Assembly (NCBI GenBank): GCA_028282585.1
Contig: JANQHR010000040.1
Location: 1-64,000, forward strand
Length of the DNA: 64,000 nt
Source: Bacteroidales bacterium
Lineage (GTDB): Bacteria > Bacteroidota > Bacteroidia > Bacteroidales > UBA12077
Direction: 5' to 3'
The notes under the pieces are model-generated. The model was not told the DNA's origin, did not search any database, and saw nothing but the letters and a program-made list of their open reading frames with translations. Position numbers and translations under genes: made by a program. Positions within the stretch are counted from its first letter, which is position 1, and each line of letters opens with the position of its first letter. Below, piece after piece: positions 1-64,000 of the stretch.

Positions 1-138
1 TGCCTGCTTTGTGAAACTTTGTGGTATAATTATAAAAGGCTGTTACACAGAGAACCACAAAGAAGACACAAAGTTACTCAAAGTAAAAAATACGAACAAA
101 ATTTAACTATTGTACTTTTTGGACACCCCCTTTACTTT
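1..138. repeat. Truncated MITE/REP-like palindromic element with IS1182-like end
   Basis: CTTTGTG units (7-23) oppose CACAGAG/CACAAAG units (46-73). The element ends in ACTTTTTGGACACCCCC just beyond the stop of the convergent gene. Left part lies outside the window; family assignment is from recall. Confidence 0.45.
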
Positions 139-142
139 TATT

Positions 143-1393
143 CTAATCAAACCTTCTTTTCATAAACCACAAATCCTGCAGCGACATATTTAAACTGAAT
201 GTATAAAAGTTTTCCTCGATTAAGTTTCCACTAACAGTACCATTTTTGCCATATTCGAATGCTATGTTTAGCATGCTCAAATTTCTTTTAATCGGTATTC
301 CAAGACCCGCTGTGATAGCCATGGAATTTATATCGTAGCTATTTATTTCCAGATACGAGCTATTGTAATAAGCACCTAACCTGTAATACCAACTTTTAAG
401 CGTTCTCTTACTATACCTTCCCTCTGGTGAAAATTCAAATCCTAAGGCGAATTTATGGCTATCTTTAGTTTTTAAATCTGAATTTGAAAAATTTACTTCA
501 GACCATTGATTTAAAATATAATCAAAAGCCATGGTAAATTTATTTTCTTTGGAAATCGCTAAACCTGCACCAATTTTGCGAGGAATTACATAGTCTTCCT
601 GGCTTTCTAAATCCTCTTCGGTATATAAAATAAATTCATCATTTTCGTATATTGTCCTGTCCATATAAGAGTTTAGATTTCTTTTATGTCCATAAATTGC
701 TCCGAACCTAATTTCATAACTCTTTACAGGAATCTGAAACTGTAAACCATAATCTATATAAAATCCCTTTACATAGTTTTGATTACTAATTCTATAATCT
801 ACATAATTACCCCCACTAAAAGATATTTCTTCATCTTCTTCAAACGAACCGAACAAATACGATAAGTTTACTCCCAGTGAAATTTGATCATTTAATTTAA
901 ATGAGTTCCCAAAATATACTTGATTAATACCTCCATCCCCAATGTACGTATTTGTATATGTACTATTATCATTTACCATATCATTATAGGTTTTTATATT
1001 GTACCCGACAGTACTAAACGGAGTCAATCCAATACTAATTCCCCATCTGTTTTTTGCGCGAAACCCTATAGCTATATTTGACAAATTTCCTGAAAAACTT
1101 GATTGATCATCTGTTTTAGTAGAAAATTTAGAGTACTCTGTGAAAAAACCTAACTCATAAATAAAAAATAAACTATCTATTCCATTATAAGATGCCGGAT
1201 TAGAACTATTAAGCACTGTTTCAGACTTCAAAGCAATTCCTGCTCCTCCCATTGCAAAATTTCTACTTGAACCTTTAGTTCTAATTTCTCCAACACCAAA
1301 TACAGAATATGGAGAACTTGTTAGATTCTGCGATAAGGAAACATTAATAAATTGAATGTTTATGAATACTATAATCATAAGCCTAAGCTTCAT
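143..1393 (-). CDS. Outer-membrane beta-barrel protein, FadL/OmpP1-like
   Basis: Signal peptide; SPYSxFGxG..AMGG..NPAS hatch motif; amphipathic beta-strands; aromatic C-terminus WFMKRRFD. Confidence 0.8.
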   Translation of the reverse strand: MKLRLMIIVFINIQFINVSLSQNLTSSPYSVFGVGEIRTKGSSRNFAMGGAGIALKSETVLNSSNPASYNGIDSLFFIYELGFFTEYSKFSTKTDDQSSFSGNLSNIAIGFRAKNRWGISIGLTPFSTVGYNIKTYNDMVNDNSTYTNTYIGDGGINQVYFGNSFKLNDQISLGVNLSYLFGSFEEDEEISFSGGNYVDYRISNQNYVKGFYIDYGLQFQIPVKSYEIRFGAIYGHKRNLNSYMDRTIYENDEFILYTEEDLESQEDYVIPRKIGAGLAISKENKFTMAFDYILNQWSEVNFSNSDLKTKDSHKFALGFEFSPEGRYSKRTLKSWYYRLGAYYNSSYLEINSYDINSMAITAGLGIPIKRNLSMLNIAFEYGKNGTVSGNLIEENFYTFSLNMSLQDLWFMKRRFD

Positions 1394-1407
1394 AACAAAT
1401 GTTTTAA

Positions 1408-2709
1408 TTAGTTTTCTAAATAGGTAATTTTAAGAATAGGACGTTTATCAGGATCTTGTTCTGCACTAACAATTAACCTTTCAAGAGTTGAGCTGAAATT
1501 AGGTGAAGGAATGGCCAACAAAAACCCCAAATCACTATCAAAATATCCATTAGATATTTGATCTTTAATCTGTTGCGTAATATCAAAAGTATACTGCGTT
1601 TCTTTATGATACTTTTCATCCAAAAAAAACATCGATGTTCCTAAAAAATTATCTTCATCATATATGTCAAAATTGTTATTTTCATCAGTAAGATAAATTG
1701 AAAGATATTCGGGAAACTCACCGGCATATGATTCTATAGCAGGTCTAAGAATTAATTCAGCCGACAAGGTAATATTATCTGAATCAAATAAAATACTATT
1801 TATATAAGGGAAACTAACTTTTGTTAGAATACCAGTACCTGCTTGTATATAAGACCTATTTTTAGTTAGATTCGAATTTAGACTCTCTTCCCGATTTGTT
1901 AAAGTTTGAAGTATAGTACCCGAACGATCCGCAATAATCCGACTGAACTGATCGCCACTAAAAGCAAAATTATAAACGGTTTGATTATTTTCTAAATCAA
2001 TTTCACCCCCAGATGTTGAGATATATAGTTTCAACATCATTCCTGATTGATAAAATCCTATTACAGATGAGTTACTATTATCTGGAATAATTGCAATACC
2101 ATATATATAATTTTGAAAATTATCATTCGACTGGACTTCTTCTGCATCTGATATTAACTTTTCAAATAAATCTATACCTATTTGATCATCAATTCTAAAC
2201 TCTATAAGAGAATCCCTTACAGGGCGAGGCAAATACACCTCACTACCAATCGAATTAACCTGATACTCAAAATTTGAAGTATTATAATAATAATCATCCG
2301 AAATCCATAGTTCTTCATTTAGCAAATGAATATCTATTTTTTGTTCAATAGTTGTATCACCGTAAAAGTAAGAATTATAGGGCATAACGATGGTTATGGA
2401 GTCAAATTTATTGTCTTCATCAATATCAGTAAATCCAGGAAGAACAATTTGAGAAAAATATTTTGCAGTAATTTTACCTAACTCTCCATCTTCATAATTT
2501 CCAACAAGAGCCTGTCTAGTTTCTGACGTGATTATTGAATCAATTATAACTGTGGATAGTTCAACCGTAAATGTATCAATTTGAAAAATCTTTGTTGTGT
2601 TGTCTATAAAATTAGACCCAAGCGTTAAATCTTCAGAATTATTACACGATGTTAAGAGAATGTAAATAAATATAACAAGTTTAACATATTTAAACCATTT
2701 ATAACCCAT
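1408..2709 (-). CDS. DUF4270-family lipoprotein
   Basis: Lipobox LTSC; IDTFTVELST, LVGNYEDGELG, FDSITIVM and YIQAGTG motifs; co-oriented with the barrel gene. Confidence 0.75.
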   Translation of the reverse strand: MGYKWFKYVKLVIFIYILLTSCNNSEDLTLGSNFIDNTTKIFQIDTFTVELSTVIIDSIITSETRQALVGNYEDGELGKITAKYFSQIVLPGFTDIDEDNKFDSITIVMPYNSYFYGDTTIEQKIDIHLLNEELWISDDYYYNTSNFEYQVNSIGSEVYLPRPVRDSLIEFRIDDQIGIDLFEKLISDAEEVQSNDNFQNYIYGIAIIPDNSNSSVIGFYQSGMMLKLYISTSGGEIDLENNQTVYNFAFSGDQFSRIIADRSGTILQTLTNREESLNSNLTKNRSYIQAGTGILTKVSFPYINSILFDSDNITLSAELILRPAIESYAGEFPEYLSIYLTDENNNFDIYDEDNFLGTSMFFLDEKYHKETQYTFDITQQIKDQISNGYFDSDLGFLLAIPSPNFSSTLERLIVSAEQDPDKRPILKITYLEN

Positions 2710-2741
2710 ATTTCTAAGAATTTAGTAATGATCACAAACCA

Positions 2742-2806
2742 CAAAGTATGCGAAGAATTAATTTGTTTTAAAATTTTATAGATGATTGAGCAATTTCTAT
2801 CGACGG
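2742..2806 (-). promoter_or_regulatory. Promoter of the DUF4270 operon with a direct-repeat operator
   Basis: Minus strand: GTCGATAG and ATCTATAA 21 nt apart, then a -7-like ATACTTTG (2749-2742) starting 34 nt after the second repeat. Confidence 0.55.
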
Positions 2807-2941
2807 GTAAGCAGTTTTTATATTATCTAAAGTGCTTGTAGGCAATAAACTCATTGATATATTGGACAATAAAATGGTTTTTTCCTTACTTAAAAATTAA
2901 ATTCTTAAACACGGTAGCTAAATCCGCATTTTACTTTAGTC

Positions 2942-3005
2942 CATCGGTAAAATATGATCTTTTATCGAGTTTACTTTAAACAGATATGGTGTTCCTTTAC
3001 ATTTG
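2942..3005 (+). promoter_or_regulatory. Promoter of the Kelch gene with a direct-repeat operator
   Basis: ATCGGTAA (2943) and ATCGAGTT (2964) 21 nt apart; Bacteroidota -7 box TACATTTG at 2998-3005, 34 nt after the second repeat. Confidence 0.55.
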
Positions 3006-3035
3006 TCATCTAATACAAATTTTAAATTAAAAGAA

Positions 3036-4055
3036 ATGAAAAGATATATTAATAGTTTGCAATCTTGTTCCATAGCTTTTATTATCGGTTTCTCTTTGAT
3101 TTTTGCATCTTGTGAAGATTCTGATGATACTGAAGAAATTGGTAACTGGGTTGAATTATCAGATTTTGATGGAGTTCCTAGAACTGATGCTGTAGCGTTT
3201 ACTATTGACAATAAAGCATATTTGGGAACGGGGTTTGAAGAAGGTAATACTAGATTACGAGATTTTTGGTCATATAATCCTGAACTTAATTTTTGGACCA
3301 GACTAGACTCATTTCCTGGTATTGCAAGGAATGGTGCCGTTGGCTTTAGTGTTAATGGAAAAGGTTATATAGGATTAGGCTATGATGGAGAAGATAGATT
3401 AAAGGATTTTTGGGAATACGATCCTCAAACTAATAGTTGGACACAAATAGCCGACTTTGGAGGCACAGCAAGGTACGGTGCTATTGCATTTTCAATAGGA
3501 GATTACGGTTATGTTGGAACTGGCTATGATGGAAATTATCTAAAAGATTTTTGGAGATATTCCCCGGCAACTAATAAATGGGAACAAATTATTAGTATAG
3601 GTGGCTCCAAAAGAATAGATGCTGCTGTATTTGTAATTGATGATAAAGCTTATGTTTGCACAGGTATTGATAATGGTTCGTATGAAGAAGATTTCTGGGT
3701 ATATGATCCAATAACAGGACTTTGGACACAACTAAGAGATATAAGCGATACTTCTGATGATGATTATGATGACGATTATTCAATAAGAGGAACTGAAAGG
3801 GTAGCATTTACTATTAATGGAAAGGGGTACTTAGCAACTGGTGGTGTTGGTGGAATAAGTAATGATGTATGGGAATATGATCCAATTACAGATTTATGGG
3901 AACAAAAAACTTATTTCGAAGGTTCATCAAGACTAGATGCAGTAGGGTTTGGAATTGGTGATCGCGGCTATGTAACAACCGGACAGAATAGTTCATACTA
4001 TTTTGATGATTTATGGGGATTTGATCCAGATGATGAATATGATGAAAATGATTAA
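3036..4055 (+). CDS. Kelch-repeat (galactose-oxidase-like beta-propeller) lipoprotein
   Basis: Start moved to ATG 3036 because the ORF-track TTG overlaps the -7 box. Lipobox FASC; six repeats of GYxGxG...DFWxYDP...W. Confidence 0.85.
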   Translation: MKRYINSLQSCSIAFIIGFSLIFASCEDSDDTEEIGNWVELSDFDGVPRTDAVAFTIDNKAYLGTGFEEGNTRLRDFWSYNPELNFWTRLDSFPGIARNGAVGFSVNGKGYIGLGYDGEDRLKDFWEYDPQTNSWTQIADFGGTARYGAIAFSIGDYGYVGTGYDGNYLKDFWRYSPATNKWEQIISIGGSKRIDAAVFVIDDKAYVCTGIDNGSYEEDFWVYDPITGLWTQLRDISDTSDDDYDDDYSIRGTERVAFTINGKGYLATGGVGGISNDVWEYDPITDLWEQKTYFEGSSRLDAVGFGIGDRGYVTTGQNSSYYFDDLWGFDPDDEYDEND

Positions 4056-4070
4056 TAAAAAAGGCTTACG

Positions 4071-4112
4071 CATTGCCCCCAAAAAGTTAGACACTATTTG
4101 GGGGTATTTTTA
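4071..4112 (+). mobile_element. IS3/IS150-family left-end remnant, forming a hairpin between convergent genes
   Basis: TGCCCCCAAAAAGTTAGACA matches the reverse complement of the IS end at 28610-28629 at 18/20 positions; also folds as CCCCCAAA/TTTGGGGG. Confidence 0.65.
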
Positions 4113-4119
4113 TTTAAAA

Positions 4120-4581
4120 TTAACTGGATAATGAAATACTATTTAACTTTATGTCAAAAATAAGAACCGAATTTGCCGGTATTCCTTCTATGTCTTCAGA
4201 TCCATAACCCAACCCCGACGGTATCAATAACTTTCCTTGTCCACCAACTCCAAATAAAGGAATTCCTTCTTGCCAACCTTCAATAAGCTTCCATAAAGGA
4301 TACTCTATAGTGCCATTATCAAATATTTCACCATTCAATAACTTCCCGGTATATTCTACCTCAACAACTGAATTAATTGTAGGTTTAATTCCAGTTCCTT
4401 CCTGTTCTAATATATAATGTAATCCTGATGCCGTTGATTGAGCTGTTAATCCATTTTCAGATAAGTAATCCTGAATTTTTTCAATATCAATTGCTAACTG
4501 CTCTTCATAAGTTGTTTCGTCATCATTACATCCAAACATAATTGCAGTTAATACCGCAAATGGTAAAATTATTTTTTTCAT
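4120..4581 (-). CDS. FKBP-type peptidyl-prolyl isomerase lipoprotein
   Basis: Lipobox MFGC; TASGLHY, VEYTGKLLNGEIFD, LIEGWQEG, IPSGLGYG, IPANSVLIFDIKL. Confidence 0.92.
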   Translation of the reverse strand: MKKIILPFAVLTAIMFGCNDDETTYEEQLAIDIEKIQDYLSENGLTAQSTASGLHYILEQEGTGIKPTINSVVEVEYTGKLLNGEIFDNGTIEYPLWKLIEGWQEGIPLFGVGGQGKLLIPSGLGYGSEDIEGIPANSVLIFDIKLNSISLSS

Positions 4582-4637
4582 TTTATTGATTATCTTTTAT
4601 AAGCTTCAAAAATAGCAATTAAAATAAATCTACCATT

Positions 4638-5090
4638 TTATTTTGGCAACAAACCAAATATTTTCCAAATAGCTTTGTGAAATTTATGAATACTATTTAC
4701 GGGTTCAGCAAACATGAAAATACATTCTTTATCGATTAACTCGATATTATTCTCTTTTGCCAAATCCGCCGTCTCTTTTGTTCCCGATGTTTGTTGGACC
4801 CAGACATGTTTTATACCCTTTTCAGATGCTTGTTTAATAATTTCATTAGTAACATTTTTAGGAGTTACAATAAAAAGTTTTTCATAGTCTGAGGGAATAT
4901 CAATTACAGATTTGTAACATTTTATTCCTTCTAACTCTTCTAAACTTGGATGAATTGGGCAAATATCATAACCTTTTTGACGTAGTTCATTAAAAATTGC
5001 ATAACCAAATTTTTTCGTATTAGATGATACTCCTGCAATAGCAAGTTTTTTTGGAGTCAAAAACTCCGTTATACTTTGTTTTTTACTCAT
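4638..5090 (-). CDS. CoA-binding domain protein (YccU-like)
   Basis: AIAGVSSNTKKFG, PIHP, GIKHVWVQ and ECI motifs. Confidence 0.85.
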   Translation of the reverse strand: MSKKQSITEFLTPKKLAIAGVSSNTKKFGYAIFNELRQKGYDICPIHPSLEELEGIKCYKSVIDIPSDYEKLFIVTPKNVTNEIIKQASEKGIKHVWVQQTSGTKETADLAKENNIELIDKECIFMFAEPVNSIHKFHKAIWKIFGLLPK

Positions 5091-5172
5091 AATAATTTCA
5101 TTTTATATATAAATTTCTGAAAATTAAACCAATAAAACTAATAACCATTAAACTTAAGTAAATCTTTATGAA

Positions 5173-5820
5173 CTAATCTTCGAATTCTCCAAATTCTTTT
5201 AAACACTGCTTAAGTTCATCCAAATGTTGTTTGTACATTCTTTTTGTCATAAATTGAGAAAAAGGAATAAAAATTACACTTAAAACAACCAAAATTATTA
5301 CAATTTTTATTATCCCGTTTTCAAGAATTTCCATTACAGCATTTATTCCTTCCTCGCCTACACCAACAAAAATACCAATAAACATTCCAAAACAAATTGC
5401 AAAAGGTAACAATAAATATTTACTAAATGTACTGGTATTAAAGCTTACATATCTCTCAATATCTTTAATAGTTTTTACCAGTGCTGGTTTTAACTGATCT
5501 GAAGAAATAACTGTTTTACGGACTTTGTTATAGTTTCTCCATGTAAAAGAAATAAGTGTTCCAAAAAACAGAAACGTAAACAAAGAAAGTGATATTTTAT
5601 ATTCATCCGATATATAAATTAACATCCAGATTATAAAACAAATAGACATTCCGATTCCAACAATAAGCTCTAGTTTATAATTTCGCTTAACTTTCCCCAA
5701 GGCAATATTTGATTTGCTTTTAATCTTAAGTTTTGCTTCAATTTCTTCTTTATTCAAAAGCTCATCATCCTTAAAGGAATTTTTCCATGTTTTTTTTATT
5801 TCATCAAAGTCCATATTCAA
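5173..5820 (-). CDS. Membrane protein, probable anti-sigma factor
   Basis: Overlaps the ECF sigma stop; MDFDEIKKTW N-terminus; about 4 TM helices. Confidence 0.6.
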   Translation of the reverse strand: MNMDFDEIKKTWKNSFKDDELLNKEEIEAKLKIKSKSNIALGKVKRNYKLELIVGIGMSICFIIWMLIYISDEYKISLSLFTFLFFGTLISFTWRNYNKVRKTVISSDQLKPALVKTIKDIERYVSFNTSTFSKYLLLPFAICFGMFIGIFVGVGEEGINAVMEILENGIIKIVIILVVLSVIFIPFSQFMTKRMYKQHLDELKQCLKEFGEFED

Positions 5821-6319
5821 GTTCCTTTAAAATTTTTTGTAATTTGGTTTTAATACGGTTAATTTTTACTCCAACATTTGAAATTGTTAAACCAGATATC
5901 TCAGAAATTTCTTCATAAGAGTAATCATCCATATATAAAATTATGATGGCTTTTTCCGCTTTACTTAGCCTATTAATTGCTTTATTTACCAAACTTATCC
6001 TTTCCTCCTTTTCTGTATAACTATCATCTTCAGGAACATTTATAGGAAAATCTGGCATTGGGTCTTCATTGTTTTTCTTGGTTTTTCTGAATTGAGCTAT
6101 GGCTGTATTTAATGCAACTCGATACATCCAGGTGGAAAATTTGGATTTCTGGTTGAAAGATGGATATGACTGCCATAACTGAACCAGAATATCCTGAAAA
6201 AGATCCTCTCTGCACGTTTCCTCATCGCAATACATTCTGGAAACTTTGTAAATAATTCCCTGATGCTTTTCAACAAGAGATAAGAATTCTTCTTTTAAAT
6301 TACTATTACTCAAAATCAA
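5804..6319 (-). CDS. ECF RNA polymerase sigma-70 factor
   Basis: DLFQDILVQLW, FSTWMYRVALNTA (region 2); SYEEISEISG..VGVKINRIK (region 4). Confidence 0.93.
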   Translation of the reverse strand: MILSNSNLKEEFLSLVEKHQGIIYKVSRMYCDEETCREDLFQDILVQLWQSYPSFNQKSKFSTWMYRVALNTAIAQFRKTKKNNEDPMPDFPINVPEDDSYTEKEERISLVNKAINRLSKAEKAIIILYMDDYSYEEISEISGLTISNVGVKINRIKTKLQKILKELEYGL

Positions 6320-6428
6320 GCGACTTTTGTAATTAGGTTAGTAGAAAATAATTTCCAATTATTACATTTTAATTTTTTTATTAGATAATTCAATATTTGT
6401 TAAAAATATTAATAAAAACCTATTTCTA

Positions 6429-6436
6429 TATCTTTG
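6429..6436 (+). promoter_or_regulatory. Bacteroidota -7 promoter element of the uvrA-like gene
   Basis: TATCTTTG about 20 nt upstream of ATG 6456. Confidence 0.5.
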
Positions 6437-6455
6437 TATTTCACAATTTGAAAAT

Positions 6456-9400
6456 ATGAAAGATAAAGATCAATATATTGTTGTTAATAAAGCCAACGAA
6501 CACAATCTAAAAAATGTCAGTTTAAAGATACCTCATCATCAAATAACTTGTTTTACAGGAATATCAGGGTCTGGTAAATCATCGTTAGTTTATGATATAA
6601 TTTGTAAAGAAAGCCAAAGAAGGTACTTTGAATCATTTTCTTCATATGCGCGCCAATTTCTTGGTAAATTATCGAAACCCGATGTTGAGCATATTGACGG
6701 ACTTATGCCTGCAATTTCTGTAGATCAAAAAACAGTTAACAGGAACCCAAGGTCAACTGTTGGAACCATAAGCGAATTATATGATTATTTAAGATTACTT
6801 TTTGCAAGGTTTGGACAAAGATCAGAAGAATTCTCAAATATAAAAATATCGCGCAGCTTATTTTCATTCAATAGTCCCGAAGGAGCTTGCCCTCATTGCA
6901 AAGGATTAGGCGTAGAAGATCAAATTGATCCCAAATTATTGATTAAAGATGAAACCAAAACATTACGCGAAGGTGCTTTAAAAATTACTACACCATCAGG
7001 TTACACTATATACTCACAAGTAACAATTGATGTATTAAATCAGGTTTGCCAATCAGAGGGTTTTCATGTTGATATTCCATGGAAAGATTTAACTCCAGAA
7101 CAAAAAAATATTATACTAAATGGAAGTAATAAAATAAAAATCCCATATGGTAAGCACACGCTTGAATCGAGAATGAAATGGAGTGGAATTACTGCTAAAC
7201 CAAGAGAAGAAGGATATTATAAAGGAATTATTTCCGTAATGGAAAATATTCTTAGGGTTGATCGTAATCCGAATATTCTTCGATTCGCTAAGACTGTTAA
7301 ATGTAGTCATTGCAATGGTAAAAGGTTGAATAATAAGGCTCAGTCAATAACAATATCCGAAAAAAATATTGTTGATTATTCTGAATTATCCATTATTCAA
7401 CTTAAAGATACTTTTAAGAAATTAAAGGAAGATCAAGATTCTGTTTCTAAACCAATTATTGAAAAGATCGTTGATAGGTGCAATATTCTGGAGAATCTTG
7501 GACTTGGATATTTGAACCTAATGAGAGAATCAACAACACTTTCCGGAGGAGAAGCACAAAGAATCAGGTTAGCAACACAAGTAGGTAATGGATTAAGGGG
7601 GATACTTTATATTTTAGATGAACCTTCCATTGGGCTGCATCCCAGAGATAATAAGAGAATGATTAGTATTATGCAGGAACTAAGAAATCAAGGGAATACG
7701 GTATTAGTTGTTGAGCATGATAAGGAAACAATGTTAAGTTCAGATAAAATAGTTGATATCGGGCCTTTAGCGGGAAAAAACGGAGGAAAAATTCTTTTAA
7801 ATGAGAATACTTCTGAAATATCTAATCTTAATTATAAAGAGAGTGAAACAGTTAAACATTTATTAAAAGAATCTGCTCCACCAAATTCTAAAAGAAATAT
7901 TGGAGATAAATGGCTTTATATCAAAGGAGCTAAATTACATAACTTAAAAAACATTAATCCTAAATTTCGTTTACATGCGTTAAATGTTGTAACCGGGGTT
8001 TCTGGTGCGGGAAAATCAACTTTAGTATTTGATGTTCTTAGTAAGTATTTCGAAAATAAATCAGATCAACTAATTGTTGATGATATCATTACGGATTCCA
8101 ACATTCATAAAATAATTGAAATTAATCAAACTCCAATTGGTAAAACACCAAGAAGTAATGCAGCTACCTATACCAAGTTATTCGATCAGATAAGAAAGCT
8201 ATTTGCTAACGTTCCCGAAGCGAAAGAAAGAAAATGGAATCAAAGTCACTTTTCATTCAATACAAAAGGCGGAAGGTGTGAAGCTTGCGAAGGAGCTGGA
8301 GTTACGCAAACAGGTATGCATTTTTTAGCTAATGTTGAAACAGTGTGTGAAACTTGTGAGGGGAAAAGATATAATGAGGAAACACTTAACGTACAGTATA
8401 AGGGTAAAAATATTTCTGAAATTTTAGAAATGGAGATTTCGGATGCTTGCGACTTTTTTAAAGATCATCCTAAGATTTTTCATTACCTGGATATTATGAG
8501 AAATCTGGGGCTGGGATATTTATCATTAGGTCAGTCAGCTACTACCCTTTCCGGTGGCGAAGCTCAAAGATTAAAACTAGCTGCAGAACTTGTAAAACCA
8601 ACAAAAGATCATACCTTATATCTTTTTGATGAACCAACCACCGGTCTTCATTTGTACGATGTTTCTATTTTGATAGAAGCTTTACGAAATCTAATTAAAA
8701 AAGGTCATACTGTAATTGTAATTGAGCATGATTTTGGAATCATCCGAAATGCCGATTTTATTGTTGATCTGGGTCCGGAAGGAGGAGAAGAAGGAGGAAA
8801 GGTAGTTTTTTCTGGCTGTTATTTAGATCTTATCAACCATTCGGATTCTTATACAGCTCAAGCCCTAAATAAACAACTTACAAGTAATCCAAGTAATCCT
8901 AAAATCGATATAAATAAAATAATCAATGCTCCAATCAATTTAAAAGGAATTAATACGCATAATTTGAAAAATCTTGATATTGAAATTCCAAGAAATAAAT
9001 TAACAGTTTTAACCGGAGTTAGTGGGAGTGGAAAATCATCACTTGCCTTTGATACATTATTTGCAGAAGGACAACATAGGTTTACTGAAAGTTTTTCAAC
9101 TTATACAAGAAGTTTAATTCAACAAAAATCAAAACCAGATCTTGTGGAAAGCAATGGATTAACACCGACCATTGCCATTGATAATAAATCTGTTTCAAAA
9201 AGTCCTCGAGGAACAGTTGGAACCATTTCCGGTTTATACGATTTATACAGGCTTTTATTTTCAAGAATTTCAAAATACGAAAACGGGCATCTTTGTAATG
9301 TCTTATCAAACCACTTTTCTTTCAATCACCAGGCTGGTGCTTGTCCGGAATGTGATGGTCTGGGATATCAACTTACTTGTGACCCCGAAAAGCTAATAAC

Positions 9401-11276
9401 TAATCCGGAATTATCAATTATTGCAGAAGCAATGAAAGGTACCAAAACTGGTAAATTTTATGGAGATATTCATGGTCAATATGTTGCTACTTTAAAAGAG
9501 GTTGGAAGAAAACTAAATATTGATTTTTCCGTTGCCTGGAATGATTTGAATGAGAAAGCCAAAGAAATAATACTATTGGGTACAGGTGAAACAAAATATG
9601 AAGTTAAATGGAACTTTAAAAGAAAAAATAGAGAAGGATCACACGAGTTTAAAGGTAAATGGCCGGGATTAATACATTACGTTGATGATGAATACATCAG
9701 AAAACATGATAAACAAGGTGGAGATAAAATCACATCTTTAATGAAACAAATTAAATGTAAACACTGCAAAGGAACAAGATTAAATAATGAAGCATTAAAA
9801 TATAAAATTGATGATAAAAATATCGCAGAGCTATCCAACCTGGAGATAATTAAGGCAATCAATTATTTTAAAACATTAAAGAGCAAACTTTCTAAAAAAG
9901 AATTTCAAATAGCTGATCAAATTATTCTTGCTTGTTTATACAAGTTAAATGCACTTAACAAAATCGGATTAGGTTATTTAAGCACAAGCAGGTCAACATT
10001 AACGCTTTCCGGTGGTGAAGGAAGGCGTTTAAGATTAGTCTCACAACTTGGAGGAGAATTGGTTGGAATAACATACGTTTTAGATGAACCGACTATTGGA
10101 TTGCATTCAAGCGACACTAAAAATCTTATCGATATAATAAAACAGCTTTCAGCGAAAAATACAGTTGTGGTAGTTGAACATGACGAAGAAATAATTAGAT
10201 CCGCGGATCATATTATAGAATTAGGTCCGGGCGCAGGAAACGAAGGTGGTAAGATTATCGCCAAAGGCGATATTAAAAAATTTATCCAAAATAATAATTC
10301 TCTTACATCAAGGTATTTACAAAAAAAATTCAAATTAGATATTAGTAAATCAAAAATAGATTTGAATTTTGGGATCAATATTAAATCTGCATTTGCAAAT
10401 AATTTAAAGAACATTAGTATTCAGTTACCAATCAATGGAATTATAGTTTTCTCCGGTGTTTCGGGAAGTGGAAAATCCAGTTTATTATTTAATGTAATTG
10501 CAGAATCAGCTAAGCTAAAAAAGCCTGTTAATTGTGAAGAAGTTAACGGATTAGATCAGTTTAGCTCGATCATTAAAATGGACCAAACACCAATTGGTAA
10601 AAATCCGCTAAGTACACCATTAACTTTTCTGGATTTATATGATACTATTCGAGATCTATTTGCCAATACCGAATTAGCATCAAAAAATAAATATAAGAAA
10701 TCTTTTTTCTCTTATAATGTTAAAGGAGGCAGATGTGAGGCCTGCAAGGGCCAAGGACAAATTAAAGTATCCATGGATTTTCTTTCAGATGTTTGGGTAA
10801 CATGTAATGATTGTAACGGAACTCGTTTTAAGAATGATATTCTGGAAATTAAATGGAACAAGCATTCTATTTATGAAGTATTGGAATTAAAGATCAATCA
10901 GGCTTTACAAATTTTTGAATCAATTGAAAAATTAAGATTCGCTTTTAACTTACTTTGCAATTTAGGATTAGGGCATTTGAAACTTGGACAGGCAGCAAAT
11001 ACTTTGTCAGGTGGTGAGTCCCAGAGAATAAAACTGGCTAAAGAATTACTTAAGCAGTCGAAAGAAAAATGCCTTTATTTATTAGATGAACCTACTACCG
11101 GCTTACACTTTTATGATATCGAAAAACTTTTGAAAGTAATATTTCACTTGCGGGATCAAGGTCATGCATTGTATATAATAGAGCACCATCCATGGTTAAC
11201 TGAAGTTGCTGATTACGAAATTGAACTTGGTCCTGAAGGTGGTGATAAAGGTGGATATTTAATGAACTCTCAATAG
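6456..11276 (+). CDS. uvrA: Double-length UvrA-like ABC ATPase (two fused class II-like UvrA units)
   Basis: Four Walker A motifs (GISGSGKS, GVSGAGKS, GVSGSGKS x2), four LSGGE, four LDEP/FDEP Walker B, CxxC zinc motifs. Both halves go directly from RLLFxR to FSFN. Confidence 0.88.
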   Translation: MKDKDQYIVVNKANEHNLKNVSLKIPHHQITCFTGISGSGKSSLVYDIICKESQRRYFESFSSYARQFLGKLSKPDVEHIDGLMPAISVDQKTVNRNPRSTVGTISELYDYLRLLFARFGQRSEEFSNIKISRSLFSFNSPEGACPHCKGLGVEDQIDPKLLIKDETKTLREGALKITTPSGYTIYSQVTIDVLNQVCQSEGFHVDIPWKDLTPEQKNIILNGSNKIKIPYGKHTLESRMKWSGITAKPREEGYYKGIISVMENILRVDRNPNILRFAKTVKCSHCNGKRLNNKAQSITISEKNIVDYSELSIIQLKDTFKKLKEDQDSVSKPIIEKIVDRCNILENLGLGYLNLMRESTTLSGGEAQRIRLATQVGNGLRGILYILDEPSIGLHPRDNKRMISIMQELRNQGNTVLVVEHDKETMLSSDKIVDIGPLAGKNGGKILLNENTSEISNLNYKESETVKHLLKESAPPNSKRNIGDKWLYIKGAKLHNLKNINPKFRLHALNVVTGVSGAGKSTLVFDVLSKYFENKSDQLIVDDIITDSNIHKIIEINQTPIGKTPRSNAATYTKLFDQIRKLFANVPEAKERKWNQSHFSFNTKGGRCEACEGAGVTQTGMHFLANVETVCETCEGKRYNEETLNVQYKGKNISEILEMEISDACDFFKDHPKIFHYLDIMRNLGLGYLSLGQSATTLSGGEAQRLKLAAELVKPTKDHTLYLFDEPTTGLHLYDVSILIEALRNLIKKGHTVIVIEHDFGIIRNADFIVDLGPEGGEEGGKVVFSGCYLDLINHSDSYTAQALNKQLTSNPSNPKIDINKIINAPINLKGINTHNLKNLDIEIPRNKLTVLTGVSGSGKSSLAFDTLFAEGQHRFTESFSTYTRSLIQQKSKPDLVESNGLTPTIAIDNKSVSKSPRGTVGTISGLYDLYRLLFSRISKYENGHLCNVLSNHFSFNHQAGACPECDGLGYQLTCDPEKLITNPELSIIAEAMKGTKTGKFYGDIHGQYVATLKEVGRKLNIDFSVAWNDLNEKAKEIILLGTGETKYEVKWNFKRKNREGSHEFKGKWPGLIHYVDDEYIRKHDKQGGDKITSLMKQIKCKHCKGTRLNNEALKYKIDDKNIAELSNLEIIKAINYFKTLKSKLSKKEFQIADQIILACLYKLNALNKIGLGYLSTSRSTLTLSGGEGRRLRLVSQLGGELVGITYVLDEPTIGLHSSDTKNLIDIIKQLSAKNTVVVVEHDEEIIRSADHIIELGPGAGNEGGKIIAKGDIKKFIQNNNSLTSRYLQKKFKLDISKSKIDLNFGINIKSAFANNLKNISIQLPINGIIVFSGVSGSGKSSLLFNVIAESAKLKKPVNCEEVNGLDQFSSIIKMDQTPIGKNPLSTPLTFLDLYDTIRDLFANTELASKNKYKKSFFSYNVKGGRCEACKGQGQIKVSMDFLSDVWVTCNDCNGTRFKNDILEIKWNKHSIYEVLELKINQALQIFESIEKLRFAFNLLCNLGLGHLKLGQAANTLSGGESQRIKLAKELLKQSKEKCLYLLDEPTTGLHFYDIEKLLKVIFHLRDQGHALYIIEHHPWLTEVADYEIELGPEGGDKGGYLMNSQ

Positions 11277-11588
11277 TTATTTTCTAGCATAAAACACTTT
11301 GCCAACTTGCTTGATATGGTTAATTAAATCAGAATTATCAATGTGCTTATAGAGGGAAAGATCAAAAGTGTAAGGTAACAAAAGGTCATCTAATTCCCAA
11401 TCAATCTTGTTTAAAATAGCTAGATTTAGTTCATCTCCTTTTACTGTTAGGTCAATATCTGAGCCATTTTTATAATTCCCCATTGCCCTAGAACCATATA
11501 AAATTACCTCTTGAACCTGGGGGTAATTTAAAAAGACTCCTTTTATTTGATTTATAACACTTATTTTTAAACCAAAAATATTTTCCAT
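11277..11588 (-). CDS. MNT nucleotidyltransferase antitoxin (MntA-like)
   Basis: LYGSRAMG...SDIDL (GSX10DXD) motif; 103 aa. Confidence 0.88.
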   Translation of the reverse strand: MENIFGLKISVINQIKGVFLNYPQVQEVILYGSRAMGNYKNGSDIDLTVKGDELNLAILNKIDWELDDLLLPYTFDLSLYKHIDNSDLINHIKQVGKVFYARK

Positions 11589-11987
11589 TTATAAAAGTGA
11601 ATTCATTTTACTTTCAAAAGCAAGAAAAAGCTTATAATATAATTGAAAAACAGCATTTACTACTTCTTCTGCAGTATCTTGATTATAGGTATGTGAAGTT
11701 TTAACTCTGTCCTTATACATATTCATCCAACCTTCTCCATCTTCTATTAAATTTAATTGAAATGCCTTCCTTATTGAGTCTCGCGATCCAAAAATATTTG
11801 TTTGCCCTTTGAATTCCAAAAAGTCTTTCATAACAGTCTAACCAAGTTCATAAACATATTCAAAGGACTGAATCAGTCCTTGCATTTCTAACTCAGACAA
11901 TTCTCTTTTAACGATAAACTTCTTGAGTTGTGCTAAGACTTTTTTATAATTGTTAAACCTTTGTTTCCAACGAATATCTTCTTCCAA
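11589..11987 (-). pseudogene. HEPN toxin (HI0074 / nucleotidyltransferase substrate-binding family) with in-frame TAG at codon 50
   Basis: TTG 11987 reads MEEDIRWKQRFNNY...GLIQSFEYVYELG*TVMKDF; the TAG (11840-11838) replaces the conserved Trp. RVKTSH (RX4H) is intact. The ORF track shows only the 3' part. Confidence 0.8.
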
Positions 11988-12050
11988 CGTAATTTAATTT
12001 GGTGATTTGATTTCTAAAAGTACAAAATAATTGGATTTTTTTAAAAGGAA

Positions 12051-12425
12051 TTAAGTTTGTCCCTTCTCTTTGAAATATGTCCTGATAAGTACTTTTTTTA
12101 ATTCTCGTTCCAGTATTTTATGAGTAATAATTTCCGGAACCGTTTCAAACCGTAAATTTGGATCATTTTTCGATAACTCTTTTTCACTGAGATCAATTTG
12201 ATAAAGCAGAGACATCAACTTCTCCGAATCTGCACTTAACAAGTCTTCGATATAAACTCTTAGTTGATTAAAAAGTTCTTCGTATGCAAAATTCACGTTA
12301 CCTGAAAAGTTCACTTCCATTCCAAACATTGCAAAGTCTTTTCTTACCTGCTCTGCTGTTAGCAAAACGAATTTTTCTTCTTTCTTCGATCTTTCTATTT
12401 CACTCTGACTAACGAGCTGACTCAT
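12051..12425 (-). CDS. Conserved hypothetical protein
   Basis: 124 aa; QVRKDF, LLYQIDLSE, RELKKV; overlaps the stop of the upstream gene. Confidence 0.7.
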   Translation of the reverse strand: MSQLVSQSEIERSKKEEKFVLLTAEQVRKDFAMFGMEVNFSGNVNFAYEELFNQLRVYIEDLLSADSEKLMSLLYQIDLSEKELSKNDPNLRFETVPEIITHKILERELKKVLIRTYFKEKGQT

Positions 12426-13407
12426 TTGGTATAATAACTGAGTTTAAAATAGCCTCAAGCTGACGCAAGTAATCACGTTTATCGAATCGCGGAGCATAAA
12501 CAAAGCCATCGATATTAATTACTTTATTTTGTTTTTCGTCTATAAAAGAAAAACTGATAAATGGACCTCCCATAAAATCATTTTCTACACGCCATAAATT
12601 TCTTAGTTCAATAACTTTTATATCATTAACCGATATTTCACGTCTGTAAGGAATTGTCTCTGATTCAACAGCCATATAAGATCCCTGCGTTGGTCCGGGA
12701 ACATACCTTTTTGTAAACTGGTTTCGTTTCGCAAATAAATAATCAGTTGTAAGATCTACTTCCGGTTTATCATATGCATATACTAAAATACCTTGAACAA
12801 CATCACCTCTGCCTCTACTTTCAATCCACACAAAATCCGTTGTATCCACATCTACTGTATAACCTTTAGGAATAGTTAAACGAATACCAAACTTCTTTTC
12901 CAATTGATTAGCAATTACCTTTTCTTCGTATTTTTTGTAGTTCTCAGCATATCGTTCCATTTCTTTTTTCATGATTCGATCAATTAATATATCACCCTTC
13001 TCAGCCACAACTGCTGCCAAACTGCTATCATCAGGAGCAATAACATTAACTATTAACTGTGGATCGGACCAACGATCTTCCTGTATTACCATTTTAGGTT
13101 CGGAAATATCTTTATCTACTCTAGCAAAAACTAAATTTCGGTGCGTTTTAAATATATTAGAAAAAGCATCATAAGGAATATGAACCAGATCAAACATTGG
13201 TTCTGGTTGAGGTAAAGCTGGGTAAGCTTTATTAAATTTGTTTTTAAACTCTTTTCCAACATTAGAACTCCAATGACCAGGAGCAATAACCAAAACTACT
13301 TCGCCAGACTTACCGGTAACATTTGGAAGTAACTTTTTCTGGTCTTTATCTTTACAAGACGCTAAAAAAACCAGTGCTACTAAAATTACAGGAATATATT
13401 TTCTCAT
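12409..13407 (-). CDS. DUF4837-family lipoprotein
   Basis: Lipobox LASC; LPQPEPMF, FKTHRN, MGGPF, GFVYAP..KR; usual position after mltD in Bacteroidota. Confidence 0.85.
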   Translation of the reverse strand: MRKYIPVILVALVFLASCKDKDQKKLLPNVTGKSGEVVLVIAPGHWSSNVGKEFKNKFNKAYPALPQPEPMFDLVHIPYDAFSNIFKTHRNLVFARVDKDISEPKMVIQEDRWSDPQLIVNVIAPDDSSLAAVVAEKGDILIDRIMKKEMERYAENYKKYEEKVIANQLEKKFGIRLTIPKGYTVDVDTTDFVWIESRGRGDVVQGILVYAYDKPEVDLTTDYLFAKRNQFTKRYVPGPTQGSYMAVESETIPYRREISVNDIKVIELRNLWRVENDFMGGPFISFSFIDEKQNKVINIDGFVYAPRFDKRDYLRQLEAILNSVIIPNESAR

Positions 13408-13419
13408 TATAAAATAGAT

Positions 13420-14811
13420 TTATTTATTAAGATAAATTTTAAGCTTTTTACCCGGTTTTAGATCATTTTCATCAACAATATTATTTTCTTCCTTTAATTC
13501 AGAAATCGATCTACAATTGAATTTTTCCGCTATGCTCCAAACCGTATCACCTTTCTGAACGGTATAATAAATATAACGATCAGTTGTATCCCTTTGTTGT
13601 TTAGGGCGAGTTCTTTCCTCTTCAATCTGACGTGCTAATTCCGGGCTTATCCAAACATCCAGTTTTTGTCCAACATTAAGATCATTCGTCGGTAAACTGT
13701 TCCATATTTTTATATCATCAATAGTACAGTTATATTTTATGGCTATTTTATGAAAATATTCTCCTTTAGCTACTTCATGAATCACTTTTATTTTACCATT
13801 GGTTTCTCCAGCTTCTGTTACATGCTCATAATCTTTTTCCGATACGGATTCATCATAAATAGCTTTTTCATTTCGAAGAAAAGTTCTGATTTTCTTTTCA
13901 GGTAAAATAAGTGTTGCTGGTTCTTTCATTTTAGGAATATAGTCCAGCTTGTATACGGGGTTTAGATATTGAAGTGTTTTTATCGGGACTTTGGTTACTT
14001 CTGATATCCTTTTAAAAGTAGCTGCTTTACTTAATTTAACCGTATCAACATCTAAATGAATAAATTTTGACTTTATTGGTTTAATGTTGTGATCTTCGTA
14101 GTGATTCATTACATAATTAACTGCTATAAAAGCAGGAACATACCCATTAGTTTGTGCCGGCAGGTAATCATGAATTTCCCAAAAATCTGTTTTTCCTCCG
14201 GAGCGAGCGATTGCATTTCTAACAACTCCCGGACCACCATTGTATGCTGCTAATGCCAGTTGCCAATCATTATATATTCTGTATAAATATTGTAAATAAC
14301 TGCATGCGGCTTCAGTAGATTTATAAGGATCGCGTCTTTCATCAACGTATGAATTAACCTCAAGATCAAACATTTTACTTGTGTTGATCTTAAATTGCCA
14401 TAAACCAACAGCAGCAGAAGATGATACTGCTCGCGGATCTAAAGCTGATTCAACAATGGCCAAATATTTTAATTCTAATGGCAGTTGATACTTATCCAGA
14501 GCCTCCTCAAAAATAGGAAAATATAGCTCTGCTAAACCAATAATTTTTGCCAAATGCTCCCGACGTTCAATTGTATAAACATCGATATACCTTCTAACAC
14601 GTTCATTATACTCCAATTCAATCGGAGTCATATTATTTAATTCTGCAATTTTGTATTCATAAACCAAATCGGGGTAAATAGGGATGGAATCTTTCTTTTC
14701 CTCGTCAACAGGATCTTCTTCATTTTCAAACTTATTACCCGTACCACTAGAATCTAAAGAAACTATTGTACTCAAAAAAAACGCAATTATTAAAAACCTC
14801 AATCTGCCCAT
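13420..14811 (-). CDS. mltD: MltD-like lytic transglycosylase with LysM domains
   Basis: AIVES, AVGLWQF, DERRDP, LAAYNGG; two C-terminal LysM domains. Confidence 0.9.
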   Translation of the reverse strand: MGRLRFLIIAFFLSTIVSLDSSGTGNKFENEEDPVDEEKKDSIPIYPDLVYEYKIAELNNMTPIELEYNERVRRYIDVYTIERREHLAKIIGLAELYFPIFEEALDKYQLPLELKYLAIVESALDPRAVSSSAAVGLWQFKINTSKMFDLEVNSYVDERRDPYKSTEAACSYLQYLYRIYNDWQLALAAYNGGPGVVRNAIARSGGKTDFWEIHDYLPAQTNGYVPAFIAVNYVMNHYEDHNIKPIKSKFIHLDVDTVKLSKAATFKRISEVTKVPIKTLQYLNPVYKLDYIPKMKEPATLILPEKKIRTFLRNEKAIYDESVSEKDYEHVTEAGETNGKIKVIHEVAKGEYFHKIAIKYNCTIDDIKIWNSLPTNDLNVGQKLDVWISPELARQIEEERTRPKQQRDTTDRYIYYTVQKGDTVWSIAEKFNCRSISELKEENNIVDENDLKPGKKLKIYLNK

Positions 14812-14922
14812 AAACCAAAAGTAAAATAACGAATGTATGGTAAAAATAATATATATATCCTACTTATTCATTAAATAAAAAGAAAAAGCAAAATGTATTT
14901 ATTAACAAGTGTTTTAACAAAT

Positions 14923-14954
14923 AAAAAACCTGCTTAGTTTAGTTTAAGCAGGTT
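14923..14954 (-). terminator. Intrinsic terminator after tatA
   Basis: AACCTGCTTA/TAAGCAGGTT stem with a U tract on the minus strand. Confidence 0.75.
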
Positions 14955-14976
14955 AATTTGATTAAATATAAATTTT

Positions 14977-15165
14977 CTAACTCTTCTCTGAATCCTTTGG
15001 TTCTTCATCATCCTTGGTTGCTTTCTTGAATTCCTTCATACCTTGACCAAGGCCTTTCATTAACTCTGGAATTTTTCTACCACCGAAAATTAATACAATT
15101 ACCAGTACGATAATAACAATTTCCCAAGGACCGAACATTCCAAGAATAATAGTAGGTTTAAACAT
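14977..15165 (-). CDS. tatA: Twin-arginine translocase subunit TatA/E
   Basis: TM helix, [21 protein letters not shown]. Confidence 0.93.
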
Positions 15166-15208
15166 GACCTTTAATTTTTAATTATTTATACAAATGTAAG
15201 CTAAATTA

Positions 15209-16531
15209 TTATTTATTAAAAAGCTTAAAAATATCATTTCCATTCGCATATAATAAGAGAGCCAATAAAATAACCATACCAGCAATCTGAGCATATTCCA
15301 AAAACTTATCGCTTGGTTTACGTCCTGTAACCATTTCATATAATAAGAACATTACATGTCCACCATCCAAGGCAGGAATAGGAAGCACATTCATAATAGC
15401 AAGTATAATAGATAGAAATGCTGTTAAATTCCAAAAAGCCTGCCAATCCCACGTTCCAGGAAAAATCTTACCAATTGTAATAAATCCGCCAAGTGATTTA
15501 TATGCTTCCGTTTTCGGTGAAAAAATAAGCTTGAGCTGTTTTAAATAACTTTCAAATGTTTCAATTCCTTTATCAATTCCTGCAGGGATTGAAGCCATAA
15601 ATGAATAGTCTATTTTCTCAAGCACAAATAATTCTTTTAAACTACCAACCGGTGCTACTCCAATTAATCCCGTTTCCGGAACTAAAACGGAATAACTAAC
15701 GGTATCTTCTCCTCTTAAAGCAGTTATTAGCACTTCGGAGTTTTTATAATGAGATAAGGTATCTTTAAACTCATCAAAGAAATTTACGGTTTTATTGTTA
15801 ATTGCTATAAGTTTATCATTAAATTCAAATCCTGCTTCTTTTGCTGGTGAATCTTTCGCAAATCCTCCAATAAAAAATGGAATTCTTACATCTATAAAAC
15901 CTGTTGTTTTTAAAAGCTCCGGTATTAAAGTTTCAGGAACCGGAATCTCCACTTGTTCGCCACTCCTCTCTATTTGTATTGTTTTTACTCCTTCCAAAAC
16001 AATATCAGGTACAATGGAATAGAAATTATCAATTTCCTGCCCATCTAAGGAAACTACTTTATCTCCACTCCTAAGGCCAATATCATAAGCCAGGGAATCT
16101 ACCATAATACCATGCTCAACATTTTTATTAGGCAGGTATTGCTCACCCCAGACATATAATATGCCAGAATATATAACCAGCGCTGTAACAAAATTTACTA
16201 ATACACCTCCCAGCATAATCAATAATCGTTGCCATGATTTTTTAGAACGAAATTCGTGCGGTTGCGGTGGCTTTTTCATTTGTTCCTTATCCATAGATTC
16301 GTCTATCATTCCCGATATTTTTACATATCCTCCTAAGGGTAACCATCCCATACCATATTCCGTTTCACCTTTTTTTACTTTAAATAATGAAAACCAAGGA
16401 TTAAAAAAGAGATAGAATTTTTCTACCCTGGTTTTAAATATTTTAGCAAACATAAAATGTCCAAATTCGTGTAAAATAACTAATATGGATATGCTAAGTA
16501 AAAATTGTCCTGTTTTAACTAATACTTCCAT
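15209..16531 (-). CDS. rseP: RIP metalloprotease RseP
   Basis: HEFGH, PLGGYVKI, PDZ region, NVLPIPALDGG. Confidence 0.95.
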   Translation of the reverse strand: MEVLVKTGQFLLSISILVILHEFGHFMFAKIFKTRVEKFYLFFNPWFSLFKVKKGETEYGMGWLPLGGYVKISGMIDESMDKEQMKKPPQPHEFRSKKSWQRLLIMLGGVLVNFVTALVIYSGILYVWGEQYLPNKNVEHGIMVDSLAYDIGLRSGDKVVSLDGQEIDNFYSIVPDIVLEGVKTIQIERSGEQVEIPVPETLIPELLKTTGFIDVRIPFFIGGFAKDSPAKEAGFEFNDKLIAINNKTVNFFDEFKDTLSHYKNSEVLITALRGEDTVSYSVLVPETGLIGVAPVGSLKELFVLEKIDYSFMASIPAGIDKGIETFESYLKQLKLIFSPKTEAYKSLGGFITIGKIFPGTWDWQAFWNLTAFLSIILAIMNVLPIPALDGGHVMFLLYEMVTGRKPSDKFLEYAQIAGMVILLALLLYANGNDIFKLFNK

Positions 16532-16543
16532 CTAAATCTTCTT

Positions 16544-17698
16544 TTACTTCTTTATTAATGTTTTTGAAAATTCTCTTGTCTCTTTATCTGTATTTATTAA
16601 ATCATCCAGTTCAGGATGTTTTATATAATTAATTTTTTGCATACTTTGTTCAATGATCTGTGTCATTTCACAAAATCCAATTTTATCATTTAAAAATGCT
16701 TCAACAGCAATTTCGTTAGCAGCATTCAAAATACAAGGCATATTACCACATTTACCCATTGCTTCAAAAGCTAATGCTAAATTTCTAAAATTCGTTAAGT
16801 CCGGTTTTTCGAAATTCAACTCCGGATAATCCCAGAAGCTAAATCTTGGAAATTCAGTTTTAACTCTGTTTGGGAATCCTAATGCATATAAAATAGGAAG
16901 TTTCATATCCGGTAATCCCATTTGTGCTTTGATAGATCCATCTTCGAACTGAACTGCTGAATGAATTATCGATTGCGGGTGAACTACAACTTCGATTTGG
17001 GTAGGATTTAAACCAAACAACCATCTTGCCTCGATAGCTTCCAGACCCTTATTCATCATGGTAGCGGAATCAATTGTTATCTTAGCACCCATATCCCAAT
17101 TTGGATGCTTTAACGCATTTTCTTTAGTTGCAGTTTTGAGGAATTCCAGATCCTTTCCCCTGAATGGCCCACCTGATGCTGTTAAATATATCTTTTCAAT
17201 TGCATTTTGACCTTCTCCAACAAGGCACTGAAAGATTGCCGAATGTTCGGAATCAACCGGATAAATACTTACTTTATGATGAAATGCCAGTTTCTGAATA
17301 ATTTCTCCCGCTACTACTAAAGTTTCTTTATTTGCTAATGCAATGGTTTTGCCTGATTTAATAGCTTTTATGGTTGGCAGTAATCCGGAATATCCTACCA
17401 TCGCAGTTAAAACCACATCAATGGTATCCATTTCAACAATTTGTGCAATAGCATCATTCCCGGCATATACCTTAACAGGTAAATCTTCAAGCTGATCTAG
17501 CAATTCGTTGTATCTTGATTCATTTGCAATAACAACTGTATTGGGTTTAAACTCTCTGGCCTGATTTGATAGTAATTCAATATTATTATAGGTGGTTAAT
17601 ACTTCCACCTCAAAATGATCAGGATTCTCTCTTATTACTTCTAATGCTTGTGTTCCGATCGAACCGGTAGATCCTAATATTGCAACTCTTTTTTTCAT
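16544..17698 (-). CDS. dxr: 1-deoxy-D-xylulose-5-phosphate reductoisomerase
   Basis: GSTGSIG, LANKE, PVDSEH, HPNWDMG, NAANE. Confidence 0.97.
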   Translation of the reverse strand: MKKRVAILGSTGSIGTQALEVIRENPDHFEVEVLTTYNNIELLSNQAREFKPNTVVIANESRYNELLDQLEDLPVKVYAGNDAIAQIVEMDTIDVVLTAMVGYSGLLPTIKAIKSGKTIALANKETLVVAGEIIQKLAFHHKVSIYPVDSEHSAIFQCLVGEGQNAIEKIYLTASGGPFRGKDLEFLKTATKENALKHPNWDMGAKITIDSATMMNKGLEAIEARWLFGLNPTQIEVVVHPQSIIHSAVQFEDGSIKAQMGLPDMKLPILYALGFPNRVKTEFPRFSFWDYPELNFEKPDLTNFRNLALAFEAMGKCGNMPCILNAANEIAVEAFLNDKIGFCEMTQIIEQSMQKINYIKHPELDDLINTDKETREFSKTLIKK

Positions 17699-17730
17699 TT
17701 AAAACTATTACTCTCCTTCTCCAAATTTAA

Positions 17731-18597
17731 TTAGAATGCTACATAATCTTCCGGATCTATGGGAGTTCCATTGTGCCATAATTCAAAATGAAGGTGCGGA
17801 CCGCTGGTTAATTCACCTGAGTTTCCAATAATTGCAATTGCATCGCCAGCCTTAACATGGTTTCCAACTTTTTTAAGTAATTCTGAATTATGCTTGTATA
17901 CTGAAATTAAATTATTATTGTGCTGTATTTGTATAACATATCCCGTCTCTAGAGTCCAGTTTGCAATGGTTATGGTTCCATCTAAAGTTGCACTCACTAC
18001 CTTATTCGAAGCCGTAACGATATCGGTACCAAAATGATTTTCGTTAGGACTAAAAGAGTTTGTTACCAAACCTTTAACCGGAGGATAAAAATGAATGCTT
18101 GAAAAATCCGTTTTATTTGTTGTACCAGTTAAAATAGATAAATTAAATAATTCTTCTTCTTCTATTTGTTGTCGTAATAAAGAATCATGTTCCGATTTAT
18201 CAAAACTGATTTCTTCGTAACGAATCGTTGTATCTTGTTCGCTTTCATAACTTAGAGGAGTACCTCCTCTAATTATAGTATTTATGCTTTCGAAATAACG
18301 ATCACGGATCTCCAGTTCATGTTCCAGTGAGTCTAATTTATAAACATTAGAAATAATATTACGACGCATATTACCATCAGGATAACCGGGGATAAATTCT
18401 CGTAATGGAGTAAAGGCAATTAAAACTATAATGCCTATTGTAAAAAGTAATATACTAGTTCCTAAAATAGAAAACACATTTAATCTTGATAAACGTAAAA
18501 ACCATACCTCCTCGAATGTATCATCATTATATATACTAAGGCGGTATTTATGTTTTAATTTATTTACTATGCGCTTCTTTTTTTCTTTAATCATCAA
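17731..18597 (-). CDS. M23 family metallopeptidase
   Basis: HFGTD, YKHN and GPHLHFELW motifs; N-terminal TM. Confidence 0.92.
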   Translation of the reverse strand: MMIKEKKKRIVNKLKHKYRLSIYNDDTFEEVWFLRLSRLNVFSILGTSILLFTIGIIVLIAFTPLREFIPGYPDGNMRRNIISNVYKLDSLEHELEIRDRYFESINTIIRGGTPLSYESEQDTTIRYEEISFDKSEHDSLLRQQIEEEELFNLSILTGTTNKTDFSSIHFYPPVKGLVTNSFSPNENHFGTDIVTASNKVVSATLDGTITIANWTLETGYVIQIQHNNNLISVYKHNSELLKKVGNHVKAGDAIAIIGNSGELTSGPHLHFELWHNGTPIDPEDYVAF

Positions 18598-18803
18598 TCA
18601 TTTAATTTGATTACAAAGATAAAAGATTTAATAATCTAAATTGTTTATTTAAGCGTACTAAAATAGATTAAACAAACGAATTATACGAACTGTTTTTAAT
18701 ATTTATAATGCTATAATAACATTATTTAACAAATCCAAGTTAAATTGATAACTAAAATATTTATGGTAATGATAACTTATTATTAAGAATAATGAAAAAA
18801 AAC

Positions 18804-18834
18804 TTTGTTTTCTATGTATCATTGGTTACATTTG
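18804..18834 (+). promoter_or_regulatory. Bacteroidota housekeeping promoter for tRNA-fMet
   Basis: TTTG (18804-18807), 19-nt spacer, TACATTTG (18827-18834). Confidence 0.7.
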
Positions 18835-18871
18835 CATCCGCAATTGAGAAATAAACGTACTTAAAATATAT

Positions 18872-18944
<73 letters not shown>

Positions 18945-18948
18945 CTAA

Positions 18949-18984
18949 AGAGCCTGAGAAATTTAATCTCAGGCTTTTTCTTTT
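18949..18984 (+). terminator. Intrinsic terminator after the tRNA
   Basis: AGCCTGAGA/TCTCAGGCT stem followed by a T tract. Confidence 0.8.
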
Positions 18985-19405
18985 ATGATCTACTCTTCAA
19001 CTGTTAGATAATTATATAAATTTCACATCTCAGTCGAAAAACTTACATAGATTCTTGACATTATCTAATTATTTTCTATTTTTAAACAATCAACACCTAC
19101 CAGGACTATTGCGAATACGAAAGGGAGAGTAAAAAAGTATTGTAATGGTTCAGAACAAAAAATTGTTATTAACTCAATTCTTGATATCTTTTTTCAAGAG
19201 CTTGACTGTATGCAACATACGGTTTAAACCCAATTTTGTCATAAAATCTGTAATAAGCTTTTTGAGCATCAAATTACAATATAATTTAAAAAACTTGTAT
19301 TTGTATACTATTATGGAAGCTAAACTTTATCTATTAACCGTGTTTATTATAACAACAGCTGAAAATCTGGAAAATCATTGTATTTAATAATTAAAAAGAA
19401 CAATA

Positions 19406-19753
19406 ATGAAAGATGAATCAACCGGAAAATTCTCAGTTCATTTAAGTTTTGAGGAAGTACGATTACCTCCGTTTGAAGATATTTTGATACTTGGTAAAAA
19501 ATGCCCTCAAGGGAAAATTGGAGTATATAAGTCTTTTGAACTTCTGATTCCGAACGAATTCGAAACATTTGAAATTGAAGATGAGATTATTGAAGCTATT
19601 TTTGTAAATAAAAGGATTTTAAAAAAAATTGACAAAAATAAAATAATTACAATTTTACGTGAAAAGGTTTTCCCATATGTTTCTGCATCTGAGATTTTAA
19701 AAGTAGATTTTAAATTAAGAATTTTTTACGATTCTGTTAAAGGAGAATTTTGA
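19406..19753 (+). CDS. Hypothetical protein, translationally coupled to the CBS-kinase gene
   Basis: 115-aa ORF whose TGA overlaps the next start. Confidence 0.65.
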   Translation: MKDESTGKFSVHLSFEEVRLPPFEDILILGKKCPQGKIGVYKSFELLIPNEFETFEIEDEIIEAIFVNKRILKKIDKNKIITILREKVFPYVSASEILKVDFKLRIFYDSVKGEF

Positions 19754-20838
19754 TGGTTTTAGAAAATTACGTATCCAATACTTATCCAACTGTTGGGCCA
19801 TTTGAAGGAATTAATTCAGTTGAAGATTTGTTGTTAGAAAACCAATATTTGGTAGTTATCGAGAATAATAACTATCAGGGTATTTTAACAATATCTGACG
19901 TAATCAAACATCCACATAAAATTGTAATTGATTGTGTTACAAAAAAAGAAAGTATAAAAATAGATGATACGATAACTTCTGCACTTGAAAAATTTTATTC
20001 AAGTCAATCTTTTGTCCTGCCCGTAATGAATGGTGGTGATTTTATTGGAGTAATTAAAAAAGATCAAATTTTAATAGCGTTAGAAACAAAGGTTAATAAA
20101 CTGTACGATGAATCATTGATATCCGAGAAAGCTAAAATAAATTTCTTAAATAATTTATCTCATGAAATCAGGACTCCTTTAAATGGGATACTTGGATTTT
20201 TAGACATTATTGCACAATTAGACACCGATGATTTTACGATTAAAAAAGAAAACTTCTCTAAATCCATAAGAAAATCTGCTGAACATTTTTTAATGATAAT
20301 GAGCGACTTAGTAGAGTTGTCTTTTTTCCATGCAGGCGATGAATTAAACATAAGAAAAAGCAATGTAGACATAGTTGAAATTTTTACAGAATTGAAAGAT
20401 TTTTTCAATGAATTATCATTGTTTCAAAACAGAAAGGCAACCGTCGTTTATTTAAATTCGGATTCCTCTTGTTTTATACATACAGACGGAAAGAAACTCA
20501 AACATATTTTATATCATTTAATCAATAATGCAATAAAATTCTCTGAAGATAATAAAGTAACTTTTGGGTTCGAGTTGAAACCTAAAGAGAAGAATATTAG
20601 CCTTTATGTAAAAAATAAAGATTCCAATATTGGTCAAAAAGATGTTCTAAAAATGTTTGATATTTTTGAAAAACAAAAAAATATAGGAAAAGAATTAAAT
20701 TTTGGTTTAGGTATAGGGTTGCCATTAGTTAAAAACTTGACTGATTTATTAGGTGGTCGAATTAAAGTTGAAACAGAAAACAAAGAAATCTCTTTTTTTG
20801 TCAATATACCAATTGAACAGGAAATAGTCAGCATATAA
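19750..20838 (+). CDS. Cytoplasmic CBS-domain histidine kinase
   Basis: N-terminal CBS pair (YQGILTISD; LPVMNGGDFIGVI); H-box SHEIRTPLNG; N-box NNAIKF; G2 GLGIGL; G1 box degenerate. Confidence 0.8.
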   Translation: MMVLENYVSNTYPTVGPFEGINSVEDLLLENQYLVVIENNNYQGILTISDVIKHPHKIVIDCVTKKESIKIDDTITSALEKFYSSQSFVLPVMNGGDFIGVIKKDQILIALETKVNKLYDESLISEKAKINFLNNLSHEIRTPLNGILGFLDIIAQLDTDDFTIKKENFSKSIRKSAEHFLMIMSDLVELSFFHAGDELNIRKSNVDIVEIFTELKDFFNELSLFQNRKATVVYLNSDSSCFIHTDGKKLKHILYHLINNAIKFSEDNKVTFGFELKPKEKNISLYVKNKDSNIGQKDVLKMFDIFEKQKNIGKELNFGLGIGLPLVKNLTDLLGGRIKVETENKEISFFVNIPIEQEIVSI

Positions 20839-20854
20839 GAATGAAATGGCTTAA

Positions 20855-20986
20855 GCTCATAAACCAAAGGTCATAGGCTCCGAAAACTAGAAATCACAGA
20901 TTTCGTAAATTTTCGAGAGTTCTCATGTTTTTACGAAATCCAAAGAATTTCTAAAATACCGAACTCGAGTCCTGCTTTCACAGCCA
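20855..20986 (+). pseudogene. Degenerate 3' copy of tRNA-fMet (att-like), interrupted by an ~86-bp hairpin
   Basis: 20855-20877 matches the tRNA at 21/23; the match resumes as TCGAGTCCT at 20965. Confidence 0.7.
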
Positions 20987-21120
20987 GAAAGAGTTAAAAA
21001 CATAGTAGCTGGTTTTGTATTTCGCATATAGTTAAAAACTAGTTAATAAGTTAGTTCCATTAAAATTGACAAAGGGGTATATACATTCATATCTTGTATA
21101 AACCAATAAAATCATTATCA

Positions 21121-21537
21121 ATGGAAAATAATTTGTTTACAAAAGTTTATGATTTCTTTAATCATATGATTCATCCCTCCGACTTAAAACTCTCTAAAGA
21201 CCTGAAAATTAAACGATGTCCTGTTACCAGACTGGATATTTCCATGCAACCAAAGCATACCAAATTTATGAGTGCCTCCGGAATAAAATGGTATTATAAA
21301 AATGAAAGGGAAATATACCATCAGTTTTTAGGGGTCAGGTTAACTGAGAGTTCAAGAAACAAAGATATTGATACCCAGTTTCAGTTAATTGCTCACTGCA
21401 TTCGAAATGCGGAAAGTAATCCCCGGAATAATGCAAGAAAGGCCATACGAAAACTGCTAAATGAAAAAGATAGTTTATTTAACAACCTTCAACTTATTGA
21501 TAAAAAAAAGCTTAGAGAAGCAGGTATAAATAATTAG
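21121..21537 (+). CDS. Hypothetical protein
   Basis: ATG 21121 preferred over TTG 21094; basic; no recognised motif. Confidence 0.5.
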   Translation: MENNLFTKVYDFFNHMIHPSDLKLSKDLKIKRCPVTRLDISMQPKHTKFMSASGIKWYYKNEREIYHQFLGVRLTESSRNKDIDTQFQLIAHCIRNAESNPRNNARKAIRKLLNEKDSLFNNLQLIDKKKLREAGINN

Positions 21538-21630
21538 ATGTATTCAAATTTCGTGATCAATAATCTTACTAAACTACAATAAACAAAGTAGATTTAAGTT
21601 CGTCTTATAGATAAAAATTATTACTATTCC

Positions 21631-24159
21631 ATGAGATATAAGATTACGAAATACTTACTTCTGTTTTTAATTGTATTTAGTCAAAATCTGCAAGCTCAAA
21701 CCATTCATAAGAATTCAATAGACTTTCACTACTTAGAAAATTTGATAAAAATCGGGATCGATAGTTTACGTGCCGAAAAAAACCTTAGTCCACTGGTACA
21801 TGATTCTATTCTGTACTTAGCTGCTCATGATCATGCAATATATTTATTAAAAACGGGAGCATTTAGCCATAATCAGCGAAACTCGATAAAACGAACACCT
21901 CATAAACGAGTTCTATTTTATAATGGCACACATAACATGACGGGTGAAAACATTGCCAAAATTTACATTTTCCGGCCATTGATAAATTATCAAAAAAAAA
22001 CAATCAATATATCTGATTATAAATTAGCTGCAACTGAATTTGTTGAAGGTTGGAAACATTCCAGGGGTCATTATGAAAACATCATAACACCTGAGTTCAA
22101 TTCTACAGGTTTGGCCGTTTCGTATAACAAAAAAACGGATGAGGTTTTTGCGGTTCAGGTTTTCGGCAGAAGTAACAAGATTAAGTTAAACTCTGAATTT
22201 AATAAATATTCAGGCTCATCAGATTTAGGTAATGAAATTCAATATAAACCTCATAAAAGACATGCTTATAATATTAAATATCCTGCCAAAGAAAAGGACA
22301 TAGTTTTATATAATAGGATTAGAAAAAGAGCATTTGGCAATTCCCGGTATTACAGCAATAACAATAGATTATATTTAAGGCTTAGGAACTATAATGCAGC
22401 TGATTATTTTTTTAAAAACCGAAAAGACGGGCTTATAATGGAATATGTTCCGTTTTACCTATACAGCCAGAAAGATCTTTACCATAATTATCCGACGAGA
22501 AAAAACAACGAATGTATTTTTAATGGTTTTGTTTCAGAACCAACGTATAAAAAAGAGATTGTTGGAAATAAAAGAAAAGTAAAAAGAAAATCGAGGCCAT
22601 TTACAGTTAACCTAGGTAAAATTCCTAATAACAATTCCGACTCATTAAACGAAATTAATGTACTAATATTAAAAAGGAACAGAATTGTTGATGTAATTTA
22701 TTTTCAACATTCTTGTGGTGAGATGATAAACTATTTCCCCAACATTGATTATATTGATTTACCATTTAAAGTTCATGAAACTAATTATACTCCTGTACCC
22801 GAAAAGGACTCCTTCTTTTTAAAAGTTAACTTTGAACGTAATAAAACTGAAGTTGATTCTACAGTAATAAATGAGATTAAGAATTTCTTAAGCAGAAGAA
22901 GTTACAAGCCACTTTATGCGTATATTACTGCCTATGCCAGCGTTGAAGGGCCTTCAAGTATAAACACTGAATTATATAAGAAACGAGCTGAAAATATCTC
23001 CGAAATATTTAAGAATCACAGTTCGGAAAACTTTCCTGTTAAGATACTTACAAAAGAAAATTGGAGATTATTCAATAAACAGATTAAAAATACCGAGTAC
23101 GATTTTCTTACTGAAAAAGACACATCATACATTAAAAAATTTCTTCAATTGGAACAGCCTTTGGCCGATTTGGATAAAAAACTTTATGCACAACGTTATT
23201 TAAGCGTTAAAATAGTCTCGGAAGAAATAATTACTAATGAAAATTTAAATAGTTATGCTATTAAAGAATATAACAAACTAACAGAACCTTATTTAAACTC
23301 TCAAAAAAGATACTACAACAAATTCATATCAGATCAAACCAAAGCCAAATTAGAACATATTCAACATTTTCTTTTTGAAAGATATCTAAATAACGAATTA
23401 GATTATTCCGTGATTGAATCACTGCCGGTAAACATTGACAGTAGAAAGCTACAAGACAAGAATCGATATAATCAATTGGAAATTAATTATTTATTATTCA
23501 AACTTAATCATACTAATTTAACCGAATTAGAAAAATATGAGATCTATAAAACACTCAACGGCTATAACAATATTGATCCAAACTATAAAATAAACAACTT
23601 TGTATGGCAATTAAATGATAGGCTACATAACAACGAAGTAATTGAAACAAAATTTCTGGAATCAATCAATAACCTGATTAAAAAAATTAAAACTCCAATT
23701 GACAGAAAGGTAATTGATGAGTTGGAACTATATTATCATATTAAAACCTTACAATTAGCCTATTACGAAAATCCATTTGATGATTTTGCAGATTTTAAAA
23801 ATTCCTTACGGTTTATTTTTAATTATTATAATTCTATCGAAATAGATTCACAAACTGCCATAAGCGTCTCTAAATTTTTTGAATTGCTTAGATCATATTC
23901 TTATGCTACCGAAATCCTGGAACCTTTTATTAATAATGACATTAGTAATCCTGAAATTATAAAGCAATATATAAGATTATTATTTACTAATATTGAGGTT
24001 TCTAACAGTGAGAAGTATTATGAACTTTTATTTTGGGCACATAAAAAATTAAATAAATCAGATTGGTGCAGTTTATTTACGGATACATGCCGAATAAATT
24101 TTCAAATTCTTGATTATGCTCCTTTGTATCGTTTTTTTTACAATGAATGTATTGAATAA
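21631..24159 (+). CDS. Secreted CAP/SCP-domain protein with a degenerate OmpA-like domain
   Basis: Signal peptide; AAHDHA..FSH, GENI, WKHSRGHYENI (CAP); AYASVEG...N..L...RA (OmpA-like). Confidence 0.75.
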   Translation: MRYKITKYLLLFLIVFSQNLQAQTIHKNSIDFHYLENLIKIGIDSLRAEKNLSPLVHDSILYLAAHDHAIYLLKTGAFSHNQRNSIKRTPHKRVLFYNGTHNMTGENIAKIYIFRPLINYQKKTINISDYKLAATEFVEGWKHSRGHYENIITPEFNSTGLAVSYNKKTDEVFAVQVFGRSNKIKLNSEFNKYSGSSDLGNEIQYKPHKRHAYNIKYPAKEKDIVLYNRIRKRAFGNSRYYSNNNRLYLRLRNYNAADYFFKNRKDGLIMEYVPFYLYSQKDLYHNYPTRKNNECIFNGFVSEPTYKKEIVGNKRKVKRKSRPFTVNLGKIPNNNSDSLNEINVLILKRNRIVDVIYFQHSCGEMINYFPNIDYIDLPFKVHETNYTPVPEKDSFFLKVNFERNKTEVDSTVINEIKNFLSRRSYKPLYAYITAYASVEGPSSINTELYKKRAENISEIFKNHSSENFPVKILTKENWRLFNKQIKNTEYDFLTEKDTSYIKKFLQLEQPLADLDKKLYAQRYLSVKIVSEEIITNENLNSYAIKEYNKLTEPYLNSQKRYYNKFISDQTKAKLEHIQHFLFERYLNNELDYSVIESLPVNIDSRKLQDKNRYNQLEINYLLFKLNHTNLTELEKYEIYKTLNGYNNIDPNYKINNFVWQLNDRLHNNEVIETKFLESINNLIKKIKTPIDRKVIDELELYYHIKTLQLAYYENPFDDFADFKNSLRFIFNYYNSIEIDSQTAISVSKFFELLRSYSYATEILEPFINNDISNPEIIKQYIRLLFTNIEVSNSEKYYELLFWAHKKLNKSDWCSLFTDTCRINFQILDYAPLYRFFYNECIE

Positions 24160-24242
24160 ACCACCTCACTCAGAATATTTTCCTTATTTCACTTTCGTTA
24201 ATATGATGTTGTTCGTAATTTTATCAGCCAAAATATAAATAA

Positions 24243-25160
24243 ATGGCTGACTATAATAAATTGCTTGAGGAAATAGTTCAGGAAATAAAACCAATTATTG
24301 GCGAAGGTAAAGTAGCAGGTTATATTCCTGCACTTGCTAAAATAGATCCTCAGAAATTTGGAGTAACAATTTCAACAATAAACGGAAACACATTTTCGAT
24401 TGGAGATGTAAATGAAAAATTTTCCGTTCAAAGTATTTCGAAAGTATTTACTTTAACGCTTGCTTTCTCAAAACTTGGTGAAGAAATTTGGTCGCGCGTA
24501 GGAAGAGAACCTTCCGGAAATGCATTTAATTCTTTAGTACAGTTAGAATATGAGCGGGGTATTCCTCGTAATCCTTTTATAAATGCCGGGGCAATTGTTA
24601 TTACTGATATTTTAATTAGCTTATTAGATGATCCTTATGCCGAACTATTGGATTTTATCCGCTTATTAAGCGGCTCGGAAGATATTCGGTACGATGCAAA
24701 AGTTGCTCAATCGGAACGTGAAAACGGATTTACTAATGCTGCATTAGTAAATTTTCTTAAAAGTCATCATAATATAAAAAATGATGTTGAGAAAGTTTTG
24801 GATGTATATTTTCATCACTGTTCAATAACCATGACAACCAATGAATTATCCAAATCCTTTCTTTATTTAAGTAATCATGGATGCATTCCAAAATCCAAGC
24901 ATAATATTTTAACAAAAAGTCAGGCTAAAAGAATAAATGCGCTAATGTTAACTTGTGGTACCTACGATGAGGCCGGTGATTTTGCTTATTTAGTAGGAAT
25001 GCCCGGAAAAAGCGGTGTTGGTGGCGGAATTGCAGCTATCATTCCGAATGAATTAAGCATTGCTGTTTGGTGCCCGGCATTAAATAAAAAAGGTAACTCT
25101 TTGGCAGGAATGAAAGCCCTTGAGCTATTTACAACAAAAACCGGTATGTCCATATTTTGA
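24243..25160 (+). CDS. glsA: Glutaminase
   Basis: YIPALA, QSISK, EPSGNAFN, NPFINAGA, KSGVGGG. Confidence 0.95.
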   Translation: MADYNKLLEEIVQEIKPIIGEGKVAGYIPALAKIDPQKFGVTISTINGNTFSIGDVNEKFSVQSISKVFTLTLAFSKLGEEIWSRVGREPSGNAFNSLVQLEYERGIPRNPFINAGAIVITDILISLLDDPYAELLDFIRLLSGSEDIRYDAKVAQSERENGFTNAALVNFLKSHHNIKNDVEKVLDVYFHHCSITMTTNELSKSFLYLSNHGCIPKSKHNILTKSQAKRINALMLTCGTYDEAGDFAYLVGMPGKSGVGGGIAAIIPNELSIAVWCPALNKKGNSLAGMKALELFTTKTGMSIF

Positions 25161-25169
25161 TTTATTGCG

Positions 25170-25730
25170 ATGCAACAATTAATAGACTTCATAAGCGAAT
25201 ATATACAATTGGAAAAAGAAACAATCAATGCCTTAGAAAAAAGAATCCAATATGAATCTTTTAAAAAAAACGAACTGATATTAAAGCAAGGAAGCACAGC
25301 TAATAAGGTTTGGTTTATTACTAAAGGTCTTGTAAGAAAATTTTATTACCACGAGGGCAAAGAAGTTAACACCTGGATTCATGCCGAAAATGAAATGTGT
25401 ACTTCTATGTATAGCTATTTCGAAAAAAAACCTTCTGAGGAAAATATCCAGGCAATTGAAAATACAGAACTAATTAGCCTTACCTATGAAAAAAGCCTTG
25501 AACTAAACTTTTATCCTGAATTTAGTGATTTCAGCAGAAAATTACTTACAAAACAATTTGCATGTATCGATGAATTTTCTAAAAAGTTTAGTTTAATGAA
25601 TGCTTCAGAAAAATATCAGGCTTTATCGGAGACTGCTCCGGAAATAATAAAAAGAGCTAAATTAGGATATATTGCTTCAGTTATGGGTATTTCACAAGAA
25701 ACCCTAAGCCGCATTAGATCTAAAAAATAA
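25170..25730 (+). CDS. Crp/Fnr-family cNMP-binding regulator
   Basis: cNMP-binding fold; C-terminal IASVMGISQETLSRIR HTH. Confidence 0.88.
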   Translation: MQQLIDFISEYIQLEKETINALEKRIQYESFKKNELILKQGSTANKVWFITKGLVRKFYYHEGKEVNTWIHAENEMCTSMYSYFEKKPSEENIQAIENTELISLTYEKSLELNFYPEFSDFSRKLLTKQFACIDEFSKKFSLMNASEKYQALSETAPEIIKRAKLGYIASVMGISQETLSRIRSKK

Positions 25731-25746
25731 AATCACATCTATTTTT

Positions 25747-25760
25747 TTGACTTATGTCAA
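25747..25760 (+). promoter_or_regulatory. FNR/Crp-like palindromic operator
   Basis: TTGAC-TTAT-GTCAA directly after the Crp/Fnr gene and upstream of the next gene. Confidence 0.6.
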
Positions 25761-25814
25761 TAGAACTATACAAACTGATCCTGAAATTTGTACCAAATTA
25801 CAAAACCAAAGATC

Positions 25815-26132
25815 ATGACAGTTTTAAAACCAATTATGCTTTTATCAGATATAGCAAAACGAGCTAACAAGGGAACTGCTTTAGATGTTGACTATTTTAT
25901 GTCCTATTTAACTAATGAATCGTCAACGCAGATATTAAAAATGGTTGACTTCGCTATAAGTCAAATAATGTCCAAAGAAGGTGCAGAAAGAATTAAGTAC
26001 TATTTATTTAATGGAACAAATATTCAAAGAAATTATGCAGCACTTTACTTTAAAAGACATAAAAAAGAAGATGTATTATTGGAAGCAATCTTAATGCAAA
26101 GAATTGATGAAAAGCAAGTTTTCTCAGTGTAA
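25815..26132 (+). CDS. Hypothetical protein
   Basis: ATG 25815; helical; QRNYAALYFKR segment. Confidence 0.6.
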   Translation: MTVLKPIMLLSDIAKRANKGTALDVDYFMSYLTNESSTQILKMVDFAISQIMSKEGAERIKYYLFNGTNIQRNYAALYFKRHKKEDVLLEAILMQRIDEKQVFSV

Positions 26133-26281
26133 TTAAAGAGATCGTTTAATTGAACGTAGTTTTGCTTTTTATACAAGAATTTTAACCGATTCCTTACATA
26201 TTTGATTATTTCATCAAAAGATACTAACTTAATAAGGTCAAAAAACGTTACAAAAGTTGACTAAATCAAAGTTAGCCATAA

Positions 26282-28480
26282 ATGTGCAGGAACGTATTAC
26301 TTATTTTGATCTTTACATTGTGCAGTAATGTACTTTTTTCTCAAGATTGGCATGAAATTTATTACCTTGAAGGGGAAGCTCAATATTTTATTGATGAAAG
26401 AAAATACGATAAGGCTATCGATATTTATCGTAGAATTATTCGAGAAGTTCCGGAAAATACCTATGCTAAATATAAAATCGGTCGTTTATATTTACAATCT
26501 GACTCAGAAAAGGAATTAGCTATAGAGTATCTCGAAGATGCATCGCAGAATATAGCGCTGGATTTCGATGAAGGATCGCTTCGGGAAATTCGAACTCCCG
26601 TAGATGTTTTTCTTTACTTGGGTGAAGCGTATCAAATAGCAAACAGAATTGACGAGGCAGTAGTGGTTTATAATAATTTTAAAGAATTGATTCAACCCGA
26701 TAATGAACTATATCCTGTTGTACTTCATAGATTAAAAACTTGTGAAAATGCTAAAATTGCTCTTAAAGATCCTTTGAGGGTTTCCAAAACCAATCTGGGA
26801 GCACCGGTTAACAACGATAACCCAAATTTTGGAGCCGTATTTTCCGGTGATGGAAATACGGTCATTTTTACTTCATACACGCGGAATTATATCGATAATT
26901 ATTATGCTGTAAAAGAAAATGGGATATGGGGTAATCCAAAACGTATAAGTGAAAAATTAAGTAACAAATATTATCTTAGAACTGCAGGCCTTTCATATGA
27001 TGGTACAGAATTATATCTGGCCACAGATGATCCTGAAAAAAACGATTTATTCGTTTGTTATAAAGAAGGGAAAAATTGGATTGAAGCAGAAAAACTTCCA
27101 AAAACTATAAATGGTAAAAAGAGTAATGAAACTCATGCGTCCGTGACAAAAGATGGAAATACATTGTACTTTACAAGTGATAGAGAAGGAGGACAAGGAG
27201 GATTTGACATTTATAAATCAACTAAAGATACCAAAGGTAAATGGGGTGAACCGGAAAATTTAGGACCAAGCATAAATACACCTTTTGATGAAGCAACTCC
27301 ATTTATCACAATGGATGACAGATACCTATTTTTTAGCTCACAGGGCCATGGAAGTATTGGTGGTTTTGATATCTTTTATATTGATCTAACAACTGCTTCA
27401 ACAGCTACAAATTTGGGTTATCCTGCAAACACAACAGGAGACGATCTGTTTTTTGTACCAAATAATTCTTTAACATCAGGCTATATATCAACTTATGATA
27501 GTACATCAATAGGCGAAAGCGATATTTATTTTGTATCAATTCTGCAAAAAATAAATCTTGCAGGAAACATTAATACGGTTGATGGCGATCAGATAACAGA
27601 TTCTAATGTTGAAATCTCGGTTATTGAGACTAATACAAACAACATTGTGAAAACCCTTAATACAAACAAGAGTAAATTTGAAATTGATCTTAATCCCGGA
27701 GATTACAACGTTATAATTAACAAGGAAAATTATGAAGCATTTACTGACCAGGTTAGTATCCCTGAAAACTATAATCAGAGCATATACACTTTTAATGCTA
27801 CCTTAAACCCTATTGAGGTTGAACAAGAAGAATTAGTAGCTGAGGTTATTGAAGAATCAGTTCCAGAACTGGAAAAAGAGGAGCAAGCGATAAGAGAAAC
27901 AGTAAAAGAACAGGAAGAAATTATGTTAGAAGAGACTAAAGTTGAGGAAACGATTCCGGAACCTGTTAATGAAGAAAAAGAGGAAGAAAAGTTACCTAAA
28001 AAGGAAATAGCTAAATATGTTCCAAAAACTTCCCCAAATAAAACAGGAAAGAAAACTTATTCGGTTCAGTTAATGGCACTAAAAAATCCTGTTAAAGTAA
28101 ACTACTTTAAAGATGTTAGCAACGTGGTTTTAACAAAATATTCTGATGGTTTCTACAGATATACCGTGGGAAATACCGATTCTTATTCCGAAGCTCAAAA
28201 AATAAAAGATGAAATTAACAAACTTGGCTATAAAGATGCCTTTATCCGCATAAATGATGAACAAAGATCAACTTTTACTATTCAGATAATGGCCTTAATA
28301 ATTCCGGTTAAACCTGATTTTTTTACGGATTTATCTTCTGTAGTTGTTACCAAGGGTGCTGATGATTATTTTAGATATACAATAGGTGACTTCGACTCGT
28401 ATGAAGAAGCCAAACAAGAACTTTCCAGCATAAAACTATTAGGTTATAACCAGGCATTTGTTAAAAAAACAAATAACTAA
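26282..28480 (+). CDS. TPR + PD40 propeller + beta-sandwich + acidic linker + two SPOR-like domains
   Basis: Signal peptide; TPRs; LYFTSDREGGQGGFDIY and NLGPSINT (PD40); repeated (YS/FT)xQxMAL...YRYTxG...Y.EA...GY..AF. Confidence 0.8.
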   Translation: MCRNVLLILIFTLCSNVLFSQDWHEIYYLEGEAQYFIDERKYDKAIDIYRRIIREVPENTYAKYKIGRLYLQSDSEKELAIEYLEDASQNIALDFDEGSLREIRTPVDVFLYLGEAYQIANRIDEAVVVYNNFKELIQPDNELYPVVLHRLKTCENAKIALKDPLRVSKTNLGAPVNNDNPNFGAVFSGDGNTVIFTSYTRNYIDNYYAVKENGIWGNPKRISEKLSNKYYLRTAGLSYDGTELYLATDDPEKNDLFVCYKEGKNWIEAEKLPKTINGKKSNETHASVTKDGNTLYFTSDREGGQGGFDIYKSTKDTKGKWGEPENLGPSINTPFDEATPFITMDDRYLFFSSQGHGSIGGFDIFYIDLTTASTATNLGYPANTTGDDLFFVPNNSLTSGYISTYDSTSIGESDIYFVSILQKINLAGNINTVDGDQITDSNVEISVIETNTNNIVKTLNTNKSKFEIDLNPGDYNVIINKENYEAFTDQVSIPENYNQSIYTFNATLNPIEVEQEELVAEVIEESVPELEKEEQAIRETVKEQEEIMLEETKVEETIPEPVNEEKEEEKLPKKEIAKYVPKTSPNKTGKKTYSVQLMALKNPVKVNYFKDVSNVVLTKYSDGFYRYTVGNTDSYSEAQKIKDEINKLGYKDAFIRINDEQRSTFTIQIMALIIPVKPDFFTDLSSVVVTKGADDYFRYTIGDFDSYEEAKQELSSIKLLGYNQAFVKKTNN

Positions 28481-28634
28481 AAAAGAGCTTGAAAAAGAAA
28501 TCAGAGGATATATTCATTTTTACAATTACGATAGAATTAAACTTAATTTAATGGAATGAGCCCGATGCAATATCTGGCTCATTATTATATAAAAATTAAT
28601 AGTTAACTTTGTCTAACTTTTGGGGTGCAGTCTA
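28481..28634 (+). mobile_element. IS3/IS150-family remnant: transposase C-terminus plus right inverted repeat
   Basis: Reads KELEKEIRGYIHFYNYDRIKLNL, then after a 1-nt frameshift GMSPMQY...*, followed by TGTCTAACTTTTGGGGTGCAGTCTA. Confidence 0.8.
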
Positions 28635-28650
28635 TCATGTAGCTCTTTTT

Positions 28651-31026
28651 CTATTCGTATCTAAGTGATTGTGCTGGGTTTTGCAATGCCGCTGAATATA
28701 CTCTCCAAACTATTGTAATAATCGAAGTAAGTATAATAATTGCTAATGGCACTGTAAAACTTATTGAATTTGGACTCATATGCACTGAGAAAACACTTTC
28801 CATTAGCATTATTGACATATAATATCCTGCAGTACAACCTAGTACCGATGCTATAATTATTAGTATAGTAAAAGGACGTGTAATGATCAACATAATCTTT
28901 GGAATTGATGCTCCATGAACTTTCCGAATACCGACCTCTTTTGTTCGGTTGATAACACTTAAACTTACCAAGGTATATAATCCTAATGCTGACAACAATA
29001 AAGCACAGATTGCCAAAAATATAAACATAATTTTTATGTTCTTATTAACCTCTTTAGATTCCTCCAACAACTCCTCTTGATATTCTCCCTCATACGGGTA
29101 ATTAGGAACAAGTTCTGACCATTCCTTTTTCAGAAATTCATTTACTTCTGATAAATTTTCTGCAGAAGTACGAATAACAATTCTTCCATAATTTTCCTCA
29201 GGAGCAGCTCTATAAATTAATGGTTCAATAGGTGCCCATGAGCCATACAAATAAACATTTTTTGATACCCCTGTAATTTGTAAAGGTAATGTATCATTAA
29301 CGTAAACTGTCTTACCGATTGGATCATCAAAACCAAAATCCTTTACAAATTTCTCATTTACAATTACATTATTATCTGCAATATCACCAGCAAGATTTTC
29401 TTTATTAAAACCTCTGCCTTCCACAATTTTTACCTTCATAGTATTCAAATAATCAAAACCTACGTGCATCATGTTGGTTTCAATTTGCTGATCTAGATAT
29501 TTTATAGATCTGTTATAGTTTCCATATCCAATATGATAACTTGTTCCTGCGTACATCTCAATTTTTGGATTCTCTTTAACAACTGATTCAAATGGTTTAT
29601 AATCATTATTGTTATGCATACTAAGAACAATCAGATTGTCTTTTTCATAACCAAGATCCATATTTTCCTGGAAAACTGCATTTTGAGCAAACATCACTCC
29701 CATAACTAATGCAGTAACAGAAGTAAAATACTGAAATCCTAATAAAAACCTTGATAAAATATTTTTACTTTTCAGCTTTAAACTAGCCCTGAAAATTTTT
29801 ACCGGATTAAACCTGCTTATGTAAAAAGCCGGATAAGCCCCTGCTAATAAAGAAGTAAATATCCAAAGTATTAAAACAAAAGATATTAGAGTCGGATCAT
29901 TTCTAAAACTATAGTCCAGTTCCATGTATTCCCACATTGCTGAATACTCAGGAACCAGAAATCCCGCAATAAAAATTCCAAGAATTATAGCTATAAAACT
30001 TATTACTAAATTCTCGCTTATAAATTGCAGAATTATGTGTTTTCTTAAACCTCCAAATACTTTTCTTAATCCAATTTCTTTTAAACGCTTACCTGCAAAC
30101 GAAATAGCAGAATTCATAAAATTGAAGGCTGCAATTATTAAAATCATGATAGCCATAATTGGAGGCACCGAAACTGCCGCCGGGTGAAAACTTGTCCATA
30201 ACCAGGTTGCCCAAACATCCATATCGTTAACAGCTACCTTCAAAGGCTTAGTAAAAAAACTGGTTATTTCCCAATCCTCCCGTGCATCATTTTGAATAGG
30301 TATGTATTTTTTAAGTTGCTCGTTTATTGATGAAATATTTTCATGATCTCTCACTAATAAAAAAGTTGCTGCAACCCAACTATCCCATTTATCGGGCTCC
30401 AACTCCCACATATCCTCAAAATTCTCTAACTGAACCAATAACTCATGACGAAAACTACTGTTAAGCGGAAAGGTTTTATATATGGCCGCAACAATAAAAG
30501 TTATTTCCTCATTTTTATCATTTACAATTGAAATTACTTTGCCTATAGGATCCTCTTCCCCAAAAAATACTTCAGCAATGTTATCACTTATCAGAACATT
30601 TCCTTTTTCCTTTAAAGCATCTTTATTTCCCCTGACGATTTCCAAATCGAAAACCTCACCAAAATTAGGATCAGCAAAACCAACTCTTTTGTTAAATATA
30701 CGCTCTCCACGTTTTATTGGTGAATAAGAACTTCTATATCTTGTAATTTTTTCTACCCCAGTCAAATCCTGTTCTAATAAAGGACCGAGCTTATGTGGTG
30801 TTATACCATATTCTTGATGACGCCCCTGGATCTCCCTGGTAATATTAATTTTATAAATATCCTCAAAGTTAGCGTGTTTTCTATCCCAGTCGTAATCGTA
30901 TTTACTGTTTAGATAGGCCGTAATACACAGGGCCAAAGCCACTGCTAACCCTAAAATATTTGTACCAACAAACAATAGATTCTTCCATAAATACCGAAGA
31001 GAAATGATTAAAAAATTCCTGAACAT
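28651..31026 (-). CDS. ABC transporter permease (duplicated MacB/FtsX type)
   Basis: KEIGLRKVFG and KEVGIRKVHGAS, AGAYPA, NPAQSLRYE. Confidence 0.9.
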   Translation of the reverse strand: MFRNFLIISLRYLWKNLLFVGTNILGLAVALALCITAYLNSKYDYDWDRKHANFEDIYKINITREIQGRHQEYGITPHKLGPLLEQDLTGVEKITRYRSSYSPIKRGERIFNKRVGFADPNFGEVFDLEIVRGNKDALKEKGNVLISDNIAEVFFGEEDPIGKVISIVNDKNEEITFIVAAIYKTFPLNSSFRHELLVQLENFEDMWELEPDKWDSWVAATFLLVRDHENISSINEQLKKYIPIQNDAREDWEITSFFTKPLKVAVNDMDVWATWLWTSFHPAAVSVPPIMAIMILIIAAFNFMNSAISFAGKRLKEIGLRKVFGGLRKHIILQFISENLVISFIAIILGIFIAGFLVPEYSAMWEYMELDYSFRNDPTLISFVLILWIFTSLLAGAYPAFYISRFNPVKIFRASLKLKSKNILSRFLLGFQYFTSVTALVMGVMFAQNAVFQENMDLGYEKDNLIVLSMHNNNDYKPFESVVKENPKIEMYAGTSYHIGYGNYNRSIKYLDQQIETNMMHVGFDYLNTMKVKIVEGRGFNKENLAGDIADNNVIVNEKFVKDFGFDDPIGKTVYVNDTLPLQITGVSKNVYLYGSWAPIEPLIYRAAPEENYGRIVIRTSAENLSEVNEFLKKEWSELVPNYPYEGEYQEELLEESKEVNKNIKIMFIFLAICALLLSALGLYTLVSLSVINRTKEVGIRKVHGASIPKIMLIITRPFTILIIIASVLGCTAGYYMSIMLMESVFSVHMSPNSISFTVPLAIIILTSIITIVWRVYSAALQNPAQSLRYE

Positions 31027-31194
31027 AACTTTCCTGTTTTAGTAGTATTAATCAAAATTAGATTAATCAAGAATCAAGGTCAAGACAAGTTAAATTAAAT
31101 TAAATATATATGCAATGCACTGAAACTACAAAAAACTGTCTTGAATTGATTTCTAATTATCATAAAAGACGTTATAATCTATTTTTCGTTGCAC

Positions 31195-31225
31195 AAAAAA
31201 AGAGCCATTCTCAAAAGAATGGCTC
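31195..31225 (-). terminator. Intrinsic terminator after infB
   Basis: GAGCCATTCT/AGAATGGCTC stem with a U tract on the minus strand. Confidence 0.8.
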
Positions 31226-31247
31226 CATAAAATAAAATTATTAATAA

Positions 31248-34163
31248 TTATAGTGTTTTCTTAACCTCTACTTCTTCGTAACCCTCAACTATATCTCCAA
31301 CTTTAACATCATTAAAGTTTTCAATATTTAATCCACATTCATATCCGGATGCAACTTCTTTAACGTCATCTTTAAATCGCTTAAGTGAACCTAGTACTCC
31401 TGTATAAATTACAATACCTTCTCGAATTAAACGAACTTTTGTATTTCTGTTTATCTTACCTTCTTTCACCATACAACCCGCAATGGTACCGACTTTCTTA
31501 ATTTTAAACGTTTCTCTAACCTCTACGGTTGCAACAATTTCTTCTTTAATATCCGGTGATAACATACCTTCCATTGCATCCCTAACTTCATTGATAGCAT
31601 CATAAATTACAGAATATAATCTAATATCAATTTCTTCTTTCTCAGCTAATTTACGAGCATTCATTGAAGGACGAACCTGGAATCCAATAATAATTGCATT
31701 TGATGTCGCAGCAAGTAGAACATCAGATTCTGAAATTTGACCAACACCTTTATGAATAATATTAACCTGAATTTCTTCAGTACTTAGTTTTATTAAAGAA
31801 TCGGATAATGCCTCGATAGAACCATCCACATCACCTTTTACAATAATATTGATTTCCTGGAAATTACCAATTGCAATACGACGACCAATTTCATCCAAAG
31901 TAATATGCTTTTGAGTTCGCGTACTTTGCTCACGCTGTAATTGTTCCCGTTTATTTGCAATTTCACGTGCTTCCTTATCACTATCCATAACATTGAACTT
32001 GTCACCTGCTTGTGGTGCTCCGTTTAGTCCTAATATCTGAACAGGAGTTGCTGGTCCAACTTCTTCAATTCTCTTACCACGTTCGTTATACATTGCTTTA
32101 GCATGACCAAAAAAGCTTCCCGCTAAAACAACATCGCCAATTTTTAATGTCCCTGCCTCAACTAAAACGGTAGACATGTAACCACGTCCTTTATCTAATT
32201 CGGATTCAATTACAGTACCTAAAGCTTTTTTATCCGGGTTTGCTTTTAAATCAAGCAATTCTGCTTCCAGAAGAACTTTTTCCAATAATTGATCCATATT
32301 GGTTCCCTGTTTTGCAGATATATCTTGTGATTGATACTTTCCTCCCCATTCTTCAACAAGATAATTCATATTTGCCAGCTCTTCTTTTATTTTTTCAGGA
32401 TTAGCTCCTGGCTTATCTATCTTGTTAATTGCAAATACAATTGGCACACCTGCTGCGCTCGCATGGTTAATCGCTTCAACAGTTTGAGGCATTACATTAT
32501 CATCCGCAGACACCACAATAATTGCAATATCAGTAACTTGGGCACCACGAGCACGCATAGCTGTAAATGCTTCGTGACCCGGAGTATCAAGGAATGTTAT
32601 TGTTTTTCCTGTTTCAAGTCCAACACTATAGGCTCCAATATGCTGTGTAATTCCTCCTGCCTCACCGGCAATCACATTAGCTTTACGAATATAGTCAAGC
32701 AATGAAGTTTTACCATGGTCAACATGACCCATAACAGTAACAATTGGAGGTCTTGAATGTAAGTCCTCTTCTTTATCTTCCTCTTCCTTAATTGCTTCTT
32801 GAACTTCTACACTAATAAATTCTACTTTATAATTAAACTCATCAGCAACCAAAGCCATGGTTTCAGCGTCAAGTCTTTGATTAATTGAAACCAACAATCC
32901 TAAGTTCATACAAACCGATATTACATCTGTTGCAGGCACTGCCATCATGGCGGCTAGTTCATTAACCGACACAAACTCTGTTACCTTTAGGATTTGCTTT
33001 TCTGCTTCTTGCTTTTCAAGCTCTTCCTGTTGTTTTTGACTTATCGCATCGCGCTTTTCGCGGCGATGTTTTGCTCCTTTTGATTTACCTTTTGTAGTTA
33101 AACGAGCTAACGTATCTTTAATTTGCTTTTGAACGTCCTCTTCACTAATCTCAGGACGTAATTGTTTCTTTTTCTTCTTTTTAGATCTAAATTGCTCTCG
33201 ATCTTCTTGTTTTTTTTGTGGTTGTCCCTGCTTCTTTTGACCTTCCTCACCTGGTTTTACTTCTACCTTATCTTTGTGTATACGTTTTCTTTTTTTCTTT
33301 TTATTCTTTTGATCATCAGACGAAGAAGCTACAGGCTCTTTTTTCTTTTCTTTTGGTTTTTCTGGCAAATCAATTTTTCCAACAACTGTTGGCCCCGATA
33401 ATTTTTCTACCGATGACTTATAAACTGAATCTGCCTGAGGTTTCTCCTGTTCAGGTTCTTTCTTTACTTCTTCTGCTTTTCTTTTCTTTTCTGCTTCTTG
33501 TTTTACTATTTCTTCTCTTTTCTTAGCCTCCTCAGCCTTTCTCTTCTTATCAGCTTCCTGTTTTGCAACTCGCTCTTCTTCCTCTCGCTGTTTTTTGCTT
33601 TTTTTATCTGGTCTTGTCTTTTGATTTAATGAATCTAAATCAATTTTTCCAACCACTTTAACAGGTTCTTGGCTTTCAGGTTCAGTTTCTTTTTCTTCTT
33701 TCTTTTCTATTTTCTGTGGAGCTTCAACTTTTTCTTCTACAACAGGTTCTTCTTTAATTTCAACAGGTTCTTTCTCTTCTTCAACTTCCTCTTCTATTTC
33801 CGGCTTAGGAGTAACTGGTTTAGTGGAACTACTAACATCCTTAATAATTATTTCTTCATCTTTTTCAAATGACTCTTCTTCTTCTTCAACTTTTTCTTCT
33901 ACATCCTCTTTAATATCATTAATTGATATTGTCTCATTTTTAGTTCTAAGCTGATTCAAACTGAGTTTTTCAGATTCTTTTTTTAGGTCTACATCCGTAC
34001 TATATTCCTCCACCAGTAGATTGTACAATTCTGGTGCAATTTTAGTATTAGGATTGGAATCTATATTAAAACCTTTCTTTTTAAGAAAATCAACAATCGT
34101 TGATATTCCAACATTAAATTCTCTCGCTGCCTTACTTAATCTTGTTGCTTTACCTGTTGTCAT
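31248..34163 (-). CDS. infB: Translation initiation factor IF-2
   Basis: [30 protein letters not shown]. Confidence 0.98.
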
Positions 34164-34233
34164 ATTGTAATTCTAAACCAATTTTATATTTCCCAAAACT
34201 AAATTTCTGCTAATTTATAACTAAAGTAATGAA

Positions 34234-35472
34234 TTATTCAAATTCTGATTTGAAAATCTGAATAATTTCATCAACTGTTTCTTCCTCTAAATCAGTTCTT
34301 TTAATTAAATCTTCCCGTGATAACTCAAGAACACTCTTAGCTGTATCACATCCTACAGCCTTTAGTGCATCTAAAACCCAACCTTCAATCTCATCTGCAA
34401 ATTCATCTATATTAACATCTTCTTCGTCTTCTTCATCAGTTTCACGGTAAACATCAATTTCATATCCGGTAAGCTGACTTGCCAATTTAATGTTTAAACC
34501 TCCTTTACCAATTGCCAAAGATACTTCTTCCGGTAATAAATAAACATCTGCTCGTTTATCTTCTTCGTTAAGTTTTATAGAAATTATCTTAGCCGGGCTT
34601 AATGCTCTCTGAATAAATAATTGTGTATTGTTTGTATAGTTAATTACATCAATATTTTCATTTCTTAATTCTCGAACAATTCCATGAATTCTTGAACCTT
34701 TCATACCAACACATGCACCCACAGGATCAATTCTTTCATCGTAGGACTCAACAGCAACTTTGGCTCTTTCTCCCGGAATCCGAACAATATTCTTAATTGT
34801 AATTAATCCATCAAAGATTTCCGGAACCTCAAGTTCAAACAATCTTTCAAGGAAAACCGGGCTAATACGTGATAAAATAATTAACGGATTATTATTTCTC
34901 ATTTCAACACGCACAACAACTGCACGAATTGTATCTCCTTTTCTGAAATAATCCGAAGGTATTTGTTCTGATTTTGGTAAAATCAATTCATTTCCCTCAT
35001 CATCTAACGTAAGAATTTCTTTTTTCCACACCTGATAAACTTCACCTGTTACAATATCTCCAATCTTATCTTTATACTTATTGTAAATATTATTCTTTTC
35101 AAGATCAAGGATTCGGTTTGTTAGATTTTGCCTTAACGCTAAAATTGCCCTGCGCCCAAAATCAAGAAGTTTTACTTCATCTGTAACTTCTTCACCAATT
35201 TCATAATCTTCATCTATCTTTTTAGCTTCCTTTAAAGTAATCTGAAGGTTTGGATCTTCTAACTCTCCCTCTTCAACAACCTCACGGTTTCTCCAAATTT
35301 CAAAATCTCCCTTATCGATATTAATGATTATATCGAAGTTTTCATCAGTTCCAAATTTCTTAAGTAATAAACTACGGAAAACGTCTTCCAGAACTGTCAT
35401 CATCGTTGCACGATCGATATTCTTAAGCTCCTTAAATTCAGAAAAGGTGTCGATCAAATTCAAATTTTCCAT
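34234..35472 (-). CDS. nusA: Transcription termination factor NusA
   Basis: S1/KH domains; DPVGACVGMKGSRI, AIGKGG. Confidence 0.97.
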   Translation of the reverse strand: MENLNLIDTFSEFKELKNIDRATMMTVLEDVFRSLLLKKFGTDENFDIIINIDKGDFEIWRNREVVEEGELEDPNLQITLKEAKKIDEDYEIGEEVTDEVKLLDFGRRAILALRQNLTNRILDLEKNNIYNKYKDKIGDIVTGEVYQVWKKEILTLDDEGNELILPKSEQIPSDYFRKGDTIRAVVVRVEMRNNNPLIILSRISPVFLERLFELEVPEIFDGLITIKNIVRIPGERAKVAVESYDERIDPVGACVGMKGSRIHGIVRELRNENIDVINYTNNTQLFIQRALSPAKIISIKLNEEDKRADVYLLPEEVSLAIGKGGLNIKLASQLTGYEIDVYRETDEEDEEDVNIDEFADEIEGWVLDALKAVGCDTAKSVLELSREDLIKRTDLEEETVDEIIQIFKSEFE

Positions 35473-35492
35473 TCTACTTATATATTTTTAGC

Positions 35493-35960
35493 TTATTTAA
35501 ACTTTATAATAACCTTTGTTGACTTTACCTGATCGTAAGCATAGTTATGTTTTTCAATCACATTTTGCTTTTTCTTCTTACCCTCAACTTTTACCATTTT
35601 AGATTCTTCAATTTCAAATTCATTTTCGGTAACATTTGAAAGTATTCCTTTTATCTTAATTCCTTCTGTTGTAATTATTTCAACATCTTTCCCAATATTC
35701 TTTTTATATTGCTCAATTACTCTAAAAGGCTCTGATAAACCAGCAGAAGAAACCTCTAACTCAAAATCTTCTGCATCTCGGTCCAGCTTACTTTCTACTA
35801 AACGACTAACCTCAACACAATCATCAATTGTAAATCCCTCCATACTATCAATTAAAATATTGATCTTATTCGACGAACTTACGTTTATATCAACTATAAA
35901 AGCTTCTTTTTCCTTTATAATGTCCGATATAATTTCTTGTATAGCTTCTTTCGTTATCAT
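35493..35960 (-). CDS. rimP: Ribosome maturation factor RimP
   Basis: DDCVEVSR and LEVSSAG motifs; first gene of rimP-nusA-infB. Confidence 0.93.
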   Translation of the reverse strand: MITKEAIQEIISDIIKEKEAFIVDINVSSSNKINILIDSMEGFTIDDCVEVSRLVESKLDRDAEDFELEVSSAGLSEPFRVIEQYKKNIGKDVEIITTEGIKIKGILSNVTENEFEIEESKMVKVEGKKKKQNVIEKHNYAYDQVKSTKVIIKFK

Positions 35961-35983
35961 TGCTTTGAATTAAGATAATAATA

Positions 35984-36035
35984 AAGGGGACTATGTCCCC
36001 TTACACAAATCAAGCATAATTCAGCCGCAAAAGTA
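35984..36035 (-). promoter_or_regulatory. rimP promoter and GC-rich leader hairpin
   Basis: -7 box TACTTTTG (36035-36028); hairpin AAGGGGAC/GTCCCCTT (35984-36002) in the 5' UTR. Confidence 0.6.
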
Positions 36036-36192
36036 TAAATAAACTTACAAATCTCAAAATTATTAATCTGAAAATTAGGGTTTTTTGAGTTATTTGAATC
36101 AATTATTTCTTAAATTGTGTTTTAGCATGATCATTTAAGCTAGTGATTTACCTAAAATCTTTTATTTTTGCTATTTACTAATACTTCCTGAT

Positions 36193-37452
36193 GTGCAAGA
36201 AAATTGGCAAAATAAGAGAAAAATTGTAAATGATCCTGTTTATGGATTAATCAATATTCCTTCAGAGACTGTTTATGATATAATTGAGCATAAATATTTT
36301 CAAAGATTACGAAGAATAAAACAATTAGGTTTAACTGACTATGTATATCCGGGAGCTGAACACACCAGGTTTCAACATACTTTAGGAGCGGTTCATTTAT
36401 TAACTCTTGCAATCAATGTTCTTAAATCTAAAAATATTGAGATTACAGAAGAGGAAGAGGAGGCGGTTTCGCTGGCAATTTTACTTCACGATATTGGACA
36501 TGGTCCTTTTTCACATACATTGGAAAAAATTATCGTTGAAAAGTATAGCCATGAGGAACTTTCAATTCTTTTCATGGAATCTTTAAATGAAGAATTTAAT
36601 GGCAAGTTAAGTTTAGCAATTAAAATTTTCAAAAATCAATATCACAAAAAATTCTTACATCAGTTAGTTTCAAGCCAACTTGATGTTGACAGGCTTGATT
36701 ATTTGCGAAGGGATAGCTTTTATACCGGGGTTTCGGAAGGCATTGTAAGTTCAGACAGAATTATTAAAATGCTTAACGTAGTTAACGATCAATTGGTTGT
36801 TGAAGCAAAAGGAACTCATTCCATAGAAAAATTCCTTATAGCCCGTTGGTTAATGTATTGGCAGGTTTATTTACATAAAACCGTTGTGTCAGTTGAGCAA
36901 TTGCTTATTAAAATAATGATGCGAGTAAAATCCCTGATTTCTAATGATGAAGAAGTTTTTCTAAATAAAAATCTAGCTCTACTTTTAAAAAATCCAGCTT
37001 TATCCAACATTGAAAATAAAGATTTACTCAATGCTTTTTCTTCTATTGACGATACCGACATTTTTAGTTCTTTAAAAGAATGGGTTCATTCATCAGATCA
37101 TATATTATCTGCACTTGTTAACAAATTATTATATCGTAGGTTATTTAAAATAGAAATACAGGATTCTCCTTTTGATCAAAACAAAATTGATGATTTAAAG
37201 GATGAAGTATTTAAAAAAATGAATATCTCAAAAGATGATATTGATTATTTTGTTTTTACGAACAATATAAGTAAAAATGCATATAGTGCGTTTGATGATA
37301 AGATTCGGATTTTATACAAAAACGGTGAGCTTGTTGACATTACTGAAGCTTCAGACATGTTAAACATGTCAATATTATCAAAAACCGTTCGTAAATATTT
37401 TTTGTGTTATCCGAAAGAAATAGTTTCTAATTCAAATTCACAATCCTTATAG
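36193..37452 (+). CDS. HD-domain phosphohydrolase (dNTPase/SAMHD1-like)
   Basis: QRLRRIKQLG, HTRFQH, LLHDIGHGPFSH, DVDRLDYLRRD. Confidence 0.92.
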   Translation: MQENWQNKRKIVNDPVYGLINIPSETVYDIIEHKYFQRLRRIKQLGLTDYVYPGAEHTRFQHTLGAVHLLTLAINVLKSKNIEITEEEEEAVSLAILLHDIGHGPFSHTLEKIIVEKYSHEELSILFMESLNEEFNGKLSLAIKIFKNQYHKKFLHQLVSSQLDVDRLDYLRRDSFYTGVSEGIVSSDRIIKMLNVVNDQLVVEAKGTHSIEKFLIARWLMYWQVYLHKTVVSVEQLLIKIMMRVKSLISNDEEVFLNKNLALLLKNPALSNIENKDLLNAFSSIDDTDIFSSLKEWVHSSDHILSALVNKLLYRRLFKIEIQDSPFDQNKIDDLKDEVFKKMNISKDDIDYFVFTNNISKNAYSAFDDKIRILYKNGELVDITEASDMLNMSILSKTVRKYFLCYPKEIVSNSNSQSL

Positions 37453-37664
37453 TAACTTTTTACTTGCTTAAAGTTTTTAGAATTATATAGGACATAATGA
37501 AAATATAGAATTTTGTATTGCTTTTTATTTTCGAAATTTTCCAACACTCCATTCATCCCTTTTATTAGCAAACTAAAATCGCGATCTTAATTTAGCTACT
37601 TGAATCATACTAATTATTAATATTAATACTATTTTTGTCGATATACATTTTAAACCTAATAAAA

Positions 37665-38702
37665 ATGGAATTTACCGCGAAGGCTATTGCCGAATTTTTG
37701 CAAGGAGAAGTTGTTGGAGATCCTGAAGTCAAAGTAAATAATGTTGCTAAAATAGAAGAAGCCTCACCAGGAACTCTAGCTTTTCTTTCTAATCCAAAAT
37801 ACAATAAATATTTATATACTACGGAAGCTTCTATTGTTCTAATAAACTTAGACATGGAACTTGAAAAGGAAGTTTCTGCAACATTGATAAAAGTTGAAAA
37901 TGCTTATGAAAGTTTTGCTAAACTTTTAGAACTTGCTGAGCAGGCCAGGCCAATTAAACAAGGCGTTTCTGAATTAGCCTTTATAGAAAAATCCGCCACA
38001 ATAGGCGATGGTGCTTATATTGCCCCATTTGTTTATATAGGAGAGAATGTTGTTATTGAAGACAATGTTAAACTATTCCCACATGTTTTTATTGATGATA
38101 ACGTTACCGTAAAAAAGAACTCTACATTAAATTCGGGAGTAAAAGTATATCATGAATGTAAAATTGGAGAAAACTGTATAATTCATGCAGGTGCTGTAAT
38201 TGGATCAGATGGTTTTGGTTTTGCTCCTGACGAAAACAATGTATACAGAAAAATCCCTCAATTAGGAAATGTGATAATTGAAAATAATGTTGAAGTAGGA
38301 TCCAATACTACTATTGATAGAGCAACAATGGGATCAACCATCGTTAAACAAGGTGTTAAATTAGATAACTTAAACCAAATAGGACACAATGTTCAAATTG
38401 GTGAAAATACAGTTATAGCAGCTCAGAGTGGTATCGCAGGAACAACAAAAATTGGTAAAAATTGTCAGTTTGGTGGGCAATCGGGTATAGCACCGCATAT
38501 TCAGATTGCAGATGGTGTAAAAGTTACTCCTCAAGCCGGGATTCCAAACAGTATTAAAGAACCAGGAAGCATTGTAATGGGAACACCTGCTTTTAATATA
38601 AGAGAGTTCCAAAGATCATTTATTGTTTACAAACAACTACCCGATCTATTTAAAAGAGTCAAAGAACTAGAAAACGAAATTAGAAGACTTAAAGGGGAAT
38701 AA
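37665..38702 (+). CDS. lpxD: UDP-3-O-acylglucosamine N-acyltransferase
   Basis: ATG 37665 (MEFTAK); hexapeptide repeats; GSDGFGF, TIDRA, KLDN. Confidence 0.95.
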   Translation: MEFTAKAIAEFLQGEVVGDPEVKVNNVAKIEEASPGTLAFLSNPKYNKYLYTTEASIVLINLDMELEKEVSATLIKVENAYESFAKLLELAEQARPIKQGVSELAFIEKSATIGDGAYIAPFVYIGENVVIEDNVKLFPHVFIDDNVTVKKNSTLNSGVKVYHECKIGENCIIHAGAVIGSDGFGFAPDENNVYRKIPQLGNVIIENNVEVGSNTTIDRATMGSTIVKQGVKLDNLNQIGHNVQIGENTVIAAQSGIAGTTKIGKNCQFGGQSGIAPHIQIADGVKVTPQAGIPNSIKEPGSIVMGTPAFNIREFQRSFIVYKQLPDLFKRVKELENEIRRLKGE

Positions 38703-38818
38703 AAACAATTTACCTTTACTTAAAATTATTATTCGAATTTCTTATAAGGTTATTTAATAAGTTTTTTTGTAACTTGCGGCGTTTTTTTTATACTTGAAAT
38801 TATTTTAAAAATTATAAT

Positions 38819-40210
38819 ATGTCGCAAATGCAAAAAACACTTCGTGCTCCCGTATCAATTAAAGGGAAAGGATTACATACAGGATACGACGTTGCTGTAA
38901 CATTCAAACCTGCTCCGGAAAATCACGGGTACAAATTTCAACGTGTTGATTTAGAAGGAAAACCTTTCATAAATGCAGATGCCGATAATGTTGTGGAAAC
39001 ATCAAGGGGAACAGTTCTGGAAGAGAATGGAGTACGCATTCATACGATAGAACACATGTTAGCTTCTCTTGTAGGATTTGAAGTTGACAATGTATTAATT
39101 GAAATGTCAGGCCCTGAAGCACCAATTCTTGATGGTAGCGCAATTAAATATGTTGAAGCTATAAAATCTGTTGGAATTCAGGAACAAAATGTAGAAAGAA
39201 ATTTCTACGAAATAAAAGAAAGAACAGTATTTCGCGACGAAAAGAACAATGTTGAGTTAGTTGCATATCCTGATACAGAATTTTCTGTTGATGTAATGGT
39301 CGACTATAACTCAAAAGTTTTAGGACACCAATATGCTTCCTACCATCCAACACATGACTTCGAAAATGAAATAGCTCCTTCAAGAACTTTTGTGTTTTTT
39401 CATGAATTGGAGCAACTTTTAAAACATAATCTTATAAAAGGTGGAGATTTGCAGAATGCGATAGTTATTATGGAAAATGAGGTTTCGCAGGAAGAACTTG
39501 ATCGAATGGCTGATTTATTCAACAAACCTCATGTAAAGGTAAAAGAAGGTATTCTTAACAATGTTGATTTAAGGTTTAGCAACGAACCTGCAAGACATAA
39601 ATTACTTGATGTTTTAGGAGATTTAGCATTAATAGGTCAACCGATTAAAGGTAAGATCGTAGCATCAAGGCCTGGGCATTATGCAAATACGCAACTTGCA
39701 AAGGTTATAAAGGAAACAATTAGAAAAGAATTATCAAGAATAGCAATTCCAAAATATGATCCTAATAAAGAACCTGTTTACGATATTAATCAGATTAAGA
39801 ATATGCTTCCTCACAGGTATCCATTCTTGTTGATAGATAAAATTATCGACTTGGATGATAAATCTGTAATTGGTATTAAGAATGTTACCATGAATGAAAA
39901 TTTCTTTTTAGGACATTTCCCTCATGAACCAATTATGCCAGGAGTTCTGCAAATTGAAGCTATGGCTCAGGTAGGAGGTATTTTAGCTTTAAGTAAAGTT
40001 GACGATCCTGAAAATTACGGAACTTTATTCTTAAAAATTGATAAGGTAAGATTTAAAAGAAAGGTAGGGCCCGGTGATACAATTGTTTTTAGATTAGAAT
40101 TATTGGCACCAATTCGTAGAGGTATAGTTAATATGTTCGGACAAGCATTTGTTGGTGACGAACTGGCAATGGAAGGTGAATTAATGGCTCAAATTTCTAA
40201 AATTAAATAA
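38819..40210 (+). CDS. lpxC: Bifunctional LpxC/FabZ
   Basis: GKGLHTG, TIEH, HKLLD (LpxC); LPHRYPFLL, GHFP, EAMAQ (FabZ). Confidence 0.96.
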   Translation: MSQMQKTLRAPVSIKGKGLHTGYDVAVTFKPAPENHGYKFQRVDLEGKPFINADADNVVETSRGTVLEENGVRIHTIEHMLASLVGFEVDNVLIEMSGPEAPILDGSAIKYVEAIKSVGIQEQNVERNFYEIKERTVFRDEKNNVELVAYPDTEFSVDVMVDYNSKVLGHQYASYHPTHDFENEIAPSRTFVFFHELEQLLKHNLIKGGDLQNAIVIMENEVSQEELDRMADLFNKPHVKVKEGILNNVDLRFSNEPARHKLLDVLGDLALIGQPIKGKIVASRPGHYANTQLAKVIKETIRKELSRIAIPKYDPNKEPVYDINQIKNMLPHRYPFLLIDKIIDLDDKSVIGIKNVTMNENFFLGHFPHEPIMPGVLQIEAMAQVGGILALSKVDDPENYGTLFLKIDKVRFKRKVGPGDTIVFRLELLAPIRRGIVNMFGQAFVGDELAMEGELMAQISKIK

Positions 40211-40220
40211 TATAATTCCT

Positions 40221-41003
40221 ATGATAAGCGAATTAGCATATATACATCCTGATGCAAAACTGGGAAATAATGTTAAAGTAGAAGCGTTTGCATGGATTGA
40301 TAAAAATGTAGTAATTGGAGATTACACCTGGGTTGGCCCAAATGCAACAATTATGGAAGGGGCAAGAATAGGTAAGAGTTGCAAAATATTCCCAGGCGCA
40401 GTTGTATCGGCAATTCCACAAGATCTAAAATTTAATGGTGAGGAGACAACCGCTGAAATTGGAGATAATACTACATTACGCGAGTGCGTAACAGTAAACC
40501 GGGGAACAGCTTCAAAAGGAAAAACTGTAGTTGGAAATAATTGTCTTTTAATGGCCTATGTTCACATTGGACATGATAGTTTTTTAGGTAATAATATCAT
40601 AATATCAAACAGTACGAATGTAGCAGGTGAAATTATTATTGATGATTTTGCTATAATAAGCGGAGATGTTCAAATTCATCAATTTGTTCATATTGGCGGT
40701 CATGTTATGATATCAGGTGGATCATTAGTGCGTAAAGATGTTCCTCCTTATATCACGGTCGCCCATGAACCTGTTTCTTATGTTGGAGTAAATTCAATTG
40801 GTTTACGCCGAAGAGGTTTCACTAATGAACAAATCACGTTAATACAAGATATTTATAGAGAGATTTTTGTTAAAGAACAAAATGTTACACAAGCTTTAAA
40901 ATACATAGAATCTGAAATTGAGGTAACTCAGGAGCGGGATTATATACTCGATTTTGTGAAAAATTCAGAAAGGGGAATAGTAAGAGGATATAACGGGGTT
41001 TAA
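40221..41003 (+). CDS. lpxA: Acyl-ACP--UDP-GlcNAc O-acyltransferase
   Basis: PQDLKF, TVNRGT, HIGHD, HQF, GLRRRGF. Confidence 0.96.
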   Translation: MISELAYIHPDAKLGNNVKVEAFAWIDKNVVIGDYTWVGPNATIMEGARIGKSCKIFPGAVVSAIPQDLKFNGEETTAEIGDNTTLRECVTVNRGTASKGKTVVGNNCLLMAYVHIGHDSFLGNNIIISNSTNVAGEIIIDDFAIISGDVQIHQFVHIGGHVMISGGSLVRKDVPPYITVAHEPVSYVGVNSIGLRRRGFTNEQITLIQDIYREIFVKEQNVTQALKYIESEIEVTQERDYILDFVKNSERGIVRGYNGV

Positions 41004-41509
41004 TAGTTTACAGTCTCCAATAATTCAAAATCTTTTTCGTGACCATTTTTTTTTATTGTTTCCCAATATTTAAGGGAAATTTCTCCTGTTTTGCCGGTAA
41101 GTTTATTTTTAACTTTGAGTCTTGTTCTTTCTTTTACCTGAACTTCTTTCATATTAAACTCAAAAGGTATTTTAATCATTGACTGAAGATCATCTCCGAT
41201 CTCCAGAACTGTTTCATCTCCCTCCTCATATGTCCACAAGATTTTCATATTAAAACCTGCCTGAAATTTCTGATCAAATCGTTTTAAAAGATCACAAATT
41301 TTTTTGGTAGAACAGCTATTTAAATATGAAAATTCTAAATCTATTTTTGTAAAACCTGCAGGATTTTCCAAATATTCATTAACCCATTCTTCAACAGGTT
41401 TAATAAAAAGCCTAATATTTTCTGGCATTAAACGCCCTTCAATTCTTACTAATCCTTCTTCCAAAAAAACATAAGGAGTATCTATTGATTGTTCTATTTC
41501 CAGGCTCAT
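41000..41509 (-). CDS. DUF1987/SiaC-family protein with C-terminal extension
   Basis: TP.V...G...IEGR.MPEN, YLNSCSTK, WTYEEGDE; extra ~50-aa basic tail. Confidence 0.78.
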   Translation of the reverse strand: MSLEIEQSIDTPYVFLEEGLVRIEGRLMPENIRLFIKPVEEWVNEYLENPAGFTKIDLEFSYLNSCSTKKICDLLKRFDQKFQAGFNMKILWTYEEGDETVLEIGDDLQSMIKIPFEFNMKEVQVKERTRLKVKNKLTGKTGEISLKYWETIKKNGHEKDFELLETVNY

Positions 41510-41584
41510 TTTACAAATATATTTTTACTTCTATTTTGTTTTATTACGTAATGTATTTATTTTGGTTACTTAAAAGCTAATGTT

Positions 41585-44500
41585 TTATAAACCACTGCCA
41601 GCCTGCATCTTACTTCTTTTTCTGTTAAGATATCTTTCTCTAAAATTGAGTGACTGCAAGTATTTCAACCCCCTTCTTAATAGATCAAATAATAGTGCTA
41701 AATAAAGTAAACCTGATAGTACCCAAAGTAAGATAAAATTATACCAAAGAGTGTCAACTTTTATATTGTTTATAATTTTTATTGGTGCATACAAATGGGC
41801 TCTACCAAAATTTGAAGTAGGTTCCATAAAAACCGGATCTTTTTTTTGCACTAACCTTTTTCTTGTTTGATATACTTTATTAATCTCATTTCTATTTAAT
41901 ACAATATCCGCAAGTTTTTTATTATAATACTTTTGTTTAAAATTTACAAATCCATCTTGCCCAAGCTCTGCAACCATTTGCTGATACTTCGCACTTTTAC
42001 GATCATTGGCATCCCTCTCTTTTTCACTTAATAGGTTATCTAAACGAACTAAAGCCTGATAAGCCTGCTCCATTACATTCTCATTAAAGTTATTATAGTT
42101 TAACAAATGGTTATACTGAAATGAAAAACCTTCTTCAGTTAAGGATATTATATCTAATTCATTTCTAATTATTTTTAAATCTCTAACCAAGGCATTTGAA
42201 TCTAAACCGCTATCCTTCCTCCTCATACAAAGATTAAGTTTATTTTGAAGTTCAGGTATCAAGAAAGAAGTTTTATAGTCAGCATTGCTTATGATTTTTT
42301 CATCTTCATAAAAGATCTTTTCGAACTCATTGTTCTTAAACTGTTCAACCATCATAGCTTCATACGCCCAACGTGTTGTCATTAGGTTACCAATAAAAGG
42401 CACATAAGTTTTATTTGTAAAACCTTTGTGCAGATCATCAAAATGAATCATTGCGCCACCGAGAAGTAATTTTGGTACCAGTATTAATGGTATAAGAATA
42501 TATATAGCAATTACCGAATCTAATCCTGACGAAATATTTAGTCCGATAAGGTTACCCATGCAAGCTGCAGAAAAAAGAATTAACCAGAAAGGAATCAGCA
42601 TTCCATGAATTTCCAGAATTGTATTACCTATTAAAGTGTATAGAAATGTTTGTATTGCTGAAATCGTAAATAATATTACAATCTTTGAATTTATATAACT
42701 AAACCAGCTAAGGTTTAGAAATGATTCTCTCTCAAGTATTTTCCGATCTTTTATTATCTCTTCTGCACTGACTGTCAGCCCCAGAAAAATTGCAACCACA
42801 ACGGCCATAAATAAGAATACCGGTAAGTTTTTATTCTCACCAAAAACATAACCATTAGGTGTAATATATTTTGTAAAGTAACCTAATAAAAGAGCCAAAA
42901 GAGGAGCCTCTAGCAAATTAATTAATAAATACTGTTTATTTGTTAATTTCGATAAAATATTACGCATACTAAATACCTGAAACTGCCTAACGAAATTTGG
43001 TATCTTAAAATCTGAATCAGGTAATATCGTTTCAATTTGTTTTGGTTCGATTTTCTTTTCAATATTTTCTAAATATCTATAGTACCATGTTTCCGATTGA
43101 GTTTTTCGTTTACGAATCGTTTTACCATATTCGTTTATTTCTCGTTCCTCTATAATTTGAAGAATCTGATCCGGATTTATATTCCCACAACAAGCACATT
43201 CACTTTCTGCCGCATTAACCAGGGAAGTAACCGTTTTAAAATAAACAACGGCATCCACAGGATTTCCTTGATAAATTGGATAACCACCTTTATCTAAAAT
43301 CCATAGTTTGTCGAATAATTTAAAGATATCCGATGACGGTTGATGGATATTAGCAATAACAAGTTTTCCTTTATGAGCTTGTTCTTTCAGAAGATTCATG
43401 ATCGTCATCGAATCCATTGAAGATAAACCTGAAGTTGGTTCATCAACGAAAAGAAGCATTGGTTCGCGCATTAATTCAAGAGCTATATTTAATCTTTTTC
43501 GCTGACCTCCACTAATAATCTTTTTTAAAGGATTACCAACTTGTAGGTCCCTTGCATCGTAAAGGTCCGTATCAATCATCACAGAATTAACTTTCTCGAC
43601 TAATTGCTGTTCTGTGAAATCACTAAAACAAAGCCGTGCATTGTAATATAAATTCTGAAATACAGTTAGTTCTTCAAACAACATATCATCTTGTGGAACA
43701 TAACCAATTAGTCCGGTTAAACCTTCGCTATGCAAGTGCACTGAATGACCATTTATCTTTATTCTTCCTTTGGTAGGTTTTAATTTACCACACAACAAGT
43801 TTAGTAAAGTTGATTTACCAACGCCACTACCTCCCATGATAGCAATCATTTGACCTGATTGCTCGAAGAAATTGAATTTTTGAATCCCATTTTTACTATT
43901 ACGAAAATAAAACTCCACATCTTTTCCTTCAAACGTTATTTGGGTTTCTTCAGAAGTTAAAATAAACTTTGAAGCTATATCATAATAATAAATTGATTCT
44001 ATATTAGGACCTTTTATGATTGCTCCTTTGTTTAGAAAATAAGTTCTTCCATACCTTATCTTTTGTCCTTCAATATATAAATTGAGTTCACCAAAATACC
44101 TGAATATGAATGCTTGAATGGATTGAATATAAAAAACGACAATTTTACCATATAGATTCTCGCGGAATAAATGCTTGTATGGTTCTTCTTCCTGGGATTT
44201 TTTCTTTTTCATCAACCAGGCTAGGTTATCTGACCATTCTCTTACCTGGTTATCTATTACTAATACTTTATCGTTATCAAGTTTGTCCGGATCACCTTCG
44301 AAAATGAAAGATCTAAAATTTGTAAATTCACTTTCCGATAAACTAAATGATTTTGCAACTGCTTTAAGGAACTCAAATTCTTGTTCTGTAATAAGGTGAT
44401 CTTCATAAACGAACTCTAATAGCTCAAGAAACACGATAACACGTTCATCTCGTAAAAGTCCTTTTTTGATTTGACTACAAACATTTGCTATTTGAAAAGA

Positions 44501-44734
44501 TATTAATGAAGCACTATCTTTTAAATCTTTTACATTTTCCTGCTCAAGCTCTCTTCTATAAAATTCGAGATAATTATCAAATAATCGCAAATACTCCTCA
44601 ATAAGTTCGTTTTTGAGGTATCTTGCTAAATACGCTTCTACGATCTTTCTACCTTTGGCGGTAACTCCTTCCGGGTTCACATTTGCAACAATTGCAAATA
44701 AGTGAATTAATGCATTTAATATTGATTCGCTCAT
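41585..44734 (-). CDS. ABCG-type transporter (ATPase plus ABC-2 membrane domain) with N-terminal TerB-like region
   Basis: GGSGVGKS, GYVPQDD, ISGGQRKR, DEPTSGL, IHQPS; C-terminal TM block; ~260-aa N-terminal extension. Confidence 0.85.
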   Translation of the reverse strand: MSESILNALIHLFAIVANVNPEGVTAKGRKIVEAYLARYLKNELIEEYLRLFDNYLEFYRRELEQENVKDLKDSASLISFQIANVCSQIKKGLLRDERVIVFLELLEFVYEDHLITEQEFEFLKAVAKSFSLSESEFTNFRSFIFEGDPDKLDNDKVLVIDNQVREWSDNLAWLMKKKKSQEEEPYKHLFRENLYGKIVVFYIQSIQAFIFRYFGELNLYIEGQKIRYGRTYFLNKGAIIKGPNIESIYYYDIASKFILTSEETQITFEGKDVEFYFRNSKNGIQKFNFFEQSGQMIAIMGGSGVGKSTLLNLLCGKLKPTKGRIKINGHSVHLHSEGLTGLIGYVPQDDMLFEELTVFQNLYYNARLCFSDFTEQQLVEKVNSVMIDTDLYDARDLQVGNPLKKIISGGQRKRLNIALELMREPMLLFVDEPTSGLSSMDSMTIMNLLKEQAHKGKLVIANIHQPSSDIFKLFDKLWILDKGGYPIYQGNPVDAVVYFKTVTSLVNAAESECACCGNINPDQILQIIEEREINEYGKTIRKRKTQSETWYYRYLENIEKKIEPKQIETILPDSDFKIPNFVRQFQVFSMRNILSKLTNKQYLLINLLEAPLLALLLGYFTKYITPNGYVFGENKNLPVFLFMAVVVAIFLGLTVSAEEIIKDRKILERESFLNLSWFSYINSKIVILFTISAIQTFLYTLIGNTILEIHGMLIPFWLILFSAACMGNLIGLNISSGLDSVIAIYILIPLILVPKLLLGGAMIHFDDLHKGFTNKTYVPFIGNLMTTRWAYEAMMVEQFKNNEFEKIFYEDEKIISNADYKTSFLIPELQNKLNLCMRRKDSGLDSNALVRDLKIIRNELDIISLTEEGFSFQYNHLLNYNNFNENVMEQAYQALVRLDNLLSEKERDANDRKSAKYQQMVAELGQDGFVNFKQKYYNKKLADIVLNRNEINKVYQTRKRLVQKKDPVFMEPTSNFGRAHLYAPIKIINNIKVDTLWYNFILLWVLSGLLYLALLFDLLRRGLKYLQSLNFRERYLNRKRSKMQAGSGL

Positions 44735-44777
44735 TAATTTCTATTTGGAACAAAATTTAAGAAATAATCTGAAAAAT

Positions 44778-44809
44778 AAAAAAAGCTCATGCATTAAAAC
44801 ACATGAGCT
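44778..44809 (-). terminator. Intrinsic terminator between the lipoprotein and ABC genes
   Basis: AGCTCATG/CATGAGCT stem with a U tract on the minus strand. Confidence 0.65.
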
Positions 44810-44831
44810 GTTGATTATTTAAATAAATTAT

Positions 44832-45677
44832 TTAAAGAATAATCTTTTCTCTTAGTGCATTTGTTTGTTCAATTATGCTATTTAACTGTGCTTCAGTGAT
44901 ACCTGTTTCATCTATACTATCAAATACTTCTTTGATAGGATTAAGGTCAGCTAATAATGTTTTAATTGACTCATGTTCTTTGTGTTCTTCCAACATTTTA
45001 ACCAGTTTATCTAGCGAAGATTTTTGATGTAAAATAACTTTTACTAAATCAGGATTATGGTAAACTGTTTCAGAAATATTGCAAGAAATATACATAGCCT
45101 CGATCCATGTACCTGCCAATACAAGAAGCGATAAATCTTCTTTATTATTTCTTACCAGGTATTCATAAGTATCGTAAAAAGAGCCAGTAATTAAATCAAC
45201 TAAAACATCTTTGTTATCAATATTTTCTTCAACCTCATCGATAAAACTTATTGAAAATGCTCCTGTAATTCCAAGTTCAACAACTAAGTTCTCAAGAGCT
45301 TCCATATAAGTCATGATTTCCTGCCTCATATTATAAGTACTTGCATAACTTAAATCTGCACTATAAACACCTAAATTAATTGCCTGGTCCTTATCAGTAA
45401 AATATTTATCTATACTCTCGGTTTTATTTGTAATACCTATGATATAACTGGCTTCTATATCGTTAATCATTTCAGTTATTTCAAAAGCCGTAGGTAATGG
45501 ATATACTATCTCTCTCACATTTTCTTCGAATTCTTCTTTATCAATTTTTGACTCTGATAAAGATTCACTTGAAGTATCTTCTTTCTTACCTCCCGTACAG
45601 TTAGCAAGAGACATCAACAATACTACTGATAATAATACTATTACTGATTTTTTGATGAAAAATTTTAATGTTTTCAT
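44832..45677 (-). CDS. Helical lipoprotein, unknown function
   Basis: Lipobox LANC; AINLGVYSADLSY and GTWIEAMY motifs. Confidence 0.75.
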   Translation of the reverse strand: MKTLKFFIKKSVIVLLSVVLLMSLANCTGGKKEDTSSESLSESKIDKEEFEENVREIVYPLPTAFEITEMINDIEASYIIGITNKTESIDKYFTDKDQAINLGVYSADLSYASTYNMRQEIMTYMEALENLVVELGITGAFSISFIDEVEENIDNKDVLVDLITGSFYDTYEYLVRNNKEDLSLLVLAGTWIEAMYISCNISETVYHNPDLVKVILHQKSSLDKLVKMLEEHKEHESIKTLLADLNPIKEVFDSIDETGITEAQLNSIIEQTNALREKIIL

Positions 45678-45782
45678 TGATCCTTATTTTTTAATTCTTT
45701 TTCTTTTATTTACTTTCCCGAAAAAAGTGGTTTATTTAACGCCTGAAATTTACAGTTTTTTTGTTTATTATCAATTCTAAAA

Positions 45783-46676
45783 TCAGAATAATTTTCTATA
45801 TCCAAAGCCCCAAAGCTCTATTCGTTTAGCAATATATCCAAAAATTAGGGTTGAAAAAAAAGTAAAAGACCCATAAACCACTGATACCATAGCCATCTCA
45901 TAATTATTTAAAAGACTTTCTGCTATATAAATTCCCACAATACTGTTTTTTAATCCCACCTCAATACTTATCGTAAAGTTATTTTTTCCACCCAGCCTAA
46001 GGTATTTGGAAATTAAATAAACAATAAGCATTGAAACAAAATTTAATAGTAAGGCCCAAGGTGCAATGTATAAAAAATCGTTGAATCCATTTTCAGAACC
46101 ATTATCATCGAAGAATATCATTACAAAAAATACAGAAAATAGAATTAATGGCAGAATAAATCTTAAAGGTTTCTGAGCCTTAATTGCAAATTGAAAAAAG
46201 TATTGTCTTATAAACATTCCAAAAAGGGTGGGTAAAATAATTGTAAGAAGAATATTTAATATTGTATTTAAAACATCTAAATGTATTGTTTTAGCTTCGC
46301 CTAAAAATATTTCTAATCCTAGTTTAACTACTAAGGGTAAACTAACAAGTATAATTAAACTATTTAATGCTGTTAATGAAATTGAAAGAGCAAGATTGCC
46401 TTTCAACATGTGAGTAATAACATTTGTAGCTGAACCTCCTGCACATGCTGTAATAAGAATAAATCCGACCTTGATATATGGGTTTAAATTTGTAAATCCA
46501 AATAAAAGAAAAGCAACAAGTGGGAGAATAAATACCTGGCTAATAATCCCAGTCAGAACTGGCTTTGGATAACGCAAGATATTTCTGAAATCTCCTCTCT
46601 CCAGAGATAATCCCATTCCCATCATAATAATTGAAAGGGATAGGGGTAACAGGTATGTTGAAAAAAAAGACTGCAT
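45783..46676 (-). CDS. Bile acid:sodium symporter (SBF) family transporter
   Basis: MMGMGLSL, GGSATN, ALSISLT, EVGLKNS; start set at the second Met. Confidence 0.88.
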   Translation of the reverse strand: MQSFFSTYLLPLSLSIIMMGMGLSLERGDFRNILRYPKPVLTGIISQVFILPLVAFLLFGFTNLNPYIKVGFILITACAGGSATNVITHMLKGNLALSISLTALNSLIILVSLPLVVKLGLEIFLGEAKTIHLDVLNTILNILLTIILPTLFGMFIRQYFFQFAIKAQKPLRFILPLILFSVFFVMIFFDDNGSENGFNDFLYIAPWALLLNFVSMLIVYLISKYLRLGGKNNFTISIEVGLKNSIVGIYIAESLLNNYEMAMVSVVYGSFTFFSTLIFGYIAKRIELWGFGYRKLF

Positions 46677-46732
46677 TTCTACGAAATTAATTAAGAAACG
46701 CATAATTATAAAATTCTGTTATACCAATTTAC

Positions 46733-46769
46733 AAAAAAAGAGAGGGATAAATATTTATCCCTCTCTTTT
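46733..46769 (-). terminator. Intrinsic terminator after the redoxin pair
   Basis: AAAGAGAGGGATAAAT/ATTTATCCCTCTCTTT palindrome with A/T tails. Confidence 0.8.
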
Positions 46770-46785
46770 ACTAATATTTATGGTT

Positions 46786-47403
46786 TTATTTTTTGTAATT
46801 TTTATCTTTAATTGTACAACCAATTGCTTTAGTAAAGTTTGGATCAGGTTTCTTTCCGTCAAGAACCGCCAAAACCGCGTCTGCTAAATAAGCTTTCTCA
46901 ACAGCATTTGCATCTTTATAATTATCATCTATTGCTCCAATATAAGAAACAACAAAACCATTTTCTTTTTTACTCAATAAATAAACATGCGGTGTTCGCT
47001 TGGCTCCATAAATTTTGTATACCTCCTGAGTTTCATCTAATAAGTACGGGAACGTAAATCCTTTCTCCTTTGCCCTAATAATCATATTTTCATAAGAATC
47101 TTTAGGTTGAATCTCAGGATCATTTGGATTTACAGCTATTACCGGATATCCTTTTTTACTAAATTTTTTATCCAAATCAATTATTCTATCCTCATAGGCA
47201 ATAGCGTAAGGACAATGATTACAAGTAAAAATTACAATTGCTCCTTTGGTTGCTTTATCAAATTCAAATAATGAAACCATTTTACCGTCTATATTTTTAA
47301 GTTTAAAATCTGCGGCCTTATCTCCTACTTTATATCCATCTTGCGCATTTAAACCTAAAATGGCAAACATTAAAAACAAACCGGTTGTTAAAATTTTTTT
47401 CAT
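46786..47403 (-). CDS. Exported thioredoxin-like / AhpC-TSA redoxin
   Basis: Signal peptide; [25 protein letters not shown]. Confidence 0.88.
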   Translation of the reverse strand: MKKILTTGLFLMFAILGLNAQDGYKVGDKAADFKLKNIDGKMVSLFEFDKATKGAIVIFTCNHCPYAIAYEDRIIDLDKKFSKKGYPVIAVNPNDPEIQPKDSYENMIIRAKEKGFTFPYLLDETQEVYKIYGAKRTPHVYLLSKKENGFVVSYIGAIDDNYKDANAVEKAYLADAVLAVLDGKKPDPNFTKAIGCTIKDKNYKK

Positions 47404-47430
47404 CGTTTTTTAGTTTAGTTAAACACTTAT

Positions 47431-47913
47431 TTATAAGAATTTTTTTAATTCTGTTTCTAAATCTTCATATTCGAATTCCTGCTCAAAAAAAGCTCTTTTT
47501 GTATTATTATAAATTAATGTTGCCGGAATTGCACCAGACCAATCTTGATTTACCAAATTAATCCAGGAATTACTATCCGGATCATCAAGTATTATAATTT
47601 TTGATTTTATAGCATGTCTTTTTTTAAAATCAGATATTCTACCCTGAATGTTTTTACCAAAGTCAAGACTGACTAATATAATTTCAACATTCTTGTCAAG
47701 ATATTCTTCATAAAGCTTATTAAACGCTGGCATTTCTTTTACACAAGGTCTGCACCATGTAGCCCAGAAATTAATTACATATACTTTATTATCCTTTTTT
47801 TCAAGTAATGGTTTGAATGAATCGAAACCTTCATAGACTTTAAAGTCTTGAGAATTAACATTAGTTATTCCTAACAATAAAAAGGAAAGTATTATTACTA
47901 ATTTTAGCTTCAT
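47431..47913 (-). CDS. TlpA-family disulfide reductase
   Basis: INFWATWCRPC; signal peptide; WSGAIPAT. Confidence 0.9.
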   Translation of the reverse strand: MKLKLVIILSFLLLGITNVNSQDFKVYEGFDSFKPLLEKKDNKVYVINFWATWCRPCVKEMPAFNKLYEEYLDKNVEIILVSLDFGKNIQGRISDFKKRHAIKSKIIILDDPDSNSWINLVNQDWSGAIPATLIYNNTKRAFFEQEFEYEDLETELKKFL

Positions 47914-48039
47914 TTTTGCATGTTTTCAATGTATAACAGATTTATTATTAAATTGTTTTAAATTACTAATTATTGTTTAAACTTTCGGAAAAACAAATTA
48001 GTCTAATTGTTAAATTTTATACCCTAAAATATTACAACT

Positions 48040-50655
48040 ATGTCAAAAAAAATCCTCGTTCATCCATGGTGTTATGTATTTTTCGCTTTTGCGTTTATTT
48101 TCTTTTCTTCTTCTGTATCTGCACAAAACTCAATTCCTACTCCGGAAAGTCATTTTGGTTTTGTTCCCGGTACCGATCGTATGCTTTTTAATTACGACCC
48201 CTTAATAGATTATTTAAAAAAGCTCGAAAATGTTTCTCCAAAAATCAGAACGGAAGAAATTGGAGTTTCTCCAATGGGAAAAACTATGTATGTAACTTTC
48301 ATTTCTTCTGAAAAGAATATCAACAACCTGGAAAAGTTAAAAAAGATAAATAAAGAACTAGCATTAAACTATGATTTAAGCCCGGAAAAATATAGTGAAT
48401 ATGTTAAAGAAGGTAAGGTATTCTTTTTATTTACTCTTTCGATGCACTCAACCGAAGTTGGGCCAACGCAAGCATTACCAAACATAGCTTATAACCTGTT
48501 AACAGCTACTGACAAAAAAACGTTAGATATGCTGGATAATGTAGTTTATATGGTAGTGCCAAATCACAATCCTGATGGAATGGATATGGTGGTTAATCAT
48601 TATAACAAATACAAAGGAACTAAACATGAAGGTTCTTCAATGCCGGGAGTTTATCATAAATATGTTGGTCATAATAACAATCGCGATTTTGTTGCATTAA
48701 CTCAAAGCGACACCAGAGCTATTGCTAACTTATACAATAAAGATTGGTTCCCACAAGTTATGGTAGAAAAACATCAAATGGGTTCACGCGGCCCTCGGTA
48801 TTTTATATCACCTCCGCATGATCCAATTGCTGAGAATATTGATGCAGGGTTATGGAATTGGATGAAAATATTTGGTTCAAATACAATAACTAAAATGACA
48901 GATGCAGGGTTAACCGGAATAGCACAAAATTATTTGTTTGATGATTATTGGCCAGGTGCTACCCAAACCTGTCTTTGGAAAAACGTTATTGGTATGCTCT
49001 CGGAAGGTGCCAGTGTAAAACATGCTACACCTATTTATATAGAACCAAACGAATTAAGTGTTATTGGTAAAGGTTTGGGAGAGTATAAAAAAAGTATAAA
49101 CTTAGTTGAACCCTGGAAAGGCGGATGGTGGCGTTTAAGTGACCTTGTTGAATATGAAACGGTTTCTACAATGGCATATCTTGAAACTGCTTCTTTGCAC
49201 AAAGAAGAAATTTTAAAATTTAGAAATGAAATTTGTAAAAGAGAAGTAAATAAAGGTTTAAATGAGCCTCCATATTTTTACATATTTCCAAAGGAACAAC
49301 ATGATCAAAGTGAATTAGTAAATTTAGTAAACCTTTTGGATGAGCACGGAGTAAATGTGTTTGAGCTTACCAAAGATTTAAAGATAAAAAATACGATTTT
49401 TAAAAAAGGCGATGTGATTGTTCCTTTAGCACAACCATTCAGAGCTTTTATCAAAGAAGTTCTTGAAAAACAAGTTTTCCCTGCCAGACATTATACTCCG
49501 GGCGGAGAAATGATAAAACCTTATGATATTACCTCATGGTCCCTACCCCTGCATAAAGGAGTTCATGTTTTTGAAATTAATGAAAATCCGGAAGTATTTC
49601 AGGGAAATTTTTCGGAAGTAAAATTACCATACAGTTTATATAAGCCTTCAAATAATGATTATAATTCGATTATCTTAAGTGCACAAAACAACAACAGTTA
49701 TAAAGCTGCTTTTAAAGCCCTTAAAATAGGATTAAATGTTAGGCAATTGCAAGAACCTTATTTAGATTACCCTATTGGAAGCTTTGTAATCGATAAATCT
49801 AAAAATATAAATCAAGTTTTAGACGAAATCAATTTTACTCCAGCGTATGTTAACCAAAAAATAGATTTGAAAACACGTGAATTAAAATTACCAAGAATAT
49901 ATTTGCTTGAAACTTATTTTCATGCCATGGATGCAGGCTGGACAAGGTTTATTTTTGACTCATATAATATTCCTTTTAAAACCATTAAGCCTACAGACGT
50001 TAAAAGCATTGATTTTGAAAAAAACTGTGATGTCCTGATTATTCCTGATGAGAGTAAATCGGCATTAATAAGTGGAAATTATAACTCAGAAGGAAATAGA
50101 TACTTTTTAAAATATCCACCTGAATATATGAAAGGGATGGAACAAAAGGGACTTGAGAAAATTTTGAAATTCATTCATAACGGTGGCAAAGTAGTTGCAT
50201 GGCGCGAAGCAACAGAATTATTCTCCGGAATTCAAAAGTACTCAATAAATGATAAAGAAAAAGAAGAGTTTGAATTTCCTGTTAAAGATGTCTCAAAACA
50301 ACTTGTTAAAGATGGCTTCTTTTCTCCCGGTTCGTTACTTAGAATTAAACTTAAAGCAGATCACCCTATTACTTATGGGATGCCAAATGAAATAGGTGTT
50401 TTTCATAGAAATGGGCCGATTTTCAGAACATGGCAGCCATATTTTGATGTAGATAGAAGAGTTATTGCTACTTTCCCTGAAAAAAATATTTTGTTAAGTG
50501 GTTTTATTAAAAATGAAGAAAAAATTGGAAATAAGACTTCAATTGTTTGGATGAAAAAAGGTAAAGGCGAAGTTGTACTATTCAGCTTTAATCCACAATT
50601 TAGAGCTTCAACACCTGTAAGCTATAAACTATTATTTAATTCATTATTACTATAG
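48040..50655 (+). CDS. M14 zinc carboxypeptidase-family protein
   Basis: HSTE, NPDG, NNRD and KHQM zinc/substrate motifs; signal peptide. Confidence 0.85.
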   Translation: MSKKILVHPWCYVFFAFAFIFFSSSVSAQNSIPTPESHFGFVPGTDRMLFNYDPLIDYLKKLENVSPKIRTEEIGVSPMGKTMYVTFISSEKNINNLEKLKKINKELALNYDLSPEKYSEYVKEGKVFFLFTLSMHSTEVGPTQALPNIAYNLLTATDKKTLDMLDNVVYMVVPNHNPDGMDMVVNHYNKYKGTKHEGSSMPGVYHKYVGHNNNRDFVALTQSDTRAIANLYNKDWFPQVMVEKHQMGSRGPRYFISPPHDPIAENIDAGLWNWMKIFGSNTITKMTDAGLTGIAQNYLFDDYWPGATQTCLWKNVIGMLSEGASVKHATPIYIEPNELSVIGKGLGEYKKSINLVEPWKGGWWRLSDLVEYETVSTMAYLETASLHKEEILKFRNEICKREVNKGLNEPPYFYIFPKEQHDQSELVNLVNLLDEHGVNVFELTKDLKIKNTIFKKGDVIVPLAQPFRAFIKEVLEKQVFPARHYTPGGEMIKPYDITSWSLPLHKGVHVFEINENPEVFQGNFSEVKLPYSLYKPSNNDYNSIILSAQNNNSYKAAFKALKIGLNVRQLQEPYLDYPIGSFVIDKSKNINQVLDEINFTPAYVNQKIDLKTRELKLPRIYLLETYFHAMDAGWTRFIFDSYNIPFKTIKPTDVKSIDFEKNCDVLIIPDESKSALISGNYNSEGNRYFLKYPPEYMKGMEQKGLEKILKFIHNGGKVVAWREATELFSGIQKYSINDKEKEEFEFPVKDVSKQLVKDGFFSPGSLLRIKLKADHPITYGMPNEIGVFHRNGPIFRTWQPYFDVDRRVIATFPEKNILLSGFIKNEEKIGNKTSIVWMKKGKGEVVLFSFNPQFRASTPVSYKLLFNSLLL

Positions 50656-50678
50656 AGATTTAAAATCATGGTATAAGT

Positions 50679-50714
50679 AATCAGACCAAAGTATATACTT
50701 TGGTCTGATTTTTT
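50679..50714 (+). terminator. Perfect 32-bp palindrome / terminator
   Basis: AATCAGACCAAAGTATATACTTTGGTCTGATT followed by a T tract. Confidence 0.75.
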
Positions 50715-50747
50715 CGTACAATGCATTATAATTTTTATATTTATAAG

Positions 50748-52955
50748 ATGAATTTAAAAAAGTGGAAATATATTGCTATTCTGGTTCTGGTTTTAATTAA
50801 TTCTAACATATATTCACAAAATAAACAAGACAGCCTTTCTGCATTCAGTTTGAACTCAGGTTCTTTAAATGCTGCCATTGAATTAATCGACTTATCGGAG
50901 CATCATTATACAAGAGGAAACTTAACCAAAGCCATTGTACTTAGTTTCGATGCTTTATCAATAGTAGAGAATAATAATTCAACAGAGTTATTATTCAATA
51001 TATATATTAATTTAGGTAAAATTTATCTGGTTCTTAAAGATTATGAAAAATCATATTATTATATTAATCGGGCTTACCTCATCTCCTTAGAAACAGAAAA
51101 ACATGATTTAAAAATCAATTCAATTAATAATCTTACAACATTTTATTATAAGATTAATGAAATTGACAGTGCCTCTAAATATTCAAACATCGCTTCATCA
51201 AAATATGACATTAGTAATTATGGAGATAATTTAGCCCAAACCCTGCACAATCAGGCTCTGGTATTTAAATATTATCGTAAATATGAAGATGCAATTAATT
51301 CGTTTAAAAAATCCATTGAAATTTGTAAAAATGAAAATAATAACCTTCTGCTGTTAGAAAACTTTATTTCGCTAAGCGAAACATATTTACTTTTAGAAGA
51401 AATTACAAAAGGAGAAATTTACATTAACAAATGCTTGGTAATTTTAGATAATCATACCCTTTTAAATGAATATAAAGTATATAAAGTATTATCAAAAATA
51501 TATCAAACCAAAGGATTTTATAAAGAATCCTTACAGAATTATCAAAAATATGTAAATTTAAAAGACTCTGTTTTACATTCATCATTGATTAAAAATGTTG
51601 CAAATTTAAAAACCACTATCGATTTACGTAAAAGAATAAATGCAATAAATTCATTATCAAAAACAAACGAAAATCAAAAAGCTTTTATTTCAAAACAACA
51701 AAAGAATAAACTTATTCTTATTGCTGTATCTCTTATATTTATTTTACTTATTGTAATTCTAATTTTATTATTTAATGGAAAACAAAAAGCAAATAAAATA
51801 TTAAAGAAACAAAATGAACTTATTAGAGCAAATAATATTGAGATTAAGCAAAAAACAAATCATCTTACAGAAGTTAATCGTGAATTAGAAAAATTAAGTA
51901 TTGCAGCAAGCCAAACAGACAATGCCATACTTATTACAAATACAGAGGGTGAAATTGAATGGATAAACGAAGGATATACAAGACTATACGGATATTCCTT
52001 AAACGAACTAATTCAAGAGAAGGGAAAAACTTACAAACAAACAATATCAAATACTGATATTCATTCTATTGTTGAAAATGTAATAAAAGAAAAAAAATCA
52101 CAGATTTTTGAAGCAAAAGTAGGCTCAAAACAAGGAAAAACATATCGAATAAACACGACATTAACCCCCATTTTGGATTCAAATAATGAAGTAATAAAAC
52201 TAATTGCAATTGATTCGGATGTAACTAAATTAAAAGAAGTTGAAGAAGAGTTACAAAAGCTTTTAATTACTAAAGATAAATTCTTTTCAATTATAGCCCA
52301 TGATTTAAAAAATCCTTTTAACTCCATTATGGGATTAGCGCAACTCTTGGTTCATGGTTATGATCGATTAAGTGAAGAAAAAATAAAATACTATCATAGT
52401 AATTTATACCAAATCTCAAAAAATGGATATGAATTATTAATAAATCTTTTGGAATGGTCGAGATCCCAAATGGGAACCATGCAATTTATACCAACTGAAA
52501 TAAATCTATGTTCAATGGTAGAGGAAACTTTTTCCTTATATAAAGGAAAAGCTGCTCAAAAGGAAATAACACTAACAAATGGTGTTAGGAAAGAATCAAC
52601 TGTTCATGCTGATCAAAACATGTTAAAAACGATTTTAAGAAATTTAGTATCTAATGCTTTAAAATTTACAGATCGCGGCGGTGCAGTTGAAATTATCGAG
52701 AATAATTTTAAAGAATATAAGGAAATCACAGTTCGGGATACCGGAATAGGTATAGAACCGGAAGATTTAAAAAAGCTTTTTGAGTTAGATAAAGGTTTTA
52801 CAACAGTGGGAACTGAAGAAGAAATGGGCACCGGATTAGGATTAGTTCTTTGTAAAGAATTTATTGAAAAACATACCGGTAAAATGCGGGTTGAGAGTAA
52901 AGTAGGTTTTGGTTCAAAATTTATTTTTACGCTTCCGGTTAAATCAAATATTTAG
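50748..52955 (+). CDS. TPR-sensor PAS histidine kinase
   Basis: Periplasmic TPRs, TM, PAS (IEWINEGY), AHDLKNP, SNALKF, DTGIG, GTGLGL; start set at the second Met. Confidence 0.9.
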   Translation: MNLKKWKYIAILVLVLINSNIYSQNKQDSLSAFSLNSGSLNAAIELIDLSEHHYTRGNLTKAIVLSFDALSIVENNNSTELLFNIYINLGKIYLVLKDYEKSYYYINRAYLISLETEKHDLKINSINNLTTFYYKINEIDSASKYSNIASSKYDISNYGDNLAQTLHNQALVFKYYRKYEDAINSFKKSIEICKNENNNLLLLENFISLSETYLLLEEITKGEIYINKCLVILDNHTLLNEYKVYKVLSKIYQTKGFYKESLQNYQKYVNLKDSVLHSSLIKNVANLKTTIDLRKRINAINSLSKTNENQKAFISKQQKNKLILIAVSLIFILLIVILILLFNGKQKANKILKKQNELIRANNIEIKQKTNHLTEVNRELEKLSIAASQTDNAILITNTEGEIEWINEGYTRLYGYSLNELIQEKGKTYKQTISNTDIHSIVENVIKEKKSQIFEAKVGSKQGKTYRINTTLTPILDSNNEVIKLIAIDSDVTKLKEVEEELQKLLITKDKFFSIIAHDLKNPFNSIMGLAQLLVHGYDRLSEEKIKYYHSNLYQISKNGYELLINLLEWSRSQMGTMQFIPTEINLCSMVEETFSLYKGKAAQKEITLTNGVRKESTVHADQNMLKTILRNLVSNALKFTDRGGAVEIIENNFKEYKEITVRDTGIGIEPEDLKKLFELDKGFTTVGTEEEMGTGLGLVLCKEFIEKHTGKMRVESKVGFGSKFIFTLPVKSNI

Positions 52956-53048
52956 AAATCACCTTTTATTTAGCTTATATTAAATTTCTATCTCTTTTAT
53001 GCCTCTGTAAAAAATATTTTATACATTTATTTTTTAATTTTTAATCTT

Positions 53049-54110
53049 ATGAAAGAACCCTTAGCTCCCTTTAGTTGTACTTACAGCCCAAATGTACCCG
53101 AATTACTAAAAGATTTAAATATTTCTCTTGCATTAAGTACTTACCAGGCCGGTAAAGTAGTTTTTCTTTCGGCAACAGATAGAGAAAAAATGATTCAACT
53201 CCCACGCAACTTTGAAAAGGCCATGGGAGTTGCCATTTATAAAAATAAAATGGCTATAGCATCAAAAGATGAACTTACAATTTTAGCAAATGCACCAATT
53301 TTAGCAAAAGAATATCCTCCCAAACCGGGTGTTTACGATGCTCTTTATTTACCAAGATTAACATATTATACCGGACAACTTGCATTACACGATACTGCTT
53401 GGACCAAAAACGGATTAGTTTCGGTTAATACGAATTTTTCTTGTTTATCGGTTTTTGATTCTGAATTTAGTTTTAAACCCATTTGGAAGCCACCTTTTAT
53501 TACCGAATTACACCCCGAAGACAGATGTCACTTAAATGGTATGGCTGAACAAAATGGAGAAATAAAATATGTAACTGCATTAGGAAATTCAAATCAACCT
53601 CAAGGTTGGAGAGAAAATAAAATGAATGGAGGAATTTTAATGAATGTTCCGGAAGGCAAAGTTATTCTGGATAAATTACCTATGCCTCATTCACCACGAA
53701 TTTATAATAACAAACTTTATATGCTTTTATCTGCTGCTGGTGAATTAATTGAAGTAAACCCTGAAAAGGGAACCTATGAAACTTTAGTTAAAATTGGTTC
53801 ATTTGCCCGTGGAATGGCAAAATTCGGTGATTATCTTTTTATCGGAACCTCTAAGTTAAGACATAACACTTCAGCATTTAAAGATCTTCCAATAGCAAAA
53901 ACATCCGTAGCTGGAATTAAAATAATCTACTTACCTTATAAAAATATTATTGGAGCAATCGAATATCAAACAAGTGTTGAAGAAATTTATGATGTTCAGG
54001 TATTGCCCGGGATTAACCGTCCAAACATAATAAATCATAATCAGGATGTTCACAAATTAGGATTAGTTAGCCCGGATAATTCTTATTGGGCCAAAGTTGA
54101 AAATAAATAA
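53049..54110 (+). CDS. TIGR03032/DUF4915-family protein
   Basis: STYQAGK, SFKPIWKPPFI, EDRCHLNG, PHSPR, ARG, EIYDVQ; no signal peptide. Confidence 0.88.
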   Translation: MKEPLAPFSCTYSPNVPELLKDLNISLALSTYQAGKVVFLSATDREKMIQLPRNFEKAMGVAIYKNKMAIASKDELTILANAPILAKEYPPKPGVYDALYLPRLTYYTGQLALHDTAWTKNGLVSVNTNFSCLSVFDSEFSFKPIWKPPFITELHPEDRCHLNGMAEQNGEIKYVTALGNSNQPQGWRENKMNGGILMNVPEGKVILDKLPMPHSPRIYNNKLYMLLSAAGELIEVNPEKGTYETLVKIGSFARGMAKFGDYLFIGTSKLRHNTSAFKDLPIAKTSVAGIKIIYLPYKNIIGAIEYQTSVEEIYDVQVLPGINRPNIINHNQDVHKLGLVSPDNSYWAKVENK

Positions 54111-54305
54111 TCCATTGTTAAGGTTTTGTTAAGGTATTCATTTATGCTTCATTCTAAGATAAAGGTATTTTTATCATTACAATAGTTTTGCATCTTTTAT
54201 TCTTTAATTAAAAGTTAATCAAGAATTTACATCAAATGTTGAAATTTTGATTAACTTAGTATTCAAATGACTAAAAATTTTATTCTATAACTATAATTAC
54301 TGCTT

Positions 54306-57300
54306 ATGAAGAAACCATTACTTTACAAAAATCCAAAGTACTTTAAGTTATTTAAAAAATTTCGAAACCTGTACTTACGAATAAAAAGTATGCTCCATGA
54401 TGGATCATATTTTCTTTTAGCGGACCGATTTAAAAAATCTCTTTTTCAAAAGTTCAAATTACTATATGAACGTTTAAATAAAATGCAGTTAAACCTTGGA
54501 ATAAAAACTGCGGGCATAGCTACTGCTTTTCTCTTCATTAGTAATATTGTTGATGCTCAAACAGAAATGCCTAAGGTGTGGGTTGAGAATGAAAAGGGAA
54601 CCGATATCTTCAATAGTGGTATTATGCATGATGATTATACTATTGCAAAATTTGTAGATATTGATAACGATGGTGATGAAGACTTATTCTTAGCTGGCTT
54701 AGATAATAATTCTGGAAAATATTCCTTTAGGTTTTTTGAAAATCAAGGATATGGCGAAGAAGAAATGTTTATAGAGGAAAGTGAAGCAGATACTTTACTT
54801 CCATTTACAGGTTCCAGTTCTAATCCTCCATTTTTCGATTTTATGGATGTAGACGGAGATAACGATTTAGATGCATTCATAATTAACCATGCCGTTTCTG
54901 CAAAAGTTGAATATTACGAAAATATTGGAACTGTAAGTTCTCCTGAATTTGAGCCAGGTGATAATTGCGATAATCCATTTTATAATATTCTTTTTAACGC
55001 TTCAATAGTATTTGAAGATTTAGACGGTGATGATGACTTAGATGCTGTTTTACCCTATGACGGTGCAGTAAATTATTATGAAAATGATGCAGGCATTTTT
55101 ACCCATACTACAGGATCAGATAACCCTTTTAATAGTGTCTACCTTTATTATTATTCAGTTCTTGATTTTGAGGACATTGATGGTGATGGAGATATAGATG
55201 CAATAGTTGGGGACCAATGCTATGGTACCAGGTTCTTAGAAAACATTTCAACCACCGACTTAGCATATTTTGCTTTTTCATGCAACAATCCAATAGAATT
55301 TCAATATGGATATAACCATCATCCAAGTTTTGCAGACTTAGACGAAGATGATGATATGGATTTAATTGTATCTGACTATCGTCGAGAGAATATAAATTTA
55401 CAATATTATGAAAACGGCGTAGACACATTCATATTCCAGGGAGCTCCGCCTAAGGTTCAAATCCCAATAGTTCTTGAGTATGGACAAGCTTCTCTTTTTT
55501 TAGATTTAGACGATGATGGGGACCTAGACCTGTATATTGATAATAAATATTATAATGGTGCTGACCGCTTTTATGAGAATATTGGTAATAAAGAAAATCC
55601 CAAATTTAGAGCAAGAAATTTATCAGGTTTTGGATTACCTGAAAACCTGCATTACACCAGAGAATCATTTATTGATATTGATAATGATGGTGATTACGAT
55701 ATGTTTGTTGCTAATTACTATGCGTATTATGGCGATTATACCGAATACTATAAAAATATTGGAACACCGGAAAACTCAAACTTTGAATTACAAGATCAAT
55801 CAAACAACCCACTAAATGGGATATATGCGGGAGACTATATAAATGCATTAGCCATGGCGGACATGGACGAGGATGGTGATTATGATGTAATTTACAATAC
55901 CTATATATCTGGGTCAGGCAGCATGACATTTGTTTATGAAAATACGGGAACGGTTGAAGAAGCAAGTTTTGTTCAAGCAAGTTTTTCTGATAATCCTTTC
56001 GAAAACATATATTATCCTTATCATATGGTTTTTGAAGATATGGATAATGACGAGGACCTTGATTTGTTGATCGAAGAATGCGGAGGGTTTTCTTATTTTG
56101 AAAATATAGATGAAGCAAAATCTGACATTTATTTTATTGAAAGAACTGGCGAGCTTAACCCGTTAGATACAATGGGGAATGCTGACTCTAATTGGGGATT
56201 CGGAAGATTATTTGATGAAGATGAGATTGCTTTAATTCTTCAGGACCGTAGCTCTCCAGTTAAAGGTAAAGACTTTAAACCTGGCATAAAAGGGAATAAA
56301 GGCAAAAACTTTAAAGCTCCTGTTCCTGATGAGCTTGAAGTTAAATATTACAACTACAAGGACCTCCTCTCAATAGATGACAAAACTATATTGATGGATG
56401 AGAACACAACTGAAGAAACTTTAATTGAAACACTAGCTGCTGAATATTATGGAGACGGAACTTTAACTTATACATTAGATGATGACGGAGTATCAGTCCC
56501 ATTTAGTGTTACAGCTGACGAATTAAGCACAGCGTCAGGGTCAAGTTTCGATTTTGAAACATTAGATGATCCTAGTTATGAGTTTAAAATTAAAGTTAAT
56601 GATGGAACGTATACTGATTCTGCTTCCTATATTGTTACAATTGTCAATATTAACGATAATGCGCCAGTATTTAATGACCAAATAGTAAGCCTCGATGAAA
56701 ATCCTAGTGTTGATGATATTGTTGCAACCTTCAACGCTACCGATGCTGATGAACTTGGCGACTTAACATATTCAATAACAGCAGGAAATACCGATGATGC
56801 CTTTGAGATAAGTGGTAATACGGTTGTAGTTAAAACTGCAGGTGTTATAGATTATGAAACTTTATCCCAAACTACTTATTCTCTTACGGTAGAAGCTTCT
56901 GATGGAACATTGACAGATGATGCAACAATTACAGTTAATATCAATAATATTAATGATAATACACCTGTATTTAATGACCAAACAGTAAGTCTCGATGAAA
57001 ATCCTAGTGTTGACGATATTGTTGCAACCTTCAATGCTACAGACGCTGATAACTTGGGTGCTTTAACATATTCAATTGTTGATGGCAATACAGGTAATGT
57101 ATTCGAAATAAGCAATGATGACATTATTGTCAGCGCTGCAGAATTAATTGATTATGAAACATTGCCGCAGGATCATTACACATTAACTGTGCAAGCTTCC
57201 GATGGAACAAATACCGATGATGCTCAATTAACCGTAAACATCAATAACTTAAATGACAATGCTCCTGTGTTGGATGACCAAACAGTGAACATTGATGAAA

Positions 57301-57815
57301 GTCCTGCTAACGGCAGTCTGGTTGCGACATTAAATGCAACCGATGCTGATAATTTAGGTACTTTAACCTATTCCATTACTGCTGGAAATACCGACGAAGC
57401 ATTCGAAATTAGCACCAATACTGTTATTGTAAAAACAGGTAGTGTTATCGATTATGAAACTGTAACAAATCATCAATTTATTTTAACAGTTCAGGTTTCC
57501 GATGGAGAACTTACAGATGATGCTGCAATTACAGTTAATATTAATAATCCGACAGGAATTGAAGATATCTTGAAGAACGAATTGTTGTTCTACCCAAATC
57601 CTGCTAAAGATGAATTAAACCTGGTAATAGGTTCTGAACTAAAAGAGGAAATTGATATTAAGATTGTAAACAGCATTGGTAACATTGTTAGATCAGAGAA
57701 ATTTAATAATCAAAATGAATTTAGACTGGATGTTTCTAACTTAAGCTCTGGTATTTATTTCTTACAAGTAAACGTTGGAGAAGAAACAGTTACCAAGAAA
57801 ATAATTATTAAATAA
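54306..57815 (+). CDS. T9SS-secreted FG-GAP/VCBS-repeat protein with four cadherin domains and an extended N-terminal leader
   Basis: About nine DxDxDxDxD...(Y/F)EN...NPF repeats; cadherin motifs NDNxP, ATDAD, DYE; type A CTD (YPNPA...GIYFL...KIIIK). Confidence 0.9.
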   Translation: MKKPLLYKNPKYFKLFKKFRNLYLRIKSMLHDGSYFLLADRFKKSLFQKFKLLYERLNKMQLNLGIKTAGIATAFLFISNIVDAQTEMPKVWVENEKGTDIFNSGIMHDDYTIAKFVDIDNDGDEDLFLAGLDNNSGKYSFRFFENQGYGEEEMFIEESEADTLLPFTGSSSNPPFFDFMDVDGDNDLDAFIINHAVSAKVEYYENIGTVSSPEFEPGDNCDNPFYNILFNASIVFEDLDGDDDLDAVLPYDGAVNYYENDAGIFTHTTGSDNPFNSVYLYYYSVLDFEDIDGDGDIDAIVGDQCYGTRFLENISTTDLAYFAFSCNNPIEFQYGYNHHPSFADLDEDDDMDLIVSDYRRENINLQYYENGVDTFIFQGAPPKVQIPIVLEYGQASLFLDLDDDGDLDLYIDNKYYNGADRFYENIGNKENPKFRARNLSGFGLPENLHYTRESFIDIDNDGDYDMFVANYYAYYGDYTEYYKNIGTPENSNFELQDQSNNPLNGIYAGDYINALAMADMDEDGDYDVIYNTYISGSGSMTFVYENTGTVEEASFVQASFSDNPFENIYYPYHMVFEDMDNDEDLDLLIEECGGFSYFENIDEAKSDIYFIERTGELNPLDTMGNADSNWGFGRLFDEDEIALILQDRSSPVKGKDFKPGIKGNKGKNFKAPVPDELEVKYYNYKDLLSIDDKTILMDENTTEETLIETLAAEYYGDGTLTYTLDDDGVSVPFSVTADELSTASGSSFDFETLDDPSYEFKIKVNDGTYTDSASYIVTIVNINDNAPVFNDQIVSLDENPSVDDIVATFNATDADELGDLTYSITAGNTDDAFEISGNTVVVKTAGVIDYETLSQTTYSLTVEASDGTLTDDATITVNINNINDNTPVFNDQTVSLDENPSVDDIVATFNATDADNLGALTYSIVDGNTGNVFEISNDDIIVSAAELIDYETLPQDHYTLTVQASDGTNTDDAQLTVNINNLNDNAPVLDDQTVNIDESPANGSLVATLNATDADNLGTLTYSITAGNTDEAFEISTNTVIVKTGSVIDYETVTNHQFILTVQVSDGELTDDAAITVNINNPTGIEDILKNELLFYPNPAKDELNLVIGSELKEEIDIKIVNSIGNIVRSEKFNNQNEFRLDVSNLSSGIYFLQVNVGEETVTKKIIIK
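56641..57545 (+). repeat. Three tandem 300-bp cadherin repeats
   Basis: Units at 56641, 56941 and 57241 align at an exact 300-bp period. Confidence 0.9.
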
Positions 57816-57842
57816 GTTATTCATATTCTCTTTATAAATTTG

Positions 57843-57870
57843 AGTGTCTCTAAAATTGGGACACTCTTTT
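57843..57870. terminator. Hairpin terminator between convergent cargo and GT41 genes
   Basis: GAGTGTCTC-TAAAATT-GGGACACTC followed by TTTT. Confidence 0.7.
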
Positions 57871-60271
57871 ATTTAATATGAAAAGATTGTGCCACACTGC
57901 CAGATAAATAATTTTCCCAGATCTTGTCGAATCCTTTTTCAAGATTTCTGGCAAATTGCTTAGAATCAAATAAAGCTGAATTTAAAATACTGCTTTCCAA
58001 TTCCTGGCTTATTAACTCTAATTTATCAGGATTTTTTCCGTAATAAATTGCTCTTTCTTTATACTCTTCAATTGAAGTACAAATAAAATCATTTAAACCA
58101 GCTGCATTAAGGATAGAAGTTCCCATACGTGAAGCATTTGTATTTCCGGTATAAGTTAAAACAGGCAAGCCAGCCTGCAAAGCATTTACAGCAGTTGATC
58201 CCGCCGTATAATAAAATGTATCCAAAAATAAATTACAAACCGAATTTCTTGCCATATAATCAGGGAACGGTAAATTCTCTGCAAAAATTATTCTGCTAGA
58301 ATCTAAACTTCTTTTTTTTATCTCATTTATTACGTTTTGTTTATAAATACCTGATCCTCCTTTAAGTAAAAGAACACTTTCAGGTACTTTTTTCAGCACT
58401 TCAACCCAGATATCAAATATTTCAGGAGAGAGCTTATATTGAGAGTTAAAGCAACAATAAATAAAAACATTTTCAGGCAAATTAAAATCACTTCTTTTCT
58501 TTTTATCTTTATTAACATCCAAGACAGAACCCGGAAAGCCATAAGGCAATCGTACAACTTTTTCGTAATAATATGGTTCATGATCATGAGGAATCAATTG
58601 CTCATCACCAAAAATATATTGAATAAACGAATCTCCCATTGTACCAGGAAAACCAACCATTTGACACTGAACCGGGGCTGGTTGTAAAGCTAAAATTTCT
58701 GTTCTTGTATAGGTTGTGTAACCCGATAAATCGATTAAAATATCAATATTTAGATCATAGATCTTTTTTGCTGCCTGCCCTAGTGGAACGTTATATAAAG
58801 AAATAAAATGATCACAATGTTCTCTGAACTTATTCTGAATAGGGTCCTTTTCCAAATCAGCTATAATTGAAAAGCAGTATACCTCATATTCATCTTTGTT
58901 ATGTTCGCCAATAAAATCAACCGTTACTCTACCTGTCGGATGATCCCGAAAATCAGGTGAAATATAACCAATGCGAAGTTTTTCTTTCACCACTGGCCTA
59001 TGCTTAAACTTAACTTCAGATTTTAATCGTTCAACTTTTCTTAAATTATTTCTAGCTGTATGCTCTGATGCTCTTTTTAAAAATTCTTTATCTTGTTTAA
59101 AGTAGTTAAGGTTTAAAAATGGAATGGGAGCATTTGTTTCCTGTTCAATTTGTTTTAAACTTATTTCTCTTAAAGTTCTTTCATCATCTTTTCTTTGACT
59201 CCAATCACAAACATTTAATCTATGCCTAATTAATTCATGTTGAACAGTAAAATTATCCGGATTTACTCTTATCGCTTTTGATAAAAATTCTATGGCTTTT
59301 TCATCCTGCTTTAAATCACTGTATGATTTAGCCATCGCATATAATAAAAGATCCGAATCTTGATTAAGTTTATAGGCTAAATTATATGCCTTCTGCGCTT
59401 TTTTAAAAAAACCTGTTTGATGATAAGATATTCCTAATTGATACAAAGTTTCGTAATGTTCTGGAAATAATTCATGATTTTTTGATAAAAGCCTGATTGC
59501 CAATTTAAAATCTCCATTATTGATAGCAAGTATGGCAGACCCGAATAAAATATCAGGGATTTTTTGAGTTTTTTTGAATAAATCTTCAAATGCCTTCATA
59601 GCCTTTTCATAAGGGTAAATCCTTCCGTAAAGTTCCATCAAATTCTTATAACCTTTTTCCAATCCAGGATTTAATATTATGGCCCTTTCATATTCCTTTA
59701 AAGCTTCCTCATATTTATTTTTTAATTGTAAAATATTCCCAAAATTCAAATGAAGCTGAGCATTTTCAGGATTCAATTTGAGGGCTTTTCGATACAATTC
59801 TTCAGCTTTATCAACTTTTCCTGTACCATGGTATATATTACCTAAATTATTTAAAGCTATAATAGATTGAGGTTTTATTTCTAATACCTTATTATAAATT
59901 TCAATTGCTTCCTTATTTTTATTTTCTTTTCGATAAATTTTAGCAAGATTTATCATCGCAGGAGTATACTTCTCATCCAAAATAATTGATTGCGAAAAAA
60001 AATTTTTAGCATTCACTAAGTTATCTAATTGAATATATGCTTTACCAATATTATTTAATATCTCGGGGTTATTAGCATTTACTTTATTTGCCCTTTCTAA
60101 AAATCGTAAAGCTATGTTTGGTTTTTTAGCTTTTAAATACAACTTACCAGCGTTAACAAGCCCTTGTAAATGATTTGGATTTTGCTTTAGTATTTCTTGG
60201 TAAAGATTAAGTGCTTCTTGATATTTTCCTTCTTTATATTTTTGCAGTGCAATTATTAAGATATCTTCCAT
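57869..60271 (-). CDS. TPR-repeat GT41 glycosyltransferase (OGT/SPINDLY-like)
   Basis: About ten TPRs, then RIGYISPDFRDHP, DILIDLSGYT, APVQ..GFPGT, FNSQYK, LDTF..GST, ASRMG; no signal peptide. Confidence 0.92.
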   Translation of the reverse strand: MEDILIIALQKYKEGKYQEALNLYQEILKQNPNHLQGLVNAGKLYLKAKKPNIALRFLERANKVNANNPEILNNIGKAYIQLDNLVNAKNFFSQSIILDEKYTPAMINLAKIYRKENKNKEAIEIYNKVLEIKPQSIIALNNLGNIYHGTGKVDKAEELYRKALKLNPENAQLHLNFGNILQLKNKYEEALKEYERAIILNPGLEKGYKNLMELYGRIYPYEKAMKAFEDLFKKTQKIPDILFGSAILAINNGDFKLAIRLLSKNHELFPEHYETLYQLGISYHQTGFFKKAQKAYNLAYKLNQDSDLLLYAMAKSYSDLKQDEKAIEFLSKAIRVNPDNFTVQHELIRHRLNVCDWSQRKDDERTLREISLKQIEQETNAPIPFLNLNYFKQDKEFLKRASEHTARNNLRKVERLKSEVKFKHRPVVKEKLRIGYISPDFRDHPTGRVTVDFIGEHNKDEYEVYCFSIIADLEKDPIQNKFREHCDHFISLYNVPLGQAAKKIYDLNIDILIDLSGYTTYTRTEILALQPAPVQCQMVGFPGTMGDSFIQYIFGDEQLIPHDHEPYYYEKVVRLPYGFPGSVLDVNKDKKKRSDFNLPENVFIYCCFNSQYKLSPEIFDIWVEVLKKVPESVLLLKGGSGIYKQNVINEIKKRSLDSSRIIFAENLPFPDYMARNSVCNLFLDTFYYTAGSTAVNALQAGLPVLTYTGNTNASRMGTSILNAAGLNDFICTSIEEYKERAIYYGKNPDKLELISQELESSILNSALFDSKQFARNLEKGFDKIWENYLSGSVAQSFHIK

Positions 60272-60345
60272 AGGTTCAAATTTATCACAACGAACTTAGG
60301 AAATATTATTGAATTTTGGAATTTCTCTTCATTAAATTATAATTT

Positions 60346-60369
60346 AAAAACCCTCGCTTTCACGAGGGC
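60346..60369 (-). terminator. Terminator-like hairpin upstream of the GT41 gene
   Basis: Minus strand GCCCTCG-TGAAAG-CGAGGGT-TTTT. Confidence 0.6.
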
Positions 60370-60432
60370 TAACGCTTTTGCAAATTCTAAAAACTCTACT
60401 GATTTTTTTACAAATAACCCTAATCTAACTTT

Positions 60433-60605
60433 GCAAGAGTGCTATATGAATCCTATGAAGAAACTGGTGTTTTTCATAAAACTAAAAAGGGCAGAGAGGT
60501 TGTCTAAGAATTAGGCTCATTATATTTAAATCTCGGCTTAATCTCTAAAGGCATATATAATTCCTAAGTTCAGCTTAACCACTCTACCTTATATATTGCT
60601 CTTGC
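60433..60605. ncRNA. Candidate structured RNA (~170 nt)
   Basis: Nested stems GCAAGAGTGCTATATG/TATATATTGCTCTTGC, AGAGAGGTT/AACCACTCT and TTAGG/CCTAA, plus a side hairpin at 60454-60478. Folded by hand only. Confidence 0.35.
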
Positions 60606-60687
60606 CAATATGATAACATTAACACTGTTTACCCTATCTAAATAAACTTTTTTTTGTTTTAACTGTTTTCTAATAAAACTTTAAAAT

Positions 60688-61266
60688 ATGGCATTTACAT
60701 TACAAATTGGAGATAAAGCACCGGATTTTAATTTACCGGCAACAGATGGTAGTTCATATCAATTATCTGACTTTAATGAGAAAATACTGGTTATATTTTT
60801 TACTTGCAATCATTGTCCATATGTAATTGGTTCTGATGAAACAACAAGAAAAACAGTGGAAAAATATACACCGCAAGGAGTTCGGTTTATAGGTATTAAT
60901 TCTAATAGTAAAAATACTTATGAAGAGGATAGTTTCCCTAACATGGTTAAAAGAATGGAAGAAAATAGTTTTCCATGGTTATATTTATATGATGAATCTC
61001 AAGATATAGCTATGGATTATGGTGCCTTGAAAACACCGCACTTTTTTGTTTTCAATGAATCAAGGCATTTGATATATACAGGACGCGCTATTGATAATCC
61101 ACGGGATCCATCAAAAATGACAGTAAACGATCTGGAGAATATTTTAGATAAACATTTAGCAGATAAAGAAATTTGCCCGAAAGTTACAAATCCTATTGGT
61201 TGTAATATTAAATGGGAAGGAAAAGATAAACACTGGATGCCTGCAGAAGCATGTGACTTAGTGTAA
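60688..61266 (+). CDS. Cytoplasmic thioredoxin-like / AhpC-TSA redoxin
   Basis: [25 protein letters not shown]. Confidence 0.88.
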
Positions 61267-61588
61267 AACTGAAAAAGCTACATTAATTTATACATGGCTT
61301 TCTTCTTTTTGGTTTTCATCAATTAATGAAATGATTGTCATAATTTTACCTGATAAAATTGATATAATATAATTCTTGACACATTGCGTGTTGGGATATA
61401 TTTATAATATTTAATAGTGATTCTTTCTAAAAACCTTCCTATAACCCTTACTTGCAATGATGTTCCATGGGATAATTTAGAATGGTTTACTGCAGAATTT
61501 ATTTCATTAGTTTTGTATACAATTATTGTTCAAATCAGTTTAAAATAAGTCAATTTTCATGTAAATTAGATCCTATTAAATTGTCTTA

Positions 61589-64000
61589 ATGAAAAAGGTA
61601 TTTTTAACACTCTGTTTTATTACAATTATATTTAATTTATTATCCGGACATGACTATCTAAAAAAACTTTATGATAAAAGTGATGGTTTGTCCAGTACCA
61701 ATATATTTTCAATTTATCAAGATTCGGAAGGTTATATATGGATTGGAACGGATCAAGGCTTAAGTCGTTTTGATGGCTATGAATTTATTAATTATTCGGA
61801 ACCAAAAGAAATTATAAACAATCCAATTGTAGACATTGTACAAACCAAAAATGATAAGTTTTTATTAATAACAAAAGACGGGAACCTATGGAAATTTAAC
61901 CGGGTAAACATATTAAAGTACTCAGATAAAGAAATATTTCTTAACCATCGATTCACTAATATTGAAAATTATAGTAATCAATTATTAGTATCTTTTTATA
62001 ACAAGCCCGGATTGTATAAATTGCTTGAAGATTCATTAATCATTACTGCCAACGAGATAAAAAATGATAAAGTTTTAAAGCTTAAACAAGACCGTAACAA
62101 CAACATTTTTATTACTACAGACAAAGGGATTCTTCAATACAAAAATGACTCTGTTTTTCCTTTGTTAATAAACGATACAACTATATACAGAGATTATCTG
62201 ATCCAACCTGTTGACACAAGTTGGTATGGCAATCAATATAACAAAGAAGTACATTGGCATACAACTAAAGAACATGGAATATTTATTAATTATGATAATT
62301 TCTGGGAACATTATGCCGGGGATGAAAATTCCTGGTTTACAGATTTAAATGATAATTCTTACGGAGAGGTTTGGGCTTCAACCTTAATAGGGATGTTTCG
62401 ATTAATTTTCTTGAACCCTGATTACGGATATTTATACACTGAACTCCGGCAAAAAAAAATTATTTCAACCTTAATTGATAATAACGATATTCTTTGGATT
62501 GGAGCACTTGGTAAAGGATTGTATCAATTTACGCGAACTAATTTTATAAATTATTTATTTCCTTACGGTTTTCCTGGAACATCAGCGAAAGTTCTATTCA
62601 AAGATGGTTACGATGATATTTGGTTTGGTGCTAAAAGTTATGGTATTGTAAAACTTCATCCGTATTTCCTTAAAAAATATGATTTAAGGGATAAATATCC
62701 GTCGCCCAATGTTCTTTGTGGCTTAAAAAAGGATTCTTTACTAGTTTTTGGAGGGAAAAACATTCTTTTGGAGTTTAAGGAAGATCATTTTATTGACTTT
62801 AACCGTAAAGGATTACCTGCAAAATTTTTAATGTCAAACCTGGAATTAACATCTGCCGGTAATTTAGTAGCATTGATCAACAAATCGGAACTATGGGAAT
62901 ATAATGATACCGGTTGGACAAAAAAAACAATTCCCTCCGAATTAAATATTATTAATAGCTTATATAAGGACTCTAATAATGTTGTTTGGTTATGTTCAAA
63001 TCAGGGTGTTTACAGTTATTCCGAAGAAATAGCTCAAAAAAGATATCATATAACCGGTGCAACAACAATTTGTCAATCTGACAGTAATACATTTTGGATT
63101 GGTACGGGTAATGGAGTTCATGTAGTAAAAAATGATTCCTTAACAAATCATTTCACTACGATTGACGGATTAATTAGCGACAACGTTAATTCTATTTCTG
63201 CTTTAGATGATAAGATTTTTATTGGAAGCGAACAAGGGTTAGTTATTTATTACAATAAAGAATTTCATCAGTTTACAACTAGTTTAGGTTTAATTAGCAA
63301 TAATATTTCGGAAGGAAAAATTGAATTTGTTGAAAACCATTTAGCTTATATTGGTACAAAAAACGGTTTCTCAGCATTTGAATTAAGGCATTTCGATGAA
63401 AAGTCAAACCCAATTTGTAATTTAAATAAAATCACTACCAATAAAGACACAATTATTCTAAATAAAAAAACGAATGTACTCCATAACCTATCTTATTCAG
63501 CCAAAGTAAATGATTTAAGTTTCTTCTTCAGTATTATTGATTTTAGGCATTCCAATAAAAAGCTTCGGTATAAAGTTTTCAAAAACAGCAAACTAAAAGA
63601 AGTAAATGAAATAAAGTCACCGCAAATAATATTTAAAAATTATGACCCAGGCTATTATCAAGTAGAACTGGAAACAAATACTATTACAAAAAATTGGGAA
63701 CTACTTTATACAATAAATTTTAAGATTAAACCTAAATGGTATAACACAATGCTTGCCTATATTATTTATATCTTAATACTTGCTTCATTAGCTCTTATAC
63801 CATATTATTTAAGAAAACAAAGCAAACGGAAAAAGTATAAGACAAGTTCTCTGTCGAAAGTAAAAGCTAAAGATATTATTTGTCAATTGATAGATTTACT
63901 GGAAAAAGAAAAAATCTATCAAGATCCTGATTTATCTCTCAATTCCTTATCTAAAAAGCTTAGTTGTTCCAAAGAATATATTTCACAGGTAATTAATACC
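61589..64000 (+). CDS. Membrane-spanning regulator: beta-propeller sensor, TM and AraC HTH (truncated by the window end; absent from the ORF track)
   Basis: MKKVFLTLCF..., DGLSSTNIFSIYQDSEGYIWIGTDQGLSRFDG; after the TM, KIYQDPDLSLNSLSKKLSCSKEYISQVIN, in frame to the end of the window. Confidence 0.85.
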   Translation, partial: MKKVFLTLCFITIIFNLLSGHDYLKKLYDKSDGLSSTNIFSIYQDSEGYIWIGTDQGLSRFDGYEFINYSEPKEIINNPIVDIVQTKNDKFLLITKDGNLWKFNRVNILKYSDKEIFLNHRFTNIENYSNQLLVSFYNKPGLYKLLEDSLIITANEIKNDKVLKLKQDRNNNIFITTDKGILQYKNDSVFPLLINDTTIYRDYLIQPVDTSWYGNQYNKEVHWHTTKEHGIFINYDNFWEHYAGDENSWFTDLNDNSYGEVWASTLIGMFRLIFLNPDYGYLYTELRQKKIISTLIDNNDILWIGALGKGLYQFTRTNFINYLFPYGFPGTSAKVLFKDGYDDIWFGAKSYGIVKLHPYFLKKYDLRDKYPSPNVLCGLKKDSLLVFGGKNILLEFKEDHFIDFNRKGLPAKFLMSNLELTSAGNLVALINKSELWEYNDTGWTKKTIPSELNIINSLYKDSNNVVWLCSNQGVYSYSEEIAQKRYHITGATTICQSDSNTFWIGTGNGVHVVKNDSLTNHFTTIDGLISDNVNSISALDDKIFIGSEQGLVIYYNKEFHQFTTSLGLISNNISEGKIEFVENHLAYIGTKNGFSAFELRHFDEKSNPICNLNKITTNKDTIILNKKTNVLHNLSYSAKVNDLSFFFSIIDFRHSNKKLRYKVFKNSKLKEVNEIKSPQIIFKNYDPGYYQVELETNTITKNWELLYTINFKIKPKWYNTMLAYIIYILILASLALIPYYLRKQSKRKKYKTSSLSKVKAKDIICQLIDLLEKEKIYQDPDLSLNSLSKKLSCSKEYISQVINT

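Follow-up and report, generated by a model that had tools for sequence, protein, structure and literature searches.

Protein O-glycosylation in Bacteroidota is known as a periplasmic process. Known OGT and SPINDLY enzymes modify many nucleocytoplasmic proteins, and the characterised members of their family, GT41, are known as protein-modifying enzymes. Few substrates are known for bacterial OGT-like enzymes. A precedent comes from type 5 secretion, in which secreted adhesins are glycosylated in the cytoplasm, ahead of their export by Sec, and long signal peptides are documented to slow export; how cytoplasmic modification is coordinated with Sec targeting is posed there as an open question (PMC8151025).

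Here, we describe a locus in a window of 64,000 nucleotides from a Bacteroidales bacterium, in which a DUF4915/TIGR03032 protein, a large FG-GAP protein with a type 9 secretion (T9SS) signal (the cargo) and a TPR-GT41 enzyme are encoded side by side. The locus is probably one instance of a widespread, undescribed DUF4915-centred system, since DUF4915 stands beside leadered secreted repeat proteins in many phyla and is often joined to protein-modifying enzymes, which probably makes it part of a pre-export modification pathway for surface proteins. A full-text literature search found no paper on the DUF4915/TIGR03032 family or on GT41 with FG-GAP.

The locus, its cargo and the basic extension

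The three open reading frames (ORFs) described in an earlier note on this DNA are present where it had placed them (Table 1), and the two flanking proteins indeed show no signal-peptide-like start when their sequences are read. In the window's genome, DUF4915 and GT41 are each single copy and lie 3.8 kb apart. The GT41 gene is convergent with the cargo gene and is therefore a separate transcription unit.

Table 1. Positions of genes, domains and other features of the locus in the window
Feature	Position	Strand	Remarks
DUF4915/TIGR03032 protein P0001	53049-54110	+	353 aa; Pfam and NCBIfam matches
FG-GAP/cadherin T9SS cargo P0002	54306-57815	+	1169 aa; Pfam
Pre-signal-peptide extension, residues 1-66	54306-54503	+	net charge +15; two predicted helices
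Hydrophobic core of the signal peptide, with probable signal peptidase I site ...VDA/Q	54504-54560	+	read from sequence
FG-GAP/VCBS-type repeat region	54615-56225	+	FG-GAP_3; Asp-, Asn- and Tyr-rich; at least 8 acidic D-x-D-x-D-G-type loops (regex)
Three cadherin-like domains	56373-57560	+	PF00028, 123.5 bits, 3 stretches
T9SS type A C-terminal sorting domain	57591-57809	+	Por_Secre_tail and TIGR04183
GC-rich hairpin, terminator-like	57842-57866	.	between convergent stop codons; 9-pair stem, then T run
TPR-GT41 protein P0003	57869-60271	-	800 aa; convergent with cargo; Pfam
GT41 catalytic domain, residues 354-800	57872-59212	-	PF13844; without metazoan intervening domain
TPR region of GT41 protein, residues 1-350	59222-60271	-	several TPR families

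P0003 matches Glyco_transf_41 (PF13844) at 249.6 bits (cut-off 25), the match being split between model positions 1-228 and 358-543. It is similar to human OGT (E 1e-107), SPINDLY (7e-68) and XcOGT (3e-52), and its DFRDHPT motif aligns with DFGNHPT of human OGT; the catalytic His and the UDP-binding Lys would correspond to H498 and K842. The enzyme is OGT/SPINDLY-like rather than an N-glycosyltransferase of the HMW1C type named in the earlier note, and reaches 34.1 bits against the NGT model NF049992 (cut-off 1000), and in the C-terminal half only.

In the cargo, FG-GAP_3 (Pfam) is matched at 70 bits (cut-off 26.9) in 4 stretches spanning 54657-56072, Por_Secre_tail (Pfam) at 67.6 bits (cut-off 27; residues 1096-1168) and TIGR04183 (NCBIfam) at 55 bits (cut-off 23). 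The N-X-S/T sequons that had been listed for it are real, but the list lacked one further NLS, which brings the total to 10. Shuffles of the protein contain 13.7 +/- 3.3 sequons, with at least 10 in 91% of shuffles, so no enrichment was found in the cargo and an analogy with N-glycosylation is weak. We infer that the cargo is the substrate of the system and that its modification occurs before export, in the cytoplasm.

The hydrophobic signal segment of the cargo begins at residue 67, behind a basic extension that was absent from the earlier note. AF2 on alignment A4 predicts extension helices at residues 10-32 and 40-64 (pLDDT about 90) and a further helix at 69-83. Q85 is conserved in at least 90% of A4, and "AQ" stands at the same alignment position in other leaders. 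Among the 2756 ORFs of at least 200 aa in the window's genome, 4 fit the extension-plus-signal architecture, and the cargo has the highest charge of these. Four ORFs of this genome carry FG-GAP_3 repeats, and the extension is found only in the one adjoining DUF4915.

Such an extension, strongly basic, two-helix and 50-90 residues long, preceding a signal peptide that is normal in other respects, is a new feature of the partner cargos of DUF4915. In a cluster of 58 FG-GAP-like neighbour proteins, which takes in the window and the loci of relatives, 37 have a hydrophobic core starting from residue 51-88 and a net charge of +8 to +18 upstream of it. Conservation of the extension sequence is poor (about 22-25% column identity). 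In 61 relatives, a profile made from 32 extensions gave strong matches only in G000, G008, G028 (5 proteins) and G033 (2), namely in 4 of 6 DUF4915-positive and 0 of 55 DUF4915-negative genomes; the one borderline match in the negative set (E 0.0098) covers the signal-peptide part only. The DUF4915-positive relatives G044 and G049, whose loci both lie on short contigs, gave no match to this profile. Each of the 7 further leadered proteins that were examined is an FG-GAP protein; 6 end in a T9SS sorting domain (Por_Secre_tail or CHU_C), and the seventh is cut at a contig end. A profile from which the window and its relatives were left out failed to recover the cargo's extension in the window's genome. 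A Pfam scan of the whole cargo (E up to 0.01) gave four families, none in residues 1-90, and thus no match to ESPR (PF13018) in the extension. The confinement of the extension to DUF4915 genomes suggests that the cargo itself undergoes an event in the cytoplasm, in which the extension may hold the cargo back or mark it.

The DUF4915 family and its partners

P0001 covers positions 2-316 of the 316 of the DUF4915 model (PF16261, Pfam) at 369.1 bits (cut-off 35) and matches TIGR03032 (NCBIfam) at 362.1 bits (cut-off 251.5). The family motifs STYQ-GK, DRCHLNG and MPHSPR are all found in it, including the DRCHLNG and PHSPR that had been noticed before, and the family comprises 2832 representatives (50% identity, E up to 0.001). 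In 61 diverse stand-alone members, with 31-54% identity to the window protein, H114, W146, P148, D158, C160, H161, G195, H214, P216 and G255 are invariant; these ten positions include three His, one Cys and one Asp.

The protein models as a cytoplasmic six-bladed beta-propeller (AF2, pLDDT 96.7) and would be the conserved hub of the system. In the model, the N-terminus belongs to the propeller, and several conserved His lie at strand starts of successive blades, judged from the alignment and the model together. The top structural match is YWTD (Z 23), and the fold is generic, since the scores of YWTD, Kelch, lactonase, NHL, aryl sulfotransferase and PAL propellers differ by only a few Z units. 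For example, the aryl sulfate sulfotransferase 3elq aligns over 268 residues at Z 19.2, tied with many unrelated propellers, and its family PF05935 has no match anywhere in the window's genome. Pfam at E up to 10 gave no family besides DUF4915 in four family members. DUF4915 may be a catalyst or an adaptor.

Fusions were tallied by eye among the 120 DUF4915 long forms listed. GT41 is fused in 34 of them, a sulfotransferase in 29, GNAT in 14, GT9 in 9, GT2 in 3, an Asp/Asn hydroxylase alone in 3, a CysN-like GTPase in 2 and FG-GAP in 2; some fusions join sulfotransferase and Asp/Asn hydroxylase domains. The fusion of DUF4915 with TPR-glycosyltransferases, which the earlier note had named, is therefore real, and the domain order TPR-GT41-DUF4915 was checked for P0019. 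The donors on which these enzymes draw (UDP-sugar, PAPS, acetyl-CoA) are cytoplasmic, which places the action of DUF4915 in the cytoplasm.

In a survey of 80 loci from other genomes, a DUF4915 gene was called in 74. The next same-strand gene downstream belongs to an FG-GAP-like secreted family in 37 of 71 survey loci, in agreement with the co-occurrence named in the earlier note. A member of this family lies within three genes on either side in 46 of 74 loci, and the family makes up 8 of the 478 genes at four or more positions from DUF4915. Pfam confirmed FG-GAP and a T9SS C-terminal domain in the tested neighbour representatives. P450 (7 loci) and APS kinase (5 loci) also occur as neighbours.

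GT41 proves to be an accessory rather than part of the core, being found in only 6 of 74 survey loci and missing from 68. In the 61 relatives, GT41 occurs in 3 genomes, all among the 6 with DUF4915; the G008 locus is fully syntenic with the window, and in G028 the two genes lie on different contigs. A sample of 401 genomes of the phylum contains full-length DUF4915 in 10, with GT41 within 4 kb in 6 of these and directly adjoining in five, in the order GT41 -> DUF4915. Of the 47 GT41-positive genomes in this sample, 41 lack full-length DUF4915, so GT41 also works without it. The triple of FG-GAP T9SS cargo, GT41 and DUF4915 recurs with another gene order in loci L111-L114, which come from another family within the phylum, and also in an Acidobacteriota MAG (L075). 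The cargo of L111-L114 combines 7 FG-GAP repeats and Por_Secre_tail with an unrelated pre-signal extension of about 75 residues. The fusions, the FG-GAP linkage and the recurring triple thus establish a conserved co-occurrence, the lack of which the earlier note had said would speak against its proposal. In the GT41 tree, DUF4915-linked and DUF4915-fused enzymes are spread over several separate lineages and intermingled with unlinked ones; 4 changes are required to explain the label "linked" and 2 to explain "fused".

Proposed mechanism and rival readings

A defined cargo class, a recognisable pre-signal extension and exchangeable transferases point to cytoplasmic pre-export modification. We give a slightly better than even chance to a module of this kind whose core is DUF4915 plus a leadered FG-GAP cargo, with an exchangeable accessory transferase, here GT41. 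The cargo would be made with its extension, which may delay it on the cytoplasmic side or mark it for recognition. DUF4915 would then act on it, most likely as a metal-dependent enzyme or as a docking platform, through its invariant His/Cys/Asp face, and GT41 would put an O-linked sugar on Ser/Thr of the still export-competent cargo. Sec export, cleavage after ...VDA and T9SS secretion through the C-terminal domain would follow. The accessory would be a cytoplasmic group-transfer enzyme that varies with lineage, an OGT-like TPR-GT41 here and elsewhere GNAT, GT2, GT9 or a sulfotransferase, the last sometimes combined with an Asp/Asn hydroxylase domain; it is encoded beside DUF4915 or fused to it. 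If so, Bacteroidota would have a second, cytoplasmic glycosylation route for T9SS cargos, and FG-GAP cargos would be the first candidate substrate class for bacterial OGT-like enzymes. The system would also bear on how cytoplasmic modification and Sec targeting are coordinated.

A bolder version is possible, with the balance against it: DUF4915 may represent a new class of enzymes that modify proteins with the help of a metal, and the extension may be a cytoplasmic leader that delivers full-length FG-GAP cargos to it. A chemical handle would be introduced or uncovered by DUF4915, perhaps on acidic D-x-D-G loops or neighbouring Tyr/Ser/Thr, and GT41, sulfotransferase, GNAT or GT2/GT9, with or without the Asp/Asn hydroxylase, would decorate this handle. 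This would amount to RiPP-like, leader-guided tailoring of large secreted proteins in at least six phyla.

The same genes could serve the tailoring of a non-protein molecule (a surface glycan, lipid or secondary metabolite), with the FG-GAP protein as a secreted binding, anchoring or processing partner, which we consider unlikely. Fusions with GT2, GT9, sulfotransferase, LpxO-type PF05118 and CysN-like GTPase are typical of glycan, lipid or metabolite tailoring, the P450 and APS kinase neighbours fit it as well, and propellers of similar Z act on small molecules (lactonases, aryl sulfotransferase, strictosidine synthase). However, the minimal unit is DUF4915 with a leadered cargo, without donor-making or polymer-export genes, and among the 61 relatives the extension is restricted to DUF4915 genomes. 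Moreover, TPR repeats are found on most glycosyltransferase fusions, and the commonest glycosyltransferase partner is GT41, whose characterised members are known to modify proteins.

A quite unlikely alternative keeps the cargo at the centre and makes DUF4915 a non-enzymatic holdase, targeting factor or adaptor, which would bind the extension, keep the propeller cargo export-competent and sometimes recruit a transferase. Binding of this kind would suit the closest folds by Z, the ligand- or peptide-binding YWTD, Kelch and TolB propellers. The domain also occurs at either end of many different enzymes, like a recruiting module, other enzymes are often absent around the core pair, and HMW1C has been proposed as a chaperone of HMW1A (PMC8151025). 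What argues against it is the contrast between the ten invariant DUF4915 positions and extensions of such low column identity: a pocket for so variable a ligand should not be this invariant, as a metal or active site should. Chance adjacency, or shared ancestry within one genus, of three genes with unrelated functions is very improbable: inheritance alone could account for the synteny of G000 and G008, and the genes are not adjacent in G028, but the idea is contradicted by pairings that recur, with varying gene order and also as fusions, across Bacteroidota families, Acidobacteriota, Cyanobacteriota, Planctomycetota, Myxococcota and Pseudomonadota.

Comparison with known systems

Among propeller enzymes, the aryl sulfate sulfotransferase (3elq), PAL (3fw0) and SGL lactonases share the fold class of DUF4915 at Z 19-20. 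The genomic context of DUF4915 is sulfation-rich (APS kinase neighbours, fusions with CysN-like and sulfotransferase domains). However, DUF4915 has no sequence match to these enzymes, and binding propellers score as high or higher. The resemblance to RiPPs is one of logic only: a removable N-terminal extension occurs only in genomes that encode its partner, and a common module bears exchangeable tailoring enzymes. The substrates here would be full-length secreted proteins of 400-3300 residues, the extension precedes a Sec signal peptide, and no RiPP recognition element was detected in the DUF4915 system.

BAHT heptosyltransferases, found with the autotransporters AIDA-I, TibA and Ag43, are dedicated enzymes that attach O-linked sugars in the cytoplasm to secreted adhesins rich in repeats; the enzyme may be encoded next to the adhesin or elsewhere in the genome (PMC8151025). 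Some DUF4915 fusions likewise hold a domain of the GT9 heptosyltransferase family. The BAHT systems differ in enzyme family, cargo fold (beta-helix versus FG-GAP propeller) and secretion route, and have no DUF4915.

In the HMW1C/HMW1A and related NGT-adhesin pairs of type 5b secretion, as in the window, the gene of a dedicated cytoplasmic enzyme of the GT41 family accompanies that of a large, adhesin-like secreted protein. The HMW1A-type adhesin has an unusually long signal sequence and is modified before Sec export (PMC8151025), a plan that the window's cargo would share. In contrast to HMW1C, the GT41 of the window has a long TPR arm, is OGT/SPINDLY-like and falls below the NGT model cut-off. 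The sequons of the cargo are not enriched, T9SS takes the place of two-partner secretion, the extension has no ESPR match, and the window adds a third, more strongly conserved component, DUF4915. With OGT and SPINDLY, the window's enzyme shares the plan of a TPR arm and a GT-B catalytic domain with a conserved DF-x-x-HPT motif; unlike the many targets of these enzymes, its genomic context points to one secreted cargo class and a partner propeller.

Conserved linkage of DUF4915, FG-GAP cargo and GT41

The linkage of DUF4915, FG-GAP cargo and GT41 is conserved, real and strong. The three Open Reading Frames (ORFs) that the earlier note had claimed are present in the window with their domain matches, and the DUF4915 and TIGR03032 scores of the first protein are both well over the curated cut-offs. 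The window's genome (4.9 Mb, 173 contigs) contains one DUF4915 gene and one GT41 gene, with 3.8 kb between them.

Features of the DUF4915-cargo-GT41 region in the window
Feature	Position	Strand	Size	Description
TPR-PAS-HisKA-HATPase histidine kinase	50721-52955	+		stops 94 bp upstream of DUF4915, same strand
DUF4915/TIGR03032 ORF	53049-54110	+	353 aa	DUF4915 369.1 bits, TIGR03032 362.1 bits
Cargo ORF	54306-57815	+	1169 aa	FG-GAP_3, three cadherin domains, T9SS C-terminal sorting domain
Hairpin	57842-57866			separates stop codons of the convergent cargo and GT41 genes
GT41 ORF	57869-60271	-	800 aa	long TPR arm and GT41 catalytic domain, 249.6 bits
AhpC/TSA-redoxin-type thioredoxin-fold genes (three)	46786-47913 and 60688-61266	- and +		around the module

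Among 61 related genomes, DUF4915 is found in 6 and GT41 in 3, and all three GT41 genomes are also DUF4915-positive, but these genomes are kin and this co-occurrence is no independent statistic. In one of them (G008), synteny with the window is complete, running from the histidine kinase through DUF4915, cargo and GT41 to the redoxin, with proteins 47–79% identical. In G028 the DUF4915 and GT41 genes are on separate contigs, and G033 contains two DUF4915 genes and no GT41.

As for the flanking genes, the histidine kinase occupies the same place in G008 with 52% identity, and a loosely linked TPR/kinase cluster is found near DUF4915 in 9 loci, where the link perhaps comes via TPR repeats only. 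A 192-aa redoxin-type gene adjoins GT41 in the window, G008 and G028, with 75–76% identity.

A wide survey by pattern scan, limited to a single genome for each species, detected no fewer than 594 relatives; 80 of these loci were examined using simple in-house gene calls (longest non-overlapping ORFs). They span many Bacteroidota families as well as Myxococcota, Spirochaetota, Planctomycetota, Cyanobacteriota, Acidobacteriota and Pseudomonadota, and a DUF4915 gene was called in 74 of the 80. The +1 same-strand gene belongs to a BLAST-linked FG-GAP-like family in 37 of the 71 loci having any downstream gene, and a family member lies within three genes of DUF4915 in 46 of 74 loci, compared with 8 among the 478 genes from the fourth position outwards (5 of the 8 at +4). 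Representative partners tested by Pfam contain FG-GAP plus Por_Secre_tail or CHU_C. Some non-Bacteroidota partners (the planctomycete 3286-aa, Competibacteraceae and Elainellales proteins) matched no Pfam FG-GAP model, and they are tied to the family by a common D-x-D-G-D-F-V-V type repeat. GT41 is present in 6 of the 74 survey loci.

In a phylum sample of 401 genomes, each at least 90% complete, full-length DUF4915 was detected in 10 genomes and GT41 in 47. GT41 lies within 4 kb of DUF4915 in 6 of the 10, and in 5 of these 6 it directly adjoins DUF4915 in the order GT41 -> DUF4915. In four of the five (loci L111–L114), the gene before GT41 encodes a protein of 1032–1061 aa with seven FG-GAP repeats and a T9SS C-terminal domain, and in a locus from an Acidobacteriota MAG (L075) FG-GAP is followed by GT41 and then DUF4915, so the triple recurs in other gene orders and other phyla. 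The conserved co-occurrence of the three families that the earlier note had proposed is thus found across phyla, and DUF4915-GT41 fusions exist too. On the other hand, 41 of the 47 GT41 genomes are without full-length DUF4915, indicating that GT41 is not tied to DUF4915.

Several other families were observed around DUF4915. Small families without Pfam match recur beside it, one of about 137 aa (9109-9522 in locus L092, and 6 other loci) and one of about 167 aa (7820-8323 in locus L035, and 4 other loci). In L112–L114, a conserved pair on the opposite strand downstream of DUF4915 adjoins the GT41-DUF4915 operon, consisting of a 138-aa protein that resembles a MarR-type regulator by the look of its sequence and a 650-aa adenylate/guanylate cyclase-TPR protein. 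Moreover, in 14 genomes of the 401-genome sample, most of them from a single family, DUF4915 matches only weakly and in part (e.g. 3451203-3451589 on contig C1 of G302), at model positions of about 176–308 and 32–56 bits and in ORFs mostly about 330 aa long, suggesting a paralogous family of propellers distant from DUF4915.

A basic extension ahead of the cargo signal peptide

In the window cargo, the hydrophobic signal segment starts only at residue 67, and the preceding 66 residues, an extension absent from the earlier note, carry a net charge of +15. In the neighbour cluster, 37 of 58 proteins have a hydrophobic core starting at residue 51–88 with a net charge of +8 to +18 before it. The plan of this leader is a basic helix, a turn, a second basic helix, the hydrophobic core and an A-Q type cleavage site, often with N-P-F-G-L right behind it. 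AlphaFold on 27 aligned N-termini predicted helices at 10–32 and 40–64 (pLDDT about 90), then the signal helix at 69–83. Column identity of the leader is low (22–25%), and the window extension has no match to the Pfam ESPR model of type 5 secretion.

The leader architecture was found in 4 of the 2756 ORFs of at least 200 aa in the window's genome, with the cargo having the highest charge, while the three other FG-GAP_3 proteins of this genome contain ordinary short signal peptides. When the window and its relatives were left out, a profile of 31 leaders missed the cargo in the window's genome, where its best matches were unrelated proteins (E 0.038 and 0.16), indicating that leader sub-types exist. 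A match at 4e-10 is circular, because that model included the window's own leader, and shows only that the genome has no further match.

Using a 32-sequence profile against the 61 relatives, strong matches (E up to 1e-9) were found only in 4 of the 6 DUF4915-positive genomes (one each in G000 and G008, five in G028 and two in G033). The leaders of G000, G008 and G033 were in the profile and match by construction, so the matches that inform are those in G028, along with the lack of strong matches in other genomes: of the 55 DUF4915-negative ones, not one has a strong match, and one has a borderline match over the signal-peptide part only. All further leadered proteins examined (7 of 7) contain FG-GAP, 6 of them with the T9SS C-terminal domain and 1 cut by the contig end.

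The five leadered FG-GAP cargos of G028 are located on separate contigs (C189, C9, C4, C133 and C118), with a single DUF4915 in the genome, suggesting that one DUF4915 may serve several cargos. Other N-termini were also observed. The cargos of L111–L114 contain their own pre-signal extension of about 75 residues, which is unrelated in sequence, well conserved, marked by a C-W-V/I-E-G motif and not of the basic two-helix type. In planctomycetes the DUF4915 partners are giant proteins (+1 genes of about 3286 aa in L088, L095 and L100; also L089), in which a basic stretch is followed by an R-R-L-x-x-D/E-P-L-E-E-R-x-L-L-S-like motif rather than the Bacteroidota-type leader, and Pfam found only a proprotein-convertase P domain. 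A second partner class (11170-12873 in L091, 9371-11353 in L084 and 66-4057 in L025) contains repeats of the type G-x-E-F-x-V-N-T-Y-T ... D-A-D-G-D-F-V-V-x-W, and the one example scanned (L091, 567 aa) matched no Pfam family at E up to 0.001.

Fold of DUF4915, its partner enzymes and the chemistry of GT41

DUF4915 is a large family, in which a threshold of E 0.001 yields 2832 cluster representatives and one of 1e-30 yields 764. Its AlphaFold model (pLDDT 96.7, pTM 0.93) is all-beta and was recognized as a six-bladed propeller both by Foldseek and by a Foldseek-independent aligner. The top structural matches are YWTD propellers (Z 23), followed by lactonases, NHL, Kelch, aryl sulfate sulfotransferase (Z 19.2) and PAL (Z 19.1), and Foldseek against PDB gave generic Kelch, YWTD, TolB and YVTN propellers at TM of about 0.5. 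By sequence profile, PDB returned only weak NHL 'Pizza' and soluble glucose dehydrogenase matches (E 9e-4 and worse), and Protein Atlas gave no usable identity (unnamed clusters at 0.89; one cluster with NHL on 20% of members). As no propeller class stands out, the fold names no function. An aryl sulfotransferase was considered and set aside as only a lead, with no sequence support and a fold score level with other propellers.

In 61 stand-alone members, which are 31–54% identical to the window protein, H114, W146, P148, D158, C160, H161, G195, H214, P216 and G255 are invariant and many further positions are near-invariant. The three invariant histidines are at strand starts of successive blades, the place of the central active site in propeller enzymes, and we infer from the model that they would cluster at the propeller centre. 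DUF4915 might instead offer a pocket for the leader, but the leader is poorly conserved, and in our judgement these residues speak more for a metal or catalytic site. The predicted complex of DUF4915 (alignment A2) with cargo residues 1–110 (alignment A4) scored 0.02 (mark 0.32) and counts neither way.

Fusions of DUF4915 were searched among proteins of 619–2000 residues, and domains were tallied by eye in the 120 listed of 315 relatives. GT41, nearly always with TPR, is the partner in 34, followed by sulfotransferase in 29 (most also with the Asp/Asn beta-hydroxylase family), TPR only in 19, GNAT in 14, GT9 in 9, GT2 in 3, Asp/Asn hydroxylase alone in 3, a CysN/EF-Tu-like GTPase in 2, FG-GAP in 2 and a periplasmic-binding family in 1, while 4 are long forms without a second family. 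The orders checked in eight fusions are TPR-GT41-DUF4915, hydroxylase-sulfotransferase-DUF4915, DUF4915-GNAT, DUF4915-GT2-TPR, DUF4915-TPR, GTPase-DUF4915, hydroxylase-DUF4915 and DUF4915-FG-GAP. Of the DUF4915-FG-GAP single-chain forms, P0018 is one sequence from one contig and P0023 resembles a truncated DUF4915 running into a leader; both may be merged gene calls and are given little weight.

Partners also occur as separate genes: G385 has DUF4915, GNAT and FG-GAP cargo in that order, G432 has GT41 and then a DUF4915-GNAT fusion, and P450 and APS kinase are found near DUF4915 in 7 and 5 loci, respectively. The partner enzymes all rely on cytoplasmic donors, indicating that DUF4915 acts in the cytoplasm. 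In a tree built from 33 GT41 catalytic domains (leaving out linked L025, L036 and L091, with BLAST segments that failed the length filter), enzymes linked or fused to DUF4915 are spread over several lineages and mixed with unlinked enzymes. DUF4915 and the leadered FG-GAP cargo together form the core of the system, whereas GT41 is an accessory, one among several that can replace each other.

An HMW1C-type reading of the window GT41 does not hold: its catalytic domain is close to metazoan OGT (E 1e-107), SPINDLY (7e-68) and XcOGT (3e-52), and the HMW1C-type NGT model was not reached. The enzyme lacks the part of the Pfam model matching the intervening domain and keeps the DF-x-x-HPT motif. The N-X-S/T sequons listed earlier are present in the cargo, but they are not enriched (10 vs 13.7 ± 3.3 in shuffles), and N-glycosylation of sequons was given up as the leading idea on this ground and for want of an NGT match. 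The closeness to OGT, together with the unreached NGT model, makes O-linked modification of Ser/Thr the more likely chemistry as judged from sequence.

Comparison with known systems

As a proposal, modification of the cargo before export is well motivated, and we lean slightly towards it. Full-text search found no publication on DUF4915, TIGR03032, PF16261 or GT41 with FG-GAP, most subscription journals being outside its scope. In the excerpts retrieved, the GT41 literature concerns OGT, SPINDLY, HMW1C and Yersinia HmwC, all already known, and extended signal peptides appear for type 5 secretion or in general, not with type IX secretion. As described in excerpts of one paper (PMC8151025), HMW1A is glycosylated in the cytoplasm by HMW1C and autotransporters by BAHTs, in both cases before Sec export, long signal peptides slow export in type 5 secretion, and the coordination of modification with targeting is listed as an open question. 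As far as these excerpts go, such cytoplasmic glycosylation and long signal peptides are precedents for the proposed mechanism. Compared with them, the proposed system would differ in phylum, secretion route and kind of extension, and would add a conserved third component and an exchangeable transferase.
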